The position numbers were made by a program, and so were the translations under genes. From Minisyncoccia bacterium (GTDB taxonomy: Bacteria > Patescibacteriota > Minisyncoccia > Phycocordibacterales > SBAW01): 64,000 bases of DNA. The notes under the pieces are model-generated. The model did not search any database, had not been told where the DNA came from, and was given only the letters and a program-made list of their open reading frames with translations. The stretch covers positions 58,059 to 122,058 of the forward strand of contig JBEKSG010000001.1 in the NCBI GenBank assembly GCA_049997855.1. Direction: 5' to 3'. This document shows, in pieces, positions 1-64,000 of the stretch (position 1 is its first letter; every line of letters starts with the position of its first letter).

Positions 1-1372
1 GGTCGGGGATCCAGGCGGCCGTGTTGAGGTCGTGCGTACGGCGGCGTTCGTCGCCGGTGTTTTTGCGAAGCTCGATAAAGTCTTCGATGTCGGCATGCCA
101 ATACTCGAGGTATACCGCGGCAGCGCCGCGGCGGCGGCCCGAGCGGTTGATGGAGATGGTAACGTCGTTGGCGATTTTAAGAAACGGGATGACCCCCTGG
201 CTCTCCACGCCGGTGCTTTTAACAATGGAACCGGTTGCACGCACGGGCGTCCAGTCGATGCCGAGGCCGCCCGCATATTTAAGGAGTTGCGCGCCATCGG
301 AGTAGTTTTTAAATATTGCATGGAGGTCGTCCGGCACCGTGGAGAGAAAGCACGACGAGAGCTGTGCGCGCACGAGCCCCGAGTGATAGAGCGTGGGGGA
401 GGACGGCGTGTAATACATCGTACTCATGACCTCGTAAAACTCAACAGCATAGCGGTTGCGCTCTTCCGGAGTTTTCTCGGCCAAGGCAATGCCCATCGCT
501 ATACGCATCCAAAAGATTTGCGGCGTCTCGAGGAGCTTGCGATTGCGGTGCTCTTTGGAAAGATAGTTGCTTTGCAATGTTTGAAGGCCGAGATACTTAA
601 ACTCATGATCGCGCTCGAGCGCGAGTGCGTCGGCTAAACGCGGCAAATCAAACTGTGCCATCTCCGGGTTAAATTGTCCGAGCTGCACGCCGCGCTTGAT
701 GGTTTGTATAAACGCATCTTTTTGTGCTTCCTCAATTTTTGCAGGTTCATGCTTGCCAAATACCTGGCTATACATCGATTGCAAAAGCAGACGAGCCGCC
801 ACCGTGGAGTGCGCCGGGTCGCGCTCGATCATCGAGCGCACCACCATAATGAGCACCTCGTGTATGTCTTTGGTAGAGATGCCTTCGTAGAGCTCGGTGC
901 GCACGCGGCTGACGATTGCCGGCACATCGACAACAGCCTCAAAGCCGCGCGCGGCGCGCAACAGCGTGCGCGTGAGCTTTGCTTCGCTAAAATACTCTTT
1001 GGTGCCTTCTTTTTTAGTGACAAGGAGCGCGTTTTCTCCTATTTTTTCGGCAATTTCCTGCTTTTTTTCTTCGCGCTTTTTTTCGTGCTCGTACCGGTAT
1101 ATGATGTAGTCTTTGGCGACGTTAAAATAGCCGCGCTCCATGAGCGCCGTTTCAACCAAGTCCTGAATATCCTCGACGCCCGGCACAAACGCCGTATTGC
1201 CAAACTTAAGGTCGATAGCGTCGACTACCGCGCGCATGATGTCCGAGGCATCGGCGTTGTGGGAGTCGCCGAGCACCGCGGCAAACGCTTTTTGGACAGC
1301 GATAGTTATTTTAACGGGGTCAAAGTCTGCTATCTCGCCGTTGCGCTTTTTAATCTTTTGCGTAATTGCCAT
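1..1372 (-). CDS. nrdA: Ribonucleotide reductase class I alpha subunit (partial, 5' part; continues beyond window start)
   Basis: Reverse-strand translation from ATG at 1370-1372 gives MAITQKIKKRNGEIADFDPVKI (ATP-cone), then ...GRRRGAAAVYLEYWHADIEDFIELRKNTGDERRRTHDLNTA, the conserved RNR large-subunit active-site region. Frame is open to position 1. Not in ORF track because it runs off the window. The plus-strand ORFs 32..637 and 674..1393 are antisense artefacts. Confidence 0.85.
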   Translation of the reverse strand, partial: MAITQKIKKRNGEIADFDPVKITIAVQKAFAAVLGDSHNADASDIMRAVVDAIDLKFGNTAFVPGVEDIQDLVETALMERGYFNVAKDYIIYRYEHEKKREEKKQEIAEKIGENALLVTKKEGTKEYFSEAKLTRTLLRAARGFEAVVDVPAIVSRVRTELYEGISTKDIHEVLIMVVRSMIERDPAHSTVAARLLLQSMYSQVFGKHEPAKIEEAQKDAFIQTIKRGVQLGQFNPEMAQFDLPRLADALALERDHEFKYLGLQTLQSNYLSKEHRNRKLLETPQIFWMRIAMGIALAEKTPEERNRYAVEFYEVMSTMYYTPSSPTLYHSGLVRAQLSSCFLSTVPDDLHAIFKNYSDGAQLLKYAGGLGIDWTPVRATGSIVKSTGVESQGVIPFLKIANDVTISINRSGRRRGAAAVYLEYWHADIEDFIELRKNTGDERRRTHDLNTAAWIPD

Positions 1373-1515
1373 ACCCAGTTCATATTATTGTAGTAATAGG
1401 TGTTAAAAAATTTAAAAAGGTTTGGCGTCTCAACGGGTCGGTTTTTGATTTTTGAGACGGATGTCAATTATACCTTTTTGAAGGATTAAATTCTGTGTAT
1501 AAGCCAGTCGGCAAT

Positions 1516-1549
1516 GTTTTTGCAAAAAATCAACACTTATTTTGCAAAA
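1516..1549. promoter_or_regulatory. Two copies of palindrome TTTTGCAAAA (1516-1527 and 1540-1549), centres about 23 bp apart, in the nrdA upstream/divergent region
   Basis: 12-bp perfect palindrome TTTTTGCAAAAA plus a second TTTTGCAAAA core seen directly in the sequence. Candidate operator; does not match the canonical NrdR box. Confidence 0.25.
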
Positions 1550-1648
1550 CGAGCACCGGCAAGCATGTTTTGAGTGATTTTTGTATGAATGTAGCCTAAA
1601 AATAACCCTCATTTTCCCACCAAAAACGCTCTAGGCGCCTTTTTCTTT

Positions 1649-1668
1649 TACAAATCTGTTGTAAAATA
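1649..1668 (+). promoter_or_regulatory. 20-nt element TACAAATCTGTTGTAAAATA containing a -10-like TAAAAT immediately abutting a start codon; exact second copy at 38985-39004
   Basis: Identical 20-mer at two loci 37 kb apart, each placing TAAAAT 6-7 nt upstream of an ATG, which implies leaderless transcripts. Confidence 0.4.
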
Positions 1669-2174
1669 TGCTTATGGAAACACACCACCAGAGCGATGGG
1701 CAAAATTTTTGGAACTTTATTTTTTCTATTCTTTTTATTGCAGTACTCGCGGGTTCTCTATGGCTCATGAAGGCGGTGCGCGGCGGCTATCTCGTTTCCG
1801 TGCCGCCGTTTGACGCGCTCCTCATGGCGCTCGCGTCGTTTCGCATTACGCGCCTCGTCGTATACGACAAAATCAGCCGCTGGTTTCGCGATTTGTTTCA
1901 ACATGCCGAGACAGGAGTCATGCGCACAATACGAGACCTCCTCGGTTGTCCGTGGTGCATCGGATTTTGGTCGGCGCTCGTGATTGTCGTAGGATATTTT
2001 ATCTTTCCATGGGCATGGTCGGTCATCTTCTTTTTGGCAGTGGCCGGCGTGGGCTCGCTTATACAGCTCTATGCCAACCAGATAGGCTGGCGCGCCGAAA
2101 ATTTAAAGCTCGATGCTCAAGAAAAAGAGGAGTGCCTGAGGGCGGAGATAGACCGCACCTCGCTCGGCAACTAG
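1668..2174 (+). CDS. DUF1360-like integral membrane protein (CPWC motif); true start possibly the second ATG at 1674
   Basis: ORF track; hydrophobic helices, GCPWCIGFW motif typical of the DUF1360 family. Confidence 0.5.
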   Translation: MLMETHHQSDGQNFWNFIFSILFIAVLAGSLWLMKAVRGGYLVSVPPFDALLMALASFRITRLVVYDKISRWFRDLFQHAETGVMRTIRDLLGCPWCIGFWSALVIVVGYFIFPWAWSVIFFLAVAGVGSLIQLYANQIGWRAENLKLDAQEKEECLRAEIDRTSLGN

Positions 2175-2180
2175 CACTAC

Positions 2181-2660
2181 CTAAAACCGGATTGGTATAT
2201 CAAGCTCTTTTTGCTTTGCCGGGTCGCCCGATGGATTGTCGTTTTTTAGCACCAACGTGCCGGTAGAGCCTGTCGGCTGGGCGGGGAAGGTGAGCGTTGC
2301 AGTAAACGGCACAAAGTCGGCGGTCGTCCAATCACTCTCAGCTTGGCCTTGACCTTGTGCTATCACCGTACCCGCGGCGTCTTTTAAGGTAATAGGAAAA
2401 ACTGCTTCAAAGTACCACGTGCCGCGTGCTTTTCCTATAATAGTGATTGTTGTTGAGCTGAGTGTAGAGTTTGGAAGCGGAGAAGTTACAACAATTAAAT
2501 CATCAAAAGATGCAGCTGCGGTAGGAGTGGTGGTACTCGTATTGCCAAAGTTTTGGGTAGGAGCCTCGGCCACTTTAGGTCCGGGGATAAAAATAAGAGC
2601 CAATATTCCAAGGACAATAACAATAAAAAGGCATATAACGATAATCCATCCTTTTTCCAT
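2181..2660 (-). CDS. Membrane-anchored Gmad2/Ig-like domain protein
   Basis: N-terminal TM anchor, Thr/Ser-rich linker, then GKARGTWYFEAVFPITLKDAAGTVIAQGQGQAESDW resembling the Gmad2 immunoglobulin-like domain. Confidence 0.45.
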   Translation of the reverse strand: MEKGWIIVICLFIVIVLGILALIFIPGPKVAEAPTQNFGNTSTTTPTAAASFDDLIVVTSPLPNSTLSSTTITIIGKARGTWYFEAVFPITLKDAAGTVIAQGQGQAESDWTTADFVPFTATLTFPAQPTGSTGTLVLKNDNPSGDPAKQKELDIPIRF

Positions 2661-2704
2661 GCGTACACTATAACATTCGTATGTTTTTGCGGTAGACTAA
2701 CCAT

Positions 2705-3901
2705 ATGGCGTCTCGTACGCATATTTTTGTACTCGGCCTCTGCGCTCTTTTATGTGCAGGGATGGGCAGTTTTGCAATACCAGCGCATGCACAAGACTCC
2801 AGCACCAGCCAGGGAGACCAAACGCAAGCAACCTCCGACGGCCTCAACGATGTTGTTACCTACGTTAAAGCGCAGGTAACGCAAGTATTGAGCCAAACCA
2901 CCAAAATAATTCCCGGCACGGACACCAGCTCGCCGTACCAAACTATCAAGGCAAAACTGCTCGACGGCCCCGACGCAGGACAAGTGATTGAAGTCGACAA
3001 CGACTACCTGATGATGAAGCCGGGCGACGTGTTTTATTTTAGGCATACGGTCAACACGGGCGAGGGCATCGACTTTTACTCGGTGTCCGATCCGTACCGC
3101 CTGCCGGTGTTGGAGTTTTTAATCGCGCTGTTTGTCGTTTTTCTTTTTATCATCGGCGGCAAGCAAGGGATACGCGGCCTTTTGGCGCTTATCGCGAGCT
3201 TCTTTTTTATCGGTTACCTGCTTTTGCCCGGCATTTTGCACGGCTACTCGCCAATTGTAGTGAGCGTATGCGTGTCGTCGCTCATTATTATATTGGGCTC
3301 CTACATAACGCACGGATTTAATCGCGCCACCACTGCGGCTGTTATCGGTATGATAGCCACGATTATCGTGACCGGCCTGTTGGCTTATCTGTCGATACAC
3401 TCCGCGCACCTCTCTGGCTTTACCAGCGAGGAAGCGACCTATCTCAACTTTGACACGCGCGGCTCGATCGATTTTGTCGGACTTTTGCTTGGGAGCATGA
3501 TGATAGGCCTCCTTGGCGTGCTCTACGATGCGGCCATTAGCCAGGCCGTGGCCGTGGAGGAGCTCTTTGCTATGGGCGCAAACAATGAGGAACATGCGCA
3601 TTCTCGCCATGTGTTTGTACGCGCGATGCGCATCGGTCGCGAACACATCGGTGCGTTGGTAAACACGCTAGCAATTACCTATGTGGGTGCGTCGCTTCCG
3701 CTCATTTTGCTTTTTGAAGAATCAAATTTAAATTTGTGGGTCACGGTCAACCAGGAAGTGTTTGCCACCGAGATAGTGCGCATGATGATAGGCTCGATTG
3801 GCCTCATCCTCGCGGTGCCTGTTACCACCGCGGTGGCAGTGTATATGCTCGCAGGAAAAAAGATACCTCTCAGTGCTATCCACAAAGGCCACCATCACTA
3901 A
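2705..3901 (+). CDS. YibE/F family membrane protein (signal peptide, extracytoplasmic N-domain, polytopic C-terminal part)
   Basis: ORF track; paralogous over its TM region to ORF 35206..35955; C-terminal His-rich tail HKGHHH. Confidence 0.55.
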   Translation: MASRTHIFVLGLCALLCAGMGSFAIPAHAQDSSTSQGDQTQATSDGLNDVVTYVKAQVTQVLSQTTKIIPGTDTSSPYQTIKAKLLDGPDAGQVIEVDNDYLMMKPGDVFYFRHTVNTGEGIDFYSVSDPYRLPVLEFLIALFVVFLFIIGGKQGIRGLLALIASFFFIGYLLLPGILHGYSPIVVSVCVSSLIIILGSYITHGFNRATTAAVIGMIATIIVTGLLAYLSIHSAHLSGFTSEEATYLNFDTRGSIDFVGLLLGSMMIGLLGVLYDAAISQAVAVEELFAMGANNEEHAHSRHVFVRAMRIGREHIGALVNTLAITYVGASLPLILLFEESNLNLWVTVNQEVFATEIVRMMIGSIGLILAVPVTTAVAVYMLAGKKIPLSAIHKGHHH

Positions 3902-3937
3902 TTGCAACTTATTTGCGTTTGTGATAAGGTAAAGGCA

Positions 3938-4369
3938 ATGAAGAAGGCCACGGTAGATTTAAAAGCGGCGCTTAAGGGAGCGGGGTTTAAAGCGACGCCT
4001 GGACGTTTACAGCTTTTGGAGCTTTTAGCTCACACCGATGAGCCTTTAAGCGTGCTCAAAATCCAAAAAAGGCTTGGTAAAAAGCTCAATGAAGTGACGC
4101 TATACCGCGCGCTCGAGGCTTTTACAGCAGCTGGTTTGGTACGCCGTGTCGACTTAGGCCACGACCACGCGCATTACGAGCTTGCACTCGGCCGTGCGCA
4201 TCACGACCATCTCGTGTGCACTAAATGCGGAGCGATAGAAGATATCGAAGGTTGTGCGCTTGTGCCGCTTCAAAAAAAGACACTCAAGCGGTCGCATTTT
4301 AAAAGCATTTACTCGCATAATTTGGAGTTTTTCGGCCTGTGCCGAGCATGCTCGAAGTACTATGAATAG
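3938..4369 (+). CDS. zur: Fur-family metalloregulator, likely zinc uptake regulator
   Basis: MKKATVDLKAALKGAGFKATPGRLQLLELL winged helix, HHDHLVCTKCG...E metal site; sits directly upstream of znuABC with ATGA overlap. Confidence 0.75.
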   Translation: MKKATVDLKAALKGAGFKATPGRLQLLELLAHTDEPLSVLKIQKRLGKKLNEVTLYRALEAFTAAGLVRRVDLGHDHAHYELALGRAHHDHLVCTKCGAIEDIEGCALVPLQKKTLKRSHFKSIYSHNLEFFGLCRACSKYYE

Positions 4370-5291
4370 AAACTGGCTTGTTGGAATCGTAGTCATTATT
4401 GTTCTCGTTACCGGCGGTTTTCTTATCTTTAGACGTGCCCCTGCGCCTAACGGCGGAGCGGCATCAAGTGGCGTTGTGCAAGTAGTTGCGGCGGAAAATT
4501 TTTGGGGCAGTATCGTATCGCAAATCGGCGGCGCGCACGTACAAGTTTTGAGTATCGTCTCAGACCCTAATGCCGACCCGCATGAGTACGAAAGCAATGC
4601 GAGCAACGCACGCGCGGTCTCTAATGCCGCTTATGTGATTGAAAACGGCGTCGGATACGACAGCTGGATGGACAAACTGTTATCCGCCGGTGGCAGCAAT
4701 CCCAACCGCAAAGTATTAAACGTGGGCCAGCTTGTCGGCAAACAGGAAGGCGACAATCCGCACCTCTGGTATAACCCTGTGTACGTCAACCAAGCCGCCG
4801 CGCAAATGGAGCAAGACTTAATCACAATTGACCCTTCCGACAAAGCGGATTTTGAGAAAAATTACCAAACATTGCAGTCCAACTTGGCTGAATACCAAAA
4901 CCGCATCGTTTCTATTAAGCAACAATATGCCGGCACCAACGTTGCCGCGACCGAAGATATTTTTGCTTATCTTGCCGCGGCAGCCGGGCTCAACCTCATC
5001 TCTCCTCCCGCATTCATTGAGGCAGTTGCCGAAGGCAATGACCCGCCTGCTCAAAGCGTCGTTGAGTTTGAAAATCAATTGAAAGCAAAAGAACCGGTAG
5101 TGCTTGTGTACAATGAACAAACAGTGACGCCTTTGACCGAGAACGTCAAAGCGCTCGCGGCGCAGGAGAATATTCCAGTCATCGGCGTTACCGAAACTAT
5201 CCAACCGCCGGATGCGACGTTCGAGGAATGGATGAACGCCGAGCTGATTGATCTGCAGAACGCTCTTAATGCAAACGTACTGGGACAATAA
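4362..5291 (+). CDS. znuA: Metal (zinc) ABC transporter substrate-binding protein, TroA/ZnuA family
   Basis: TM anchor then conserved SIVSDPNADPHEYE and TroA-like fold signature; operon context. Confidence 0.75.
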   Translation: MNRNWLVGIVVIIVLVTGGFLIFRRAPAPNGGAASSGVVQVVAAENFWGSIVSQIGGAHVQVLSIVSDPNADPHEYESNASNARAVSNAAYVIENGVGYDSWMDKLLSAGGSNPNRKVLNVGQLVGKQEGDNPHLWYNPVYVNQAAAQMEQDLITIDPSDKADFEKNYQTLQSNLAEYQNRIVSIKQQYAGTNVAATEDIFAYLAAAAGLNLISPPAFIEAVAEGNDPPAQSVVEFENQLKAKEPVVLVYNEQTVTPLTENVKALAAQENIPVIGVTETIQPPDATFEEWMNAELIDLQNALNANVLGQ

Positions 5292-5295
5292 CAAC

Positions 5296-6081
5296 ATGAA
5301 CGAACCAGTTATTACCGCAAAAAATTTAGCGGGAGGATATGCGAGTGTCCTCATATGGAAGAATGCAAGCTTCTCAATACATAAAGGTGAGTTTGTTGCG
5401 GTACTGGGGCCCAACGGCGCCGGCAAGACGACGCTGTTTCGACTTTTGCTTGGATTGGTTCAGCCTTTACAAGGCACTCTTTCCATTTTGGGTAGAAGTC
5501 CTACGCGCGGCAATCCGCGCATCGGCTACGTGCCCCAGCGTCATCACATAGACAGCGAAACAACCATCGAGGCTCTTGAGTTGGTGCGCCTCGGGGTTGA
5601 TGGCAATCATTGGGGTGTTGAAATCTCTGCCGATGCAAAAACGGAGGCTCTTGCCGCCCTTAAAACTGTTGGGGCGGAGGCATTAGCGCATCGACCGCTA
5701 GGCGCCCTCTCCGGCGGCGAGCTCCAGCGCATTTTCCTCGCTCAAGCATTAGTCGGCAAACCAGACCTGCTGTTGCTCGATGAGCCGCTTGCCAATCTCG
5801 ATATCCGCAGAGAGTCAAATTTTGTGCAGCTTATCAACAACGTCGTGCGCTCGCAAGGCGTTACGGTTTTGCTTATTGCACACAACATTAATCCGCTGTT
5901 CCCAGTGCTCGACCGCGTGATGTATGTGGCAAACGGCCATATCGCTACGGGCAAGCCGCATGAAGTGCTGACTTCCGAATCATTAAGCAAGCTGTACGAT
6001 ACACAGGTCGAAGTACTGCGAGACTCGCGCGGCAGGATAGCTATCGTCGGTACCGAAGAACCCGCGCACCACCATGAATAA
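5296..6081 (+). CDS. znuC: Metal ABC transporter ATP-binding protein
   Basis: Walker A GPNGAGKTT, signature LSGGELQR, Walker B LLLLDEP. Confidence 0.85.
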   Translation: MNEPVITAKNLAGGYASVLIWKNASFSIHKGEFVAVLGPNGAGKTTLFRLLLGLVQPLQGTLSILGRSPTRGNPRIGYVPQRHHIDSETTIEALELVRLGVDGNHWGVEISADAKTEALAALKTVGAEALAHRPLGALSGGELQRIFLAQALVGKPDLLLLDEPLANLDIRRESNFVQLINNVVRSQGVTVLLIAHNINPLFPVLDRVMYVANGHIATGKPHEVLTSESLSKLYDTQVEVLRDSRGRIAIVGTEEPAHHHE

Positions 6082-6919
6082 CGTAACGTTCAGCTTCAAC
6101 ATCATAGGCGATCTGCAAAACATGCTGCAGTACGATTTCATGTTGCATGCGTTTGAGGCGGGAACAATAGTTGCTATTGTCGCCGGTGTTGTCGGCTACT
6201 TCGTCGTATTGCGGCGCTCGTCGTTTGCGGCGCACGCACTTTCACACATCGGTTTTGCCGGAGCGGCAGGAGCCGTGCTTTTTGGCTTCAGTCCGCTTCT
6301 GGGGCTTTTGGCATTTACCACCGGAGGCGGCGTTGTTATGGCGACACTCGGTCGCAAAGCGGCAAGCCGCGATGTACAAATCGGGACAGTGTTGGCTTTT
6401 ATGCTCGGTCTCGGTGTTTTGTTTATCAGCCTGTACTCCGGCTACGCCACCGAAGCGTATTCGCTTCTTTTTGGCGAGATTTTGGGTATCAGCAGTACGG
6501 ATGTGCTGGTAACGCTTATCGCGGGGCTTATATTGCTTGCGGCAGTAGCCGTTTTGTATCGGCCACTGTTATTTACTTCGCTCGATGAAGATGTCGCTGA
6601 AGCAAAAGGGGTATCAATTTTCTGGCTTGGCGTTGCATTCATGATTTTGGTTGCAGTTGCAACCTCTATTGCGGTGCAGGTGGTGGGCGTACTGCTCATA
6701 TTTGCGCTCATGGTCACGCCCGCCGCTATAGCAGAGCGGATAGCTCGCCGCCCCGCTCAAGGCATAGCGATATCGATAGGCGTCGCCTTGCTTGCGACAT
6801 GGTTTGGGCTTTTTATTTCGTTTTATCTACCCTATCCGGTAAGCTTCTTTATCACGACTATAACATTTGCTATGTATCTCATAGTGCGTTTTTACAGAGG
6901 TTATTTTTACAGAGGTTAA
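6074..6919 (+). CDS. znuB: Metal ABC transporter permease (ABC-3 family)
   Basis: Polytopic membrane protein overlapping znuC stop. C-terminal RFYRGYFYRG is encoded by a 14-nt tandem duplication, and the stop lies inside the REP element. Confidence 0.75.
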   Translation: MNNVTFSFNIIGDLQNMLQYDFMLHAFEAGTIVAIVAGVVGYFVVLRRSSFAAHALSHIGFAGAAGAVLFGFSPLLGLLAFTTGGGVVMATLGRKAASRDVQIGTVLAFMLGLGVLFISLYSGYATEAYSLLFGEILGISSTDVLVTLIAGLILLAAVAVLYRPLLFTSLDEDVAEAKGVSIFWLGVAFMILVAVATSIAVQVVGVLLIFALMVTPAAIAERIARRPAQGIAISIGVALLATWFGLFISFYLPYPVSFFITTITFAMYLIVRFYRGYFYRG

Positions 6920-6956
6920 ACCTTCGTTACAACTTACGAAGGTTTAACCTCCGTAG
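6911..6956. repeat. REP doublet (inverted pair GAGGTTAAACCTTCGT / ACGAAGGTTTAACCTCCGT) between znuB and pilB
   Basis: Same palindromic family as REPs at 12062-12106, 12792-12829, 13402-13420; also acts as a likely terminator hairpin. Confidence 0.7.
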
Positions 6957-6997
6957 AGACTAGACAGAGAAAGGCTTTTTGGTATAACGGGCGCACT

Positions 6998-8164
6998 ATG
7001 AAACTTGCCTCTGCTCTCGAGGTCAAAACAGCTGCGCCTGTACCTGAGCATGAAGCAAGGATATCCGTCATCGCATTGGTTGACGATATCCTTGCTGAGG
7101 CACACCGACTCGGCGCCTCCGACATACACATCGATCCGCTCCCGCACACGGTGCGCATGCGCCTGCGCGTTGACGGTGTCTTGCATGACACGCGCGAGTT
7201 TCCCAAAAATATCCATCCCGAGGTGATAGCGCGCATCAAAGTGCTCTCGCGCCTCCGCACCGACGAGCATGCCGCCGGCCAGGACGGCCGCTTTCGTTTT
7301 GAAGTGCAAGGCGAGTGCGTCGACGTGCGCGTTTCTATTATGCCCACGTACCACGGCGAAAACGCGGTCTTGCGCTTGCTGTGCGCAAAAGCAAAACAAT
7401 ACTCGCTTGCCGACTTGGGTTTTACCTCGCGTAATCGGGAAAAAATAACGAATGCGATACAAAAACCCGGCGGCATGGTGCTCGCTACCGGCCCAACCGG
7501 GAGCGGCAAAACCACCACGCTCTATACGCTCTTAGATTTGCTTAACTCTAACGAGGTTTCCATCGTCACGATTGAAGACCCGATAGAATATGCCATCGAG
7601 GGTATTGAGCAAATCCAAGTTAATCCGCGCGCCGGGCTCGCATTTGCAAACGGATTGCGCTCAATGTTGCGCCAAGACCCCAACATCATCATGGTGGGCG
7701 AAATACGCGACGCCGAAACGGCGGCTATCGCGGTTAATACCGCGCTGACCGGACATCTTTTGCTCTCGACGCTCCACACCAACGACGCAGCCACGACACT
7801 CCCGCGCCTCCTCGATATGGGCATCGACGCCTATTTGGTGGCGTCGACCATCAATCTCGCTATAGGCCAGCGACTGGTGCGCAACATTTGTGCACACTGC
7901 AAACGGCGCATGCGTGACGGCTCATATAAAGGAACAGGATGCGACGAGTGCGGCGGGAGTGGTTACAAAGGGCGTGTGTGCATAAACGAGGTGCTCGTTG
8001 CGGACGAGCTCTTGCGCGAGGCCATCGTGCACAAAGCCTCTGCCGCGGAGCTCCGGAGCATTGCGATTGCAAACGGCATGGTTACCATGCAAGAAGATGG
8101 TTTTGCAAAAGCAAAAAACGGAGAAACAACACTTGAGGAAGTATTGCGCGTCGTCCGCGAATAA
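6998..8164 (+). CDS. Type IV pilus / type II secretion family assembly ATPase (PilB/GspE/ComGA-like, short form without N-terminal domains)
   Basis: Walker A GPTGSGKTT, Asp box, Walker B, His box, tetracysteine motif CAHC...CDECGGSGYKGR. Confidence 0.85.
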   Translation: MKLASALEVKTAAPVPEHEARISVIALVDDILAEAHRLGASDIHIDPLPHTVRMRLRVDGVLHDTREFPKNIHPEVIARIKVLSRLRTDEHAAGQDGRFRFEVQGECVDVRVSIMPTYHGENAVLRLLCAKAKQYSLADLGFTSRNREKITNAIQKPGGMVLATGPTGSGKTTTLYTLLDLLNSNEVSIVTIEDPIEYAIEGIEQIQVNPRAGLAFANGLRSMLRQDPNIIMVGEIRDAETAAIAVNTALTGHLLLSTLHTNDAATTLPRLLDMGIDAYLVASTINLAIGQRLVRNICAHCKRRMRDGSYKGTGCDECGGSGYKGRVCINEVLVADELLREAIVHKASAAELRSIAIANGMVTMQEDGFAKAKNGETTLEEVLRVVRE

Positions 8165-8169
8165 CCGGC

Positions 8170-9210
8170 ATGCATATGAAAGAACAAATTTTTTTATGCA
8201 AGCGCTTGGCCTATTTGATGAACGCCAATATTTCTTTGGTGGAGAGTCTCGAGATACTGCGCGCACAAGCAGGGGGGCGGAAGCCTCATGCGCTGTTTGA
8301 CCGGATGCTGATTGAAGTGCAAGAAGGGCGCGCGCTTTCGCAGGCCTTTAGCGCGTTTCCGCGTGTGTTTGGCGAATTTTGCGTTTCGATGATACAGGTG
8401 GGCGAGCGCAGCGGTACGCTCCCCGCCGCTCTCGAGCATGTGGCGGTCGAACTTGCAAAAAAGCAGCAGCTCCGTTCAAAAGTGTTGGGCGCTTTTATTT
8501 ATCCGGCAGTTATCGCCCTGGCAACACTCGGCATCACTGTCTTTTTGATGCTGTTTTTGTTTCCTAAAATAATGCCGATATTTAAAAGCCTCCACGCTGA
8601 GCTGCCGATGAGTACGCGCGTGGTGGTTGCCGCAAGTTCTTTTCTCTTGCACGATTGGCTCTTGTTATTGGCAGGCATCGCGCTTGTTGTGGCGGGAGGC
8701 GTTGTTGCGTATACGCGCAATGCGCGCGTGCGGCTCGCGTTTGAGCGCGCATTGCTCATGACGCCCGCGTTTGGCTCGATGCTCAAGAGCTACTATGTTT
8801 CAAACGCAAGCCGCATGCTCGGACTGCTTTTGCAAAGCGGTATGACGCTCCAGGATGCGGTGGTTGTCGCAGCGGAGGCGACCCGCAATCTGGTGTACAA
8901 GCGCGAGCTTGTGGCGCTTAGTGCGGTGGTAGCGCGCGGCGAGTTGTTATCAACTCATCTAGCCGCGCGCGCCGCATACTTCCCGCCGCTCTGTTCGCAC
9001 ATGGTAGCGGTGGGCGAGCGGAGCGGGACGCTCCCCGAAGCGCTCGGTTATGTGGCCGACCTTTACGGCGGCGAGGTCGACGAGCGCGCCAAAATACTCT
9101 CCGCGCTTGTCGAGCCGGTGCTCATGGTGTGCATGGGGCTCCTGGTTGGATTTATTGCTGTCTCCATCATCACTCCTATTTATGGCATCACGCAAAATCT
9201 CCATACCTAA
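8170..9210 (+). CDS. Type IV pilus inner-membrane platform protein (PilC/GspF family)
   Basis: Two GspF repeats with GERSGTL motif twice (VGERSGTLPAALEHV; VGERSGTLPEALGYV). Confidence 0.85.
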   Translation: MHMKEQIFLCKRLAYLMNANISLVESLEILRAQAGGRKPHALFDRMLIEVQEGRALSQAFSAFPRVFGEFCVSMIQVGERSGTLPAALEHVAVELAKKQQLRSKVLGAFIYPAVIALATLGITVFLMLFLFPKIMPIFKSLHAELPMSTRVVVAASSFLLHDWLLLLAGIALVVAGGVVAYTRNARVRLAFERALLMTPAFGSMLKSYYVSNASRMLGLLLQSGMTLQDAVVVAAEATRNLVYKRELVALSAVVARGELLSTHLAARAAYFPPLCSHMVAVGERSGTLPEALGYVADLYGGEVDERAKILSALVEPVLMVCMGLLVGFIAVSIITPIYGITQNLHT

Positions 9211-9667
9211 CAAACACGTGCGCGGATTTACACTCATTGAAGTGCTCGTGGTGCTGGGGATGTTCGCATTAGTTGGCGGATGTTCGCTCGTGATAGGTAT
9301 GGAAAGTTATCGGAGCGGTTCTCTCGCCGATGATCAGGCGTCGCTTGTCTCCGCGCTCCAAGAGGCAAGGAGCCAGGCCATAAGTGCCGTGTGCATCGGC
9401 AGTGCTTGCACGGCCGGGATGCCGCACGGCGTGCATATTACCCGGAAGCAGTTAGTGATTTTTCAAGGCGCTATATATAACGTCAACGACGACACCAATG
9501 ACTATATCCCTCTGCAAGACGCCGCACTTGCGACAAGCGGTTTGAACGACGTGGTATTTGCCGAATATTCGGGCGATGCAAACCCGCCCGGAGATATCGT
9601 CATGTCTGACGGAGCGGAACGTGTTGCCACAACCTCGATAGGCGCCGACGGGCAAATAGTATGGTAG
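9182..9667 (+). CDS. Prepilin-type N-terminal cleavage/methylation domain protein (minor pilin/pseudopilin)
   Basis: Leader MASRKISIPNKHVRG then FTLIEVLVVLG (class III signal, Glu+5). Start chosen inside the longer ORF 9050..9667 because that ORF overlaps pilC out of frame. Confidence 0.65.
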   Translation: MASRKISIPNKHVRGFTLIEVLVVLGMFALVGGCSLVIGMESYRSGSLADDQASLVSALQEARSQAISAVCIGSACTAGMPHGVHITRKQLVIFQGAIYNVNDDTNDYIPLQDAALATSGLNDVVFAEYSGDANPPGDIVMSDGAERVATTSIGADGQIVW

Positions 9668-11115
9668 CGCAAAAGGGTTTTTCGACGGTAGAGATGCTGG
9701 TAGCCATGACTCTCATGCTGCTCACGCTCGCGGCCGCGCTGCTCCTCTCTTTTGGAAGCCAATCATTGCTTGCGGACAGTGCCGGCAATACCGAGGCGCT
9801 TTCGCTGGCAGATGAGATACTCGGCAACGAGGAGGCGCTTGCGCGCAAAGATTTTAATTTAGTAGTCCCGACCACCGCCATCGCAACAATTGGCTCAACC
9901 GCCTACACCGAGTCGGTCGCTGTTCTGACACAAAACAACTCCTTAACTAAAAAAGTGACCGTCGCCGTGTCGTGGACGGGCGAGTACGGCCGCGCCGAGC
10001 AGGTGTCGCTCGGCACGTATGTCACCGACTTTGAAAATGCATTCTCGAGCGATACATGCGATACCGATCTTTCGGGTAACTGGATGGCTCCTATCGTGGC
10101 GAACGCAGTGCAAAACTTCGCGCAGCTCGCGGATGACGCCTCCGGCACGTACACGCTCACCGATGTAAAAGCTCGCCAAGGCAAGCTGTATGTCACCGCA
10201 AGCAACAGCTCGTCCGGTAAAGAAACTTTTTTTATTTTTACTCTTGCAAACAATATTCCGACTTTATTATCAAAGCTCGACAACGACGCCAAGCACAACA
10301 CCGGCCTCGCGGCGGTCGCGCTCTCAAACAATTACGCGTATGTCGCCGGTGCGCTTTCAAGCGACCAGCTCCAAATAATCGACATTAGCAATCCGAGCAA
10401 TCTGGCAAGCTCGAGCATTGTCGCGACCTATAAAATCCCCGCAAGCGATGTCCCCAATGCAGGCGCCGGCAACGCTATTTTTTATAAAAACGGTTATGTA
10501 TATCTCGGCCTCGTCGCGAGCGGCGGCGGCGAGTTTAACATCATCGACGTGCGCAATCCGCAAAGCCCCGAGTGGGTGGGGAGCTACAACGTCGGTAATG
10601 CGGTCAACGGCATATATATAGAAGGCTCGTACGCCTATCTCGCCAGCCCCAACGCGCGCAATCTTATCGTGCTCGACATCAGCAATCCGGCGAATCCGCT
10701 CTTGGTGGGTTCGTATACTCCTGCCACGAGCGCCAACGGCGAGCGAGTTCTCGCACTGGGCGACACCGTATATCTCGGCCGCACGTACGGCACCAACGAA
10801 CTCTATGCGTTAAACGCGACCGCGCCCGCTTCCATTGTGCCGCTTGGTTTTAAAGATTTGGGTGTGGGGAGCAATACCAGCATCAACGGCATGGTGTTGC
10901 GCTCGAACATCGCTTTTTTGCTCACCAACAAACAGCTCGTGAGTTACGACATGAGCAACCCGGCGGCTATCTCTGCATACGGTGCGCCGCTTGTGCTCCC
11001 AAACGCCACATCCGGCGCGGCGCTTGCGTGCGACGGCAACACACTCTTTGCGGCGGCTAACGACGCAAGCACTAACGGTCACGGCTACCTGTATGTGATA
11101 CAACCCGGCGTATGA
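9661..11115 (+). CDS. Pseudopilin-like protein fused to an LVIVD-repeat beta-propeller domain (candidate pilus tip adhesin)
   Basis: N-terminus KGFSTVEMLVAMTL (prepilin-like), followed by at least 4 repeats of the LxIIDISNP...VGSY type (LVIVD repeat). Confidence 0.6.
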   Translation: MVAQKGFSTVEMLVAMTLMLLTLAAALLLSFGSQSLLADSAGNTEALSLADEILGNEEALARKDFNLVVPTTAIATIGSTAYTESVAVLTQNNSLTKKVTVAVSWTGEYGRAEQVSLGTYVTDFENAFSSDTCDTDLSGNWMAPIVANAVQNFAQLADDASGTYTLTDVKARQGKLYVTASNSSSGKETFFIFTLANNIPTLLSKLDNDAKHNTGLAAVALSNNYAYVAGALSSDQLQIIDISNPSNLASSSIVATYKIPASDVPNAGAGNAIFYKNGYVYLGLVASGGGEFNIIDVRNPQSPEWVGSYNVGNAVNGIYIEGSYAYLASPNARNLIVLDISNPANPLLVGSYTPATSANGERVLALGDTVYLGRTYGTNELYALNATAPASIVPLGFKDLGVGSNTSINGMVLRSNIAFLLTNKQLVSYDMSNPAAISAYGAPLVLPNATSGAALACDGNTLFAAANDASTNGHGYLYVIQPGV

Positions 11116-11621
11116 ATAAAAAAATAACACAAGGATTTATCCGTCATGACGCCGGGTTTACGCTTATCGAAGTGATTATGTATCTCGCGCTTTTTAGCAT
11201 ACTGATGGCGGGCTCGCTCTCGGCTGCTTTTGCGCTGTGCGAGAGCAGCGGACACGAGCGCACGCGCGCGTTGTTGCTTGAGGAAGGCAATTTTATTATC
11301 GCCAAAACGGAGTGGGAACTTTCGGGCGCAGAACTTGTCACCGATCCAAGCGTCGGCAACTCCGGCGCGACGCTTTCGATTGAAAGGGTGTCGGGATACG
11401 ACAACACCGGCGCTCCTGTAACAAACGCCGTAGTGTTCGATCCGTCAACATTGGTTGGCGGCGGAGTTTCGCTTGCCTCCGTGCGTTTTTACCACGCCGC
11501 TGATTCGGGTATCGGTGCCAATCCCGAGAGCGTTGGCATAAGCTTTACGCTTGCTATGCGCACCGAGCAAGGTGCGCTGATGAGCCAAAGTTTTTTTAGC
11601 ACAACGACGCTTAAAAAATGA
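11112..11621 (+). CDS. Prepilin-type minor pilin/pseudopilin
   Basis: AGFTLIEVIMYLALFSIL N-terminal methylation motif. Confidence 0.7.
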   Translation: MNKKITQGFIRHDAGFTLIEVIMYLALFSILMAGSLSAAFALCESSGHERTRALLLEEGNFIIAKTEWELSGAELVTDPSVGNSGATLSIERVSGYDNTGAPVTNAVVFDPSTLVGGGVSLASVRFYHAADSGIGANPESVGISFTLAMRTEQGALMSQSFFSTTTLKK

Positions 11622-12058
11622 CTATGAAAAAACGGGGATTTATCGCGCTCATGTCCGTCATCATACTCTCGGCTGTCTTGCTCGGGATGGCAGCCACCGC
11701 GAGTACCGCGGGATTTTTTGCGCGGTTTAGCGCGCTCGATAAGGAGTATAAAAAAAGCGCGCTTGGGCTTGCCGACTCGTGCGCTAATGTCGCCCTTCTT
11801 ACTCTCGCGCAAAATTACGCATATACGCCCACTCTGCCTGTCGTGGTGTCGCTTGACAGCGACACATGCACCATACAATCAATAACCAACCTCGGCGCGC
11901 CCTCCGCCTCCTCGCGCACGGTGCTTATTACCGCTACAGCCAGTTATCGGGAGGCGTTTAGCGCAGTCGAGGTAAACGCCACGGCAGCAAACCCCGCTAG
12001 TAGTGCCTCTCCGGTCGCCTATCCCATAATCATTAACTCCTGGCGAGAAATCAACTAA
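11618..12058 (+). CDS. Pilus-associated small protein with N-terminal hydrophobic anchor (PilX-like minor pilin candidate)
   Basis: KRGFIALMSVIILSAVLLGMA N-terminus without Glu+5; operon position among pseudopilins. Confidence 0.4.
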   Translation: MTMKKRGFIALMSVIILSAVLLGMAATASTAGFFARFSALDKEYKKSALGLADSCANVALLTLAQNYAYTPTLPVVVSLDSDTCTIQSITNLGAPSASSRTVLITATASYREAFSAVEVNATAANPASSASPVAYPIIINSWREIN

Positions 12059-12061
12059 TAT

Positions 12062-12106
12062 ACGGAGGTTAAACCTTCGTTTAATGTACGGAGGTTAAAC
12101 CTCCGT
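12062..12106. repeat. REP doublet (ACGGAGGTTAAACCTTCGT + ACGGAGGTTAAACCTCCGT, direct) flanking the RAYT 3' end
   Basis: 19-bp perfect palindrome ACGGAGGTT-A-AACCTCCGT seen directly. Confidence 0.75.
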
Positions 12107-12761
12107 TTTCTCCGTAGGAAAGCCATTCTTTGAGACTATGTCTAAAATCTAACGCGGTTTCAAAATACTTTGGCAGCGTTGTTTTATTGAGAATGTTACC
12201 TTCTATACGTTTTGTGCCAATATAATCGGGATAACTTGAGTACGGATATTTTTTGAGATATGTTTCCGCTCTATTTTTGTCGGCAATGCCAGTCTCTTTC
12301 CATGCCGGTTCGATTAATTTTACCGGGTTTAAATGGATATAAGAAATAAGGTAAGAGAGATAGCGATCTTCACTAACGTGCGATGATTTGTATGTCCCTT
12401 GGAAGAGTGCACCTGAGTGTTTATATTTTTTATTAAAGTACATCGTGTAAGCTGTCGTCAGTTTCTGCATAAACTTGCTTATGCCCCCGTCTGCTTTTTC
12501 GTGCACAAGCAAATGAAAATGATTTGGCATTAAACAATAGACGCCAATATCTGTCAGGGTCTCTCCGCGCTCAACCATGTGGGCTTTTTCAAGCGTTTGA
12601 CCCTGCGCTCTGGTATCCGTTGAAATACTGCTATTACAGAGATAGAGAAGTGATATAAAACGATCATAATCTATTTGGGAGGTAAAAATGTCCCTTTTTT
12701 CGACGCCGCGATTGTATAAGTGGTAAAACTCTCCTGGTGCAAAGACGCTTTTTCGTGCCAT
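12081..12761 (-). CDS. REP-associated tyrosine transposase (RAYT; IS200/IS605-like Y1 HUH transposase)
   Basis: YHLYNRG, HUH motif NHFHLLVHE, C-terminal Tyr region. Gene bracketed by REP palindromes on both sides; the last residues GGLTSVH are encoded by the REP itself. Confidence 0.75.
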   Translation of the reverse strand: MARKSVFAPGEFYHLYNRGVEKRDIFTSQIDYDRFISLLYLCNSSISTDTRAQGQTLEKAHMVERGETLTDIGVYCLMPNHFHLLVHEKADGGISKFMQKLTTAYTMYFNKKYKHSGALFQGTYKSSHVSEDRYLSYLISYIHLNPVKLIEPAWKETGIADKNRAETYLKKYPYSSYPDYIGTKRIEGNILNKTTLPKYFETALDFRHSLKEWLSYGENGGLTSVH

Positions 12762-12791
12762 GGCGGCACTATACCAATCTGAAAAAAATAC

Positions 12792-12829
12792 ACAAAGGTT
12801 TAACCTTTGTACGGAGGTTAAACCTCCGT
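12792..12829. repeat. REP doublet (ACAAAGGTTTAACCTTTGT variant + ACGGAGGTTAAACCTCCGT) flanking the RAYT 5' end
   Basis: Direct sequence observation. Confidence 0.75.
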
Positions 12830-12877
12830 AACTTACGTGGGGCTTTACAAAGCTTGGAGTTTTGGTAGAGTCCCCGC

Positions 12878-13393
12878 ATGCAAACTATAAAGGACATTAT
12901 AAAGGACATTTTTTATAAAGGACAGAAAAAAACAGAAGTAGCAAAAGGTTTTACGCTTATCGAGATTTTGGTCGTTATTGGCATCATCGCCATTTTGGCG
13001 GCTATTGTGATAGTTGCCGTCAATCCTGCCCGCCAATTTGCCGAGGCGCGCAATAGTCAACGCCAAAGCAACGTTGAGTCTATCCTCAACGCGGTAGGGC
13101 AAAATATTGCCGACAATAAAGGGGTTTTTATCTGTGCGGCGGGCACACTCCCTCCAATTGCCACTACGATAGAAAGCACCGGCGGCTACGACTTGCGCGG
13201 ATGCATCGTGCCAACCTACATGGCCGAGATACCGGTTGACCCGTCAATCGGCACCATCTCAAGCGACGGCAGCACCTACAACACCGGCTATACCATCATG
13301 CAAAGCGCCTCAACCGCGCGCATCACGGTGTGCGCGCCCGGCGGCGCCGAGCCTGCAATCCAAGGGAGTGCCGCCATTTGCGTTACGCGATAA
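12878..13393 (+). CDS. Type IV major pilin (PilA-like)
   Basis: KGFTLIEILVVIGIIAILAAIVIVAVNP classical type IV pilin N-terminal helix, 24-aa basic leader, C-terminal Cys pair (CAAG...C, C...C). Confidence 0.75.
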   Translation: MQTIKDIIKDIFYKGQKKTEVAKGFTLIEILVVIGIIAILAAIVIVAVNPARQFAEARNSQRQSNVESILNAVGQNIADNKGVFICAAGTLPPIATTIESTGGYDLRGCIVPTYMAEIPVDPSIGTISSDGSTYNTGYTIMQSASTARITVCAPGGAEPAIQGSAAICVTR

Positions 13394-13401
13394 GTTCAAT
13401 T

Positions 13402-13420
13402 ACGGAGGTTTAACCTCCGT
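13402..13420. repeat. Single REP palindrome ACGGAGGTTTAACCTCCGT just after the pilin stop
   Basis: Direct sequence observation. Confidence 0.7.
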
Positions 13421-13515
13421 AAATTGATTCACCCGACCCTTCATCTGGTATTTAGTCAAGCTTGCTCACTGTTATAATAGTGCGGTATGTTTGAGCGGTA
13501 AGACAAGAGGGCGGT

Positions 13516-15357
13516 TTGACCGATTTATTAAATTATTTTAATAGTATGAATATCCAACGCACCGGCTCGACGTTTGTTTCCGGAATTCTTTTAGGTCTCG
13601 CTCTGTTTGTAGGTATTTCTTCTGCAGCGCAACCGGCTCCAGTTAAAGCACAATCTGTGCCGCTTGGCAGTCAGATTGTGTGTTTTGTTTTTACTAGTCT
13701 CAACATGTTTGGTCAGCCTATTCCGCCTCTGAGCACCAGTGATTGTCCGAGTGCGCCATCATACGGCACAGGCACACTTACAGTTATGAAAGTTGTTGTG
13801 GGAGGCACTGCAGTATCTTCTGGTTTTAGTATTCATGTTAAAAGTGGAGGTACTGATATCTCATACAGCCCGCAGCCGGGCTCAGTAACCGGGACCTCAT
13901 ATATCAGCCTTACGCCGGACAATTACACGGTGAGCGAAACAGGAGGGCCAGCCAACTACATCGGCGTCTTTAGTGGTGATTGCAACCCAAGCGGGATTGT
14001 ATCCGTGGCATCAAGTAGTATTCCTGCCGTGTGCACCATCACTAACACCTACACCGGATCGAGCGGAGGTGGGGGAGGCACGGCAAGCACGTCCGACCTC
14101 TCGATCAGTAAAACGGTCAGCACAAGTACTCCTAACGAGGGACAGACCATTACCTACACGCTTACGGTACACAACATCGGTCCCGATACGGCGCAGCATG
14201 TTTCGGTTACTGATATGCTCCCGGCAGGCCTCACTTATGTTTCCGATGACAGCGGGGGTACCTATACTCCAAGCACAGGAATCTGGCTTGTAGGTACAGT
14301 GACAACCCTGGCAAACGCTTTGCTCCATATCGTTGCCACAGTGGGCAATACCACAAATACTATTACCAACACAGCCAACATCGCTGCCGCCAGCAGCACC
14401 GACCCGGTAAGCACCAACAACACGGCACAGGTGAGCATTACGCCAGTAGCTCCCTCAAGCGGTGGCGGAGGCGGCGGCGGTGGAAGTGGCGGAAGTGGAA
14501 CCACCACCTCGGATGTAGCTATCACCAAAACAGTCGACAACAGCACGCCCAATATTGGCGGCACTGTCACCTACACAATCACTGCAAGCGATAGCGGGGT
14601 AGACGCAAGCGGCGTGGTAGTGCAGGACATTCTGCCCAGCGGGCTTACCTTTGTCTCAACCAGCACTGCCGACACGGTGGGTGTGTACAACCCGACCACG
14701 GGCAACTGGACTATAGGCGCTCTGAGCAGCACGACTCCTGCCGTGCTCCATATTATGGCTACCGTAAACAGCAGTTTGGACAACGGCACGGTTATCACCA
14801 ACACAGCTGCGGTGACCAGTGGCGATACTTCCTCGGATAGCGCAAACAACTCATCTTCGGCGCCGGTAACCGTTACTATCCCCGTTACGCCAACTAATAC
14901 CACTGGTGGTGGCGGAGGCGGTGGAGGTGGCGGGGGGGGCGGCGGTGGTGGAATTATCTCTGGTCCGCTCTCATACGGATACGGCGGAGGAGGAGGATAC
15001 CTAACACCGGGCTTGGTGCTCGGTACTTCTACCCAACAAGGAACATCGTGCGGTACATACCTCACCAGCTATTTGCGCATGGGCAGACCAAACGATGCCG
15101 GACAGGTTAAAAAACTGCAGACCTTCCTCAATACTTATGCCGGCGCAAAACTCCCGGTTACCGGCTTCTTTGGCAAGCTTACCGATGCGGCTGTGCGCAA
15201 GTTCCAGACGCAATATACCGCAGACGTGCTCACGCCGTGGATACCATACGGTCTTCCCGTTAACGAGACCACCGGCTACGTGTACAAGACAACGCAGCGC
15301 AAAATTAATCTTATTATGTGCAGCGCTCTCAACCTTCCGATGCCAAGGCTCCCTTAG
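13516..15357 (+). CDS. Large secreted cell-surface protein: DUF11-like conserved repeat domains separated by poly-Gly linkers, C-terminal peptidoglycan-binding (PG_binding_1-like) domain
   Basis: Signal peptide; two repeats LSISKTVSTSTPNEGQTITYTLTVHNIGPD.../ITKTVDNSTPNIGGTVTYTITASDSG... (DUF11 style); G8-G16 linkers; C-terminus RMGRPNDAGQVKKLQTFLN...GFFGKLTDAAVRKFQ. Confidence 0.65.
   Translation: MTDLLNYFNSMNIQRTGSTFVSGILLGLALFVGISSAAQPAPVKAQSVPLGSQIVCFVFTSLNMFGQPIPPLSTSDCPSAPSYGTGTLTVMKVVVGGTAVSSGFSIHVKSGGTDISYSPQPGSVTGTSYISLTPDNYTVSETGGPANYIGVFSGDCNPSGIVSVASSSIPAVCTITNTYTGSSGGGGGTASTSDLSISKTVSTSTPNEGQTITYTLTVHNIGPDTAQHVSVTDMLPAGLTYVSDDSGGTYTPSTGIWLVGTVTTLANALLHIVATVGNTTNTITNTANIAAASSTDPVSTNNTAQVSITPVAPSSGGGGGGGGSGGSGTTTSDVAITKTVDNSTPNIGGTVTYTITASDSGVDASGVVVQDILPSGLTFVSTSTADTVGVYNPTTGNWTIGALSSTTPAVLHIMATVNSSLDNGTVITNTAAVTSGDTSSDSANNSSSAPVTVTIPVTPTNTTGGGGGGGGGGGGGGGGIISGPLSYGYGGGGGYLTPGLVLGTSTQQGTSCGTYLTSYLRMGRPNDAGQVKKLQTFLNTYAGAKLPVTGFFGKLTDAAVRKFQTQYTADVLTPWIPYGLPVNETTGYVYKTTQRKINLIMCSALNLPMPRLP
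14932..14939 (+). repeat. G8 homopolymer inside the poly-Gly linker coding region of ORF 13516..15357
   Basis: cggggggggc seen directly; a potential slipped-strand site. Confidence 0.5.
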
Positions 15358-15610
15358 AGCCTATTTGACATCAACACAGCACAAAGTAACATAACCCGGC
15401 TGAGCTACGCTTGGCCGGAGACTCCGTGCTTCGATACGACTCTTAGATGGGTCCAAAACCTTCCGGCTTTCCGCTGGTTTCCCAGGAATTTGGACCCATC
15501 TAAACGCCGTATCTATACAGTATATGCCCATGGCAATGAATCTTTTTTGAAGAGTGCATATTGACGGGGTATCCTGCTCGTTCTCCAGTCGTAGCCGGAG
15601 ATAAAAATCA

Positions 15611-15639
15611 TTGACACTTCATAGTGAGCTTACGATAAT
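15611..15639 (+). promoter_or_regulatory. Sigma70-like promoter TTGACA-N17-GATAAT
   Basis: Consensus -35, 17-nt spacer, near-consensus -10; a second copy of the ATTGACACTTCAT element at 15802-15814. Confidence 0.5.
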
Positions 15640-15663
15640 GTATACGTTCAAGGAGCACGTACA

Positions 15664-15702
15664 ATGCTCTTACGAACAGGGAAACCGGCGACAGCCACAT
15701 GA
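15664..15702 (+). CDS. Candidate 12-aa sORF MLLRTGKPATAT with strong RBS AAGGAG (15650-15655, 8-nt spacing)
   Basis: Sits between the promoter at 15611 and the terminator at 15749. Could be a leader peptide or a small-protein gene; could equally be a non-coding RNA. Confidence 0.25.
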   Translation: MLLRTGKPATAT

Positions 15703-15748
15703 CTGTTGCTATTTTTTCTGTGTCACTATTAATTGGTTCAAAACTGAA

Positions 15749-15792
15749 GCGAAACGCTGCATAAGCGTTTCGCTGTTTTTGTTTTTTGTTTC
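15749..15792 (+). terminator. Rho-independent terminator: GCGAAACGCT-GCATA-AGCGTTTCGC followed by TGTTTTTGTTTTTTGTTT
   Basis: 10-bp perfect stem, 5-nt loop, U-rich tail. Confidence 0.7.
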
Positions 15793-15976
15793 AAAAATTG
15801 TTTATTGACACTTCATGTAGAGTTCAGAGCTTAGCCGCACAATACAACACGTGAGGCTGTGCTGTGAACTGTACAAGTACAGTCCACAAAAAGGTCGATG
15901 CCCCGACATCGCGCTCGCCGTACGGAGGCGAGATGCCGGGATTACCAATTATTTAAATTAAAAGCTTCAGAACTCT

Positions 15977-16648
15977 ATGAACAAACTTATTGCAGTGGCA
16001 ACAGGACTCGCGATGCTCGCAATGGCATCTCCGGCGTTCGCATCGGTCAACAGCAGCTCGATTACCATCTTGAACACGAACTCGGGTTACATCAGCAACA
16101 CCACTTCTGCAGTGGCACAAACCGGCGGCAATACCGCAGGCGGAAGCAATGCAGGGCATGGTGGCAATGGTGGCAGTATCGTTGCTGCCGGTAGCGGCAC
16201 TGACAACAACGGCGGTGCGACAGCCGGCAATGCCGGCAATGGAGGCAGCTCCAGCGCAGGCGGCACGGTCTCTTCGGGTGCTGCAACGTCGGACTCAGGC
16301 TCGGCAAACGCACTCAACAGCAATGTTGTTACGGTTAGCGGAGGCACCCTGAATAGTTCCTCGGCAACAGTGGAAAACAGCAATACCGGTAGTTATATTT
16401 CGGACGGCACCACTGCAGGCGCTCAAACAGGCGGCAATCATGCGCACGGTAGCAATGCTGGCAACGCTGGCAATGCCGGAAGCGTCGGTTCGAACGGCGG
16501 TAGCGGCAACAACGGCGGCGCGACGAGCGGCAATAGCGGCAGCGGCGGCAATAGCGGCACGGGCGGCTATGTTGCGACTGGCGCTTCGAGCGCAACTTCG
16601 GGCAGCATCAACGTGATGAACACGAACATCATTCGCACGCACTTCTAA
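15977..16648 (+). CDS. Secreted Gly/Asn/Ser/Thr-rich repeat protein (paralogous repeat family shared with 19151..22378 and 22424..22939)
   Basis: Signal peptide MNKLIAVATGLAMLAMASPAFA; repeats of the type TGGNTAGGS...ALNSNVVTV / SINVMNTNII. Confidence 0.55.
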   Translation: MNKLIAVATGLAMLAMASPAFASVNSSSITILNTNSGYISNTTSAVAQTGGNTAGGSNAGHGGNGGSIVAAGSGTDNNGGATAGNAGNGGSSSAGGTVSSGAATSDSGSANALNSNVVTVSGGTLNSSSATVENSNTGSYISDGTTAGAQTGGNHAHGSNAGNAGNAGSVGSNGGSGNNGGATSGNSGSGGNSGTGGYVATGASSATSGSINVMNTNIIRTHF

Positions 16649-16793
16649 ATCGCTGAAGGTTAGACGAGTTCGCTCGTGTAATATAGCGATTCTTTGAGGG
16701 TTCGGGAGCTTGGGTTAGCAAGCTCCCGCCCTCGGGAGAGTCTTTTGGGAAAGAAGGTTGTCCGGAGGGTTATTACTAACTTATTAGCAGCTA

Positions 16794-18983
16794 ATGATAA
16801 AAATTATGAAAAAACTCCTTACCAGCATCGCGACCATAGCGGCGGCTACGTTGTTTCTCGCCTCGGCGGGGCTTGCGTCAGCGTCATCTGTTGTCCCTGT
16901 GTACAACTTACAGCCGAGCTGGACAGCAGTCGGCGGTGTGGGCGTCTGGGCCGCGTATTACGCGCCTGATTCACAAGTCAGTTCTGGCATATCACCAGGA
17001 ACGACAGCAATCTACGATGGACGTGCGGCTGGCGTCATTAAGGCCGGTATTACCGCAGAACCGTCTGGGCCAAACGCAGGACACTACATGGATGAAGGTC
17101 TCCTAGGCTTTCAAGTGCCGAATGTAAGCCTCTCTTCATTCGCTTCGCAGACGCTCACATATGACGTCGATAAACAGACAGGCACAAACCCAGTGTGGGT
17201 ACGTATCAGACTGACAGATACAAATCAAACTGAATACCAGTTCATACCAACCACTAATCCCGCAGGCTGGCACACGGTTGACGCCGCTGCCGGGCAATGG
17301 CAGTTAATGGATGCCAATGGCGATGGCACTGGCCCAATGATGACACTTGCGCAGGTCGCTGCGGCCAATCCCGGGTTGGCGGTAGACCGCGTCTACTTGA
17401 CGTTGGGTATGGGCGATTCGTACAACGTAAGTCCCGGTGTCGGGACCGAAGCGTGGGTTGATACAGTCACAGTCGGCGGGACGACATATGATTTTGCACT
17501 TTCAGCGGTCACTGTCACGATAGATAAATTTATCGATGGGCACATGGCAACGGCGGCGAGCGCGAATAATTCCGCGTTCCCGATGGTTTCATCATGGACA
17601 AACGCTCCCAGTTACGGCAGTGGCAATTACGATCTCGGAACAGATGATTCATATCAAGCTGTTACGTCATCCATGAACGGAGGTGCGAGCTACACGACCA
17701 ATGAAGTAACCGCTCCATCTTCTGTCGTTGGCACAGACTGTACGACAGGAGATCCGTACGCACTCGTCGGTTATTCCTCCGGTCCGGATCTTACAACTGC
17801 AGAGGCGGCGACCCAGAGCCTGACACCTCCAAACTTCACTACTCTCACTCAAAATGAAGTGGTAATCGTCTGGAACAAGGAATGCCTCGCAGCCCCGACT
17901 CCGCTCGCTCCAGCAAATGGCACCATAACAACGACCGCAGGCTTTACCTCGGTGAGTTGGAATTCGGTAACGGATCAGGCCGGCGGCATCACGTATGTCT
18001 ACCAATCCTCTAATTCTTCGGCCACGAAACCTGATGGTTCGTTCGTGACACCGGCATACACCTCTGGATCCCTAACCGCAACGAACATCCCGACATCCGG
18101 AACTCCGGCAGGCACTTACTACTGGCACGTGCAGGCGAAAGATGCCGATGGCAACGTCAGCCCATGGAGTACGATGTGGTCGGTTACAGTCATCAACACT
18201 CCCGCAGTGATCACCAATCCTGCCACTAACGTGACTGCAACTGATGCAACACTCAACGGTGTCAATGAGGGGAACGGTGCTGGCGGACACTCGTTCTGGG
18301 TTTCGCTTGCTCCGTTCGTCACTACGAGCCCGACCATTCCGGCTGGCGTTTATTCCACGCCTGTTCTTCCGGGCGTTGCGGCGAACACGGCATTTTCTGA
18401 TCCTCTTTCGCTGGTTACCACGAACGGTATTCCAGGTAACATGCCCGCAATAACGCCAAGCACGAAGTACTACTACGCAGCATGGGCTTACATCGGTGGC
18501 ACCTGGTATCCGGGCGCAGTCTTAAACTTCACCACCCTCGCCGCACCAGTCCTCCTTCCGACTCCGGTCAATGCGTGTTCTAACCTCACGAGCCCTCCTG
18601 CAAACTACGTGCTGAAGAACGGCGTGGCGGGCAACGGCACATACGCACTTGCGCCATACACAATGTTCGTTGGCAAAGCCGGTAATTACACCGTGACCGG
18701 CTCCGGCGGGGATTACATCATCTGTCTCCCCAACGGAAACGGTACGGTCAATCTCGGCTACGGCAACGATACGGTCGTGACCGGCAACGGCAATCAGAAC
18801 ATCACGGTCGGCGCGGGCAATAGCGTCATCACGACCGGCAATGGCAACAGCAAGATTACCGCAGGCGCGGGCAATGACACCATCACCGTCGGCAATGGCA
18901 ACAATACAATCATCGCAGGCGGAGGCGCGAGCATTTGCCATGTCGGCAAAGGTCTCAATTCCATCACCGGCTGCACGCACTAG
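16794..18983 (+). CDS. Large secreted protein with FN3-like domains and C-terminal Gly/Asn-rich beta-roll-like repeats (GNGNxxITxGxGN)
   Basis: Signal peptide; FN3-like segment PAGTYYWHVQAKDADGNVSPWS; C-terminal GNDTVVTGNGNQNITVGAGNSVITTGNGNSKITAGAGNDTITVGNGNNTIIAGGGAS. Confidence 0.5.
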   Translation: MIKIMKKLLTSIATIAAATLFLASAGLASASSVVPVYNLQPSWTAVGGVGVWAAYYAPDSQVSSGISPGTTAIYDGRAAGVIKAGITAEPSGPNAGHYMDEGLLGFQVPNVSLSSFASQTLTYDVDKQTGTNPVWVRIRLTDTNQTEYQFIPTTNPAGWHTVDAAAGQWQLMDANGDGTGPMMTLAQVAAANPGLAVDRVYLTLGMGDSYNVSPGVGTEAWVDTVTVGGTTYDFALSAVTVTIDKFIDGHMATAASANNSAFPMVSSWTNAPSYGSGNYDLGTDDSYQAVTSSMNGGASYTTNEVTAPSSVVGTDCTTGDPYALVGYSSGPDLTTAEAATQSLTPPNFTTLTQNEVVIVWNKECLAAPTPLAPANGTITTTAGFTSVSWNSVTDQAGGITYVYQSSNSSATKPDGSFVTPAYTSGSLTATNIPTSGTPAGTYYWHVQAKDADGNVSPWSTMWSVTVINTPAVITNPATNVTATDATLNGVNEGNGAGGHSFWVSLAPFVTTSPTIPAGVYSTPVLPGVAANTAFSDPLSLVTTNGIPGNMPAITPSTKYYYAAWAYIGGTWYPGAVLNFTTLAAPVLLPTPVNACSNLTSPPANYVLKNGVAGNGTYALAPYTMFVGKAGNYTVTGSGGDYIICLPNGNGTVNLGYGNDTVVTGNGNQNITVGAGNSVITTGNGNSKITAGAGNDTITVGNGNNTIIAGGGASICHVGKGLNSITGCTH

Positions 18984-19150
18984 CTTTCGTCGAACATCAT
19001 ATGAAAAAGACGTAATTATCAAATAAATCGAAGGTGAGGATGACGGCGCCTCGGCGCATCGAATCCTCCCTTCTCATAAAGCCTTGTTTCTGGTATAAGA
19101 GACAGACCTCAAACACCCCAACGAGGCTTTAGAGAGGGAAACAATACATT

Positions 19151-22100
19151 ATGCATATACTGAAAAAGGATTGGACGTTGCCCACAGCCTCGCTAAGCGC
19201 TTTTTTGGTTCTTTCTCTTGTTGCCATTTCTTTCGGTATCTCGGCGCATGCTCAAACGGTGCCGACCGTTGCGCTTGCTCCCATCACGGGTCCTACGGTC
19301 ACCGTCGGAGATATTGCCACCTTTACCGCAAGCGCGACTGATTCAGATGCGAGCAGTACCATTGCCTACGGTCTCTCCGCCGCGCCTTCCGGCGCCATCA
19401 TCGACCCCACAGCCGGCACCTTCTTGTGGGATACCACCGGCGCTACGCCCGACACCTACACCTTTTCGGTAACGGCAACCGGCTCAACCGGCGGGTCCGA
19501 CAGCCAGAATGTCTCGATTGTCGTCAACGCTCCCGTCGTTCCGTCAGATGCAGACGCGTCTTCAACAGACCCCGATTTGCAAACACAGGTTGCCACCTCG
19601 ACCGACGGCACCGGCGGCACCGCCACCACGACCGGCGGGACAGTAACTACCGGCGACGCGGTTGCAACATCCAGCGTCGACAATGAGCTCAACTCCAACA
19701 CCACCGACCCCGACCAGCCGGGAAGAACAAACTCTTCAACCATTACGAGCGACAACACTAACGTCGGTGCGCTCGACAGTGTCGCAACCTCAACGGCGGA
19801 TACCGGCAGCAACACCGTGACCGGCGGCACTGCGGATAACACGATCGTCACCGGCGACGCCGTCTCAACCTCCAACGTCATCAACGAGGTCAATACCAAC
19901 ATCTTTAACTCCGACGGCCTCATCCTTTTTATCAACCAGCTCTTTGGCGGCGGTTTTGATATCAACGATTACGACCTTTCATACTTTTTTGCGGGCGGTC
20001 CCGGGATGTCAGAGACAACCAACCCGACCACCGGCAAGCCGCAATGCACTCTGCTCACGTGCCTCAATAGCAGCTCGCTCAACGTTCTTAATAGCAACAC
20101 GGCAACGGTAACCAACAGCGTTATCGTGCGCTCCTCAACCGGCGACAACACCGCTTCTTCCACCGGCGATGCCACCATAGACACCGGCAGCGCCTACGCC
20201 GCAGCCAACGTGGTCAACCTCGTCAACACCAACATCGTCAATTCGAGCTATCTCTTGCTCTCATTTAATAACTTTGGCGATTTGAGCGCCAATATCACGC
20301 TCCCCGGCAATGACTTTTTCCAACAGCTTTTTGCAAACGGCGAGGCGACCTCCTCGATGAACTCGAGCACCTATGCGGTAGACAACGTTAACAGCGTCGA
20401 CTTTACCGGCACCACGACGGCGGATGCGACAACGGGCGACAATATGGCATCGACAACCACCGCCGACGCGTCAACCACGCCAAGCGGCAGCGGGGTGGTT
20501 GCCACCGGCGACGCCTATTCATCGGCAAACACCTACAATCAGGCAAATACCAACGACGTCGGGGGCACCTCCGTCTTCATGCTCTTTCGCGTGGCGGGCA
20601 ATTGGACAGGGTCGGTCATCGGTTTGCCTGCCGGTATAACCGAGTCAACATTTCCCGACGGCAACGACCAACTCATTGAGTTTGTCTCGACCGGAGCTTC
20701 GACGACGCTTGCGACCGATTGGCTGCAAAAGTACAATTCCTCGCACTTTCTCGCGGCCGCGACAAGCACTGCCAATGTCGACAACGACGTTACGGTGTCT
20801 GCGGACACGGGCAGTAATCAGGCAACCACGGACACCGGCACCTCGTCGGTTACCACCGGCAACGCCTATGCGGCGGCGAGCGTGGTCAACCTCATAAACA
20901 CCAACATCGTCGGGCAAAATTGGATATTCTCCGTTTTTAACATCTTTGGCAATTTTAGTGGCGATATTGTCTTTGGCGGCAGCCTCAATCTTTCGCTGAG
21001 CGCGCTCACATCGACAAGCAATACATCTCCAAGCTCGGATGTGACCTATACCTTTACGGTGACAAACTCGGGCGATGCGGATGCAAGCAGCGTTCTTTTG
21101 AATGCAACCTTCGACAATACCTTGCTGTCGTTTGCTCCCACAGACATAGATGCCACATCGACTCCCGCGGGCGAGTCATGGAATCTTGGTCTTATTCCAC
21201 AAGGGCAGAGCCGGACCTTCAGCTTTACGGCGCATGTGGGCAGCAACTTCCCTGCCGGGCAATCGGCTACGGTCCCTCTGACAGCTGCGGTAGTAAACGA
21301 CAGCATCACGGCCCCCAGCACAAGCAACACTGCCGACGCGTCGATTGTCGTTTCGTCGCCTGCAAACCCTTCGACAAGCTCAGGATCTTCGAGCGGCGGT
21401 GGAGGGGGCGGTGGAGGCGGCGTCCTCAGCAGTTCAAATCCGCTCAGCTCATACTCGAATGATCCCAAGCTTTCGCTTACCAAAACGGTGTCTATCGCAA
21501 CGACCAGCGCAACAACCTCTGTCGATTACAAAGTGGTAGTTACCGACGACAAAAGCGCAGGACCTCTCTTCAACTCGTACCTTACCGACACGCTCACCGA
21601 CCCTACCGGCAAAGTGATGATGCAGCGCTCGTGGAATCTCGATACAATCAACCCGGGAGACGAAATAGACCTCACCTACTCGATAGTGTATGCCGCCACC
21701 TCGACTCCCGGCATCTACAACAACGTCGCGCAAGTCACCGGGTATAAAAACTACAGCGGGCTCGCGTACGGGACTCTAATATCGCCATTGGCGGCTACCG
21801 GCACGGTGTTGTTTACCCCGGAGGGCTACGTCGTCGCATCGAGCACGTCGGAGGGTATTGTCCTCGGTGCATCAACCTCTACCCCCTCTATTACCACTCC
21901 GACATCTTGCTCGCCTCTGCTCTCCACCTTCCTCGGTCGTGGTAGGGCAAACGATGCCGGTCAAGTAATGAAGCTCCAGCAGTTTCTTAACGATGAAGTG
22001 GAAGCCGCACTCCCAATCACCGGCGTCTTTGGCCCGCTCACCGAGGGGGCGGTAAAAGCGTTTCAAAGTAAGTATAAGGACCAGATACTCGCTCCGCTCG

Positions 22101-22378
22101 GCCTTACCGCTCCAACCGGCATAGTACTTTCCGCGACGCAGAGCCAAATAAACGCCTTGGTCTGCAATAATACCGGGTTGAGTTATCTCTTTACCACTGC
22201 TGAGCAAGTTACGAGCGTAGCGGCGCCAATGATAGCGCCGGTATATGTACCTAAGCCGCACATTGTAAAAACGCCAAGAGTGCCACAAACAGCTGCTGCT
22301 CCAACAACTGTTTCCGCCACTCCCGCCGCACCAAAGGCCGGACCCTTGGGATGGATCAAAAACCTATTTTCGTTCTAA
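19151..22378 (+). CDS. Very large (1075 aa) secreted surface protein: N-terminal TGDxxA...NTNIV repeat region, DUF11-like domains, poly-Gly linker, C-terminal peptidoglycan-binding domain
   Basis: Signal peptide; at least 5 repeats such as TGGTADNTIVTGDAVSTSNVINEVNTNIFN; C-terminus GRGRANDAGQVMKLQQFLN...GVFGPLTEGAVKAFQ paralogous to the 13516 C-terminus. Confidence 0.65.
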   Translation: MHILKKDWTLPTASLSAFLVLSLVAISFGISAHAQTVPTVALAPITGPTVTVGDIATFTASATDSDASSTIAYGLSAAPSGAIIDPTAGTFLWDTTGATPDTYTFSVTATGSTGGSDSQNVSIVVNAPVVPSDADASSTDPDLQTQVATSTDGTGGTATTTGGTVTTGDAVATSSVDNELNSNTTDPDQPGRTNSSTITSDNTNVGALDSVATSTADTGSNTVTGGTADNTIVTGDAVSTSNVINEVNTNIFNSDGLILFINQLFGGGFDINDYDLSYFFAGGPGMSETTNPTTGKPQCTLLTCLNSSSLNVLNSNTATVTNSVIVRSSTGDNTASSTGDATIDTGSAYAAANVVNLVNTNIVNSSYLLLSFNNFGDLSANITLPGNDFFQQLFANGEATSSMNSSTYAVDNVNSVDFTGTTTADATTGDNMASTTTADASTTPSGSGVVATGDAYSSANTYNQANTNDVGGTSVFMLFRVAGNWTGSVIGLPAGITESTFPDGNDQLIEFVSTGASTTLATDWLQKYNSSHFLAAATSTANVDNDVTVSADTGSNQATTDTGTSSVTTGNAYAAASVVNLINTNIVGQNWIFSVFNIFGNFSGDIVFGGSLNLSLSALTSTSNTSPSSDVTYTFTVTNSGDADASSVLLNATFDNTLLSFAPTDIDATSTPAGESWNLGLIPQGQSRTFSFTAHVGSNFPAGQSATVPLTAAVVNDSITAPSTSNTADASIVVSSPANPSTSSGSSSGGGGGGGGGVLSSSNPLSSYSNDPKLSLTKTVSIATTSATTSVDYKVVVTDDKSAGPLFNSYLTDTLTDPTGKVMMQRSWNLDTINPGDEIDLTYSIVYAATSTPGIYNNVAQVTGYKNYSGLAYGTLISPLAATGTVLFTPEGYVVASSTSEGIVLGASTSTPSITTPTSCSPLLSTFLGRGRANDAGQVMKLQQFLNDEVEAALPITGVFGPLTEGAVKAFQSKYKDQILAPLGLTAPTGIVLSATQSQINALVCNNTGLSYLFTTAEQVTSVAAPMIAPVYVPKPHIVKTPRVPQTAAAPTTVSATPAAPKAGPLGWIKNLFSF

Positions 22379-22423
22379 ATCGCAGTATAATGGGTTGATA
22401 CGGAGCGTACCCACCAACAACCT

Positions 22424-22939
22424 ATGAACTACCAGATAGCCATACTATGTATCGTGTTGGCAGCACTCCTGCCTGCCTCTGTGCATGCGCAAGTAATTTC
22501 TAACGTCAGCGCCTCTTCAGATACAGGAGGCAATACCGCAGAGAGCGGCACGGTTACCACAGGCGCATCAAGCGCCTCGGTGAAGGTAGAAAACATAAGC
22601 GGGGGAGGGGGAGGCACAGCAACCGTGCATATTGAGACCAGCGTAAATGGACAAACACACGAAGAAACCTACACTATGCCTGGCGGAAGCATCGGCGTCT
22701 CGGTCGTTGCAACCTCAAGCGGCTACGAGGCGCATGTGTGGGAGCCGGGGGCATCAACGCCTCAAAGCGGGAGCGTACACCGCGGAGCCTACGCATTAAC
22801 CTCTCTTTTGGAACACAACCAAGCGTCTACGAGCATCGCTTCCTCCATCGCAAGCTCTACAGCACAGGCGCATTTTATTGGGCGGATTTCAAGCTGGTTT
22901 GAGAGATTATTTAATATCTTCGGCTGGTTCGGCAAATAG
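22424..22939 (+). CDS. Small secreted protein of the same Thr/Gly repeat family
   Basis: Signal peptide; DTGGNTAESGTVTTGASSASVKVENISGG. Confidence 0.5.
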   Translation: MNYQIAILCIVLAALLPASVHAQVISNVSASSDTGGNTAESGTVTTGASSASVKVENISGGGGGTATVHIETSVNGQTHEETYTMPGGSIGVSVVATSSGYEAHVWEPGASTPQSGSVHRGAYALTSLLEHNQASTSIASSIASSTAQAHFIGRISSWFERLFNIFGWFGK

Positions 22940-22980
22940 TCGCTGGAGTATATAGAACATTTGACCGTAGTGTATACTAT

Positions 22981-24366
22981 ATGCATATGAGTAACTTGGT
23001 AAAAGCCCTCGTGGCTTTGGGCGCGGCAATTTTATTGGTAGGCAGTTTTTCGTTCGCATATGCACAAGGTTTGGACATTGGACAGTTGCAATCTCGCAGT
23101 AGCATATCCGGCGCTATCAATGCTTTCGTCGATCAACTGAAAGCAAAAGGCGACCCCGTCCCCGCAGAGGACCGCGATGCATATATCAACGGCAATAGTT
23201 TGGCGCGGTCCGGTGCCGCGTTCCAACCATACATCAAGGTGTGCACCGATGCGGGAGTAGGGCAGGCAAGCTGCAACGCGCGCGTCATTACCGACTCTGC
23301 CGGCGTGCCGGTTACTAATGCACGGAATCCGTCACAGTCATCGGCACTCCCCGCGGGCTACGGACCGGCGCAGTTCCACGGCGCCTACAACTTGCCGCTG
23401 ACCGCGGCGGCGGGCACACCGATCATCGCCATCGTCGATGCGTATGATGACCCGAACATTGCAAGCGACCTCAACACCTACAGCACCATGTACGGCTTAC
23501 CTCAATGCACTACCGCAAACGGATGCTTTAAGAAAGTAAATCAAACCGGCGGCACTAAATATCCAAACTCCAACGCCGGCTGGGCGCTTGAGATTTCGCT
23601 TGATGTCGAAATTGCGCATGCCACATGCCAAAATTGCAACATTATGCTTGTCGAAGCCAACTCGGCCACCTATACCAACCTTATGGCCGCAGAGGACTAC
23701 GCAATAGCTCATGCATCCGTGGTCTCAAACTCCTGGGGTAGCGGCGAGTTCGGCGGAGCCTCAGGCGAAACGTCCTATGACTATCACTTTACCAATCCAA
23801 ACCACCCGGGTGTGGCTATTACCTTTAGCGCCGGAGACGGCGGCTATGGCGCGGAGTACCCGGCTTCCTCGCCGTATGTCACGGCGGTCGGCGGCACTTC
23901 ATTGTCTGTAAACTCGCTCGGCAACAATACGTATAGCTATAAGAGCGAGAGCGCATGGAGCGGGACAGGGAGCGGTTGCAGCTCCTACGAGCCGCAACCG
24001 TCTTGGCAAACTGCATTAGGTCTTTCGGGATGTTCTAAACGAATAGTTGCCGATGTTTCGGCAGATGCCGATCCTAATACCGGCGCGGCGGTGTACGACT
24101 CGGTGCGCTACGCAGGCATGAGCGGTTGGTTCCAAGTCGGAGGCACGAGCCTGGCGTCGCCCATCATTGCGGCAACGTATGCCCTTTCGGGCAACATTCC
24201 CGCCAATACGTCTGAAAATTCTATCCCGTATAAAAACGTGGGCGATTTGCGCGATGTGACATCGGGCAGCAACGGCTCTTGCGGCGGCTCATACCTCTGC
24301 ACGGCCATGCCTGGCTTTGACGGTCCTACCGGCGAGGGCACTCCCAACGGCACAGCGGCATTTTAG
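22981..24366 (+). CDS. Secreted serine peptidase, sedolisin-like (S53; possibly S8 clan)
   Basis: Signal peptide; EISLDVEIAHA (sedolisin GExxLDVE-type Glu/Asp motif); catalytic Ser motif GGTSLASPIIAA; no HGT His motif. Confidence 0.55.
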   Translation: MHMSNLVKALVALGAAILLVGSFSFAYAQGLDIGQLQSRSSISGAINAFVDQLKAKGDPVPAEDRDAYINGNSLARSGAAFQPYIKVCTDAGVGQASCNARVITDSAGVPVTNARNPSQSSALPAGYGPAQFHGAYNLPLTAAAGTPIIAIVDAYDDPNIASDLNTYSTMYGLPQCTTANGCFKKVNQTGGTKYPNSNAGWALEISLDVEIAHATCQNCNIMLVEANSATYTNLMAAEDYAIAHASVVSNSWGSGEFGGASGETSYDYHFTNPNHPGVAITFSAGDGGYGAEYPASSPYVTAVGGTSLSVNSLGNNTYSYKSESAWSGTGSGCSSYEPQPSWQTALGLSGCSKRIVADVSADADPNTGAAVYDSVRYAGMSGWFQVGGTSLASPIIAATYALSGNIPANTSENSIPYKNVGDLRDVTSGSNGSCGGSYLCTAMPGFDGPTGEGTPNGTAAF

Positions 24367-24371
24367 GATGT

Positions 24372-25130
24372 TTATTGCGCAAGCACTTCTTCGATAACTT
24401 TTGCCGTTTCTATTGGACCCGACACTTCTTGCGTGCGTATGCCGGTAGGAATTACTACGGCGTCGTTTCCGCCCTCTTTGAGCGCATCGCCTACATAAAG
24501 CATGCTTGAGATAGGAATGCCGCTCATTTTTGCAAGCTCTCCAAGCCCGTAGGCTTTGGTGATGCCTTTGCGCGTGATATCTATGGTCGTGAGGCCGCCT
24601 GTGGCGTTTGCAAATTCCGGCAGCTCCCGCACGAGCGCCTCATGAAGTTTTTGTCGCATGTCGTCATGGCTCTTATGCCACACCTCTTTTTCTTTGAGAG
24701 GCGCTTGTTGCCCCAGGGGAGAAAACGCGATTTCCGCATCGCGGTCTTCAACACGCTCGCCCCACACGCGCACCGGCGCGTGTGAGAGACCCACTTCGGC
24801 AAGCGCTTGTGCGAGAACGCTCATAATGTGCTCTTTCTCTTCGTGAGTGAAGGCTTTGTTATAAACCGTTTGCCAGGCGTTATGTTTGTACTGCCAGCAT
24901 TGCGCCGCGCTGTCAGGAAATATATACAGGTGTGCGAAGTTGATGTCTGTCGGGAGTGCAGGCAAAAATTGCCTTTCAAATTGGGGAAAACCGGCTCCCG
25001 ACATCACCGCAACCGGCATTTTTTGCAGGAGTTTTCCTAACAGCTCGCCCATTTCTTTCGTGACAGGCTGTTTACTCTCGGCGAGCGTGCCGTCGAGATC
25101 GAATGCTACGAGCTTTGGCGTAAAATCCAT
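24372..25130 (-). CDS. HAD-IIB family hydrolase (phosphomannomutase/sugar-phosphatase-like)
   Basis: DLDGTL motif I (VAFDLDGTLAES), C-terminal YVGDALKEGGND (motif IV). Confidence 0.6.
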   Translation of the reverse strand: MDFTPKLVAFDLDGTLAESKQPVTKEMGELLGKLLQKMPVAVMSGAGFPQFERQFLPALPTDINFAHLYIFPDSAAQCWQYKHNAWQTVYNKAFTHEEKEHIMSVLAQALAEVGLSHAPVRVWGERVEDRDAEIAFSPLGQQAPLKEKEVWHKSHDDMRQKLHEALVRELPEFANATGGLTTIDITRKGITKAYGLGELAKMSGIPISSMLYVGDALKEGGNDAVVIPTGIRTQEVSGPIETAKVIEEVLAQ

Positions 25131-25177
25131 TTTTTCATTATACCATTGCTAAAAATCATTCTTTTGGTAAATTCTCC

Positions 25178-25191
25178 ATATTACGTAATAT
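25178..25191. promoter_or_regulatory. 14-bp perfect palindrome ATATTACGTAATAT (copy 1 of 3), upstream of the yerC-like gene
   Basis: Exact copies at 25653-25666 and 60599-60612. Confidence 0.5.
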
Positions 25192-25210
25192 CAATAATTA
25201 ACTCATCGGT

Positions 25211-25642
25211 ATGAAAGTACGAACAAAAGAGTTGGAAGAAAGTGTAAGAATCAAAGTTCTCGATGCCTTGTATACAGCAACTTCGGCAATACAGGGCCGC
25301 GCGGCCCTGAAGCTTTTCCTGCGCGATTTGTTGACCGAAAGCGAGAGAATTATGCTCGGGAGGAGAATACTCATTGCACAACAATTGCTCCAAGGCGAGC
25401 GACCTACGGCTATCGCTTCAAACCTCAAGGTGGGCTATGACAACATCTATCGTGTACAACGCTGGCTCAGCGATCAACTTCCTGGTTATGAGCAAGCGAT
25501 TAAGGAAATGGAAAAAGAACTGAAAAAGAGGCGAGACCATTATGAAGATAGGCGACTGTATGCGACTAATATGTTATATCGACTTAAGAAAAAATATCCC
25601 GGTCATTTTTTACTTTTTCCGACTCCAACTATAAAACAATAG
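25211..25642 (+). CDS. TrpR/YerC/YecD-family DNA-binding protein
   Basis: LLTESERIMLGRRILIAQQLLQGERPTAIASNLKVGYDNIYRVQRWL matches the YerC/TrpR helix pattern; gene is bracketed by identical palindromes. Confidence 0.5.
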   Translation: MKVRTKELEESVRIKVLDALYTATSAIQGRAALKLFLRDLLTESERIMLGRRILIAQQLLQGERPTAIASNLKVGYDNIYRVQRWLSDQLPGYEQAIKEMEKELKKRRDHYEDRRLYATNMLYRLKKKYPGHFLLFPTPTIKQ

Positions 25643-25652
25643 AAATATTATG

Positions 25653-25666
25653 ATATTACGTAATAT
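25653..25666. promoter_or_regulatory. 14-bp palindrome ATATTACGTAATAT (copy 2), between the yerC-like gene and the GH130 operon
   Basis: Direct sequence observation. Confidence 0.5.
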
Positions 25667-25733
25667 AGTAATATTCTTGGCAGAATAAACAAAAAGCGGA
25701 TATATCGCAAGCAGACCTATAAGGATCCTTATT

Positions 25734-27650
25734 TTACAGATTGTTGGGCAGTAATATTTTTAACAGTTTCTTGAGCGATATTTTGGCGACGCACACCACG
25801 GTGTCGGCGCCGCCGTAATACACCAGGAGCGTGTCTTTGCGCAACACTGCTCCGCACGAAAACACCGCTTTAGGCATCACGCCAATACGTTCGTACTCCT
25901 CGATAGGTTCAAGGATAGTATCCACGAGGCGTGAGACAACCACGGAGGGATTTTTTAAATCGAGCAGCACCGCCCCCAAGCGATAGGTCGACGTTTTAGA
26001 GACGCCGTGATAAATGAGCAGCCAACCCTTCCGAGTTTTAATGGGCGCGCCCGCAATGCCGATTTTTACCGAGTCCCACATGCCGGGCCGCGGATTCATG
26101 ATCTCGATACAGCGCGTAAGGCGCGTCTTGGTAAAGTCGAGCGTATTAAGAAAGTCGGCGCACAACTGCGGATCGATACGATGCAGCAGCATGTACTGAC
26201 CTTTTATCTTTTCGGGAAAGAGACAGGTGTCTTTATCATTGACGTTGTCGGGCGTGGTGAGCATGGGCTTTTGCCACTTGTCCCAGCGTTTGGCCAAAAA
26301 ATCCTTGACCGATATGGAGGTAATGGCAACACGCGTCGGATCAACGCCGTTATAGGCGGTATACATCATATATATGACGTTGCCAATCCTTGTGATGCGC
26401 GGGTCCTCACAGCCGGAGTTGCCGCCGCCTTTCTTCATTTCGAAATCTTCACGTGGCTTGTAGGCGGGCCCCTCGTCGCGCTCGGTGATTTTGATGCCAT
26501 TTTTGGTTTCCGCGTAGCCAAGGACCGACGTGTTGTCGTCGCCCATGGCGCGATACAAGAGATGGATAGTGCCGTCTATATCAAGCGCGGCAGTATTGAA
26601 CACGGCCTTCTTTTCCCACGCGTGGGCTTGGTTTGGCTTTATGATGGGGTTTTCTTTGGCACGCACCGCAAGCTCCACGCGGCGCTCGGGCATCATCGCG
26701 CTCAAAAGGTCGGGCAAGTTGAGCGAGGCGCGTGCGCACACGGTATCGGCGCCGCCATAATAGAGGTCAACTCGGCCGTTTTTTTGCAACAATGCGCCGG
26801 AGGGGAAGACGATATTTGGCACGATGCCGTATTTTTCGTAAATTTCTTCCGGCACCATAATTGGTCCGCGGGTAGCGCCGACGATTTTTGTGGGATCTTT
26901 GAGGTCGAGAAGGAGCGCCTCGATGCCAAACACGCGCTCGCCGCCGCCGAAATAGTTTTGTATGTAGGAATAAAACAACAACCAGCCGTCTTTGGTTTTA
27001 ATAGGTACCGAACCTACCTCCGCGTGGTCGTGATCAAAACGCAAGGGATTGATGATGTGCGATTCAAGCTCCGCATGCCACTCTTCCCAAAAGCCCAAAT
27101 CCCAGAGCTCTTCTATCTTGTCGCACTCCGCTATGGCGATATGTGCCGGCGGCTCGTCGGTGTGCACGGTAACAATGACCGTTATCTTGCCGCCGATGCG
27201 CTCGGGGAAGAGCGCCATGGCTTTGGCGTTAAAGGGAGTAATGAGGTGTCTCTCTTCAATCGATTCAAGATTTTTGGAAATAGCGCAGGCAACTTTGATA
27301 TTGCCCGGACCAAACGGCATGCCGCCGAGCGCCGTATAAAAAATGTAGTATTTGCCTTCAAAAAAAGTTATGCGCGGATCCTCGCATCCGTATGTTTCCC
27401 ACTCTTCGGTAGGCACGATAAATTGCTGGCGGTTTTGAAAGTGCTTGCCGTCTATCGTAAACGCTTTACCGATAGTCGAGATGCCGCCGGGGGCAAGCAG
27501 GGCGTCGGGGCGGCTTTGTGCTCGGTACAAGATATGCGTAAATTTGCCCACCTGCACCGGGCTTGGGTTAAACGCGCCGCGGGACTCCCATTGCCGGTCG
27601 TTGGCAGGAGCGATAAGTGGGTTATGCGAGCTTCTGCGGATAACGTACAT
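25734..27650 (-). CDS. Tandem double-domain glycoside hydrolase family 130 protein (beta-mannoside phosphorylase/hydrolase-like)
   Basis: Two internal repeats each with the GCEDPRIT motif, plus YYGGAD twice. Confidence 0.7.
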   Translation of the reverse strand: MYVIRRSSHNPLIAPANDRQWESRGAFNPSPVQVGKFTHILYRAQSRPDALLAPGGISTIGKAFTIDGKHFQNRQQFIVPTEEWETYGCEDPRITFFEGKYYIFYTALGGMPFGPGNIKVACAISKNLESIEERHLITPFNAKAMALFPERIGGKITVIVTVHTDEPPAHIAIAECDKIEELWDLGFWEEWHAELESHIINPLRFDHDHAEVGSVPIKTKDGWLLFYSYIQNYFGGGERVFGIEALLLDLKDPTKIVGATRGPIMVPEEIYEKYGIVPNIVFPSGALLQKNGRVDLYYGGADTVCARASLNLPDLLSAMMPERRVELAVRAKENPIIKPNQAHAWEKKAVFNTAALDIDGTIHLLYRAMGDDNTSVLGYAETKNGIKITERDEGPAYKPREDFEMKKGGGNSGCEDPRITRIGNVIYMMYTAYNGVDPTRVAITSISVKDFLAKRWDKWQKPMLTTPDNVNDKDTCLFPEKIKGQYMLLHRIDPQLCADFLNTLDFTKTRLTRCIEIMNPRPGMWDSVKIGIAGAPIKTRKGWLLIYHGVSKTSTYRLGAVLLDLKNPSVVVSRLVDTILEPIEEYERIGVMPKAVFSCGAVLRKDTLLVYYGGADTVVCVAKISLKKLLKILLPNNL

Positions 27651-27665
27651 ACTATATGCGGTATT

Positions 27666-28781
27666 TCATACCTTGTTTTCGGGACGGGTCAGCGTTGCCA
27701 AAAATTCATCGAGATTTATTTTTGCCGCGGCAATGCGCTTGTCGCCGCCGCCGTAGTACACAAGCAGGTCGTCGCCAAACACCACGCCGCCCGAGGCGTA
27801 AATGATGCCGGGCTTCCAGTCGTTTTCGTACCAGGCATCGGGCGAGAGTATCGGCTTGTGCGAGCGATAGAGCACTTTGGTCGGATCGTTGAGATCAAGC
27901 AAAAGCGCGCCTACCTTGTAACGCTCTCGGTCGTCTTTATCCATGGCGTGGTAGAGCAGTATCCACCCTTTTTTTGTCTTGATAGGCGGCGAAGCGGCGC
28001 TCCTCGTGCGATTGTGCCAGCCCACAACCCGGTCGGGCACCTGTTGCGGGTCGGGGCTCTCGTGCTGGAAGGGCGCCTCATCCGTCGAAAGCTTATCCAT
28101 GTAGGCAACCTTCACTTTGTTGGCATCTTCATCATAAAGATTATGAAGAAGCGCAAATTTGCCGTTTATTTTTTCGGGGAAAAGCACCCAGTTTTTGTGG
28201 CGCTCGCCCGGGCGCGAAAGATAATTAAATTTGTTCCACAACCACTGCGCGCGCGTGAGATTTTGTGCGTCAATGCTGGTGAGTGCAACACGCATAGAGC
28301 TCCAGCCGTTAAACATATTAAAAGTAAGATACACGCGACCGTCTATTTTTACCGCGCGCGGATCCTCACAGCCGCCCCAACCGCCGCCCGAAGGATTGTG
28401 TATTGTGTCGTACGTAAGCCGTGCCGGCGAGGTGTAGAGATGATGCTCCTTGGCTTCTGTAACGTTCTCGGCGGCATACACAGGGAAGGGGAGCCGCTCA
28501 TCAAAGTGGACGCCGTCGGTGCTTGAAGCGTAGCCAATGCGGGATATGCCATCGCGCCCGAGCGCGCGATAAAAAAGATGCACGCGGCCATCCTCAACCA
28601 CGGCGGCCGGATTAAACACCGCCTCCGACTCCCACCAGTTGAGAGCAATAGGCTCAAGCACGGGATTCTCCGCAATGCGATGCAACTGCGGAGCTATGCC
28701 GCGTTTTTTGCCTGACGGCCACAAAAGAATGATTAGGAGTGCGAGTACAAGAACGAGTACGATCAAAATGAAGATGATCAT
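27666..28781 (-). CDS. Membrane-anchored GH130 family protein
   Basis: N-terminal TM helix, GGCEDPRAV and YYGGGD motifs. Confidence 0.7.
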   Translation of the reverse strand: MIIFILIVLVLVLALLIILLWPSGKKRGIAPQLHRIAENPVLEPIALNWWESEAVFNPAAVVEDGRVHLFYRALGRDGISRIGYASSTDGVHFDERLPFPVYAAENVTEAKEHHLYTSPARLTYDTIHNPSGGGWGGCEDPRAVKIDGRVYLTFNMFNGWSSMRVALTSIDAQNLTRAQWLWNKFNYLSRPGERHKNWVLFPEKINGKFALLHNLYDEDANKVKVAYMDKLSTDEAPFQHESPDPQQVPDRVVGWHNRTRSAASPPIKTKKGWILLYHAMDKDDRERYKVGALLLDLNDPTKVLYRSHKPILSPDAWYENDWKPGIIYASGGVVFGDDLLVYYGGGDKRIAAAKINLDEFLATLTRPENKV

Positions 28782-28796
28782 AATATATGAAATTCC

Positions 28797-29150
28797 TTAC
28801 ACTCGGCCATAATTGTCTTCAAAGCGGGTAATGTCGTTTTCATCAAATTGACCAAGGGCAATTTCAAGAAACGTGAGACCTTCGGAGCCGCCGGCCACGC
28901 GGTGATGTGTGTGCCGTGCGACAAAAAACTCGTCCCCCGGGCTCACCTTAGTTTGTGTATCGCCAACAATGATCGTGCCAAAACCTTTGAGGATCTTCCA
29001 CTCCTCATCTCGATGCTCGTGCTGTTGCAAACTGAGCTCTTGGTTGGGGTCAATGGTGATTATTTTTACCGTAGAAGGCTCGTTAAGCGTAAAGCGCTCA
29101 AAGGAGCCCCATGGGCGCGCCTCTTTATAGTAATGAGAAAGGCCCCGCAT
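28797..29150 (-). CDS. Cupin domain protein (mannose-6-phosphate isomerase type II C-terminal-like)
   Basis: EARPWGSFERF...HRDEEWKILKG...GD...H cupin motifs; start set at the internal Met (MRGLSHYY). Confidence 0.55.
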   Translation of the reverse strand: MRGLSHYYKEARPWGSFERFTLNEPSTVKIITIDPNQELSLQQHEHRDEEWKILKGFGTIIVGDTQTKVSPGDEFFVARHTHHRVAGGSEGLTFLEIALGQFDENDITRFEDNYGRV

Positions 29151-29204
29151 GCACCTAGTATACGCTATTTTTGCAAGGGCGGTGCACAAAGATATGCACA
29201 GATG

Positions 29205-30428
29205 CTAACGTCCCATGGCTTTTAAAAGGAGCCGCGCCCCCAAAAACACCACCACCAACGAGGCGGCATACAACAGAAGCCCAACAGAGAGAACCTCTCG
29301 TTGCTGCAAAAATAATACGGCCGCTCCGAGGAGGAGACAGGCTCCCGTCATACGCCACAGCCACATAGATGCATCACGGAAGATCATGGTGGCGTAAAAA
29401 TCCCTGCCTCTACGACCTATCGATTCCATGGTATGCAAGTCGGTTACATGTATGGATACGCGTACCATCGGCCAAAGCACTGCGCCCACGCATCCATAAG
29501 CCATCAATGTTATCAGTGAGATGTGGGTAGCGAACAGGGCGGTTGCAAGAGAAAGCAAGAGCGTCGAAAAACCCAGGATCCGCAAGCGATTTTGAGTCGT
29601 ACGATATTGCGAAAATAGTAACACGAACAGCGCCGCAAAAAATGCAAACCCGGTGGCATAAAGCCCCACCTGTATCGCGCCGCCGAGCACAAACAGTACC
29701 ACGAGCGGCAATATGATGGTGGTGAATGTTTCTTGCAGTGCCGTGCCGGCAAGGTACGGTTGCGTGGCGCGGTTTTTGCGCTCGGTAATAAAATAAATGA
29801 CATCTTTCCATTCGATGGGCGCAGGCCGGTACTCGTTGAGATTACTAAAGCAAAAAAAACCAAGGAGGTACACCAGCGGCGTTAGAAGAAAAAGGAGTGT
29901 GAAATCCCCCCGATGCAAAAGCGTCCCTGACACAAACAAAAGCCCGGTCGCAAGCGCCGGCCCCACGACCGAAAATATCACTGTGCCGGTTGTGAGGAGA
30001 GACGAGTAAAAATCCCGCTCCTCGTCTTTGGTTTCGGAGAGCTCAAAGGTGTGGATGGTCAGCCAAAAGAGCCCGTTGCCGAGGCCGTTGAGGAACATCG
30101 CTACATATGCTAAAAGCGGCATACTACTATTGAGCAATACCACGAGCGTAACTCCCATAAAGATAAAGCTCCAAAAAAATCCGTACTTGATGTTAAATCG
30201 CATGCGCGAAGCGACAAATCCAAAGACGCAAAACGTGATAAAAATGCCGCTGTTAAAGATGGCGGTTGCCGCTACGTTGAGAAAGAAGCTCGAAAATTGC
30301 TGGTAGAGGAATATCTGGATGAACACGCTGGTGAGGCTGGTGGTGAGGCTGTAAATCCAAAAGAGCTGGACCAGCGAACGCACCGGCGGACGCAATCCCT
30401 TAAACTGCGCTACGATTCCTCTAACCAT
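29205..30428 (-). CDS. MFS transporter (12 TM)
   Basis: ORF track; polytopic hydrophobic pattern. Confidence 0.6.
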   Translation of the reverse strand: MVRGIVAQFKGLRPPVRSLVQLFWIYSLTTSLTSVFIQIFLYQQFSSFFLNVAATAIFNSGIFITFCVFGFVASRMRFNIKYGFFWSFIFMGVTLVVLLNSSMPLLAYVAMFLNGLGNGLFWLTIHTFELSETKDEERDFYSSLLTTGTVIFSVVGPALATGLLFVSGTLLHRGDFTLLFLLTPLVYLLGFFCFSNLNEYRPAPIEWKDVIYFITERKNRATQPYLAGTALQETFTTIILPLVVLFVLGGAIQVGLYATGFAFFAALFVLLFSQYRTTQNRLRILGFSTLLLSLATALFATHISLITLMAYGCVGAVLWPMVRVSIHVTDLHTMESIGRRGRDFYATMIFRDASMWLWRMTGACLLLGAAVLFLQQREVLSVGLLLYAASLVVVFLGARLLLKAMGR

Positions 30429-30592
30429 GGGGCAATTCTAACACCCGTATGAATATAAGTATTGTTATCCCCGCAAACCTTTACAGGGGGTATTGCGCAC
30501 AGCCCCGAGCTGGTACACTATACGTGGGACGAGGCTACGCACGGTGGATCCTCAGTTTGGTTACTATTAATAAATAATTAACACACGTTTTT

Positions 30593-30850
30593 ATGGTTAG
30601 AACCGCAAACCCAGCTTTATTAAAACCGATGAAGCTCTCACCCGAGCTTGAGGCAGTTGTAGGCAACGGCCCGATGCCGCGCTCAGCCGTTGTTAAGGAG
30701 CTTTGGGTGTACATTAAAAAGCACGATCTCCAGAATCCTCAGAATAAGCGCAATATTTTAGCCGACGATAAACTCAAAGCCGTGTTTGATGGTAAGAGCG
30801 AGGTCTCAATGTTTGAGATGACCAAACTCGTCTCCAAGCACCTGAGCTAG
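30593..30850 (+). CDS. SWIB/MDM2 domain protein
   Basis: LSPELEAVVG...SAVVKELWVYIKKHDLQNPQNKRNILADDKLKAVFDGKSEVSMFEMTKLVSKHL matches the SWIB fold signature nearly throughout. Confidence 0.7.
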   Translation: MVRTANPALLKPMKLSPELEAVVGNGPMPRSAVVKELWVYIKKHDLQNPQNKRNILADDKLKAVFDGKSEVSMFEMTKLVSKHLS

Positions 30851-30855
30851 ACTCC

Positions 30856-31692
30856 ATGTTCTCATACGCGCAGGCGGCGGTGCTCGGACTTCTTCAGGGA
30901 GTTACCGAACTCTTTCCCATATCGAGCTTGGGACACAGCGTCATACTCCCTTCACTTTTGGAATGGAACATCGACCAAGCATCCGCGTCGTTTGTTGGCT
31001 TTGTCGTACTTACACACTTAGCCACGGCGCTCGTACTCTTTGCGTTTTTTTGGCGCGATTGGCTCCGCATTATTATAAGTGTGTTGCGTTCGATAGGAGC
31101 GCGCACCCTGCGTGACCCGTATGCAAAGCTCGGCTGGCTTATTATCGTGAGCACCATTCCGGTAGGTGTACTTGGGTTTTTATTTCAAGATCCGCTCACG
31201 CATCTTTTTGCATCACCGCGCCTCGTGGCAGGAATGTTAATCCTCAACGGCCTTGTGCTTTATGCGGCAGAAAAGTTGCGCAGAAAAGCATCTGAGGGGG
31301 AGGCGAGCGATGCGGCGCTCGCACAGCTCTCGTTTACGCAGGCTATGGGCATAGGGTTGGCACAGTGCTTTGCGTTGGTGCCAGGTTTTTCGCGTACCGG
31401 ACTTACGATGACCGGTAGCTTGGCAAGTGGCCTTGGGCACGAAAACGCCGCGCGATATGCCTTTTTGCTCGCAACACCGGTCATTTTTTCGGCGGCGGTG
31501 CTTAAAGTGCCTCATGTGTTTAAAGAGGGCGGCGCCGTGCTCGGCCCGGCTTTATTCGGTGCTCTTTGTGCGGCGCTCGCCGCCTACGTCTCGGTGCGGT
31601 TTCTCACAACATACTTTAAAACAAACACACTTATGCCTTTTGCGGTTTATTGCGTCATCGCGGGTGCGGCGTGCGTCCTCTTGCTCGCCTAG
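30856..31692 (+). CDS. uppP: Undecaprenyl-diphosphate phosphatase
   Basis: GLLQGVTELFPISSLGHS motif of BacA/UppP. Confidence 0.85.
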   Translation: MFSYAQAAVLGLLQGVTELFPISSLGHSVILPSLLEWNIDQASASFVGFVVLTHLATALVLFAFFWRDWLRIIISVLRSIGARTLRDPYAKLGWLIIVSTIPVGVLGFLFQDPLTHLFASPRLVAGMLILNGLVLYAAEKLRRKASEGEASDAALAQLSFTQAMGIGLAQCFALVPGFSRTGLTMTGSLASGLGHENAARYAFLLATPVIFSAAVLKVPHVFKEGGAVLGPALFGALCAALAAYVSVRFLTTYFKTNTLMPFAVYCVIAGAACVLLLA

Positions 31693-31704
31693 TGTTTACG
31701 TCGC

Positions 31705-32799
31705 ATGATGCTCCGTATGTGTACCACCTCGCGCACGTATCTGGTTTTATTGCTGCTGGCCTCACTCCTTGCGATGGGCGCCGCTTACGCGGCGCTCTTT
31801 CCCTCGCAGGCACGCTCTGTCCTCGGCTTGCCCGGTCCGGAGCCGACGCTCGCGACCCTCAACACCGCGCCAGAAGGCTCGCTGTCGCTTGTGGTTGAAC
31901 CGCAAAACGGCGTCGCCCCCGTGCTCTTTTTGATACAAAACGCCAGCACATCGGTTGACATGGTGATGTACGAGCTCACCGACAGCCGCGTGGAACAGGC
32001 GCTGGTCGATGCAAAAAGCAGGGGCGTCGCGGTGCGAGTGTTGCTTAACGAGGGATATTACGGCAAACAAACCGGCGACTACGGTGCGCCCCTGCCGGTC
32101 AATCAGCCGGCGTACGAATATCTAGAATCGCACGGCGTTGCGATTAAATGGGCGCCCGCATACTTTGCGCTGACGCACCAAAAGACGCTGGTAGTAGACG
32201 GGAGTGAGGCTCTTATCATGTCTTTTAACTTAGTGCCGCGCTACTACGCAACCGGCAGAGATTTTGGCATTGATGATACCGACCGAGCAGACGTCTCCGC
32301 GATAGAAAAAACTTTTAACGAGGATTGGACCGGAGAGCAGGAGACCGCTCCGCAAGGCGACGATCTTTTATGGAGCCCGGGAGCAAAAAGCATAGTACTT
32401 TCGCTCATCGCGAGTGCGAGCTCAACGCTTGAGATATACAACGAAGAGATGAACGACCAAGATATTATACAGGCGCTTGAGGCGGCGGCCGGGAGAGGAG
32501 TTACCGTGCGAGTGGATATGACATACGCCACCAACTGGAAGCCAGTCTTTGCCGAGCTTACACAGAGCGGAGTGTTGGTGCGCACCTACGCCTCGAACTC
32601 AAAGAATCTCTACATACACGCCAAAATGATTTTGGTCGACAACCACATTGCATTTGTCGGCTCAGAAAATTTTTCGACAGGTTCTCTCGACGACAATCGC
32701 GAGCTTGGAATCGTATTTTTGCAACCAAACATATTAGCTTCTCTGCAAACCATCTTTAATGCCGATTGGTCAGATGCGCGCCCGTTTGCGTCTCAATAA
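31705..32799 (+). CDS. Secreted phospholipase D-like (two HKD motifs) protein
   Basis: HQKTLVVDG and HAKMILVDNHIAFVGSENFS HxK(x)4D motifs; signal peptide. Confidence 0.7.
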   Translation: MMLRMCTTSRTYLVLLLLASLLAMGAAYAALFPSQARSVLGLPGPEPTLATLNTAPEGSLSLVVEPQNGVAPVLFLIQNASTSVDMVMYELTDSRVEQALVDAKSRGVAVRVLLNEGYYGKQTGDYGAPLPVNQPAYEYLESHGVAIKWAPAYFALTHQKTLVVDGSEALIMSFNLVPRYYATGRDFGIDDTDRADVSAIEKTFNEDWTGEQETAPQGDDLLWSPGAKSIVLSLIASASSTLEIYNEEMNDQDIIQALEAAAGRGVTVRVDMTYATNWKPVFAELTQSGVLVRTYASNSKNLYIHAKMILVDNHIAFVGSENFSTGSLDDNRELGIVFLQPNILASLQTIFNADWSDARPFASQ

Positions 32800-32825
32800 A
32801 GAATTAGCGTATTATTAAAGAATAT

Positions 32826-33566
32826 ATGTTTTCAATCATCAGACGCGTGCTCTTTTTTCTCGTGCCATTTTCTCTGGCATTTTGGTATATCCACGAATTG
32901 TTCGAATCGGTTATTTCCCGTTCGACTCAAAACGGACTGGCGGGATTTTACTCCGTCGACGGGATTATTTTCGGTCTCATTTTAGCTTTTGTCATTCAGC
33001 GTGAGTGGGAGACCTGGACCAAGCTTTCGGAGTCGGTACGGACCGAGATAGACTCGGTACGGGAAATGTGGAAGTGGAGCAATTACGCCGAAGCGCCCCT
33101 GTGCAAAGAGGCGCACAAACATCTCGAAAGCTATCTGCAGTTGATTATTGCAGAATGGAACGACGGCGAAGAGCATATGCGGAGCGAAACCGTCGATGCG
33201 GAGCTCGACGGTCTCCGGGGCATACTGGTTGCTATGTCATCTTCGGTCGGCAGTCTTGCCGAGCCGTTGCGTAACGCCTTTATCAACCTTATCCAAGCGC
33301 GCAATCAGCGCCTTAACTTTAGCAACGAGCACATGCCTGTCATCTTAAAACGCATCGTATTTTTGACGGACATACTTCTTATTATTTTGTCTCTGTTTAT
33401 CGCCGTTAACAACGTGTATTTGGATTACATTTTTACCGCTTCCATAGGCTTGCTGGCTTTTGCGCTCATTCTCGTTGTCGACGATCTCGACAATCCCTTC
33501 CGGCCGGGTACCTGGCACTTAACGGCTGAGGGATACGAGCGACTGTTAGAGGAGCTTAAAGATTGA
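32826..33566 (+). CDS. Hypothetical membrane protein
   Basis: ORF track; N- and C-terminal hydrophobic segments. Confidence 0.35.
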   Translation: MFSIIRRVLFFLVPFSLAFWYIHELFESVISRSTQNGLAGFYSVDGIIFGLILAFVIQREWETWTKLSESVRTEIDSVREMWKWSNYAEAPLCKEAHKHLESYLQLIIAEWNDGEEHMRSETVDAELDGLRGILVAMSSSVGSLAEPLRNAFINLIQARNQRLNFSNEHMPVILKRIVFLTDILLIILSLFIAVNNVYLDYIFTASIGLLAFALILVVDDLDNPFRPGTWHLTAEGYERLLEELKD

Positions 33567-34841
33567 GATAAAAAAATTAATCGTACTATTGAGGAGAAAA
33601 CTTCCCATGGATTCTGTCGGTGTGTTTGGAGGAATAACTACTTGCGTACCTGGCACCGGACTTGGTGTTATTGATACCGTGCCAGTAGCTGAGACAGTCA
33701 CCTGGAGAGGGAATGCTTGCGTTTGGGGGGGCGCGGTGACTGCGCCTATGTTCTGCGGAACAACAGACGGCTGTGTAATTTTTTTTGTACTGACCGTTGA
33801 CGGTGTTTGAGGCGCGATTGTTGGTGGCGCGACAGGCGCGGCTTGTATTGCTGACGTTGAGATGGCTGGTGTAACCGTTTGCGTCAGGGGTGTGGCCAAG
33901 GGAGGCAACACGGTAATGGCAACGGTTGACGTCCCACTGCGGCCGGTGCTGTCGGTTGCCGTAACACTGATAGTGTGCACCCCAATATCATTGTAGATCG
34001 GCACCCAGCTTGCTTTGCCGGAGGTAGGGTCGATGGTCATAGTCGATGTGCCAATACTGTAAAAAGCATCCTTTGCCGTGTAAATCGGCGATACAAATCC
34101 TGTTGAGGTTGCGGCAAATGTAAGCGTACTGCCCGCGTTAACGCTCATGCCGGGCACAAAATTTATGAGGGATACCATAGCGGCCGGCAAGACGGTAATG
34201 GTAGCTGAAGTACTGGCAATGTTCCCATATTGGTCTTTTGCCGTCACAACGATAATGTGAGTACCGATATCTTGGGCAATGGGTGTCCAATTAAAGTTGC
34301 CCGAGGCGTTGAGCGTATAACTCTGCATGGATGAATTAAAAAAAGAATCGGCAATCGTATAGGTCGGGTTAAAAAGTCCGGAGACAGAGACCGAAAAGGT
34401 AACGGGGTTACCGATATTTACGTTTGCGCTCGGCGATAATGATTGTATCGAGACACTCGCGGTACCATCGACTATTATTTGTTGCGATACCGTTGCGCTG
34501 TCGCCTTGCGCGTCGGAGACGGTAATGGTGAGCCCATGAGTGCCGACATCGTCTTTATTGGGCGTCCACGAAAAATTGCCCGAGCTGTCCACATTAGTGC
34601 TCGTGACGCCGCCAGGGAAGGAGTCGACCAGATAATAGGTTGGATTGGTAAAGCCGCTCGTGATAATCGAGAAGGTAACTTTGGCGCCAGTGGGAACCTC
34701 GGCGGCAGGGTAGAGACCGGCAATGCTTGCCGTACTATCGGCGCGGGCAGGATTTTGTGCTAATGCAAAAATGCACACAAACACCAGAGCGGTGACTATG
34801 TATATTAAAGTTCGGCGCATATGCTTTTTAGTGTAACGCAT
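33546..34841 (-). CDS. Secreted protein with four tandem Ig-like (putative He_PIG-type) repeats and Pro/Thr-rich C-terminal stalk
   Basis: Four repeats of roughly 95 aa of the form VTFSxxxSGFxNPTYxxxDSF...SGNFxWTPxxxDIGTHxI.V.A.D. Confidence 0.5.
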   Translation of the reverse strand: MRYTKKHMRRTLIYIVTALVFVCIFALAQNPARADSTASIAGLYPAAEVPTGAKVTFSIITSGFTNPTYYLVDSFPGGVTSTNVDSSGNFSWTPNKDDVGTHGLTITVSDAQGDSATVSQQIIVDGTASVSIQSLSPSANVNIGNPVTFSVSVSGLFNPTYTIADSFFNSSMQSYTLNASGNFNWTPIAQDIGTHIIVVTAKDQYGNIASTSATITVLPAAMVSLINFVPGMSVNAGSTLTFAATSTGFVSPIYTAKDAFYSIGTSTMTIDPTSGKASWVPIYNDIGVHTISVTATDSTGRSGTSTVAITVLPPLATPLTQTVTPAISTSAIQAAPVAPPTIAPQTPSTVSTKKITQPSVVPQNIGAVTAPPQTQAFPLQVTVSATGTVSITPSPVPGTQVVIPPNTPTESMGSFLLNSTINFFISIFKLL

Positions 34842-35205
34842 AAAAAAAGAGCCGGGCAGGCTCTTTTGAATGACACACTAAACTTAGGGTTTGCGTACGT
34901 TCGAACCATTCGCGCGCCTAGAAACTATTTCCCCTTCCTCAAATACGACAATGTTAGGCCGAAACCTCAAAAAACCCTTAGGCCCTAAGACTACTTTAAT
35001 TGTCTTTAGCAACTTACATTTGATAGATATTTTTCCAACTCCAACAACCGTAGCAGGACACCATTTCTGTCCGAAGCGAACTTCGACTGGTTCTCCATCC
35101 TTCCACTGTTGTTCGAGACTCTGCAACGCGATAATCCCGTGCATGTTACCCATCTCCTATAAACGAACCGTTCCTTCTGGATAGTATCCTGCAGGCTAAT
35201 AATAG

Positions 35206-35955
35206 TCAACTTTCGCGGCCTTTTTGCCACCAGGTTGCCAAAACGGTCGAGGTGGGCATGGCGATAATAAGCCCGATTGTTCCGGCAAGCGTCCGTATGA
35301 TATCGCTCACCAAAGGCTCGTAGTTGAGTGCGCTCCATAGCGAGCTGCCGTCGCCGACATAGACAATAAGCAGGGGCAACGAAACTCCCGCATACACCAA
35401 AAATAAGGTGTTAATAATCGAGCCGAGATGCGCGATGCCAACGACGTAAGACTGCCGATAGATTTCCTGCATGGGCGCATCGGGCTGTGCGGCAACAAAT
35501 TCCATAACCGTAGCGACTTGCGTAACCACCATTTCTGTCAAAATGCCGAGCGTTCCGAGCATGATGCCCGCGGTTAATAATTGCCGCAAGTTAATCCCTG
35601 CCAGGCCCAAAAAACTATCGTCGGTTGAGGTGATGCCTGTTAAATGTGCCGCAGAGACGGCGCCGTGTACAACCGCGCTTATAAACAAGAAATTTAAAGC
35701 GATACCGATTACCGATACATGCGATAGTGTCGTAAACCCTTCGGTCAGATACACAATGCATACCAACATCGGCAATCCCACCAGCAACACCGCCAGCTCG
35801 GGATTGTAGCCGCCCACAATAAGCGGAGTAATAATCCACAATAGCGCGGCGATGGTTAACAGGAGCGAAAAGAGGATTCGAAAACCTTTTTTGCCGCACA
35901 CGACAAACACAAGCGCCAAAAATATGATCGACAATGCCGTAACTACCGGTTCCAT
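35206..35955 (-). CDS. YibE/F family membrane protein (paralog of 2705..3901, lacks the N-terminal extracytoplasmic domain)
   Basis: Alignable to the C-terminal 240 aa of ORF 2705. Confidence 0.5.
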   Translation of the reverse strand: MEPVVTALSIIFLALVFVVCGKKGFRILFSLLLTIAALLWIITPLIVGGYNPELAVLLVGLPMLVCIVYLTEGFTTLSHVSVIGIALNFLFISAVVHGAVSAAHLTGITSTDDSFLGLAGINLRQLLTAGIMLGTLGILTEMVVTQVATVMEFVAAQPDAPMQEIYRQSYVVGIAHLGSIINTLFLVYAGVSLPLLIVYVGDGSSLWSALNYEPLVSDIIRTLAGTIGLIIAMPTSTVLATWWQKGRES

Positions 35956-35958
35956 GAG

Positions 35959-37830
35959 TTATGTTTTACCTGCGACTAATGGTAGCAGATTGTATCGGAC
36001 TATGAAGTCGGATGCTTTGGTATTTTGCACCTGTGCGTTATACAGCGTTTGGCAAGAGGCGGCAGGCAGAGGTGCAAGCCTGGGGAAGGTGGTGCACGTA
36101 CCGTGCCCGAATATGCCGTCAACGGAGCCGATGTATTGCAGGTCCGAACTGATGATAAACTTTACCGCTCCCGTTCCGGGCACCCTCTGCGTCACCACCG
36201 GTGTCTTGGTGGTAAAAAGATCCTGACCGAGCACTGTAATAGGATATTGAATTCCCAACAAATCAGCAACCGTCGGATATAAGTCTATATGGCTCCCCGG
36301 CGTTTGGTCTACTCCCTCCGGCAACACATTGCCGGGAGCAAGAATAATAAGCGGTACATGCTGGTTTTGAGAATCGGAAGTGCCTATAAAAGCGCCATGA
36401 TCGCCATAAATAACAATGAGCGAATTATTGTACAAACCGTCCTTTTTTAAGCCGTCAATAAAATTCCCTAGCGCCTGGTCGCTGTAGTGCACGGCTTCTA
36501 AATATTGTTGCTGCGTCGGCGTGAGCGTTGTATCCTTCGGTATCGCCAACGTTTCAAGATCAGAGGGCAGGGTAAAGGGCGTATGCGTGCTCAGCGTAAT
36601 GAGCGTCGCCATGAACGGTTTCGGCAAGAACGTGAGTTTCGGCAGAGACTGCTCGAAAAAATCATTGTCCCCCAATCCTTCGGGCCCCACCTGCCGCGGC
36701 AGGACGTAAGCGGGCTTGCTGAAGACATCTTCATAGCCGAGCGAGGGGTACGCGTTTGAGCGATTCCAAAACGTTGCGACATCGCCGTGCATGGCCGCCG
36801 TGGTGTATCCGTTTGTGTCCAGGAGATGCGGCAAGGCGTCATACGTGTTTTCCGCATAGGTGGTGAATGCCACTTCATCGGGCAGGGGATACAACGAGTT
36901 TTGTGTGGAAAACTCCGCATCCGCCGTATTGCCTTCACCGTCTTGCGAGTAGTAGTTGGTAAAATACGCCCCTTCTTTCGAGAGTTCGGTGAGGTTGGGA
37001 GCGACTTCAACTCCGTTGATACTGTATCCTATGACCCAATTTTCGAGCGACTCCACTTGGATAAAAATAAGATTTTTGCTTTTAAGTATGCCAAAGTCGG
37101 AGCCTGTGGGTGGTAATGTTCTCTCCTTTGCCCACTCCGTCAAAAACGCTATGTCGGCCGCACTTGCCACGCGCGGCTGTAAAGCGTACTCTATCAAGCT
37201 TTCTGCATAAAAATTGACAATACCGACCTTGGCCACCAGCGAAGACAAGTTGTACATGTCGCTGTTGTCGTATAAATCTTGCGCGCTCCCAAACGTGAGT
37301 CGCTCCGAAACGATGAGCCCGCCATATCCGCCGCAGAAAACAACGATCATCAAAAAAAAAGGCAACATTTTTTCTGTTATTGAGAGCCGCCTCTCTTGTG
37401 TGCCTGTGTCGATTGCCATGTATCCCACAACCAACAAAAGCAACGGCACTATGAAAACAAGCAGTTTGTAGGTGATCAATGTTTTGATGGTGCTGATGAG
37501 ATCAATTGATTGACTAGAGTAAACAAGCGACGAGGCCTGCAAAAATCCTCCGGAATATCGGTAATACAAAAATTGCGAAATAAAGACAAGGCTTACGAGC
37601 AAAGAAACTAAAAAGAGATACGCATACCGAATGTATCTTTTTTCAAAAAACATCGCCGGGAAGAAGAGGACGGCACTGAGACCGACCGATGCCGCAACAC
37701 AACGCCACATAAAAGACCCCCACACAATATCGAGCCACCAGTTAAAAAGGAGGGTCTCTGCAATCAAAAGAAGTGCCAAAACGGTTGGCAGCCAAACTAT
37801 TTCAACAATACGGTTATATTTCATCAGCAA
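35959..37830 (-). CDS. LTA synthase / sulfatase-family membrane protein (phosphoglycerol or phosphoethanolamine transferase-like)
   Basis: 5 N-terminal TM helices plus an extracytoplasmic alkaline-phosphatase-superfamily domain (FIQVESLENW...YFTNYYSQDGEGNTADAEF). Confidence 0.6.
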   Translation of the reverse strand: MLMKYNRIVEIVWLPTVLALLLIAETLLFNWWLDIVWGSFMWRCVAASVGLSAVLFFPAMFFEKRYIRYAYLFLVSLLVSLVFISQFLYYRYSGGFLQASSLVYSSQSIDLISTIKTLITYKLLVFIVPLLLLVVGYMAIDTGTQERRLSITEKMLPFFLMIVVFCGGYGGLIVSERLTFGSAQDLYDNSDMYNLSSLVAKVGIVNFYAESLIEYALQPRVASAADIAFLTEWAKERTLPPTGSDFGILKSKNLIFIQVESLENWVIGYSINGVEVAPNLTELSKEGAYFTNYYSQDGEGNTADAEFSTQNSLYPLPDEVAFTTYAENTYDALPHLLDTNGYTTAAMHGDVATFWNRSNAYPSLGYEDVFSKPAYVLPRQVGPEGLGDNDFFEQSLPKLTFLPKPFMATLITLSTHTPFTLPSDLETLAIPKDTTLTPTQQQYLEAVHYSDQALGNFIDGLKKDGLYNNSLIVIYGDHGAFIGTSDSQNQHVPLIILAPGNVLPEGVDQTPGSHIDLYPTVADLLGIQYPITVLGQDLFTTKTPVVTQRVPGTGAVKFIISSDLQYIGSVDGIFGHGTCTTFPRLAPLPAASCQTLYNAQVQNTKASDFIVRYNLLPLVAGKT

Positions 37831-37919
37831 AATGCAATATAAGATACTATACGTATAAAGGTACGAATCCGTTTCCTATACACCCGAAAGAGTCTTGCTA
37901 TAATACGTGTAACAGCCAC

Positions 37920-38972
37920 ATGCCGCGACCATCCAAAGAACCGCATACTTTCTATAATACGACCGTTTTGATGTTAACTTCGTTTATTGTCGGTGCATTG
38001 CTTTCGGGTGGCATAACGGTTTTTGTATATTCACAAATGCCGTCATCAACGCTAAAGGCGATACGGGAAAGTGATATAGACCCCAACAATACCTACAAGT
38101 TTACCGATCCTTTAATAACTCTCTCGTCTTCCAATATAGAATCTCCCTTATATGATGCGCTGGAGCAGAATATAGAGTCATATATCGCCGAGCAAAAACC
38201 CGACGGCCTGCTTGCCGCGTCGGTATATTTTAGAGATATCAATGAGTCAAAGGGTTTTACCATCAATCCCGGCGACACCTATTATCCGGCGAGCTTGTAC
38301 AAGGTTCCGGTTATGATGACCTATTATGAAATTGCTGAGCAAGATCCTTCCATTTTGTCAGAGCAGTTGCCGTACGCTGGCGTTTCCAACTTAAACAACA
38401 TGGAGGAGGTGAGGTCGCCAATCCAACTCACGCCGGGCACCACGTATACCGTTGAGGAACTCATTGAGCATATGATCAGATACTCCGACAACAATGCGGC
38501 TCAATTATTGCTCTCCAATCTTTCGTCCAGCGGACGCTATCAAGAGTATCTCAATTTGTTTACCAGTCTTGGCATCAGTACCAGTACGGTAGATGAAGCG
38601 GCGGATTCGCTTACAGTTGGCAAATATCCGATTTTCTTGCGCACGTTGTATAACTCGACGTTTCTTGACCGCGATTACTCCGAGAAAGCGCTCCAACTTT
38701 TAACGGAGACCGATTTTACCGCAGGCATAGAGAGCGGTATTCCTAACGGGGTATTGGTTGCACAGAAATTTGGAGAGACCACGGTGGCAAATGAGCAGAC
38801 AGACATTGGCAAAGAGTTAAGCAACTGCGGCATTATCTATTATCCGAGTCATCCATACATATTGTGCATCATGACCAAAGGGGTTGGAGACAATGTTAAA
38901 GGTCTCGAAAGCAATATAGCGGCAATTTCTCGTATGGTGTATCAAAAAATGGAAGAGATTTATCCTTCCTAA
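37920..38972 (+). CDS. Class A beta-lactamase-like serine hydrolase (membrane-anchored)
   Basis: SLYK (SxxK), YSDNNAA (SDN), KFGET (KTG-like) motifs; start uncertain (ORF track start 37773). Confidence 0.5.
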   Translation: MPRPSKEPHTFYNTTVLMLTSFIVGALLSGGITVFVYSQMPSSTLKAIRESDIDPNNTYKFTDPLITLSSSNIESPLYDALEQNIESYIAEQKPDGLLAASVYFRDINESKGFTINPGDTYYPASLYKVPVMMTYYEIAEQDPSILSEQLPYAGVSNLNNMEEVRSPIQLTPGTTYTVEELIEHMIRYSDNNAAQLLLSNLSSSGRYQEYLNLFTSLGISTSTVDEAADSLTVGKYPIFLRTLYNSTFLDRDYSEKALQLLTETDFTAGIESGIPNGVLVAQKFGETTVANEQTDIGKELSNCGIIYYPSHPYILCIMTKGVGDNVKGLESNIAAISRMVYQKMEEIYPS

Positions 38973-38984
38973 AAAATGGAGGCG

Positions 38985-39004
38985 TACAAATCTGTTGTAA
39001 AATA
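38985..39004 (+). promoter_or_regulatory. Second copy of 20-mer TACAAATCTGTTGTAAAATA (-10-like TAAAAT 6 nt before the ATG at 39010)
   Basis: Exact identity to 1649-1668. Confidence 0.4.
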
Positions 39005-39009
39005 CAGGC

Positions 39010-39132
39010 ATGAAAAGGAAAGCGGTTCGGAGTGCTATAACGGGGCGGTTTGTACACAAGGGTAAGGCAAGAGCTAACCCCAAGACAACCGTCACCGAAA
39101 GCATAAGAATCCCAAAGCGTAAATCCAAATAA
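39010..39132 (+). CDS. Candidate 40-aa highly basic small protein MKRKAVRSAITGRFVHKGKARANPKTTVTESIRIPKRKSK (leaderless)
   Basis: Found by reading downstream of the conserved 20-mer; below the ORF-track size cutoff. Confidence 0.25.
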   Translation: MKRKAVRSAITGRFVHKGKARANPKTTVTESIRIPKRKSK

Positions 39133-39485
39133 TTTTTTGGGTTGCGGGCTGGGAAAACTCAAAAAAGAAAAGCCCGACTTGCAAAGACGGGGTAGTTTGG
39201 GGCATCAGCCAATATTTGACTGAGTTCTTTCCTTCAAGCGATTGGCGGCTCGTTTCCCGAATTCCTTTACGAGAAACAAGGGGTCCACTGCGGATGGTTC
39301 TTCGGGCAACATTTCGAAATACTGGTTCGTTGTCGCCCGAGCCGAGGACCTGATACTAAGCATTGCGAGACATGCCGCGAGGGCGCTCTGTACAACAAAG
39401 GGCATCGAAGTCTCCTCCTCTACAATCTAAAACCAATTATAAACATTGCCGCTGAATTTTAGATTAATTTTACGCGGTGCTATTT

Positions 39486-40115
39486 TTATTCTTCCAAATT
39501 CCTTACAGAATCGGCGTTGAGCGTCGGCTCCTGCGCGACGGTGTCGAGCATGCCGGTAATAGTCACATAATCTCCTATAAGTACATTCTGAGGAGAAATC
39601 TCTTGGCCGTCACGGTTGAGGAAACGTGTTCCGAAATTGTGCGTTTCGTAACTGCTTGCATCAGTGAGTACTATCCACCTAAAATCCGTCGAGCCCCATG
39701 CCGCACTGACGGTTATAGTCGTTCCATTTACCGCCACCACTCGTGCACTACGCAGGAGAGTGAGCCCGTTGTTGGCAATATGCATCTCACTGGGAAAGAG
39801 CGGGACGCCTGTGGCGACTGCGGGCGCAGACATCGCGGTACCTTGAGCCGCGGCTTTGTGCGGTGGAAGCGAAAAAAGGAAAACAGAGAACGAAAAAACA
39901 AAAAAGAAAATAGCGCCTACAAACAGAAAAGTTCCGAAGAGTTTGACATACGACATATCCACCATCGCCTTAAACCAGCGGCGGATTACTCCACTCCTCG
40001 CTCGGGGAAAGTCAAAGGAGTGCGGATCAAAGGTCTGCACCTCCGCAAAAAAGGCCGTAGGGGGAGCGTATAAACGCATGTTCTTAACTATAATTATATC
40101 CCGTGAAGCCATCAT
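39486..40115 (-). CDS. Hypothetical membrane-anchored protein
   Basis: ORF track; one TM helix. Confidence 0.3.
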   Translation of the reverse strand: MMASRDIIIVKNMRLYAPPTAFFAEVQTFDPHSFDFPRARSGVIRRWFKAMVDMSYVKLFGTFLFVGAIFFFVFSFSVFLFSLPPHKAAAQGTAMSAPAVATGVPLFPSEMHIANNGLTLLRSARVVAVNGTTITVSAAWGSTDFRWIVLTDASSYETHNFGTRFLNRDGQEISPQNVLIGDYVTITGMLDTVAQEPTLNADSVRNLEE

Positions 40116-40381
40116 GAATCACCGATGAATCCATTTGATTCATTTGGACTTCATGAGAAAGAACTTGGCGTGAAAGTTGGATATAAGATTTCTGTTACTA
40201 AACTCGCCACTGCCACAAAGAAGCCTGGCATAGAAGGGAAACGAGCGCGTCTTGCGGAGACTATCAAGAGCTTTCATCAAATTCATTGGGTAACTATATC
40301 AAAGATGAAAAAACACCCAAGGAAAAAATTCCTTGGGTGTTGATCTGCTCGGATGATCGCTCCTGAAACCTGCTTATTTAT

Positions 40382-40690
40382 TCAGTACGGATCATGCTCG
40401 TCGCGCACTTCCTGCACGACATAATATACGAGTGCAAAGAGGCTTATCATGATTCCGCCGAGCGCATACGAAATTGCGCTCAATGACAGATGCCACGGAT
40501 GTATGACCCACGTGTCCTGGTGATACCAAAAATGATCTCCGGCAACAGACCACAACGCAATGCCCGCGATGATTACTCCCACCATGCATGCGAAGTATAC
40601 GACTGCCCGGACCCACCACGACCAATTTTCATGCATCAGCTTCAACGGCACCGTGACGGGCCATCCAGCTACGAAGAAGATAATTTTCAC
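40382..40690 (-). CDS. Hypothetical small membrane protein (3 TM)
   Basis: ORF track. Confidence 0.3.
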   Translation of the reverse strand: MKIIFFVAGWPVTVPLKLMHENWSWWVRAVVYFACMVGVIIAGIALWSVAGDHFWYHQDTWVIHPWHLSLSAISYALGGIMISLFALVYYVVQEVRDEHDPY

Positions 40691-40794
40691 GGTTTTTCCC
40701 CCTGTGTTTTGTGCTAACTGTGCTACAGTATACAGATATATTTTAGAAAGTCAAGTATTAGTAAAGGGATGCCCAACACAGAGGCTGGGCAAGT

Positions 40795-41034
40795 TCATCG
40801 CGGCAGACCTTTATTTGCTTTGAAGATTCCGCCGCCGGAATGTAGACCGAACGAGGTGACAAGGCCGGGTATTGCTTGCGGCATGTTCTTATTACGCCAA
40901 CAAGCGTCGCAGTAAGCAGTCCCTTTTCTGACTGATTTTCCGCAGCGTACTCCTGTGGCGTAGTCTAATCCGTTACATGTTGCCTCATTGGTTTTTTCGG
41001 TAGGCTGCTTTTGAGCACTGATCGATATTGCCAT
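40795..41034 (-). CDS. Small Cys-rich zinc-ribbon-like protein
   Basis: CNGLDYATGVRCGKSVRKGTAYCDACW contains 4 Cys in a C..C...C..C arrangement. Confidence 0.35.
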   Translation of the reverse strand: MAISISAQKQPTEKTNEATCNGLDYATGVRCGKSVRKGTAYCDACWRNKNMPQAIPGLVTSFGLHSGGGIFKANKGLPR

Positions 41035-41215
41035 AGTACATCCTCCTACCCAAACTATATCATCGTTTCAGACCACCAGCTCAATGTATTAAAAAAGGGC
41101 CGCCCAAGAGGGGCGGCTTGAAACAACAGATCTTCCTGTTCGTGTGTTCGCGAACAACATGCTCCCATTGCTTGAGGCATGCCTCAAGCACGGCGGCGTC
41201 TTCGTGAAGAATCAT

Positions 41216-41869
41216 TCACATCTTCCAGCGTTCGGCGCGCTGGATCTTCAGCGCCCAGCAGACCTCCCGAACATTTTCACAGAGTCTCGTCTGTTGGTCG
41301 ACGATCTTATGAGTCGCCCGTTCATACAGAATATTGACGTAGTCCGGTTTGAATCTCAAAGCCCGGCCGATCGCAACGACATCCAGATGTAGCACGTCGC
41401 ACCCGATGAGGATGACTGCCTGCTGGGCAGCGGCGCATTTGGTGCTCTTCAGGGCGCCATCAACGATATGTTGCCATGACATACCGAATACTTGCGCGAC
41501 GCAGTCTCTTACGGCATAGATCGTCAGCTCAGCGTCACTGCTGCTTTTCATCTTCGGTGAGAATAGGCGCCAAATCTCCGTCGCACACGCCGACAGTTTC
41601 TTGTCGGCGGCGAGATGCGCCCTAGCATCCGCAATTTCCTTCCCCGAGCAGAACATGCTGTCTTGCAGAAAGCCATCCGCATCTTGCACAAACTTATGCG
41701 TACTCCCCAAGGCGAGCACCAATACTCGGGCATTCCAGCAATCCGACGAAGGATCGTCGACGGGTTCTTTGATCAGCTCGGGCGGAACTCCCATCCTACT
41801 CGAGACGATACCGGCTAAAGCCGCCAGTGTTTCCTCACGGCTTCTGTAGCCAACCTGCACATGTGCCAT
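41216..41869 (-). CDS. Hypothetical protein (start at MAHVQVGY)
   Basis: ORF track; no recognisable motif. Confidence 0.3.
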   Translation of the reverse strand: MAHVQVGYRSREETLAALAGIVSSRMGVPPELIKEPVDDPSSDCWNARVLVLALGSTHKFVQDADGFLQDSMFCSGKEIADARAHLAADKKLSACATEIWRLFSPKMKSSSDAELTIYAVRDCVAQVFGMSWQHIVDGALKSTKCAAAQQAVILIGCDVLHLDVVAIGRALRFKPDYVNILYERATHKIVDQQTRLCENVREVCWALKIQRAERWKM

Positions 41870-42093
41870 ATCTTTCTTTCTCCTGAGAGTTATGTATGGC
41901 CTTAAAGATCTCAAAACAGAACCGCACAATACTAAACCATACTATAGCACCCGGTACAATCGTACAATTATATCTTATACCACAAAAATCAATACTTGCA
42001 AATAGATTACAGCTGCATGAATCACCTACAAAGAGGAAGACCTTATTTGAGAGATGATACCGCTCCGCTCGAATAGTACAGGATTTAGTAAGC

Positions 42094-42125
42094 CAATTTA
42101 TCCCTGCGGCAGAAGCCGCAGGGAG
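42094..42125 (+). terminator. Hairpin CCCTGCGG-CAGAAG-CCGCAGGG followed by AGTTTTTGG
   Basis: 8-bp perfect stem; also may terminate the minus-strand membrane-protein operon. Confidence 0.4.
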
Positions 42126-42201
42126 TTTTTGGCTAAATGCTTAAACTGGTAACTTAACGATCCGAGACCCCCGCCGAGAATAAGGTCGCTCTCGCCGCAC
42201 C

Positions 42202-42360
42202 CTACTTTGAGGTAGGATTCAATGCGCCCCAGAATCCGACAACCGCAATGACTACGCCCAGAACTACGAGCGTCCACGTGAGCGTCATGCCCGTGAGACC
42301 TAAGAACGCCGCCACAATCACACAAAGCCCGAGCACCCCATTTGTCCAATCTTGCCACAT
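42202..42360 (-). CDS. Small 2-TM membrane protein (52 aa, start MWQDWTNG)
   Basis: ORF track 42202..42480, trimmed to the internal Met preceding the hydrophobic core. Confidence 0.3.
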   Translation of the reverse strand: MWQDWTNGVLGLCVIVAAFLGLTGMTLTWTLVVLGVVIAVVGFWGALNPTSK

Positions 42361-42542
42361 AGTATTTAGTATTAGTTGTTTTTGATAAAATGATGAAGCA
42401 AATCTCGGATGTGCCCCATGCGGTAAGTATATATCGGTTTTGGTGCTCTTTTGGAGCGAAGTGGAATAACGGGCTCCCACTGGCTGACAAGTTCAGAACC
42501 GCAGATTGGATACAGTTTGAGCGCGACCTACAGTTCAGTGGC

Positions 42543-43058
42543 CTACTTGACCTGCCGTTGTTTAGGCAGTTTTCTCTGACTTGAACGGACCAATACGTAA
42601 ATAGATACTGCCACGAGCGAGATGCCGACCGGCGGAAGCACATACAAAACGAATGCTGCGAAGTTGTAGAGGATAGTCGCACTCGTGTTCAGGACAGTAA
42701 ATAGGGTTGGCACGATGTACTGATACGACAAGAACATCAAGAAGAGCCAGACGACCGCCTTGATAAAGTTGTACAGCTCCCATGAGCCGAAACCCTTTAC
42801 GACGACGTCGTGCAACACTTTGTAAAAACGTGCTTCGTAGAGTAGGAAGCCAAGCGTGCAAAAAGTAAAAGCGCTGTAAAACGCTCGGTAGAAAAACTCG
42901 GGCTCCGACAGCGGCTTCACCTCTACCCACTGGAACTTCACACGAAGCGCGAAGCGCCAAAGTAGCAGCACCAAAAGCAAAACAGTGTACGGCACTGCCG
43001 AGCTAAAAACCTCTTTTGTTTGAGCAACGAGAACGGTTCGATACCACGGCTTTTTCAT
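42543..43058 (-). CDS. Hypothetical 4-TM membrane protein (start MKKPWYRT)
   Basis: ORF track trimmed. Confidence 0.4.
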   Translation of the reverse strand: MKKPWYRTVLVAQTKEVFSSAVPYTVLLLVLLLWRFALRVKFQWVEVKPLSEPEFFYRAFYSAFTFCTLGFLLYEARFYKVLHDVVVKGFGSWELYNFIKAVVWLFLMFLSYQYIVPTLFTVLNTSATILYNFAAFVLYVLPPVGISLVAVSIYVLVRSSQRKLPKQRQVK

Positions 43059-43075
43059 GTTGGATAAGTTCAGAA

Positions 43076-43315
43076 CTACTTCGGCCAAGCTAGGTAAATC
43101 TGGATACCCGACGCCATCAGCGAAAGCAGGATTGCCACTATCGCGATGCCTAACGACCAACGTGCATAGCGTTTCGACGAAGCTGAGTTTTCTACTGCCA
43201 GTCGTCGCTGTAGCTCGTGCGCCGCAAGAGCGCCGTACCTCGGGTCCCAGTTGTCCATTCTCTGGAACAGCTCTTCTTCGGTGTAGCTCGGCAACGGTTT
43301 ATCAAAGTTAGCCAT
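43076..43315 (-). CDS. Small tail-anchored membrane protein (cytoplasmic N-domain, C-terminal TM)
   Basis: ORF track. Confidence 0.4.
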   Translation of the reverse strand: MANFDKPLPSYTEEELFQRMDNWDPRYGALAAHELQRRLAVENSASSKRYARWSLGIAIVAILLSLMASGIQIYLAWPK

Positions 43316-43321
43316 ACAGGT

Positions 43322-44062
43322 TTACTCTTTTCTTGCGCCGTCTGCCTGCTCTTTTTCCAAGACAGCTCTTTCAGCCGAAAGCTCTTTATCGGTAAAGCGT
43401 AAATCGTTTTTGTACCAGATGCGGCTTCCTTTGCCGAACCCATAAAATCTCTTCATCTTGAGTGTGTCGGTTTTATTCGCATCGTTCAAGAGCAAACGAA
43501 CCTTCACGCGAAGGTCGGTTAGGTCCTCGATGACTTTCGGATACTGGTCGTCTATGGTGCCAAGAGCTTCATTGAAAAAACTGATGACGTTCTCTGCGAG
43601 TTTACCGCCCCCGCTCATAATGGTCCTTTTGAAGGCCTGATACTCGTTGTCTATCATCCGCAAGTGATGGTCAAAACCCTTGAGTTTTCTGATGATGACA
43701 TACACCTCGTTTACCAACTCCACGTTGTAGCTCTTGAAAAAGTCCATCGAAGGAAAGTCGTAAAACTGGAAGTTCTTTGGGAAAATGGCTCCCGGCGTTT
43801 TCAAAACATCCAAAAACTCGTTGGTTGTCCGTGCATCGTAGGCGGTTATGTTCAACCACTCAAGTAAGTAAATCTCTATCTGGCGTAGAAACTCTTTGTG
43901 CTCCTTGTTTGCGGCATAGATTTTTTCGTATCGGATTATCAGGTAAGGCACGATGACTGAAACCAACAAGGCGACGCTGCTTATCAAGACCGGCAAAACG
44001 TCTTTCCAAAAGTCGAACGACCCTCCGGTTCCTATTTGGTGGAAGTAGTGATGGGGATACAT
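43322..44062 (-). CDS. Hypothetical protein with N-terminal TM helix and about 200-aa cytoplasmic domain
   Basis: ORF track; no recognisable motif. Confidence 0.4.
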   Translation of the reverse strand: MYPHHYFHQIGTGGSFDFWKDVLPVLISSVALLVSVIVPYLIIRYEKIYAANKEHKEFLRQIEIYLLEWLNITAYDARTTNEFLDVLKTPGAIFPKNFQFYDFPSMDFFKSYNVELVNEVYVIIRKLKGFDHHLRMIDNEYQAFKRTIMSGGGKLAENVISFFNEALGTIDDQYPKVIEDLTDLRVKVRLLLNDANKTDTLKMKRFYGFGKGSRIWYKNDLRFTDKELSAERAVLEKEQADGARKE

Positions 44063-44074
44063 TCGCGTTCAGTA

Positions 44075-44326
44075 TTAGATGCGACCACGAAGAGCACTCA
44101 CGAGAGCAATCAGGTTTTGCAGCTTTCCTTCCGCGTTATCTTCGTTGAAGTTCTTGATAATGCCTTGCACCCTCGTAAGCAATGCGACGGGGTCCGCAGG
44201 CCGCGGTTCTTTTTTTGGTTTTGTGCTTTTTTCTTTTGCTGCTCTTGGCGGCGCTGCTACCATCCCCGCCTCGGTAAGAAGGGCTTGAACTTTCTTGAGC
44301 GTTTCGAGTGCTTTTTCGGCGTCCAT
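44075..44326 (-). CDS. Hypothetical small protein, Lys/Pro-rich middle
   Basis: ORF track. Confidence 0.3.
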   Translation of the reverse strand: MDAEKALETLKKVQALLTEAGMVAAPPRAAKEKSTKPKKEPRPADPVALLTRVQGIIKNFNEDNAEGKLQNLIALVSALRGRI

Positions 44327-44362
44327 TGTCCTGTAGTGTAATGTAAACTAAAGTAAAGGGCA

Positions 44363-45490
44363 ATGGAACCTCTACAGATACTCGAACGCTACTTCAACTC
44401 CTTTATCGGGTCCGAAGACCCGAAGCAGTTTTTTATGGGCCTCAAGGACTATCTCGACTATGGCGACGCGGTGCCAGAGTTTGACCTCATTACGACGCAG
44501 GTTTCAGCCATGCCAAAGGAGCTGATGGAACGGTACGAAAAACAACATAACGAAGCACTCTCCAAGATAAAAGAGGCGCACAAGAAAATAGCCAAGTACG
44601 TCGCCAAAAACAAAGTTGAGATACCAGTCGTTCTGAACGCTCTCAAACAGTACGATAGTTTCGAACAAAAACGCTCGACTAGCAGCTGGCCTCTTGCGTA
44701 CACCTTGCACGATGAGTTGCATGACGCAATCGAGTTCCTCTACCGGACCCCCGAGCACAAAGAGTTCGCCGAGAAGTTCATTGAGTTTTCCGACCCCACA
44801 AAGGCGCACGCGCGGCACTACCTACCCATCAAAGAGCTGGACGACTTTCTCGAAACGAAAAAGGAGTTTGAACGCCAGTATGAAAATGAGTTATGGGGTG
44901 CACAGCAGCACTTGTACGAGCTTTGTAAAATCGTTCGCGAAGGACATGCGATGGGCAAAGAAGTTATTGCTCGAGCACAGAGGAAAGAGCCCGGCGCAGT
45001 GTTCGACTGGATGAACTTCAGCGTGATTATGAGCGAGTGGATGAAAATCGAAGAAGGCCGCCCCGAGCGCGACCCTGTGTTCTTCAAACCGAAAGAAGTA
45101 CGGCCAAAGGCGCAGCGCTTTCACTTGTATGTTTTGTCCCGCTTCGCAGCTGCGCACGCAGCTCTTGCCGAGGTAAAGCAAGAGAAGCCGCTCTCCTTCG
45201 ATGAGAACGAGGCAGTTTTGTGGGTCAAGAACAAACCCTTTCCTATCCGTCGGGTATCGGACCAGTACGACTTGCTCCGGGTCATTTTTGCTGACCCAGC
45301 AGAGGTCGGTAAAGAGTGGTTTTTTGATGAGATAGCAGAGAAAGTAGACCCAGCACGCTCAAACGAACGGCTCAAGAAGTACTACAACGCCGCGTATCAG
45401 ATAAGTAAGAAACTCGCCGAAAAGGGACTTCCGGGCTTCTTTATTACGAAGAGACACTCTGCACGTATCGGTTCGACCTACTTGTCTTAG
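44363..45490 (+). CDS. Hypothetical cytoplasmic protein (375 aa)
   Basis: ORF track; no recognisable motif. Confidence 0.4.
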   Translation: MEPLQILERYFNSFIGSEDPKQFFMGLKDYLDYGDAVPEFDLITTQVSAMPKELMERYEKQHNEALSKIKEAHKKIAKYVAKNKVEIPVVLNALKQYDSFEQKRSTSSWPLAYTLHDELHDAIEFLYRTPEHKEFAEKFIEFSDPTKAHARHYLPIKELDDFLETKKEFERQYENELWGAQQHLYELCKIVREGHAMGKEVIARAQRKEPGAVFDWMNFSVIMSEWMKIEEGRPERDPVFFKPKEVRPKAQRFHLYVLSRFAAAHAALAEVKQEKPLSFDENEAVLWVKNKPFPIRRVSDQYDLLRVIFADPAEVGKEWFFDEIAEKVDPARSNERLKKYYNAAYQISKKLAEKGLPGFFITKRHSARIGSTYLS

Positions 45491-45714
45491 ATGTCTTAGA
45501 TTTTATCTAGGCCACACCAAGATACCCATTGTCTACGCTTAGTGCGTGGACGCTCAAAAAGGACAACCCGATAAACAGACCGAGGATACCGAGCTGATGC
45601 AGCGGTTTTTCGGCGACTTCGAAGCACGACGCAACATCGTCGGACTTTACGACCTGCTCTACAAAATCGACCGGCGCGTCAATCCAGACCTTTACCAGCA
45701 TAAAGAACCCGACC

Positions 45715-46836
45715 ATGGTTGATACCGTCATACTCACGCTGCCGCTCGAAAAAGCGCTCTTCCTCGACTTGAAGGCAAGCGGCGTTGAGCCATGGGACCT
45801 TCAAGCGCGAACCAAGGCCTACGAGAAGTTCGTCCGCAATCCTTCGCGCCGCGATGCCGAGAGCGGGCTGTACTTCCCGCGTCTTACCGGCTACAAGCGC
45901 AAGAACGGCAAGCTCACATGGCAAAAGAGCATGAAGATAGAGTTTTCCGCTCCGAAACTCATCTACAAAAACAATCTCGAAGAGCTGGCCGATAGCGACT
46001 TCGAAAATGTCGTGGACGCGCTCATGGACCGGATGCAGCAGATGGGCGTCGTCATCAAACGGCATGACTTGTGCAATGCCGAGGTGCGCTCGGTTCACTA
46101 CTCCAAAAACATCGAGCTAAAAGACGGTTACACGGCGCAGTACGTTATCGGCGAACTCGGCAAGATAAACCTCAACAAACGCTTCGACCTCACGCGTGCG
46201 CGTTTTATGAACGATGGGCAGAGCTTGTACCTCTACACCATCGCGCACTCGTTCGTTTTGTATGACAAGGTCGCCGACCTCGGCAAAGACGCGAAGCGAG
46301 CAATCGACAGAGAGCAGACACCGCAGCAGTTGAACTTGTTCAAACAGCTCGACAAGAAAAAAGAGATACTGCGCCTCGAGGTACGCTTGAGCCAGAAGCA
46401 GAAGATGAACTCACTCTTCAAGAAACTCGGGTTCGCAGAAAATCCTACCTTCCGCGACGTGTTCTCAAAAGCAAAGAGCAAGAAGGTCCTCGGGCACTAC
46501 TGGGAAACGATGATAGCCGGACACAGCGTCTCGCTCTTCGCACCATCGCTCACGCCGAAAGACCTGCTCAAACAGGTGCTCATCGCACGCAAGGGAGCGA
46601 AAGGCAAGACGGCAATCTACCTTGCGGGGTTGCTGCTGTTCGCTCGGGACGGCAACGGCCAACGCGAGCTGCGTTCGATACTCTGCAAAAAGAACGACGA
46701 CCGGACGTGGTACCGCATTGCGGCAGACGTGAAGAGCATCGCGACCGACTTGAGAAAAGTGCATCCGCGCGACTGGTACGACCAAGTTCAAAAGGCACTC
46801 ACGAGTTATCAGCGGTATCGCATGGACAGCAGTTAG
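45715..46836 (+). CDS. Hypothetical protein, possibly Rep_trans-like rolling-circle replication initiator
   Basis: Weak resemblance to RepC-type motifs (VLYDKVADLGKDAKR vs RIYNKKQERK; LRLEVRLSQKQ vs WRVEIELKRD). Not verified. Confidence 0.3.
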   Translation: MVDTVILTLPLEKALFLDLKASGVEPWDLQARTKAYEKFVRNPSRRDAESGLYFPRLTGYKRKNGKLTWQKSMKIEFSAPKLIYKNNLEELADSDFENVVDALMDRMQQMGVVIKRHDLCNAEVRSVHYSKNIELKDGYTAQYVIGELGKINLNKRFDLTRARFMNDGQSLYLYTIAHSFVLYDKVADLGKDAKRAIDREQTPQQLNLFKQLDKKKEILRLEVRLSQKQKMNSLFKKLGFAENPTFRDVFSKAKSKKVLGHYWETMIAGHSVSLFAPSLTPKDLLKQVLIARKGAKGKTAIYLAGLLLFARDGNGQRELRSILCKKNDDRTWYRIAADVKSIATDLRKVHPRDWYDQVQKALTSYQRYRMDSS

Positions 46837-47027
46837 AGGTCGTGCGTGTTCGAAACTATCAAATAAAAAATAACAACATGAAAACAGCAGTACAGAAGTT
46901 CGTTGAAGAGATGACAAAGGCCTTTGATGCCTACTACCGACAACGCCTTTCCGAGAGCGTAAAGCGCGGCCTCCGAGCCAAGAAGTTATCAACTCGGGCA
47001 AAGTTGCCCTGTAAACCAATGTAAAGT

Positions 47028-47216
47028 ATGATTATAGGCATGCAGCAGAGGGAGTTCTACAACCCGCAGGAACTGGCCGACAAGCTAGTCGTAAACGTCA
47101 TGACTATTTATCGCTACATCAAAGCGAAGAAACTCAAGGCGCACAAAATCGGAAAAGAGTTTCGCATCGAAAAGTCCGAGTTTGATGCGTTTCTGAAACG
47201 CACCAGTACGAAATAA
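47028..47216 (+). CDS. Excisionase/Xis-family helix-turn-helix DNA-binding protein
   Basis: PQELADKLVVNVMTIYRYIKAKKLKAHKIGKEFRI HTH pattern. Confidence 0.55.
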   Translation: MIIGMQQREFYNPQELADKLVVNVMTIYRYIKAKKLKAHKIGKEFRIEKSEFDAFLKRTSTK

Positions 47217-47220
47217 AACC

Positions 47221-49026
47221 ATGAACGAAAAGGAACTCATACAGCAAAGAGACAATCAGATACTCCGGCTCCAAAAGGAAGTCGAGAAACTGAAGAAGTC
47301 CATAAAAACACAACGGTATGGCATCGTCTGGGCCGATGTACCCGAGGCCTTCGAGGACGATGTAGAGAACAAGCTACCCGTACTCGAAGAGGTGCCAAAA
47401 CTCGCAATAAAGAGCAAGGACGACAAGCCGACGCACATACTCATCGAAGGCGACAACTACCACGCGCTCACGTGCCTCAACTACACGCACAAGGGCAAAG
47501 TGGACGTGATTTACATAGACCCGCCCTACAACACGGGCTCGGACGGCTTCCGCTACAGGGACAAGCGCATCCTCGATAAGTATCCTGACGGTACAGACGT
47601 GCCACAGGACCATCCGTTCAGACATAGCTACTGGTTGTCGTTTATGAAAAAACGCCTCGAACTCGCAAAGGACTTGCTCAAAGATGACGGCGTTATTTTC
47701 ATCAGCATTGACATAAATGAGATGGCCCAACTCAAGCTACTCGCCGATGAGGTCTTTGAAAACAACCTGATTAGCTTGATTACAGTAAAGGTAAAGGACC
47801 CTGCTGGTGTTGGCCAACAGAGCTTTATCTTCGATGTAGCCGAGTACGTCTTGATGTATGCAAAAAACACAGCGACGTTCAAAGCCAAGCACCAAGACCT
47901 TCCACTGGATTACGAAGAGTTGAATGAACAGTACGGGAGCTATAACAAAGTAGTGCTTGATTTTGGGAAGCCGAAGCTCGTAAAAGAGATTACGCGGCAA
48001 AATGTTGGTGCGATAAAAATCTATCAATGTCAGGACGCAGAAATTGGAAGGACGACGAACTTCACTTTCAAGGAGTACATCAAGAAGCGCGACACCATTT
48101 TTGCTGACTACAATCCAAGCGGCGGGATGATACTCGCCATCAGAGACCAGATACCGAAGAAGGGTCTGGCTTACATAGAATACGTCCCCACGAAAGGTAG
48201 AAATGCAGGGCAGATGACAAAGGGCTACTTTTTGAACGGCAGAATACTCGCGTGGCTCTCTACTGTCGCCAAGTACGAGAACGGTGTTTTGCGTAAACAG
48301 ACAAAAATGAGTAACGTCTGGAATGTTGCCAACGCCTCTCTTCATTTGGAAGGCAATGTTGATTTTACAAACGGAAAGAAACCCTTGGAGCTAGTAGAAA
48401 AGCTCATAGGAATGTTCAACATCCCGAACGGTCTGGTGCTCGACTTCTTCGCTGGGTCAGGCACGACAGGAGAAGCTGTTATGTCCCTGAACGCGACAGA
48501 TGCCGGAAAGCGACAGTTCATTTTGATTACGAATAACGACGAAATTACGAATGGAAAGACACAAAAGATAATGTCGGACGTTTGCTATCCGCGCATAAAA
48601 AACAGTATCAAGGGTTACAGAAGTAGGAAGGGGCTGGGCAACTCAATCAAGTTCTACAAGACCAGTTTTGTCGGTAAACACAACATTCTCGATGCGGATG
48701 ACAAAGACAGGGTACAACTCGCACATCATGCAGGAGAGATGTTGAGCATCGCAGAAAATACGCTCGACGCGGTCGAGAAAACCGACCACTGGCAGGTCTT
48801 CGAGAGCCGCGAGCGCTTCACAGCCGTTTATTTCCGCGAGGAGTACGACAAACTGGATGCCTTCATCGCGATGGTCAAGAAGCTCAAGAAACCTGTAACG
48901 GTCTACGTCTTCAGCTGGGAAGACGACCCGTACATCGCGGACTTCGAGGACCACGGCAACATCACAGTCAAGACGATACCGGAGCCGATAGTTGAGATTT
49001 ACAAGCAAATCTACAACCTTGTATGA
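47221..49026 (+). CDS. mod: Type III restriction-modification N6-adenine DNA methyltransferase (Mod)
   Basis: Motif IV IDPPYNT, motif I LVLDFFAGSGTTGEA; followed by res with ATGA overlap. Confidence 0.8.
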   Translation: MNEKELIQQRDNQILRLQKEVEKLKKSIKTQRYGIVWADVPEAFEDDVENKLPVLEEVPKLAIKSKDDKPTHILIEGDNYHALTCLNYTHKGKVDVIYIDPPYNTGSDGFRYRDKRILDKYPDGTDVPQDHPFRHSYWLSFMKKRLELAKDLLKDDGVIFISIDINEMAQLKLLADEVFENNLISLITVKVKDPAGVGQQSFIFDVAEYVLMYAKNTATFKAKHQDLPLDYEELNEQYGSYNKVVLDFGKPKLVKEITRQNVGAIKIYQCQDAEIGRTTNFTFKEYIKKRDTIFADYNPSGGMILAIRDQIPKKGLAYIEYVPTKGRNAGQMTKGYFLNGRILAWLSTVAKYENGVLRKQTKMSNVWNVANASLHLEGNVDFTNGKKPLELVEKLIGMFNIPNGLVLDFFAGSGTTGEAVMSLNATDAGKRQFILITNNDEITNGKTQKIMSDVCYPRIKNSIKGYRSRKGLGNSIKFYKTSFVGKHNILDADDKDRVQLAHHAGEMLSIAENTLDAVEKTDHWQVFESRERFTAVYFREEYDKLDAFIAMVKKLKKPVTVYVFSWEDDPYIADFEDHGNITVKTIPEPIVEIYKQIYNLV

Positions 49027-51398
49027 ACCTCAACCCGCTCAAGTTCCAGAGAGATGGCGTAGATACACTCACAACGCGCTTCCTTGCACTATGGAAGAAG
49101 AAAGGCCGCCAGTTGCCACTAGTGCTCAAAGCCCCGACGGGTAGCGGCAAGACCTACGTTGCCGCGCTCTTCGTGCGTGGTTTGAACCACCTGCCACAGT
49201 GGGATGAGGATAAGGCGTTCATCTGGATTACTTTTAGCGACGACCTTGCAATGCAGAGCAGGGACAAGTTCCGCGCGTACTTCGAGAACACTCTCGAGAA
49301 TGGATTGCTCACGGTCCAAGACATCAACCGCGGCAAACTCAATCCGAATGACATCCTTTTCTTGAACTGGCAGAAGGTTGTGTCAGTCGCCGCAGAAAAC
49401 CGCACCTTGCGCCGTCCTGATGACGAAGAGATGCGCAAAGAAAGCGGCAAGTATTTTGAGGACGTGATTGACGCGACGAAGCGAGACGCCCGCGAGATTA
49501 TCCTCATCATAGACGAAGCACACACGCACGTTTCGACCGTACTTGCGCAGAAGATAATTGACTACATAGACCCGAAGGTCGTGCTCCACGTTTCTGCAAC
49601 GCCCGACCCGAGCATCATTGCTCAAGCGGCCGAGAACGACAGCTTCATAAAGCTCGACCGCGATGCAGTCGTGGCACAAGGGCTCATCAAAGAGAGTATC
49701 GTATCGCAGACGACCGATGACCTGAAAGGAATGGGCCGCAAAGACCTCGACGAAGTGCTACTTGAGCTTGGAATGGAAAAACGCGAAGAGATTGTGAGGG
49801 AGTATAAGAAGTTAGGCAAGGACGTGAACCCTCTGATGCTCATACAGCTTCCGAATGACGACAAGGACCTCATTGACGCTGGCGAACGCACAAAAGAAGA
49901 AGTTGTGATGTCGTATCTGCTCAAGCGTGGTATGAAGGAGCACAAGATAGGCCGTTGGTTCGACGGCAAGAAGGAAAATATGACGGGCATTACGGAAAAC
50001 GACAGCGATGTTGATTTTATGCTCTTCAAGCAAGCAGCGGGCACGGGCTGGGACTGTCCACGCGCCTCGGTCTTGGTCATGTTCCGCGAAGTTCGCTCCG
50101 ATAAGTTCTACACGCAGACAGTCGGTCGCATCCTGCGCATGCCGGAGCCGCAGTTGAAGGATAACTACAAGGACAGCCCGCTTCTGCGTCGCGGTTATCT
50201 CTACACGAACTACAAGCGCGAGCAGGTAAAGGTGCCCGACGAAGATGAGAAGAACAAAGCACAAACGCAAGCTGCGTTCATCAAAGATGGTATCAAGAAC
50301 ATTACGCTTCAGTCTGACTACATCTCGCGCGTGGATTATGGCGACATACCGAGGTCGTGGACGTTTCAAGAGAACTTCCGCAACTCGATGAATGTCTACT
50401 TCAAAATCGGCAAAGATGACATTCTCGGGAAGGCAGAGAAGAAGCTCAAAGACGCGCGTCTCGACCTAGATGATACTCTCTTGAACTCTGTCGTCGCGAA
50501 CGCGCAGTTCGAGGACTTCGACCAGCTGTCGCTTGAGTTCGCGAAGCAAGGCACAGACGTGTCGCTCGAGATGTCGGTAAGTGATGTCGAAAAAACCTTC
50601 AACTACCTTTGCTATCAGCTGCTCAAAGAGCAACAGGATGAGCAAGCAAAATACTCCAACGTTGCACGTTCGTGGAGCGTCCTCAAGTCGGCTATTCGTA
50701 TCTGGTTCAAGGGCGTGCTTGGCGACGACAGCACCTACTACTACCGCGTGTTCGTGAAGGACATACAGAAAGGCCCCGAGAGCGTTCTACGCCCTGCGAT
50801 TACGAAAGCCCTTCGCGACTTCAAGCCGATAGCGCGTAAGCTCGTCGAGGAAAAGAAGAAGGAAGCCGAGACGAAGGAGGCCCCGACCTTCTCAATCCAA
50901 AGGGAGTACACCTACACCGACGACTACGAGGCAGTGCCACAAAAACTCTGCGCCCTCGACAAGTTCTTTGTGCTTCGCACCTACAGCGGCAAGGCAAACG
51001 AGACGAAGTTCGCATCCTATCTCGATAAGAAGGGCGGCAAAATCGCGTGGTGGTTCAAGAACGGCAATCAGGGCAAAGACTACTTTGCAGTACGCTACAT
51101 AAACTCATCAACGAAAGGAGAAGAGCTTTTCTACCCCGATTGGATAATCCTCTTCAAGGACGGGACTATCGGCATTTTCGATACAAAGAAAGGTCGCACG
51201 CTCACTGACCTCGAGACGGCAGATAAGGCCGCCGCGCTCCAGAAGAAGCTCAAGGAGTTCGGCAAGAAGTACGTCGGGGGCATCGTCCAAGAAGAAGCGG
51301 GTGTCTGGTATTACAATGATAGACCAAACTACAGCTTCAAGGATGGGCAGTCGGTCAACGATAGTAAGGACTGGAAGCCGTTTGAAAGTCTATTTTAG
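49023..51398 (+). CDS. res: Type III restriction endonuclease subunit (Res; SF2 helicase plus C-terminal PD-(D/E)xK nuclease)
   Basis: Walker A KAPTGSGKT, DEAH box IIDEAHTHV, motif VI QTVGRILR, C-terminal YPDWIIL...IGIFDTKKG nuclease motif. Confidence 0.8.
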   Translation: MNLNPLKFQRDGVDTLTTRFLALWKKKGRQLPLVLKAPTGSGKTYVAALFVRGLNHLPQWDEDKAFIWITFSDDLAMQSRDKFRAYFENTLENGLLTVQDINRGKLNPNDILFLNWQKVVSVAAENRTLRRPDDEEMRKESGKYFEDVIDATKRDAREIILIIDEAHTHVSTVLAQKIIDYIDPKVVLHVSATPDPSIIAQAAENDSFIKLDRDAVVAQGLIKESIVSQTTDDLKGMGRKDLDEVLLELGMEKREEIVREYKKLGKDVNPLMLIQLPNDDKDLIDAGERTKEEVVMSYLLKRGMKEHKIGRWFDGKKENMTGITENDSDVDFMLFKQAAGTGWDCPRASVLVMFREVRSDKFYTQTVGRILRMPEPQLKDNYKDSPLLRRGYLYTNYKREQVKVPDEDEKNKAQTQAAFIKDGIKNITLQSDYISRVDYGDIPRSWTFQENFRNSMNVYFKIGKDDILGKAEKKLKDARLDLDDTLLNSVVANAQFEDFDQLSLEFAKQGTDVSLEMSVSDVEKTFNYLCYQLLKEQQDEQAKYSNVARSWSVLKSAIRIWFKGVLGDDSTYYYRVFVKDIQKGPESVLRPAITKALRDFKPIARKLVEEKKKEAETKEAPTFSIQREYTYTDDYEAVPQKLCALDKFFVLRTYSGKANETKFASYLDKKGGKIAWWFKNGNQGKDYFAVRYINSSTKGEELFYPDWIILFKDGTIGIFDTKKGRTLTDLETADKAAALQKKLKEFGKKYVGGIVQEEAGVWYYNDRPNYSFKDGQSVNDSKDWKPFESLF

Positions 51399-51400
51399 CT

Positions 51401-52927
51401 ATGAAAGCAGTTGAGGTATCACGAGTATCGACCGAAGAACAAAAGGATGCGGGCAACTCGCTTCCGGCTCAAAGCGAACGCATAAAAAACTACTGCAAGC
51501 GCAAGGACTTCGACATAGCTGCGTCGTTCAGCTTCGATGAGAGCGCCTACAAGACCAAACGCGATGAGTTCGACAAACTGCTCACATTCGTTGAAGAAGC
51601 CATCAAAAAAGAGAAGCTGGCCGTTTGTTTCGATAAAGTGGACCGGCTTTCGCGTAGCGTTTTTGACAAGCGTGTTGCTCGACTGTACGAACTTGCCATT
51701 GCCGACAAGATAGAGCTGCACTTCGTCTCGGACGGGCAGGTCATAAACGCTCAGATGTCGGCTGTCGAGAAGTTCCAGTTCGGCATGAGCTTGGGCCTTG
51801 CAAAGTACTACTCGGACGCTATCAGCGACAACGTAAAGCGAGCGTTCGAGCAGAAGCGCCGGAAGGGCGAATGGACCGGCCCTGCGCCCTTGGGCTATCT
51901 CAACGTGGCTCTCGACGCAGAAAAGCGGCTTCGTAAGGACATCATTGTCGACCCCGAACGAGCACACCTCATCGAGCGCCTTTTCCTGCTGTACGCGACC
52001 GGCAACTACTCAATCACGACAGTGCATGAAGAGATAACACGCCTCGGGCTTCGTGGCCGCGAAGGAAACGTGTTGGCCCGCAGCAACATCGAGTTCACTC
52101 TCAAGAACCCTTTCTATTACGGTTTCGCACGACCACGCAAAGGTGCTCCGTATCCACACAAGTACAAGACGATAATCTCGCGTGAGCTTTTCGACCGCGT
52201 ACAGTCGGTTTTTTACAGCCGCCACAAAGCAACTTCGAAGCCGCTGTCCGACCTCTTTATCTTCAAAGGGCTTTTGCACTGCGACCACTGCGGCTGCGTC
52301 ATGTCGCCAGAGATAAAGAAGGGCCGTTTTATCTACTACTCCTGCACGAACGCCAAAAGGACCTGCAAACGCGTGTATGTGCGCGAGGAAGAGCTTCTGA
52401 AGCCCGTACAGGACGTTTTCAAGGCCTTTGAGAAGATACCGGCCGACGTTGAGAAGCGGCTTTTGAAGGAACTGCGCGACCTCAACGAAAGCGAGGTTGA
52501 GTACAACAAGAAAGAGCTGGTCCGTATCCGAGCCGAGTACGACCGCGTACAGAACCTCATCGACGGCTACATGGACATGCTCGCCGACAAGAGTATTACC
52601 AAGGATGACTATGACAAAAAACTGGAAAAGCTAAAAGACCGGCAGTACCGGTTGAACATCGAAGCGGAAGAACATACGAAAGCCGACCACGACTACAAAC
52701 TGACCATCTCCCACGTGTTTTCTATGTCGCGCCGCATGGGCGCCATCTTCGAGAGTTCGGAAGTGCCCGAGAAAAGGGCTATTTTGAACTTCTTACTTCA
52801 GAACCCGAAGGTATCAGACAAAAAGCTAGTGTTTACAATGGCAAAACCGTTTGATGCCGTACTCGAACTAGCTAACTGTCCAACTGGGCTCCGCGACCAG
52901 GACTCGAACCTGGAACCAACTCCTTAA
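51401..52927 (+). CDS. Large serine recombinase (integrase)
   Basis: N-terminal resolvase domain with catalytic RVSTEEQ, recombinase domain, zinc ribbon HCDHCGC...YYSCTN, coiled-coil; the 3' end overlaps tRNA-Asn. Confidence 0.8.
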   Translation: MKAVEVSRVSTEEQKDAGNSLPAQSERIKNYCKRKDFDIAASFSFDESAYKTKRDEFDKLLTFVEEAIKKEKLAVCFDKVDRLSRSVFDKRVARLYELAIADKIELHFVSDGQVINAQMSAVEKFQFGMSLGLAKYYSDAISDNVKRAFEQKRRKGEWTGPAPLGYLNVALDAEKRLRKDIIVDPERAHLIERLFLLYATGNYSITTVHEEITRLGLRGREGNVLARSNIEFTLKNPFYYGFARPRKGAPYPHKYKTIISRELFDRVQSVFYSRHKATSKPLSDLFIFKGLLHCDHCGCVMSPEIKKGRFIYYSCTNAKRTCKRVYVREEELLKPVQDVFKAFEKIPADVEKRLLKELRDLNESEVEYNKKELVRIRAEYDRVQNLIDGYMDMLADKSITKDDYDKKLEKLKDRQYRLNIEAEEHTKADHDYKLTISHVFSMSRRMGAIFESSEVPEKRAILNFLLQNPKVSDKKLVFTMAKPFDAVLELANCPTGLRDQDSNLEPTP

Positions 52928-52960
52928 CAGGGAGCTGCTCTACCATTGAGCTATCGCGGA
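52889..52960 (-). tRNA. tRNA-Asn (anticodon GUU)
   Basis: Manual fold: acceptor TCCGCGA/TCGCGGA, D-arm GCTC-AATGGTA-GAGC, anticodon arm GCTCC-CTGTTAA-GGAGT (GTT), T-arm CCAGG-TTCGAGT-CCTGG, discriminator G; CCA not encoded. Confidence 0.75.
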
Positions 52961-53049
52961 ATGTAAACAAACCTTAATACTATACATCTTTTTTCTTAAA
53001 AATCTAACCCTTTATTATATTATCTAGTCCCCTGGGGTATAATAAAAAT

Positions 53050-53415
53050 ATGAATTACAACATTAAAGGCACTGAGGTTGTTATTACTCCGGAGATCCGC
53101 GAGTATTTGGTAAAAAGGCTGGAGCGTTTCGACAAGTTTATGTCTGCCAAAGAAGCGGCGCGCGCCGATGTGGAGCTAGGTTATAAAGCTGGGGAAGAAA
53201 AAAGATATCGCGCTGAGATTATGTTGTTTGAACAGAGCTTACCCGTGCCACTGCGCGCCGTGGCGGAGGGTGGTGCTTTATACGAGGCAATAGACAAAGC
53301 GGCGGGAGATATTTTTATCGAGCTCACGCGCGAAAAAAAGAAGAAACAACACGTCTTTCGCCGCGGAGCGGCAAGGATTAAGGAATATATCCGCGGATTT
53401 CGCAGCCGGCCTTAG
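53050..53415 (+). CDS. hpf: Ribosome hibernation promoting factor / ribosome-associated inhibitor A (short form)
   Basis: MNYNIKGTEVVITPEIREYLVKRLERF matches the HPF/YfiA N-terminus. Confidence 0.7.
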   Translation: MNYNIKGTEVVITPEIREYLVKRLERFDKFMSAKEAARADVELGYKAGEEKRYRAEIMLFEQSLPVPLRAVAEGGALYEAIDKAAGDIFIELTREKKKKQHVFRRGAARIKEYIRGFRSRP

Positions 53416-54305
53416 TTTTTTGCGCCGCGCACAAAGTCGGCATACGACATTTCTTTTTTACCCTCGGGGATAACGCAGGTGATAGTAAGCACACCATCAG
53501 CAAATTCGGCATCGGTGATGATGACGCGTTTCCCATCTGCGGTGACAACATGTGCGCGGGGATTTTTGTCGAACGCGCGTATTTGTAAAAAAGCTTGTCG
53601 AGGATTTTCAAATTCGATGAGGGCTTGCCCGTCCGAAGCCTTTAGGCGAAGGAGGGAGTCGGCGTCGGTAAATTTTCGGGTAAACGTCGCTTTGCTCTCA
53701 TCTTGTGGCTCGGGCGTTATTTTACCGGCTATCCACAACGGGAGCGTCTCGGCAAGCAGGTTGCCTCCCTCGGTGGCAAGCAGATCCTCAAACTGCGAGC
53801 CCGGCATCGGCCACGCCTCTTCCTCAAGCTCCACGCGCGCTTGGGCGACAATCGGCCCCGTGTCCATCTGCTCGCTCATCTGCATGATTGATACACCGGT
53901 CGTGTGCTCATCGGCCAGTATCGCCGAGAGAACAGGCGAGGGACCGCGGAACTTTGGTAAGAGCGACGGATGCACGTTTAATGCGCCGTGCCGCGGCATC
54001 TCAAGAAATTTTTTTGGTATGAGCTTGGCGTAGGCTGCAACCACAAACACATCCCACTCGGTATTTTGCAACTTAGCAAACAGCGCCTCGTCTTTAAGCG
54101 TGGCCGGCGTAAGCACATCAATGCCGCGCTCGAGCGCCCACTTTTTAGCGGGAGCCATTTTGAGTTCCATCCCGCGGTCGGCAGGCTTGTCAGGTGCCGT
54201 TATCACCAGTGCCGGCAGGAACCCGTGGCTCTCAAGTGCGTTTAAAACGGTGACCGCAAAATGCGGTGTGCCAAAAAAAGCAAAAAGCGGTTTTTTAGTG
54301 CTCAT
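53412..54305 (-). CDS. fmt: Methionyl-tRNA formyltransferase
   Basis: Formyl-transferase N-domain (FFGTPHFAV...), GALNVHPSLLPKFRGPSP motif. Confidence 0.8.
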   Translation of the reverse strand: MSTKKPLFAFFGTPHFAVTVLNALESHGFLPALVITAPDKPADRGMELKMAPAKKWALERGIDVLTPATLKDEALFAKLQNTEWDVFVVAAYAKLIPKKFLEMPRHGALNVHPSLLPKFRGPSPVLSAILADEHTTGVSIMQMSEQMDTGPIVAQARVELEEEAWPMPGSQFEDLLATEGGNLLAETLPLWIAGKITPEPQDESKATFTRKFTDADSLLRLKASDGQALIEFENPRQAFLQIRAFDKNPRAHVVTADGKRVIITDAEFADGVLTITCVIPEGKKEMSYADFVRGAKN

Positions 54306-54891
54306 GTATTTCCTTGTCTGTTACTTTATCGTCTGTAAGCTTGATAGCTTTGTCGGTGTAAAGAATGCCTTCCAAGTGGTCGCATTCGTGTTGAAAGATG
54401 TGCGCTAGAAGCCCGCTTGCATGGTAGATAAAAGGCTTGCCGGTTTCGTTGAGCGCTTTAACGGTAGCTTTTTCGTGGCGCATCACAGTACCGTATTTGC
54501 CGCGCACCGAGAGACAGCCCTCCGACTTTTCTTTTTGTTTGCGAGAGAGCCGTGTGAGCTCCGGATTTATAAACACCAGATCAGGAGGAGAGAAGTGACC
54601 TGGGCGTGAACGCCGATACAGAGCGGAACTCTGTGGAGGGTGAGCGGAAAGGTCACTCCTCTCCTCCGACAGCTCTTTCTCCTCAAAAACACGTCCACTT
54701 ATGACAAACATGCGCAACGACTCGCCGATTTGTGGAGCGGCAATGGCGACGCCAAAATCCTCTTTAGATAAGGCTTTCTTCATGCGGGCGATGATTTTTT
54801 TTATAGCGGGCGATGTAACATCTTTTTTGGCGACCGGTTTTGCCTTTTGCCGCAAAATCAGAGCTCCCGCCTGCACGATTGGGTCTTTCAT
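54295..54891 (-). CDS. def: Peptide deformylase (with an internal insertion of about 40 aa)
   Basis: GVAIAAPQIG, EGCLS, HECDHLEG motifs. Confidence 0.8.
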   Translation of the reverse strand: MKDPIVQAGALILRQKAKPVAKKDVTSPAIKKIIARMKKALSKEDFGVAIAAPQIGESLRMFVISGRVFEEKELSEERSDLSAHPPQSSALYRRSRPGHFSPPDLVFINPELTRLSRKQKEKSEGCLSVRGKYGTVMRHEKATVKALNETGKPFIYHASGLLAHIFQHECDHLEGILYTDKAIKLTDDKVTDKEIHEH

Positions 54892-54954
54892 ACGAGATTT
54901 TTATTATGCCATGTTTAGAAAAAAAAGAAAGGGAGGCTCAAAAAAACGCCGCAA

Positions 54955-56154
54955 TTGGTGTATAGTACACATATGTGGCTCGGTAAAACCAAAGAGGTTG
55001 ATACTCAAGGAGATTTTGGCTATCTTGCGCCGGGGTCGTACTATTTTGACTCGGCGTGTCAGACGCTCCGACCCTCGCAGGTCATCGAAGCGCAGCGCTC
55101 CTATTTTGAAACCTTTAACGCCTGCGGCGGCCGGGTGTCATATCCGTGGGGAGAAAAGGTGGATGAAATAACCGAGCATGTGCGCACGGCGATGCTCGAC
55201 TATTTTGAGCTTTCGGCAAAGGAATACGCGGTTTCTTTTACGCTCAATACAACGTACGGGATTAATCTTTTACTTTCACAATTGCCGAGGGGTAAGTATG
55301 CGCGCGTTGTTACCTCGGAGATCGAGCACAACTCGGTGTTCTTGCCAACCATCTCACTTGCAAAACGGCTTGGCATCCCGCGCGTGATATTGTCGCGCGC
55401 CGAAGACGGCGCGCTCCGCTACGAGCCGAGCGACCTTGAGCGCGCGATAGTGGTAGTTAACGCGCGCTCCAACTTTGATGCACAAGCGCTCCACAACTTA
55501 CACGAGCTGGTACAAGACACGCATGCCAAAGGCGGCATTGTAATACTTGACGCGGCGCAGGCAGCCACACACGAGCCAGCACTCCTCCGAGGATGCGGCG
55601 CCGATGCTATCGTCGCCTCGGCGCACAAGATGTACGGCCCAAGTCTCGGCGTTATGACTGTGCGCATCGCATTGCTCAACGAACTTGAGCTTTCGTTTGT
55701 CGGCGGCGGGATGGTGCGCGATGTCGAGGAGGATTCTTTTTTGCCGAGCATTGAGCCACACGACAGACTCGAGCCCGGGCTCCAAAATTATAGTGGCATC
55801 GTTGGGTTCGATGCGGCTATGCCACGCCTCGCGGCCTATGAGGCAAGCGGCAAAGAGGCGAAGCTTACAACGCAACTGTCAAAGTCGCTCAGCGAGTTGC
55901 CGCTTACCCTTATTACCTCCAAGCCAAGCTCTATTGTGAGTTTTTACAGCGAAAAGGTAGACTCGAATCGTCTCGCGCTTTTTTTGGCGGGGCAGGGTGT
56001 AATGGTGCGCAGTGGATACTTTTGTTGTCATTATTATCTCCAAAAAGTAAAACAGTATCCACCGCTCGTGCGCTTCTCGCTCGGGGCACACAATACGGAG
56101 GAGGACATTACGCATGCGATTTCAATAGTAAAAACAATTCTTAACAATATATAA
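54955..56154 (+). CDS. Class V aminotransferase / cysteine desulfurase-like PLP enzyme
   Basis: SAHKMYGPSLG Lys-PLP motif. Confidence 0.6.
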   Translation: MVYSTHMWLGKTKEVDTQGDFGYLAPGSYYFDSACQTLRPSQVIEAQRSYFETFNACGGRVSYPWGEKVDEITEHVRTAMLDYFELSAKEYAVSFTLNTTYGINLLLSQLPRGKYARVVTSEIEHNSVFLPTISLAKRLGIPRVILSRAEDGALRYEPSDLERAIVVVNARSNFDAQALHNLHELVQDTHAKGGIVILDAAQAATHEPALLRGCGADAIVASAHKMYGPSLGVMTVRIALLNELELSFVGGGMVRDVEEDSFLPSIEPHDRLEPGLQNYSGIVGFDAAMPRLAAYEASGKEAKLTTQLSKSLSELPLTLITSKPSSIVSFYSEKVDSNRLALFLAGQGVMVRSGYFCCHYYLQKVKQYPPLVRFSLGAHNTEEDITHAISIVKTILNNI

Positions 56155-56157
56155 AAC

Positions 56158-57234
56158 ATGTTTTGCATTGCGGCTTTCATTATTTTATGCATCCTCGGGA
56201 TCTTTTCGGCCCGGTATCGCCGGCTTGCAGGCAAGGCGTGGTATTGCGTCTCGCGCAAACTAACCTTGAGGCCCTGCGAGATACGCTTTGACGAAGAGAT
56301 TAAAGGCAAACTATTAGGCAAGCTCATCCTCACGCATCCGCGCCTGGCGCGATTTTTGGGACGCTGGTTTGACGTGTTGGCATTTATTTTTGTGGTACTC
56401 AGCATTTGGAGTCTGGTAGTGGCGCTCATCGCCGGGCTCAATCTCTTTGTATATGGCACTTGCGATCCGCAAAATGCCGAGGCATGCTCCTTGAGTTCCG
56501 AGACGTGCTCTATCGCGAGCGCACAAGAAACATTTTGGCAATCGGTACTCGACAATCACGAGCTCCTATGGGCGTCTGAGCAAGTGGGCGACATCGGCGA
56601 GGCTATAACACGCATACCGGACAGGCTTAAAAACTGGAACGTCGCGGACTATATAACTACGGATAACACCTACTACGCACCGTTTGACGCGTCTAAACAA
56701 ACCGCGCTCGAAATCATCGACCCGGGTTGTATCTATTGCGCAAAATTATTTACCAATATTGAGGCGGCTGATTTTGAGCATAGTCACAACCTTACCTATA
56801 TTGTGTATCCGATTCCTAACCCCACCAAACCCGGCCAGTACAAGTTTAAAAACTCGTATCTCATTGCAGAGTATCTTGAGGCGGCCAAGCGCATTGCTCC
56901 GGCAACGGCAGGGAGCGTACCTCCCGATTGGCAAGTGCTCCAAGCGGTGTTTACCGGGGAGGATAGCAACGGCGCGCGGTTGCAAGATCTTTTTGACAGC
57001 TATTATACCACCGAACAGGCAACTATGGAGCTCCACACGCTCCTCCTTGCGGCAGGGTATGTGGAGAGCCAGCTATCAGCACTTGATAAAGAGGCCGCCT
57101 CGGCCGAGGTTGCGGGCGTACTCGCTGTGAATAAAGCAGTAGTCGAGCAGGAAATCCACACAGTTAAAATCCCGACTATCATTTTTGGCGGACAGCGTTA
57201 TAGCGAGGTGCTTACACCTGCGCAGTTGCGTTAA
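56158..57234 (+). CDS. Membrane-anchored thioredoxin-fold (DsbA-like) thiol-disulfide oxidoreductase
   Basis: N-terminal TM helices with Cys pairs (CDPQNAEAC), periplasmic domain with CIYC CxxC motif. Confidence 0.45.
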   Translation: MFCIAAFIILCILGIFSARYRRLAGKAWYCVSRKLTLRPCEIRFDEEIKGKLLGKLILTHPRLARFLGRWFDVLAFIFVVLSIWSLVVALIAGLNLFVYGTCDPQNAEACSLSSETCSIASAQETFWQSVLDNHELLWASEQVGDIGEAITRIPDRLKNWNVADYITTDNTYYAPFDASKQTALEIIDPGCIYCAKLFTNIEAADFEHSHNLTYIVYPIPNPTKPGQYKFKNSYLIAEYLEAAKRIAPATAGSVPPDWQVLQAVFTGEDSNGARLQDLFDSYYTTEQATMELHTLLLAAGYVESQLSALDKEAASAEVAGVLAVNKAVVEQEIHTVKIPTIIFGGQRYSEVLTPAQLR

Positions 57235-57236
57235 TT

Positions 57237-57560
57237 ATGGATCATATCAGCGCGCACATAAAAAAAGCCGCAGATAAACCCCGACGCCCTGGGGTCGGGG
57301 TCCCGACCAGGGCGTCGGGAGACCGTGTTACCGAGCGCGGCGAGCTGATGCAGTATTTTATGGAACGGTTGAATAGCTCGCGCGTGCGCGATGGCTTGCC
57401 CAAACTCACCATGCCACGCATGGGACACTTGCTGACGGCGATACCCACCAAAGATTTATACTATTTAAAAAGTGTGTGCGACAACGCAAAGGACTTTTCC
57501 AAAAAATTTTGGTGGGAGATCGATCCTAAGAAACATTCTGACAATAATCATGCAAAATAA
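57237..57560 (+). CDS. Hypothetical small protein overlapping the murA start
   Basis: ORF track; no motif. Confidence 0.3.
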   Translation: MDHISAHIKKAADKPRRPGVGVPTRASGDRVTERGELMQYFMERLNSSRVRDGLPKLTMPRMGHLLTAIPTKDLYYLKSVCDNAKDFSKKFWWEIDPKKHSDNNHAK

Positions 57561-58806
57561 ATTTATCGTCGAAGGGCTCGCAGGCAAAAAAACGCTGGAA
57601 GGCGAGATTGTCGTTGGCGGCGCTAAAAACGCAGCCACCAAGGCGCTTGCCGCCTCAATCTTGTTTGAAGACGAGTTGCAGTACCACAACATGCCTGAGA
57701 TAGAAGACGTCGCGCGCATGCGCGAGCTCCTCGCTGTTGCCAAGCAGGGCACCATACTCAATCCAGTGATGGATAAAAAAATATCCGAGCGCATGCGTTC
57801 ATCTATTGTAATGGCCGGCCCTTTGCTCGCGCGCGCAGGCGCGGTGACCTTCCCGTTCCCCGGGGGATGCGTGCTCGGCGAGCGGCCCATCGATTTGTTT
57901 TTGGAGGGATTTAAGGCGATGGGGGCCTGCATTGAGGAAAGAAACGATTTATTTGTTGTCACCGCGCCGGGTAAAAAATTAAAGGGTGCACACATCGCAT
58001 TCCCGTTTGTCTCGGTGACCGCAACCGAGACACTCATGCTCGCAGCAGTGCTTGCGGAAGGAGAGACAATTTTGGAAAATGCGGCTATGGAACCCGAGAT
58101 ATCGTGCTTGGCAGAGTTTTTAAACTTATGCGGCTCACACATCGACGGTGCAGGCACAAACACCATAAAAATTGCTGGTGGCAATTTGCTCAAAGCCGAA
58201 GGCAAAGCGTTTGTAACGCCTCCCGACAGGATAGAGGCGGGAAGCTTTGTGATACTCGCCGCGCTTGCCGGCAAAGAAGTAACAATACAAAAGTGCGAGC
58301 CAAAACATATGGGAGCGATTATCACTTTGATTCGGCATGCGGGCGTGCCGCTCGAGGTCGGCGCAGAGTATATAAAAGTATCGGCAGGCGACATCCGGAA
58401 CAGCGCGTTTAAGCTCGTTTCGGTGCGCACACACGAGTATCCGGGATTTCCCACCGACCTCCAAGCGCCGATGGCGGTGTTTCTCTCCCAGGCAACCGGC
58501 GAGGGCATGATACTCGAAACAATTTTTGACGGGCGCTTTAGGTACGCCGATGACTTGGTGCGCATGGGCGCCGACATCACGGTGATGAATCCGCACAAAA
58601 TGTTAATCAAAGGCCCGCGCCCTCTTAGCCGTAAAGAGCTCGAGAGCCCCGACCTGCGCGGCGGCTTGGCCTACATCATTGCCGCGGCGGTTGCCACCGG
58701 CACCTCAACAATCAGCAACGCCTACGTGATAGACCGCGGCTACGAGCATATAGAGGAACGCCTTCAAAAATTAGGCCTTAATATCAAGAGGGAAGTATCC
58801 GCATAA
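57550..58806 (+). CDS. murA: UDP-N-acetylglucosamine 1-carboxyvinyltransferase
   Basis: MQNKFIVEGLAGKKTLEGEIVVGGAKNAA N-terminus, full-length EPT fold signature. Confidence 0.85.
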   Translation: MQNKFIVEGLAGKKTLEGEIVVGGAKNAATKALAASILFEDELQYHNMPEIEDVARMRELLAVAKQGTILNPVMDKKISERMRSSIVMAGPLLARAGAVTFPFPGGCVLGERPIDLFLEGFKAMGACIEERNDLFVVTAPGKKLKGAHIAFPFVSVTATETLMLAAVLAEGETILENAAMEPEISCLAEFLNLCGSHIDGAGTNTIKIAGGNLLKAEGKAFVTPPDRIEAGSFVILAALAGKEVTIQKCEPKHMGAIITLIRHAGVPLEVGAEYIKVSAGDIRNSAFKLVSVRTHEYPGFPTDLQAPMAVFLSQATGEGMILETIFDGRFRYADDLVRMGADITVMNPHKMLIKGPRPLSRKELESPDLRGGLAYIIAAAVATGTSTISNAYVIDRGYEHIEERLQKLGLNIKREVSA

Positions 58807-58844
58807 TTTGTTTAAGTCGCTTTGCTCTTGTATCATGGCGGGGC

Positions 58845-59859
58845 TATGGCTTTTTTTACTCCCAAGCTCGGCATTGACCTCGGCACCACCAACACGCTGG
58901 TGTTTGTGCCGGGTAAGGGGGTCATACTCAACGAACCATCGGTGGTCGCAATCTCCGAGGTCGACAAGCACGTGTTGGCGGTGGGTTTTGCCGCCAAAGA
59001 AATGATAGGCCGCACGCCGGGCGAAATTGTGGCCTATCGGCCGCTCCGCGACGGCGTCATTGCCGACTATCGCGTCACGCAAGCGATGCTGCGCTATTTT
59101 ATACAAAAGGCGCTCGGGCGCTTCCAATTTTTTAAGCCGGAGGTGATGATTAGCGTGCCCACTGGCGTCACCTCGACCGAGCGGCGCGCGGTAGTAGAGG
59201 CCGCGATACGCGCGGGCGCAAAGAGTGCCTACGTGGTTAAAGAGTCGGTGCTCGCAGCCATCGGCGCGGGCATTCCCATACAAGAAGCGCGTGGCAACAT
59301 GGTGGTCGACCTCGGCGGCGGCACGTGCGATGTGGCGGTCATCAGCCTCGGCGGCATTGTGGCTTCCACAAGCGTTAAATGCGCGGGCGACAAGCTTGAC
59401 CATGCTATCGCCGATTATATTAAAAAAACATATAACCTCGGCATCGGCGAGAAGACCGCCGAGGACGTCAAAATCGCCATCGGTTCGGCGGTACCGATGG
59501 AAGAGGAGTTTGCCGTCATGGTGCGCGGCCGCGATTTTATCTCAGGGCTCCCGCGCACGGTTGAGATAAAAACCAATGACATTGTTAAAGCTATTGGCAA
59601 AGAACTCCGCGAAATAATCAAAGCAATACGCGATGTTTTGCAAGAGACGCCGCCCGAGCTCGCGAGCGACATTATTGATAGGGGTATCATCATGACAGGA
59701 GGCACTTCGCTGTTGCGCAACTTTCCCGAGCTGGTGCTCCGCCGCACGGGTGTTAAGGCTGAGGTGGCAAACGACCCTCTCTATTGCGTGGCGCGCGGCA
59801 CGGGCATTGCGCTCAACCATCTCGACACGTACAAAAAAGCCATCATCACTAAAAGGTAG
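58845..59859 (+). CDS. mreB: Rod shape-determining actin homolog MreB
   Basis: GIDLGTTNTLV phosphate-1 motif, DLGGGTCD phosphate-2. Confidence 0.85.
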
Positions 59860-59901
59860 CTCCCAAAAAGATTTGCATTTTGGGAGCTTATAATTATCCT
59901 C

Positions 59902-60588
59902 ATGACTCACCATGCCTATTTTTTAGAAGGCGAGCTGAACCTCTTGCAAGCGGTAAGCAACGACGTGCGCGCACGCGAGCATATAAAAAGTAATGATCCC
60001 GACTTTCTTGAACGAATGTACGAAAAGTTTGGCGTCGAAGAAGCGGCAAAGCTGAGAACTCTTGCGTCTTTTAGAGCGGCGGGAGAAAAAAGTTTTTTTA
60101 TTATCGCAATTTCTTCGATTACCATCGAGGCGCAGCAAGCGTTGCTCAAACTGCTCGAGGAACCGCGCACAGGATTGACGCTCGTGCTCGTGGTGCCGCA
60201 CGGTGCGCTGTTGCCAACACTGCGCTCGCGCATGCTCGCATATCCACACAAGTTGAAATTTGCTGAGCAAAATAGTCTGGTTGAGACGAAGTCGACCCGA
60301 GGACTTTTTGAACAGCAAATTTCAACTTTCCTAAAATCGCCCTATAAAGCGCGCAGTGCAATCATTACCGAGTTGCTTGGGGACGACGAGGGTGCCCGGG
60401 AGCGCGTGCGGGCTTTTTTAAACGGGCTCGAAATCGAGCTCCATACAAAATTTTTGCAGTCGAAGGGTAAAAAAGAGTTTCGCGAAGCGCTCGAGGATAT
60501 TGCGAAAGTGCGCTCTTACGCGGGCGACCGCTCGCCATCTTTTAAAATGTTACTTGAGCATTTGGCTTTGGCGTTACCGAGGTTTTGA
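59902..60588 (+). CDS. holB: DNA polymerase III delta-prime-like clamp-loader subunit (degenerate, no Walker A)
   Basis: HAYFLEG...LLKLLEEPRTGLTLVLVVPHGALLPTLRSR pattern. Confidence 0.55.
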   Translation: MTHHAYFLEGELNLLQAVSNDVRAREHIKSNDPDFLERMYEKFGVEEAAKLRTLASFRAAGEKSFFIIAISSITIEAQQALLKLLEEPRTGLTLVLVVPHGALLPTLRSRMLAYPHKLKFAEQNSLVETKSTRGLFEQQISTFLKSPYKARSAIITELLGDDEGARERVRAFLNGLEIELHTKFLQSKGKKEFREALEDIAKVRSYAGDRSPSFKMLLEHLALALPRF

Positions 60589-60598
60589 AATTATTACT

Positions 60599-60612
60599 AT
60601 ATTACGTAATAT
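60599..60612. promoter_or_regulatory. 14-bp palindrome ATATTACGTAATAT (copy 3), 12 nt upstream of the nth start
   Basis: Direct sequence observation. Confidence 0.5.
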
Positions 60613-60623
60613 AGGAAACTTTC

Positions 60624-61301
60624 ATGAGTCCCAAAAAACTACAAGAAAGAAAACTGCGCGTGCGAAAGCTCAACAAAGCTCTTGCGGAGCTTTTTCCGCA
60701 TGCAAGAATTGAGCTCAACTATAAAACGCCGTTGGAGCTTTTGGTGGCCGTCCAGCTCTCCGCACAGTCGACCGATAAAACCGTCAACAAGATTACCGAA
60801 ACGTTGTTTAAAAAATATAAAAATCTTGATGCCTACGTGCGTGCGAGCCAAACCGAACGAGGCAGGCGTGAGTTTGAACGCGCCATCTTTTCATCTGGAT
60901 TTTATCGCAACAAAGCTAAAAACATCCTTGCTGCCGCCGCAATGATAAAAGAAAAGTTTAATGGGAAAGTGCCCAAAACAATGGAAGGGATGTTGCGCCT
61001 GCCGGGCGTTGCGCGCAAAACAGCCAACGTGGTGCTTGCCGAGGCGTTCGGTGCTTTGGCAGGCGTTGCGGTAGATACGCATGTCATACGCTTTGTAAAA
61101 CGATTTGACCTTTCCGACGAAAAAATGCCCCAAAGAATAGAAAAAGACTTGACGCAACTCTTGCCGCACAAAGAATGGCGCGCGTTTACGCACAGGGTTA
61201 TCTGGTATGGCAGGCGCATGGCGCCTGCCAGGCCCTACGACACTGGCAAAGACCCGTTGGTTAAAATCTATCCGCCTGCCACCAAACGCTTTAGGGTGTA
61301 G
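60624..61301 (+). CDS. nth: Endonuclease III-family HhH-GPD DNA glycosylase lacking the C-terminal 4Fe-4S cysteine cluster
   Basis: LLVAVQLSAQSTDK, LPGVARKTANVVL HhH-GPD; no CxxxxxxCxxCxxxxxC at the C-terminus. Confidence 0.7.
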   Translation: MSPKKLQERKLRVRKLNKALAELFPHARIELNYKTPLELLVAVQLSAQSTDKTVNKITETLFKKYKNLDAYVRASQTERGRREFERAIFSSGFYRNKAKNILAAAAMIKEKFNGKVPKTMEGMLRLPGVARKTANVVLAEAFGALAGVAVDTHVIRFVKRFDLSDEKMPQRIEKDLTQLLPHKEWRAFTHRVIWYGRRMAPARPYDTGKDPLVKIYPPATKRFRV

Positions 61302-61435
61302 CACCGTGGAAACTTCTTGAGAAAAATCTAGGCGGGGGCGTGCCGCTTTTTAAGGAGCAGAGCGACTATAAAAAGTGGGGTTAAGGATTTTTTGAGAGAA
61401 TGTTCCCATGGTGCTGTTAATGTTATAATGTCGCC

Positions 61436-61987
61436 ATGGCATACGATTTTAAAACTTTTGATAAGAAGATTGCAGATATTACCGAGCGGCTCGGCAAAGA
61501 GCTGGCATCTGTGCGCACGGGGCGCGCCGGGCCGGCGATACTCGACGGCGTGTTAGTGGAGAGCTATGGCACTCGCGTGCCGATAACTCAAGTTGCCAAT
61601 ATCTCGATTGAAGACGCGCGCACGTTGCGTATCGTGCCGTGGGATAAAGCCCTAGCCAAAGAAATTGAGAAGGCTATAACAAGCGCAAATCTCGGCCTCT
61701 CGGTCGGTGTGGACGAAAAAGGGGTTCGCGTGTTTTTTCCCGAGCTCACCTCGGAGCGCCGCGTGTCGCTCCTTAAACTCGCCAAAGAAAAAGTTGAGGA
61801 GATGCGCACGTCGCTTCGCTCGGTACGCGATGAGGTGTGGAGTGATATCCAAAAGCTGGAACGTGACGGCAAGATGCCCGAAGACGACAAGTTTAAAGCA
61901 AAATACGACATGCAAAAGCGCGTCGATGCGGCCAACGCCGCCTTTGACACCGCGCTCGCGCGGAAAGAGAAGGAGATAGCGGGCTAA
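61436..61987 (+). CDS. frr: Ribosome recycling factor
   Basis: Full-length match (LASVRTGRA...VPWD...). Confidence 0.85.
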   Translation: MAYDFKTFDKKIADITERLGKELASVRTGRAGPAILDGVLVESYGTRVPITQVANISIEDARTLRIVPWDKALAKEIEKAITSANLGLSVGVDEKGVRVFFPELTSERRVSLLKLAKEKVEEMRTSLRSVRDEVWSDIQKLERDGKMPEDDKFKAKYDMQKRVDAANAAFDTALARKEKEIAG

Positions 61988-62004
61988 ATGCTATCATAAG
62001 GCGC

Positions 62005-63132
62005 ATGACCTTTGTCTACTTTATCCTCATTTTGGTGGTGCTTGTCATCGTGCACGAGTTTGGACATTTTATCGTGGCCAAATTGTGCGGCATACGTGTC
62101 GACGAGTTTGGCATATTTTTCCCGCCGCGCATCGCGGCCATCACAAGAGGGGAGACCATATACTCCATTAATTGGCTGCCGTTTGGCGGGTTTGTAAAAA
62201 TCTTCGGCGAAAATTACAACGACCTGCCTGCGCAGGCAGGAGGGCAAACCGGCACGCGGAGCTTTGCGAGCAAGCCGCCGCTTATGCAAGCCATGGTTAT
62301 CGTTGCGGGCATCGTGTGCAACCTTCTTTTTGCGTGGCTTGTGCTCTCGACGGGTTACATGGCGGGCATCCCTACCTCGCCCGGCACCAACACCTTTGGC
62401 ACCGTTACCAACGTACAGGTACTTGTGACTGACGTGTTGCCCGGCTCTCCGGCCGAAAAATCCGGTCTTGTGAGCAACGACCAGATAGAGAAAATACAAA
62501 CCGCCAGCGCCTCGCTCGATGTGCGCTCGCTTATACAAACTCAAAGCTCCGGCGCGGCTGATACCGTAACCAACTTTATTGTGGCGCATCAAGACGAGAG
62601 CGTAATTATCACGGTGTTGCGCGGCGGGCAACAAAAAGAGTTTTTAGCCAAAGCCGAGAGCGGACTTGTCGCAGGGCGCAAAGCAATAGGCGTTGAACTC
62701 TCCGATGTGGGCACGCTGAGGCTTGCGCCCCCGCAAGCTATACTCCAAGGTGCGATATTTGGCTACGACATTACCATCAACACAGCGCAAGGCCTCGCTG
62801 TTTTTTTAAAGCAATTGGCAACCGGCACCGCCGATTTTAGTCAAGTATCGGGCCCCATCGGCATCACCGTGTTTGGTGCGGCAACGCTCAAGGAGGGATG
62901 GGTAGCGGCGGCGCTCTTAACCGCGCTCATATCGATAAATCTGGCAATCATAAACCTCATCCCCATCCCCGGGCTTGACGGCGGCCGCTTGCTTATCATT
63001 GGCATCGAGGCAATACGCCGCCGCCCAATGCACCCGAGCCTCGTGATGAAGGCTACCATGGTCGGTTTTGTGCTCCTCATTATCCTCATGGCTGTAGTGT
63101 CGTATCACGACATAGTTCGCCTCGTGGGATAA
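62005..63132 (+). CDS. rseP: RIP site-2 metalloprotease (M50, RseP-like) with PDZ domain
   Basis: HEFGHF zinc motif in TM1; PDZ region; C-terminal NLIPIPGLDGG motif. Confidence 0.8.
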   Translation: MTFVYFILILVVLVIVHEFGHFIVAKLCGIRVDEFGIFFPPRIAAITRGETIYSINWLPFGGFVKIFGENYNDLPAQAGGQTGTRSFASKPPLMQAMVIVAGIVCNLLFAWLVLSTGYMAGIPTSPGTNTFGTVTNVQVLVTDVLPGSPAEKSGLVSNDQIEKIQTASASLDVRSLIQTQSSGAADTVTNFIVAHQDESVIITVLRGGQQKEFLAKAESGLVAGRKAIGVELSDVGTLRLAPPQAILQGAIFGYDITINTAQGLAVFLKQLATGTADFSQVSGPIGITVFGAATLKEGWVAAALLTALISINLAIINLIPIPGLDGGRLLIIGIEAIRRRPMHPSLVMKATMVGFVLLIILMAVVSYHDIVRLVG

Positions 63133-63137
63133 AAAAT

Positions 63138-64000
63138 ATGGACGATCGTCTGCAAACAAAACGAGAAGAGTTTGATTTTTTAGCGAAAGAGTACCAAGTT
63201 CATCCGGAGCTGTTTCTGCGGTCGGCATTTGTGGAGGATGCCGAGACGTTGGGAGAGTTTGGCATATACATCCCCGGCAAGGAATCCTGCGCACCCGGCC
63301 TCCTCAAATTATGGCCGGAAGATTTTATTGTTGAAGAACAAACACAAAAAGGCAACTCAAGTGTCAGCGGCACTCGTGCGACTGTCTCGGGAGAAGGCGG
63401 TACAGTGTATGCAACGCTCGTTAAGTGCGGGCTCTCAACAATCGAGGCAGTTGAGGACATTGCACAAAAACTGGGGCTTTGTGTCGAAGACATCGCCTAT
63501 GCGGGGATTAAAGACAAAGACGCTATTACGGCACAGCTTATCTCGCTCCGGCGCACGTCGGTTGCAAAAGTTGCAGCAATCAAAACCCCGAATTTTTTTC
63601 TTAAGGATATATATAGTGGGCAAGGCGCGATAGAAAAAGGCGGTCTCACCGGCAATCGCTTTACTATTGTCGTGCGTACCGAGCCGTCATTTTTTGAAGG
63701 CGGGCAAGCATCTTTATTTGTTAAAAAACTGACACAACTTAAAAGAAAGGGTTTTTATAATTTCTTTTACCTCCAACGTTTTGGCACACCACGCCTGCAC
63801 AACTTTGCCTGGGCACGACAGATTTTGCGCGGTGAGTATGAGGCCGCTGTGCGCGATATCATTGCCTTCGAAGGCTCGCGCGAGTTACCATACTTTAAAC
63901 AGATGCGCCAAAAAATGGATGCGTCGTTTGGCCGCTGGGACAAAATCCAAAAACTGATAGAGCCGCTGCCTCTCATGTTTAGGCACGAGCAAAGGCTCGC
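63138..64000 (+). CDS. truD: tRNA pseudouridine synthase TruD-like (partial, continues past window end)
   Basis: Hand translation: ...KESCAPGLLKLWPEDFIVEEQ (TruD N-terminal motif), IAYAGIKDKDAIT (catalytic Asp region); no stop before 64000. Confidence 0.6.
   Translation, partial: MDDRLQTKREEFDFLAKEYQVHPELFLRSAFVEDAETLGEFGIYIPGKESCAPGLLKLWPEDFIVEEQTQKGNSSVSGTRATVSGEGGTVYATLVKCGLSTIEAVEDIAQKLGLCVEDIAYAGIKDKDAITAQLISLRRTSVAKVAAIKTPNFFLKDIYSGQGAIEKGGLTGNRFTIVVRTEPSFFEGGQASLFVKKLTQLKRKGFYNFFYLQRFGTPRLHNFAWARQILRGEYEAAVRDIIAFEGSRELPYFKQMRQKMDASFGRWDKIQKLIEPLPLMFRHEQRL

What the first reader, a model, noticed from the sequence alone, without database searches (positions are those of the whole stretch)
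39150..52960. Integrative defence island at tRNA-Asn: serine recombinase, type III R-M, and a block of unknown genes
A large serine recombinase gene abuts and overlaps the 3' end of tRNA-Asn(GUU). Upstream lie an Xis-like HTH gene, a type III Mod/Res pair with intact catalytic motifs, a possible Rep_trans initiator and about 8 genes with no recognisable domains, 4 of them small membrane proteins. Composition and gene style differ from the flanking housekeeping genes. Elements of this kind are where new anti-phage systems are usually found. The left att site could not be located by eye.
Basis: partly seen in the sequence, partly recalled or inferred. Interest (0 to 1): 0.75.

Follow-up and report, generated by a model that had tools for sequence, protein, structure and literature searches.

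The report
Integrated R-M-carrying plasmid-like element, CPR bacterium
This is a 10.4-kb mobile DNA circle, inserted at the end of a tRNA-Asn gene of an uncultured candidate-phyla-radiation (CPR) bacterium, that carries a restriction-modification system and whose integrase gene runs across its own attachment site, so that insertion swaps the enzyme's tail.

Summary
There is a large serine recombinase (LSR) that overlaps tRNA-Asn, an HTH_17 gene, an intact type III Mod/Res pair and a Rep_trans-like protein. The boundaries and the emphasis need correcting.

- **Boundaries.** Comparison with three related copies in very different hosts places the element at 42,473-52,892 (10,415 bp). It is flanked by a 5-bp repeat, GCTCC, which matches tRNA positions 70-74. 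The stretch 39,150-42,472 lies outside the element.
- **Family.** It belongs to a large family of 5.5-11 kb elements in Patescibacteria (the CPR). The backbone is a Rep_trans/G2P-like initiator, an HTH_17 gene and the integrase. One cargo slot between HTH and integrase is either empty or holds R-M systems of many types.
- **Free circles.** Two free circular copies were found, of 8.86 kb and 9.41 kb.
- **Integrase tail.** The integrase ORF crosses attP. Free circles encode 525-547 aa with a conserved tail containing a DxFRTxxW motif. Integration moves the tail-coding segment to the far end of the element and leaves a truncated enzyme of about 497 aa plus a few tRNA-encoded residues.
- **Unknown genes.** They are mostly backbone genes or orphan genes. 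None is shown to be a new defence system.

I found no prior description. I rate it a new variant of a known kind.

The parts
42473..42477 (.). attL core GCTCC. To its left is host DNA (the original sequence downstream of tRNA-Asn). To its right is the element.
   Evidence: Homology among four elements in different hosts begins exactly here. The same 5-mer sits at the right junction.
42474..42584 (+). Detached 3' segment of the integrase gene. It encodes L-PLADKFRTADWIQFERDLQFSGLLDLPLFRQFSLT-stop and is joined in frame to the integrase in the circular form.
   Evidence: Joining the right end to the left end gives ORFs of 532/532/532/529 aa in four elements. Window versus L084 shows 7 synonymous and 1 non-synonymous codon differences in this frame, against about 1:8 in other frames. 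The same tail is contiguous with the integrase in 13 non-integrated contigs.
42543..43160 (-). ORF L, a multi-pass membrane protein (171-205 aa depending on the start codon). Variable left-arm gene.
   Evidence: 86% identical copy at the same place in L084. No Pfam, PHROG or PADLOC hit.
43076..43315 (-). ORF M, 79 aa, with a C-terminal transmembrane helix. Orphan.
   Evidence: Translation. No family hit. No homologue in the other loci.
43322..44062 (-). ORF N, 246 aa, with an N-terminal transmembrane helix. Orphan accessory gene.
   Evidence: No hit in four HMM libraries. Only 2 relatives among 1.84e9 representative proteins.
44075..44326 (-). ORF O, 83 aa, charged. Orphan.
44363..45490 (+). 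ORF P, 375 aa. A helical N-terminal region followed by a C-terminal OmpR/PhoB-type winged-helix DNA-binding domain. Semi-conserved backbone gene.
45483..45501 (.). Tandem TGTCTTAGAT repeats just after P. Candidate protein-binding site or origin element.
   Evidence: Conserved in L084 and L086. Function not tested.
45546..45722 (+). 58-aa ORF whose stop codon overlaps the start of Q (ATGGTTGA).
   Evidence: Differences between elements are mostly synonymous in this frame (read from alignment A6).
45715..46836 (+). ORF Q, 373 aa. Rep_trans / G2P-like rolling-circle initiator, possibly also a relaxase. Core backbone gene.
47004..47032 (+). Promoter-like TTGCCC-N17-TATGAT with two TGTAAA repeats in the spacer, upstream of the HTH-cargo-integrase gene string.
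   Evidence: Nearly invariant in five elements. Found independently by the consensus scan.
47028..47216 (+). HTH_17 (MerR/Xis-like) DNA-binding protein. Candidate regulator or recombination directionality factor.
   Evidence: Pfam 7e-13. PHROG 66. Always directly upstream of the cargo slot and integrase.
47221..49026 (+). Type III R-M methyltransferase (Mod). Cargo.
   Evidence: Only 28-31% identical to the Mod of the closest backbones, but 54-68% identical to Mod in distant backbones.
49023..51398 (+). Type III R-M restriction subunit (Res). Cargo.
   Evidence: Motifs read.
51401..52927 (+). Large serine recombinase, integrated (tail-less) form. Residues 1-496 come from the element. The last 12 (LRDQDSNLEPTP, from the core onward) are read from the complement of the tRNA.
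52888..52892 (.). attR core GCTCC, the complement of tRNA-Asn positions 70-74.
   Evidence: To its right the tRNA acceptor stem is host-specific and covaries with its 5' partner.
52889..52960 (-). tRNA-Asn(GTT), the integration target. It remains intact.

Best explanation
Window 42,473-52,892 is one integrated copy of a small plasmid-like circular element that lives in Patescibacteria, the candidate phyla radiation (CPR).

Shown:
1. The element has sharp ends marked by a 5-bp repeat, GCTCC, at the 3' end of tRNA-Asn.
2. The same backbone sits at the same site in hosts that are only distantly related, so it moves horizontally.
3. Relatives exist as free circles.
4. The integrase ORF runs across attP. 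In the circle it is 525-547 aa long and has a conserved tail containing DxFRTxxW. After integration the tail-coding 110 bp lies 10.4 kb away at attL. The expressed protein then ends after about 497 residues plus 2-11 residues read from the tRNA.
5. The interval between the HTH gene and the integrase is a cargo slot. It is either empty or holds an R-M system of almost any type. Here it holds a type III Mod/Res pair that was acquired independently of the backbone.

Inferred:
- Q nicks a plus-strand origin and replicates the excised circle by the rolling-circle route. It may also serve as a relaxase.
- P and the HTH protein are DNA-binding regulators. The HTH protein is the best candidate for an excision factor.
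- One promoter upstream of HTH drives HTH, Mod, Res and integrase as a unit.
- The R-M pair protects the host from phage and also makes loss of the element costly.
- The crossover dinucleotide is the CT inside GG-CT-CC.
- Loss of the tail changes integrase behaviour, for example by weakening re-integration or changing stability. Which way it works is unknown.
For: Boundaries and horizontal transfer:
- Loci L084, L086 and L088 carry P-Q-HTH-Mod-Res-Int next to tRNA-Asn, HPF, Fmt and Def.
- Integrase identity to the window is 93/93/77% and Q identity is 87/85/82%, while Fmt identity is 51/38/47%.
- DNA homology starts at window 42465-42473 in all three and ends inside the tRNA.
- Host arms to the left of the core in L084 and L088 are hairpin-plus-T-run terminators for the tRNA.

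Integrase gene spanning attP:
- Reconstructed ORFs are 532/532/532/529 aa.
- The synonymous substitution pattern favours the integrase frame.
- The tail is contiguous with the integrase in 13 contigs. In at least 30 integrated loci it is detached, on the same strand, 5.5-11.1 kb upstream.
- Native attP sites keep GCTCC and are colinear with the reconstruction.
- All 12 database proteins that cover at least 97% of the 532-aa form lie on contigs of 9.4 kb or less. Truncated forms lie on contigs of up to 1.3 Mb.

Free circles:
- L108 has a 123-bp terminal repeat.
- L171 and L172 come from two samples and are exact rotations of each other, with 0 mismatches in 9,406 bp.

Cargo slot:
- It is empty (5-27 bp) in 11 loci. 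Otherwise it holds 1-3 genes whose Pfam hits are R-M families: N6_N4_Mtase 14, ResIII 13, D12 methyltransferase 6, C5 methyltransferase 3, plus HpaII, HinP1I, AlwI, CfrBI, BsaWI, Eco57I, MmeI and Mrr.
- Cassette identity is decoupled from backbone identity.

Other components:
- Rep.
- P.
- Target: tRNA-Asn in at least 32 loci.
Against: - No excised or empty-site sequence from this particular organism was found. An exact-pattern scan for the reconstructed attP found nothing in either the viral or the metagenome collection.
- Q fails Pfam's Rep_trans threshold (13.3 bits against 29.6), and a profile of the family finds no solved Rep by sequence. No origin or nick site was identified.
- The role of the tail is not tested. 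The attP arms themselves impose some DNA-level constraint on its first ~25 bp.
- No transfer machinery was identified, so how the element moves between cells is unknown.
- Whether the integrated, tail-less integrase is active is unknown.
Confidence: 0.8

Rival explanations
1. One reading: a 13.8-kb defence island (39,150-52,960) in which the unknown ORFs are candidate new anti-phage systems.
For: The island does carry a defence system, the type III R-M pair. Related elements carry Panacea-type toxin-antitoxin-like genes in the left arm. The orphan left-arm ORFs L-O cannot be excluded as defence or exclusion genes.
Against: - The conserved element ends at 42,473.
- The ORF at 39486-40115, together with the stretch up to about 40,279 (part of the small ORF at 40125-40343), is host sequence shared with L005.
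- PADLOC finds nothing in the unknown ORFs.
- P and Q are backbone genes with DNA-binding and replication folds.
Confidence: 0.1
2. An integrated filamentous (inovirus-like) prophage. Such phages are small, use a G2P-type initiator and encode small membrane proteins that serve as coat proteins.
For: Q's fold matches Inoviridae G2P, and 3 of 34 members hit Phage_CRI. Several small transmembrane ORFs lie in the left arm. The size is 9-11 kb.
Against: - No ORF in the window element, or among the ORFs scanned or annotated in the free circles, hits a Zot/pI morphogenesis ATPase or any PHROG structural family.
- The left arm is not conserved between elements: it holds L-O here, Panacea genes in L086, L088 and L170, and DUF2779 in L171.
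- Q finds no match in 50,697 phage records.
Confidence: 0.05
3. An integrative mobilizable element (IME). In this reading Q is mainly a MobT-type relaxase that lets the excised circle ride a helper conjugation system, rather than a replication initiator.
For: MobT relaxases are Rep_trans relatives and can do both jobs in Tn916 and ICEBs1 (PMC5704250, read). Serine-recombinase IMEs with very short flanking repeats are known (same paper).
Against: - No coupling protein or oriT was found in the element.
- No conjugation system was looked for in these hosts. I do not know of one described in this group, but that is my own knowledge and was not checked.
- Free circles assemble as separate contigs in two samples, which suggests maintenance as a replicon.
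- This reading is compatible with the main explanation and does not exclude it.
Confidence: 0.2
4. The conserved 'tail' is conserved only as DNA, as the P' arm of attP bound by the integrase. The extended reading frame would then be incidental.
For: The first ~25 bp after the core must be recognised by the integrase and are nearly invariant.
Against: - Conservation runs for about 90 bp, well beyond a half-site.
- Differences are concentrated at third codon positions, 7 synonymous to 1 non-synonymous.
- The stop codon falls at the same length in four elements.
- The peptide motif DxFRTxxW...LQFSG persists in integrases that are only 47-63% identical, where the DNA has diverged.
Confidence: 0.1

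Closest known systems
Integrative and mobilizable elements of Firmicutes that pair a site-specific recombinase with a Rep_trans/MobT protein (reviewed in PMC5704250)
   Same: Small integrated elements with an integrase and a Rep_trans-related initiator/relaxase. They have very short flanking repeats when the integrase is a serine recombinase. Passenger genes include R-M and toxin-antitoxin modules.
   Different: - The host is Patescibacteria.
- The target is the 3' end of a tRNA and the tRNA is preserved. According to that review, serine-recombinase IMEs usually disrupt dispensable genes.
- Q is too diverged to pass the Rep_trans model.
- There is no coupling protein.
- There is a single fixed cargo slot devoted to R-M.
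- The integrase ORF crosses attP.
SSV-type tyrosine integrases of archaeal viruses and plasmids (PMC7253208, PMC8371274)
   Same: The attachment site lies inside the integrase ORF, so integration splits the gene and the two parts end up at opposite ends of the integrated element. The target is a tRNA gene.
   Different: - The enzyme family is unrelated (tyrosine, not serine).
- SSV-type integration separates the gene into two substantial fragments (PMC7253208). That this leaves no functional enzyme is my recollection.
- Here only the last ~35 residues are removed, and all catalytic and DNA-binding domains remain in one ORF.
Integration-dependent immunity of mycobacteriophages BPs and Brujita (PMC4557955, PMC3694055)
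   Same: attP lies within the 3' part of a gene, so integration changes the C-terminus of the product. The phage uses this as a switch.
   Different: There the gene is the repressor and the recombinase is a tyrosine integrase. That the removed C-terminus is a degradation tag is my recollection of those studies. Here the gene is the serine integrase itself, and no degradation signal is evident.
Phage and element large serine integrases (phiC31, Bxb1, A118, TP901-1, CcrB, XisF)
   Same: Same domain set: Resolvase, Recombinase and zinc ribbon with a helical insertion. Minimal att sites and a very short shared core.
   Different: - NCBIfam scores are far below every named equivalog (XisF 79 bits against 375, CcrB 75 against 900).
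- No solved structure is found by sequence.
- The best matches in phage records are 35% and 32% identical, in two small unannotated human-faecal 'Bacteriophage sp.' records.
- I found no report of an LSR whose ORF spans attP.
R-M gene complexes as mobile units (the idea of Kobayashi and others, recalled from my own knowledge; one example, Zheng et al. 2016, is listed in the references of PMC5704250)
   Same: R-M systems linked to mobility genes and exchanged between genomes. They may stabilise their carrier by killing cells that lose them.
   Different: Here a defined replicon and integrase backbone offers one slot that accepts type II, IIG/IIL and III systems interchangeably, and it also occurs empty.

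Membership tests
Large serine recombinase | N-terminal resolvase catalytic domain with the serine nucleophile in an R-x-S-T-x-x-Q context | tested here: met
   PF00239 at 1.5e-20. Residues 8-14 read RVSTEEQ.
Large serine recombinase | Recombinase domain plus a zinc-ribbon domain C-terminal to the catalytic domain | tested here: met
   PF07508 at 2.4e-10 and PF13408 at 7.2e-10. PHROG 95 'integrase' at 4e-74.
Large serine recombinase | Simple att sites with a very short identical core and no long direct repeats | tested here: met
   A 5-bp GCTCC is shared by attL and attR in four elements. No longer repeat is present.
Large serine recombinase | Catalyses attP x attB recombination | not testable with these tools
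   Needs enzyme assays. Indirect support comes from finding free circles and integrated copies of the same family.
Type III restriction-modification | Mod subunit: N6/N4 methyltransferase with DPPY and FxGxG motifs and type III family membership | tested here: met
   PF01555 at 2.9e-37. PADLOC MTase_III at 1.8e-67. IDPPYN and FFAGSGTTG are readable.
Type III restriction-modification | Res subunit: SF2 helicase motifs plus a C-terminal PD-(D/E)xK nuclease, encoded directly after mod | tested here: met
   PF04851 at 6e-18. REase_III at 1.8e-14, covering only part of the protein. The motifs APTGSGKT, DEAH, QTVGRILR and YPDW...FDTK are present. The mod stop and res start overlap at 49023-49026.
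Type III restriction-modification | Restriction and methylation activity at a defined site | not testable with these tools
   Needs methylome data or enzyme assays.
Rep_trans rolling-circle initiators (PF02486; RepC/RepD/RepDE) | Passes the family's sequence model | tested here: not met
   The window protein scores 13.3 bits against a cut-off of 29.6. 10 of 34 homologues give weak hits, the best at 5e-4. A profile of the family finds no solved Rep.
Rep_trans rolling-circle initiators (PF02486; RepC/RepD/RepDE) | Shares the fold | tested here: met
Rep_trans rolling-circle initiators (PF02486; RepC/RepD/RepDE) | Catalytic tyrosine and acidic metal ligands | tested here: inconclusive
   Y183-D184-K185 and R220-x-E222-x-R224 are invariant in 34 homologues. 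They resemble the RIYNK and RVEIEL motifs I recall from RepD, but I did not align them residue by residue to a solved Rep.
Rep_trans rolling-circle initiators (PF02486; RepC/RepD/RepDE) | A cognate double-strand origin with a nick site | not tested
   Only a candidate repeat (TGTCTTAGAT x2, 45483-45501) was noticed.
Integrative mobilizable element | Own integration/excision module but no complete conjugation machinery | tested here: met
   Integrase and HTH_17 are present. No conjugation genes were found in the element.
Integrative mobilizable element | Relaxase and oriT used with a helper element | tested here: inconclusive
   Q could be a MobT-like relaxase by fold. No oriT or helper was identified.
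SSV-type integrase arrangement | Attachment site inside the integrase ORF | tested here: met
SSV-type integrase arrangement | Tyrosine recombinase of the SSV family | tested here: not met
   The enzyme is a serine recombinase. This is therefore an analogy in how it works, not membership.
Inovirus prophage | Zot/pI-type assembly ATPase and coat protein genes conserved with the initiator | tested here: not met
   No such hit in any ORF of the window element or among the ORFs scanned or annotated in the free circles. The left arm is not conserved.

The most novel reading that the evidence does not exclude
The integrase's C-terminal tail is a built-in state sensor, and this would be the first case in serine integrases. 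Only the free circle makes the full-length enzyme. Once inserted, the element makes a tail-less enzyme with different activity, stability or directionality. This would give a one-protein switch between 'integrate' and 'stay or excise'. If so, the family would also be a natural, modular integrate-and-replicate vector for CPR bacteria, with a defined attP and a conserved tRNA-Asn attB.
Probability: 0.3. Interest if true: 0.8.

Novelty: new variant of a known kind. Interest (0 to 1): 0.62.

Why it matters
**CPR biology.** To my knowledge, CPR/Patescibacteria make up a large share of bacterial diversity, are almost all uncultured, and have very few described mobile elements or genetic tools. None of that was checked here. 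This family is abundant: at least 1,813 integrase relatives and 783 Rep relatives. It crosses deep host boundaries and has a simple, fully specified anatomy of attP, attB, origin-protein candidate, promoter and cargo slot. It is therefore both a visible route for spreading R-M systems among these organisms and a plausible starting point for an integrative vector.

**Recombinase mechanism.** An ORF that crosses attP and loses a conserved tail on integration offers a natural experiment on how the C-terminal region affects directionality.

**Original finding.** The result is sobering. The 'unknown block' is mostly the element's own maintenance genes, not a nest of new defence systems.

Tried and rejected
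- **tRNA 3'-end repeat.** I searched the window for a repeat of the tRNA 3' end, allowing up to 3 mismatches and using local alignment. There is none. I dropped the idea that the element carries a copy of the tRNA 3' half. The tRNA body is host-specific.
- **Split tRNA-Asn in L004.** I first read it as a possible att remnant marking the crossover in the anticodon loop. Rfam shows it is a group I intron (71.7 bits), so I rejected that reading.
- **Exact attP pattern scans.** They found nothing in IMG/VR or in JGI metagenomes. Searching with the 532-aa protein instead found the free forms.
- **Q in IMG/VR.** No relatives.
- **Q in PLSDB and INPHARED.** No match.
- **Dyad symmetry scan of attP.** No clear centre emerged, with at best 10-13 of 23 positions matching. 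The proposed CT crossover rests only on the short GTCC...GGAC and GG/CC symmetry read by eye.
- **Variant tails LRIVEDVRT.** I first counted L091, L111, L113 and L148 as free forms. L113 also has a canonical detached tail upstream and a second integrase downstream. It is therefore a tandem array, and I excluded these four from the free-form count.
- **Region 40,382-42,472 (ORFs H-K).** No family hits above threshold and no homologues in any fetched locus. I could not decide whether it is host DNA or the remnant of an older insertion.
- **Composition.** It does not delimit the element.


Full report
**1. What is in the sequence**

ARAGORN finds one tRNA in the window, tRNA-Asn(GTT), at 52885-52961 on the minus strand. 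Rfam places it at 52889-52960.

- A 508-aa ORF at 51401-52927 on the plus strand has the three Pfam domains of a large serine recombinase. It overlaps the tRNA, and its TAA stop codon is the complement of the anticodon loop.
- Upstream on the same strand, almost without gaps, lie:
  - Res (49023-51398; ResIII, PADLOC REase_III);
  - Mod (47221-49026; PADLOC MTase_III 1.8e-67);
  - an HTH_17 gene (47028-47216).
- The catalytic motifs of Mod and Res can be read in the translations.
- Further upstream are ORFs without any family hit in Pfam, PHROGs, PADLOC or NCBIfam.

**2. Host**

The flanks encode HPF, Fmt, Def, a cysteine desulfurase, MreB and other housekeeping proteins. The same contig is on record as JGI 3300037843 Ga0427918_0000214 (148.9 kb) and in Logan SRR12951267. 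NCBI labels it Minisyncoccia bacterium. The closest species representatives are Candidatus Adlerbacteria / Paceibacterota, which belong to the Patescibacteria or candidate phyla radiation (CPR).

**3. Boundaries**

No repeat of the tRNA 3' half exists in the window.

*Left limit from a close relative.* L005 has Fmt 82% identical to the window's.
- It has a different serine recombinase (27% identical) at the same tRNA.
- Next comes a distant Q homologue.
- About 4.7 kb beyond the tRNA, it has the homologue of window ORF 39486-40115 at 89% nucleotide identity.
- Everything left of about 40,280 is therefore shared host sequence.

*Exact ends from three related copies.* Homologues of Q led to three loci in other genomes (L084, L086, L088). 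All have the string P-Q-HTH-Mod-Res-Int next to tRNA-Asn, HPF, Fmt and Def.

| Locus | Integrase identity to window | Q identity | Fmt (host) identity |
|---|---|---|---|
| L084 | 93% | 87% | 51% |
| L086 | 93% | 85% | 38% |
| L088 | 77% | 82% | 47% |

- The element is thus far more conserved than its hosts.
- DNA homology among the four starts within a few bases of window 42,473 and ends inside the tRNA.
- At both junctions all four have GCTCC: 42473-42477 and 52888-52892 in the window.
- To the right of the right-hand core, the tRNA acceptor stem differs between hosts and covaries with its 5' partner. The tRNA body is therefore host DNA.
- To the left of the left-hand core, L084 and L088 show a hairpin followed by a T-run on the tRNA strand. 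This is the tRNA's own terminator.
- The core corresponds to tRNA positions 70-74.
- The element is 10,415 bp here, and 9,856, 10,632 and 10,727 bp in the others.

**4. The integrase gene crosses attP**

Joining the right end to the left end, as in an excised circle, extends the integrase ORF.
- The integrated forms are 508/499/499/496 aa.
- The joined forms are 532/532/532/529 aa.
- The added tail is (P/R)L(A/T)DKFRTADWI(Q/L)FE..L.FSG.L.

*The tail is coding sequence.*
- Between the window and L084, codon differences in this frame are 7 synonymous to 1 non-synonymous.
- In four of the five other frames the ratio is about 1:8; the remaining reverse frame shows 6:4.

*Metagenome scan.* A scan with the 532-aa protein returned 80 loci.
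- In 13 contigs the tail is contiguous with the integrase (525-547 aa) and no tRNA follows.
- In at least 30 integrated loci the tail-coding segment lies on the same strand 5.5-11.1 kb upstream of the integrase end.
- Native attP sites keep GCTCC and are colinear with the reconstruction.

*Protein database.* All 12 relatives that cover at least 97% of the long form are on contigs of 9.4 kb or less. Forms covering about 93% are on contigs of up to 1.3 Mb.

*What follows the core in integrated copies.* The residues after the core depend on the host tRNA. They are 11 here (after the core leucine) and 2 in L084, L086 and L088, so they are unlikely to matter.

**5. Free circles**

- L108 (8,981 bp) has a 123-bp terminal repeat. 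It encodes a 280-aa ORF, Q, HTH_17, an HpaII-type methylase and endonuclease, and a 531-aa integrase.
- L171 and L172 come from two sequencing runs. Each is 9,436 bp with a 30-bp terminal repeat. They are exact rotations of each other, with 0 mismatches in 9,406 bp. They encode Q, HTH_17, an MmeI-like enzyme and a 537-aa integrase.

**6. Cargo slot**

In 48 loci that hold both HTH and integrase, the interval between them is 5-27 bp in 11 loci. Otherwise it holds 1-3 genes.
- Pfam assigns these genes almost entirely to R-M families of types II, IIG/IIL and III.
- The window's Mod/Res are 54-68% / 61-65% identical to those of L104, L106 and L124, whose integrases are only 61-63% identical to the window's.
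- They are 25-30% identical to those of L084 and L086, whose integrases are 93% identical.
- Cargo and backbone therefore have different histories.
- A promoter-like TTGCCC-N17-TATGAT with two TGTAAA repeats precedes HTH in all five elements compared.

**7. The unknown genes**

*Q (373 aa)*
- 783 homologues, all in Patescibacteria where a source names the organism.
- The AlphaFold model has pLDDT 86.6.
- Foldseek matches Inoviridae G2P.
- Sequence profiles give only sub-threshold Rep_trans and Phage_CRI hits.
- A YDK motif and an RxExR motif are invariant.

*P (375 aa)*
- Only 16 homologues.

*Other ORFs*
- A 58-aa ORF (45546-45722) overlaps the start of Q and shows a coding substitution pattern.
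- The left arm (L, M, N, O) is not conserved. L recurs only in L084.
- N has 2 relatives among 1.84e9 representatives.
- Other elements have Panacea-domain or DUF2779 genes in the left arm instead.

**8. How it most likely works**

*Shown:*
- site-specific insertion at the tRNA-Asn 3' end with a 5-bp core;
- horizontal spread;
- circular relatives;
- an integrase ORF that spans attP;
- an exchangeable R-M slot.

*Inferred:*
- rolling-circle replication of the circle by Q;
- regulation by P and the HTH protein, the latter possibly as an excision factor;
- co-transcription of HTH, Mod, Res and Int;
- R-M acting both as host defence and as a stabiliser of the element;
- CT within GG-CT-CC as the crossover;
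- a functional difference between the long and short integrase.

The route between cells is unknown.

**9. Comparison with known systems**

- It works like the Firmicute integrative mobilizable elements that combine a recombinase with a Rep_trans/MobT protein (PMC5704250).
- It works like SSV-type archaeal integrases in having att inside the integrase gene (PMC7253208).
- It works like BPs/Brujita integration-dependent immunity in using integration to change a protein's C-terminus (PMC4557955).
- It is a member of the large serine recombinase family and carries a bona fide type III R-M system.
- It is not a member of the SSV family, because the enzyme class is wrong.
- Membership of Rep_trans is supported by fold only.
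- Literature searches found no description of this family, and none of an LSR ORF spanning attP.
- Q has no match in PLSDB or INPHARED.
- The searchable library is incomplete, so prior description cannot be excluded.

**10. Verdict**

It is smaller than claimed, and its unknown genes are mainly maintenance genes. The interesting points are the family itself, its dedicated R-M slot, and the tail swap of the integrase.

Noticed in passing
L004:11733-11974: In the close relative DATKGU010000003 the tRNA-Asn gene is interrupted in the anticodon loop by a ~232-nt group I intron (Rfam RF00028, 71.7 bits, E 4e-18). ARAGORN therefore reports no tRNA there.
   Followed up: yes
L005:11821-13461; also L006, L024, L033, L036: Other serine recombinases, only 23-30% identical to the window's, sit at the same tRNA-Asn in related genomes, and their ORFs also read into the tRNA. 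L005's element also has a 25%-identical Q homologue. The site is a hotspot for a wider superfamily of Rep + LSR elements.
   Followed up: partly
L102, L107, L164 (tRNA-Trp); L127 (tRNA-Gln): Subclades of the same integrase family (59-64% identical) end at tRNA-Trp(CCA) or tRNA-Gln(TTG) instead of tRNA-Asn. This indicates target switching within the family.
   Followed up: no
L113:98-15266: Tandem array. One element's integrase is fused in frame to a different, tail-like peptide (LRILNEIRT...). A second cargo pair and a second integrase follow, while the first element's own tail lies 8 kb upstream. This suggests that a second element inserted into the first element's attR.
   Followed up: partly
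L092, L093, L117, L119, L123, L126, L128, L130, L131, L145, L154, L155, L157: Many metagenome contigs start within 0-400 bp of the detached tail and, in several, end within about 100 bp after the tRNA. Assemblies therefore break at the att sites. This is what mixed occupied, empty and circular states in a population would produce.
   Followed up: no
window:40382-42472: Four minus-strand ORFs lie between the element's attL and the shared host genes: a 102-aa membrane ORF, a 79-aa ORF with CxxC pairs, a 237-aa ORF, and a 52-92-aa SPW-like membrane ORF. They have no homologue in any fetched locus. Whether this is host DNA or the remnant of an older insertion is undecided.
   Followed up: partly
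window:40290-40345 and L005:16480-16520: A conserved hairpin terminator follows the small plus-strand ORF 40125-40343. Synteny with L005 ends just after it.
   Followed up: partly
L084:6972-7020; L088:6305-6345: Just outside attL, on the strand opposite to tRNA-Asn, both loci have a T-arm-like sequence (GTTCGAGTCCTAC / TTCGAATCCTAC) that neither ARAGORN nor Rfam calls as a gene.
   Followed up: partly
window:47004-47040: The conserved promoter's -10 element ends 7 bases before the ATG at 47040, which some gene calls use as the HTH start (58 aa). The HTH mRNA may therefore be leaderless.
   Followed up: no
phage records MT837677.1 (6,409 bp) and MT836653.1 (9,264 bp): Two small unannotated 'Bacteriophage sp.' records from human faeces encode the closest integrase relatives in the phage collection, at 35% and 32% identity over nearly the full length. 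They may be similar small elements rather than phages.
   Followed up: no
L094:592-2440: A second, unrelated serine recombinase (27% identical) lies next to tRNA-Arg(TCT), 8 kb from the tRNA-Asn element in the same contig.
   Followed up: no
L086:1619-6408: Just outside that element's left end lie genes with faint TraG/TrwB and strong AAA/ClpB-like hits. They might belong to another mobile element.
   Followed up: no

Follow-up and report, generated by a model that had tools for sequence, protein, structure and literature searches.

Probably independent cargo modules at the variable end of a serine-recombinase element in a Patescibacterium

In a Minisyncoccia (Patescibacteria) MAG, we found that five minus-strand open reading frames represent at least four independent evolutionary units: E, shared with the closest relative only; D, with or without C; B; and A, an outside neighbour. 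The region 42471-44341 of the window (the whole 64,000-nt stretch of DNA analysed here) is probably the variable cargo end of an integrative element of about 10.4 kb, made of independent modules that are separately swapped and would each act alone; we regard this as the better explanation rather than a settled one. The cargo is probably protective or addictive, and it is not a five-gene system. A protective, addictive or exclusion role may reasonably be proposed given the mobile island with its R-M system, the TA and DUF3800 genes that relatives carry in the same slot, and the linkage of B to defence genes.

Five minus-strand reading frames and a nearby hairpin

The genes, each supported as an open reading frame and by a gene call, are:

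E: 44075-44326, minus strand, 83 aa
D: 43322-44062, minus strand, 246 aa
C: 43076-43315, minus strand, 79 aa
B: 42543-43058, minus strand, 171 aa
A: 42202-42360, minus strand, 52 aa

All five were found where the original prediction had placed them, and two public gene calls of the contig give identical products A-E. With a codon model derived from genes of the window itself, the annotated frame had the top score for every one of them, C showing the weakest coding score (0.002 versus 0.14-0.32 for host genes). The packing with gaps of 7-18 nt, on which the idea of an operon had been based, is real from E to B (E-D 12 nt, D-C 6 nt, C-B 17 nt) but does not extend from B to A, where the gap is 182 nt; it falls to 62 nt only if A begins at an upstream GTG, a start that would carry the reading across the element junction. 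The predicted topologies agree with hydropathy: A is nearly all hydrophobic and compatible with two TM segments, C and D have one TM each, C-terminal in C and N-terminal in D, and E is K/R-rich with no TM. B has about four TM segments, being a four-helix membrane protein in its AF2 model (pLDDT 85).

The five proteins had also been described as having no recognisable catalytic motif, and this holds for B, C, D and E, which had no significant match in Pfam, PHROGs, PADLOC or NCBIfam, nor a Panacea domain or other TA family signature in Pfam, PADLOC or NCBIfam. None of A to E matched the PADLOC-DB 2.0 HMMs at E <= 0.1, and sequence and profile searches of the PDB with B, D, E, C and the element core proteins H and F gave nothing significant. 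A reached a sub-threshold similarity to the Pfam family SPW (PF03779; E=5e-6, 27.3 bits against a gathering score of 31.5), with one repeat covered. It lies outside the element, past the homology breakpoint that forms the left junction at about 42471. Further along lies the structure that had been taken for a terminator:

42101-42124, no strand assigned: GC-rich hairpin with a 10-bp stem

The stem is real, but the T-run (GTTTTTGG) is found on the plus strand only; on a minus-strand transcript the hairpin is followed by AUAAAUUGG, which makes it a poor intrinsic terminator for the minus-strand genes. A sub-threshold Rfam P26 match lies at 42100-42161.

Backbone and junctions of the element

The element spans 42471-52892 and sits at the extreme 3' end of a tRNA-Asn gene. 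Its backbone is formed by a large serine recombinase, an HTH_17 gene, H, G and F. Beyond the genes given above, we identified:

44363-45490, plus strand: F, element core gene
45546-45722, plus strand: G, element core gene
45715-46836, plus strand: H, element core gene with faint Rep_trans similarity, from a family of >1000 members
47028-47216, plus strand: HTH_17 gene of the element
47221-49026, plus strand: Type III R-M Mod, element gene
49023-51398, plus strand: Type III R-M Res, element gene
51401-52927, plus strand: large serine recombinase (PF00239, PF07508, PF13408; Resolvase, Recombinase and Zn_ribbon_recom)
52885-52961, minus strand: tRNA-Asn(GTT), the integration target

The genes had been placed in a mobile island beside an R-M system, and the element indeed carries both a Type III R-M system and a serine recombinase. 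The three recombinase domains in one protein at the element end, together with defined host junctions, identify it as a large-serine-recombinase element, and H is its probable replication initiator. At the left junction, DNA homology with five relatives (loci L012, L072, L073, L074 and L075) ends at 42465-42473, and comparison with relatives places a homology breakpoint at the tRNA too. The 7-nt core GGAGCCC at 42471-42477 is repeated at the 3' end of the tRNA-Asn (52886-52892); this core is short and no long direct repeat was found as an att site, as is expected for a serine recombinase, so the boundaries were taken from the comparative breakpoints instead. Moreover, L075 shows an attP-like tandem junction. 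Next to the left junction we found the following conserved sequences:

42471-42558, minus strand: conserved terminal block, holding the second 14-mer and the core GGAGCCC
42486-42499, minus strand: second copy of the 14-mer GTTCTGAACTTATC, inside the terminal block
43063-43076, minus strand: upstream copy of the 14-mer, immediately 5' of B

The terminal block, a putative attP-derived arm of the element, is kept at 76-88% in L072, L073, L074 and L075 and falls inside a longer 79% match to L012; in each of the six elements this terminal motif lies past the final gene of the slot. The 14-mer has two copies in the window versus 0.03 expected, and L012 has the same arrangement, the homology block that it has in common with the window beginning exactly at the upstream copy. 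No second tRNA-Asn 3' fragment was found in the window, and the 9.4-kb contigs L005 and L006 had no terminal overlap, hence no circular contig was found; nor was an empty site recovered. A small conserved opposite-strand ORF (42390-42584, plus strand) in the gap between B and A was rejected for its poor coding score; conservation across this stretch is due to the att arm.

The recombinase ORF overlaps the 3' part of the tRNA-Asn on the opposite strand. It thus crosses the junction into the tRNA, and its C-terminus would be altered by integration. Integrase genes spanning attP have been reported for Mx8 IntP and SSV (examples mentioned in PMC4383910); those are tyrosine integrases, whereas the enzyme here is a serine recombinase. 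According to the same 2014 paper, serine recombinases targeting tDNAs were not known.

An exchangeable slot and the genes E, D and C

Patescibacteria have tiny genomes, and to our knowledge few immune systems are recognised in them and their mobile elements are barely described. The locus reveals a large family of small serine-recombinase elements (>1000 homologues of the core gene H), of which we inspected eight elements; they sit at tRNA 3' ends and have two slots through which R-M, TA and unknown genes are traded. One of these exchangeable slots is occupied by an R-M system. The other is divergent from F and ends at the att-derived terminal block, and it holds E-D-C-B in the window. In relatives its contents are:

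L075: E' (the homologue of E), a 235-aa and a 55-aa protein
L012: a 79-aa and a 186-aa protein, then B
L072-L074: a SocA_Panacea antitoxin gene (PF13274) and a partner of about 145 aa
L005: D alone
L076: DUF3800

Breaks in DNA homology coincide with module edges, namely 44075 (the stop codon of E), 43076 (the 14-mer before B), 44342 and 42553. Furthermore, a tblastn search of 78 fetched loci with all five proteins found D, B and E each without the others and no homologue of C. Gene order was not conserved across these loci, the genes being scattered and non-syntenic, and with A outside the element the claim of a single five-gene operon or cassette does not hold. Relatives without B retain the last codons of B, which indicates that B was deleted in them. 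We propose that cassettes may be swapped when the conserved sequences flanking them recombine, namely F or E at one end and B or the terminal block at the opposite end, and that every cargo gene would act by itself, benefiting the element or the host. Since Panacea TA pairs fill the slot in relatives, element maintenance, anti-phage protection or membrane exclusion would be the most likely roles.

This organisation resembles that of integrase-bearing mobile defence islands, as in a survey of E. coli defence islands (PMC10121019) and in pipolins (PMC11551731), and of the P2/P4 cargo hotspots (Rousset et al. 2022, as presented in PMC10121019): a small element at a tRNA gene has a conserved backbone around slots whose R-M, TA and unknown genes differ by exchange between close relatives. 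Here, in contrast, the host is a Patescibacterium, the recombinase is a large serine and not a tyrosine enzyme, H, G and F are uncharacterised, and the cargo E, D, C and B matches no known defence family. Panacea (PanA) TA pairs (PMC8832971) are likewise small two-gene accessory modules of mobile elements and occupy this very slot in L072-L074, but the Panacea signature is absent from the four cargo genes of the window.

E encodes a soluble, Lys/Pro-rich protein without family match and is the first gene of the slot; its start and the divergent core gene F are 36 nt apart. Its homologue, 80 aa long and 75% identical, was found at the same position in L075 only, and homology with L075 starts exactly at the E stop codon. 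In D, a single TM helix near the N-terminus (about residues 18-45) precedes an all-helical C-terminal domain; the AF2 model is of low confidence (pLDDT 56), and by the positive-inside rule the soluble domain is predicted to be cytoplasmic. D matched no fold or family; among 5.8e9 proteins it had 9 homologues, and an exhaustive profile search of 1.84e9 proteins gave only 2 representatives. D is thus a nearly orphan family and a solo cargo gene of islands, as five other contexts (L003, L005, L009, L010 and L011) contain it with none of B, C and E, next to a KAP NTPase, a PIN gene, DUF3800 with RVT_1, or a Type III R-M element. In the D alignment the TM helix is highly conserved and mean column identity is 70%, a level of conservation that is unusual and atypical of arms-race proteins. 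A possible identity of D with KwaA of Kiwa was rejected, the PDB profile hit (E=0.35-0.49) being judged a chance one; D had no PADLOC KwaA/KwaB match and no DUF4868-like neighbour. C, tail-anchored by a C-terminal TM at residues 50-78, is the least supported of the five genes and had no homologue in any fetched locus.

The slot of the window and that of L075 have a similar architecture, with E first, a protein of about 240 aa with an N-terminal anchor second and a small tail-anchored protein third. E, the middle gene and C could therefore be a functional three-gene unit with a swappable middle component, D here and the 235-aa protein in L075, and the alike gene order and membrane anchors and the 75% identity of E speak for it. 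We consider this unlikely, since it is based on a single pair of close relatives in which D and the 235-aa protein are unrelated and C (79 aa) has no detectable similarity to the 55-aa protein, a likeness of these last two seen by eye being unsupported by BLASTP; moreover, D occurs without E or C in its five other contexts. Under the modular explanation that we prefer, D would most likely be a single-gene, membrane-anchored protective or exclusion factor. Prophages and other elements encode membrane-anchored superinfection-exclusion proteins of the Sie/Ltp type, and D is similarly single, independently mobile, membrane-anchored and near the att site of an integrated element; the comparison is one of gene features alone, D having no sequence or fold similarity to them.

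Gene B and its neighbours

B belongs to a family conserved in Patescibacteria, for which 98 or more homologues (55-87% identity; about 100 clusters among 5.8e9 proteins) and 55 metagenome loci were counted; it has no match among solved folds. The family is closely associated with arrays of R-M and other defence-type genes. More than 50 of its loci lack C, D and E; of the 25 loci with >=3 kb of upstream sequence, 16 have a co-directional R-M system upstream, and the genes upstream of B include TPR-PIN, nSTAND3, NACHT, KAP, helicase plus kinase, UvrD, AAA_15, HNH+DUF4209 and HsdS. B is the last co-directional gene in 47/48 loci, after R-M, STAND, KAP or TPR-PIN arrays, and its upstream neighbour is just as often co-directional, mostly within -4 to +9 nt. 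Most loci consist of hsdMSR-ygjP directly followed by a variable defence-type gene and then B, and among close loci (80-90%) homology stops after YgjP and resumes 0-9 nt before the ATG of B. B forms the downstream edge of defence-gene arrays and marks the exact downstream edge of a cassette-swap hotspot.

The constant position of B also suggests that it could be a common downstream partner, a membrane effector or adaptor, of whatever gene lies upstream, so that C or D with B would form a two-part system here. The co-directional neighbour, often with a 4-nt overlap even when the genes are unrelated, is compatible with this idea, which is reminiscent of promiscuous partner domains such as Panacea (PMC8832971). 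It nevertheless seems improbable to us, because some upstream neighbours are complete stand-alone systems or even HsdS, D and Panacea pairs fill the slot without B, close relatives in which B is deleted keep the rest, and the Met-Lys start of B partly accounts for the ATGA overlap. A broader version, which we find rather doubtful, is that B is a new Patescibacteria-wide family forming the fixed downstream component of an immune-gene cassette-exchange platform. In that case many unrelated upstream defence proteins would use B as a promiscuous membrane partner or effector, or B would anchor a site-specific, integron-like capture system; the repeated GTTCTGAACTTRTC sites bracketing it would be recombination sites in serine-recombinase elements, and the same platforms would carry, in D, a new membrane-anchored protein that provides defence or exclusion as a single gene. 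Under our preferred modular explanation, B is most likely an autonomous membrane protein of the island backbone and not a partner of C or D.

At the same time, numerous polar and aromatic positions of B are invariant, including polar ones in its TM helices, and together with the conservation of D and its TM helix this means that both could serve a physiological membrane function, B and/or D being ordinary proteins (for instance a small channel or a subunit of a transporter) that hitch-hike on islands. We give little credence to this, since both are rare and patchy (9 clusters for D and about 100 for B among 5.8e9 proteins) and occur almost only in mobile or defence contexts. A housekeeping transporter had been named as the finding that would speak against a defence module, and no Pfam or NCBIfam transporter match was obtained.

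That the five genes, or E-D-C-B, constitute one cooperating membrane-acting defence or abortive-infection system is very unlikely: E to B are co-directional and tightly spaced, the Type III R-M system adjoins them in a mobile element and TA modules fill the slot in relatives, but comparative data contradict it, with no synteny, D and B each found apart in the contexts given above, E common only to L075, where D-C-B is replaced, A outside the element, and no PADLOC match. Hardly tenable is a role of the membrane proteins in propagation, as envelope or transfer parts of a plasmid- or pleomorphic-virus-like element, for although the element is small and has a Rep-like protein (faint Rep_trans), several membrane proteins and no recognisable capsid or conjugation genes, the absence of B, C, D and E as conserved genes across the element family argues strongly against it, and a virus or plasmid origin is without support, as B, D and H had no match in IMG/VR, tblastn against phage and plasmid collections gave none, and no PHROG was matched.

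Type I R-M loci can hold embedded or appended accessory defence genes, for example prrC in the EcoprrI locus, and most B loci similarly place a variable defence-type gene after hsdMSR-ygjP, before B. We know of no description of a constant membrane protein closing the array in such loci, and in the window, unlike in those loci, B is not adjacent to the R-M genes. B and D are two unannotated membrane-protein families whose distribution is almost wholly tied to islands, and B can serve as a practical landmark in searches of Patescibacteria genomes for new defence genes and as a candidate for experiments.

Gene layout and limits of the element

The contig belongs to a Minisyncoccia (Patescibacteria/CPR) MAG. 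The five small minus-strand genes, which the original prediction described as one membrane-protein operon, were found as claimed, and two public gene calls made independently on this DNA agree on their products. Codon usage, modelled on 18 confident genes of the window, ranked the annotated frame first for all five, with C scoring weakest. The membrane topology proposed earlier agrees with hydropathy and, for B, also with its own AF2 model.

Genes of the cluster (A-E, each an ORF present in public gene calls; topology from hydropathy unless stated) and to its right
44075-44326, minus strand: E, 83 aa, soluble, Lys/Arg-rich
43322-44062, minus strand: D, 246 aa, one N-terminal TM
43076-43315, minus strand: C, 79 aa, tail-anchored
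42543-43058, minus strand: B, 171 aa, about 4 membrane helices (hydropathy, AF2)
42202-42360, minus strand: A, 52 aa, nearly all hydrophobic
right of the cluster, plus strand: F, core gene, 375 aa
right of the cluster, plus strand: G, core gene, 58 aa
45715-46836, plus strand: H, core gene, 373 aa, faint Rep_trans match (E=0.065)
right of the cluster: small HTH_17 gene
47221-51398: Type III R-M pair
right of the cluster: large serine recombinase, 508 aa, its 3' end overlapping tRNA-Asn(GTT) on the opposite strand

The tight packing that had been claimed holds for E-D, D-C and C-B (gaps of 12, 6 and 17 nt) but not for B-A (182 nt). Likewise, the GC-rich stem of the supposed terminator is real (42101-42124), but its T-run is on the plus strand, so it is poorly suited to terminate transcripts of the minus strand. 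Coinciding with this hairpin is an Rfam match below threshold to the Pseudomonas sRNA P26 (42100-42161, minus strand; 28.2 bits, gathering score 36, E=0.004), which is probably just the stem-loop.

A search of the window found no long direct repeat, as expected with a serine recombinase, and the ends were set by blastn comparison with five relative loci (L012, L072, L073, L074 and L075). Homology with all five stops on the left at 42465-42473 and on the right continues through the tRNA. The last 80-90 nt form a conserved terminal block (42471-42558) with the terminus ...GTTCTGAACTTGTC AGCCAGTG GGAGCCC; the terminal motif lies 3' of the last gene of the variable slot divergent from F in 6 of 6 elements examined, and the 7-nt GGAGCCC recurs at the tRNA-Asn end (52886-52892). 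These comparisons place the predicted element, with high confidence for its anatomy, at 42471-52892 (10.4 kb), and show A, previously counted in the island gene set, to lie with everything to its left beyond the inferred boundary and outside the accessory region.

In L075 (440-900) the terminal motif directly adjoins another serine recombinase gene at its 3' end; this gene is diverged (66% identity to aa 397-497). The order P arm-GAAGCCC-P' arm resembles an intact attP and suggests tandem elements at the same tRNA. Left of the element, the only ORFs in 39486-42360 are small and unannotated (A and products of 217, 79, 102, 72 and 209 aa), and several of them encode membrane proteins. This stretch is not common to the left flanks of L072 and L073, where the sole relative is a 33%-identical homologue of the 209-aa protein near the same locus in L073; it could represent one more variable region or what is left of another element. 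Just beyond the element end in L072 (1619-6408) are genes for a 497-aa protein, for an ATPase resembling AAA/ClpB and for a coupling protein of TraG/TrwB-like type; possibly a further mobile element has accreted at this tRNA locus.

A mosaic slot divergent from F

The content of the slot, E-D-C-B in the window, differs in each relative inspected.

Slot content in relatives (similarity to the window)
L075 (H 98%, F 86%): E homologue (75%), then proteins of 235 aa (2-TM, unrelated) and 55 aa (tail-anchored)
L012 (H 87%, F 75%, B 87%): proteins of 79 aa and 186 aa, the latter weakly matching aspartyl proteases, followed by B
L072, L073, L074 (H 85%, 82%, 71%): a SocA_Panacea antitoxin gene and a roughly 145-aa partner
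L005 (H 49%): D alone
L076 (H 71%): a DUF3800 gene

By blastn, DNA breakpoints coincide exactly with module edges: homology with L075 starts at the E stop codon (44075) and picks up again at 42553, while that with L012 covers B and the preceding 14-mer (42473-43076) and picks up again at 44342. The last codons of B (..CTCAAGTAG) are kept in relatives without B, indicating that B was deleted there. Two direct copies of the 14-mer GTTCTGAACTTRTC, which contains the palindrome GTTCNGAAC, bracket B in the window (43063-43076 and 42486-42499, against 0.03 copies expected by chance) and in L012; in L073, L074 and L075 the two copies are separated by a gene-free spacer of about 100 nt. They could be binding sites for the recombinase or an accessory protein. 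The R-M slot is exchanged too, Mod being only 28-31% identical in the close relatives L012, L072 and L073. In L075 the R-M system is lost altogether, and what stays is a Mod N-terminal remnant joined to the recombinase gene from about aa 145.

Together, these comparisons show E-D-C-B to be the accessory end of an integrative element, with genes exchanged as independent modules. The common layout of the window and L075 could instead reflect an E-X-C module of three genes in which the middle component is swappable, which we consider unlikely.

H has more than 1068 homologues, in Patescibacteria wherever named, and so marks a family of small integrative elements that is large and undescribed.

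Genes B and D at other loci

At least 98 homologues of B (55-87% identity) occur in Minisyncoccia, Pacebacteria and Curtissbacteria. B was also located at 55 metagenome loci and on chromosomal contigs of up to 957 kb; none was found in IMG/VR. Clustering of neighbouring ORFs revealed an upstream neighbour co-directional with B in 47 of 48 loci, usually spaced by -4 to +9 nt, and a co-directional R-M system upstream (Type I with YgjP, Type III, or DpnII) in 16 of the 25 loci whose upstream sequence spans 3 kb or more. The gene just before B is highly variable: TPR-PIN, nSTAND3, NACHT, KAP NTPase, UvrD, AAA_15, SF1 helicase plus Ser/Thr kinase, HNH+DUF4209, DUF2254 or HsdS. That B is a promiscuous partner of these genes seems improbable to us. 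Between close loci, DNA identity of 80-90% ends at the end of ygjP and returns 0-9 nt before the B ATG, which makes B the conserved flank on the downstream side of a cassette-swap hotspot. The AF2 model of B is confident (pLDDT 85) but matches generic long helices only, and B has no family match and no PDB sequence match. Directly downstream of B in many loci (L013 8491-8667, L029 6583-6882, L028 10653-10976 and others) are small proteins with no Pfam match, each strongly conserved from locus to locus: acidic ones of 58 and 99 aa on the same strand and one of 106 aa on the opposite strand.

D is rare, with 9 homologues among 5.8 billion proteins and, in an exhaustive profile search, 2 representatives among 1.84 billion. 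One of the latter, P0108, combines the D-family domain (residues 1-216) and a lipase domain of GDSL/SGNH type (Pfam E=8e-14), in what could be a genuine fusion or an assembly artefact. The family is tightly conserved (mean column identity 70%, TM helix included), and its surroundings vary across the five other loci, from all of which B, C and E are absent: D lies in the sister element L005; in L011 it directly follows a KAP NTPase, within a serine-recombinase element at tRNA-His; in L003 its neighbours are DUF3800 and a reverse transcriptase; in L010 it follows a PIN gene, with Fic and rve genes nearby; and in L009 it adjoins tRNA-Ser. Its all-helical AF2 model is unreliable (pLDDT 56), and sequence and fold searches gave no significant match.

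Possible roles and tRNA targeting

The cargo may maintain the element or give protection, since sister elements carry Panacea TA pairs at the same position (the domain is described in PMC8832971), D is found beside defence-type genes, and B is tied to R-M and defence arrays. Accessory defence or exclusion cargo beside an R-M system, as originally predicted, is thus reasonable in location and general idea, but a five-gene operon is unsupported, the genes being non-syntenic in relatives, an outcome the original prediction had itself named as counting against it. With low to moderate confidence for these functions, D would be a stand-alone membrane-tethered factor, protective or exclusion, and B an autonomous membrane protein of the island backbone, whose conserved sequence would double as a recombination flank. 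Less likely than either alternative considered so far is that B, D or both are plain physiological membrane proteins. The cargo slot of a small integrative island is a known kind of object, resembling the integrase-bearing defence islands and cargo hotspots of E. coli and phage satellites (PMC10121019) and pipolins (PMC11551731); the particular proteins are unannotated.

The most interesting by-products are the role of B as the invariant edge of a hotspot and the serine-recombinase elements that target tRNA genes. The latter lie at the extreme 3' end of tRNA genes in the window (51401-52961, Asn), L005 (67-1644, Asn) and L011 (4189-5745, His). According to a 2014 survey, targeting of tRNA genes was not known for serine recombinases; the survey cites Mx8 and SSV as examples of integrase genes spanning attP (PMC4383910). 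In all three elements the recombinase ORF reaches into the tRNA, on the other strand, by 15-43 nt, and integration thus alters the recombinase C-terminus.
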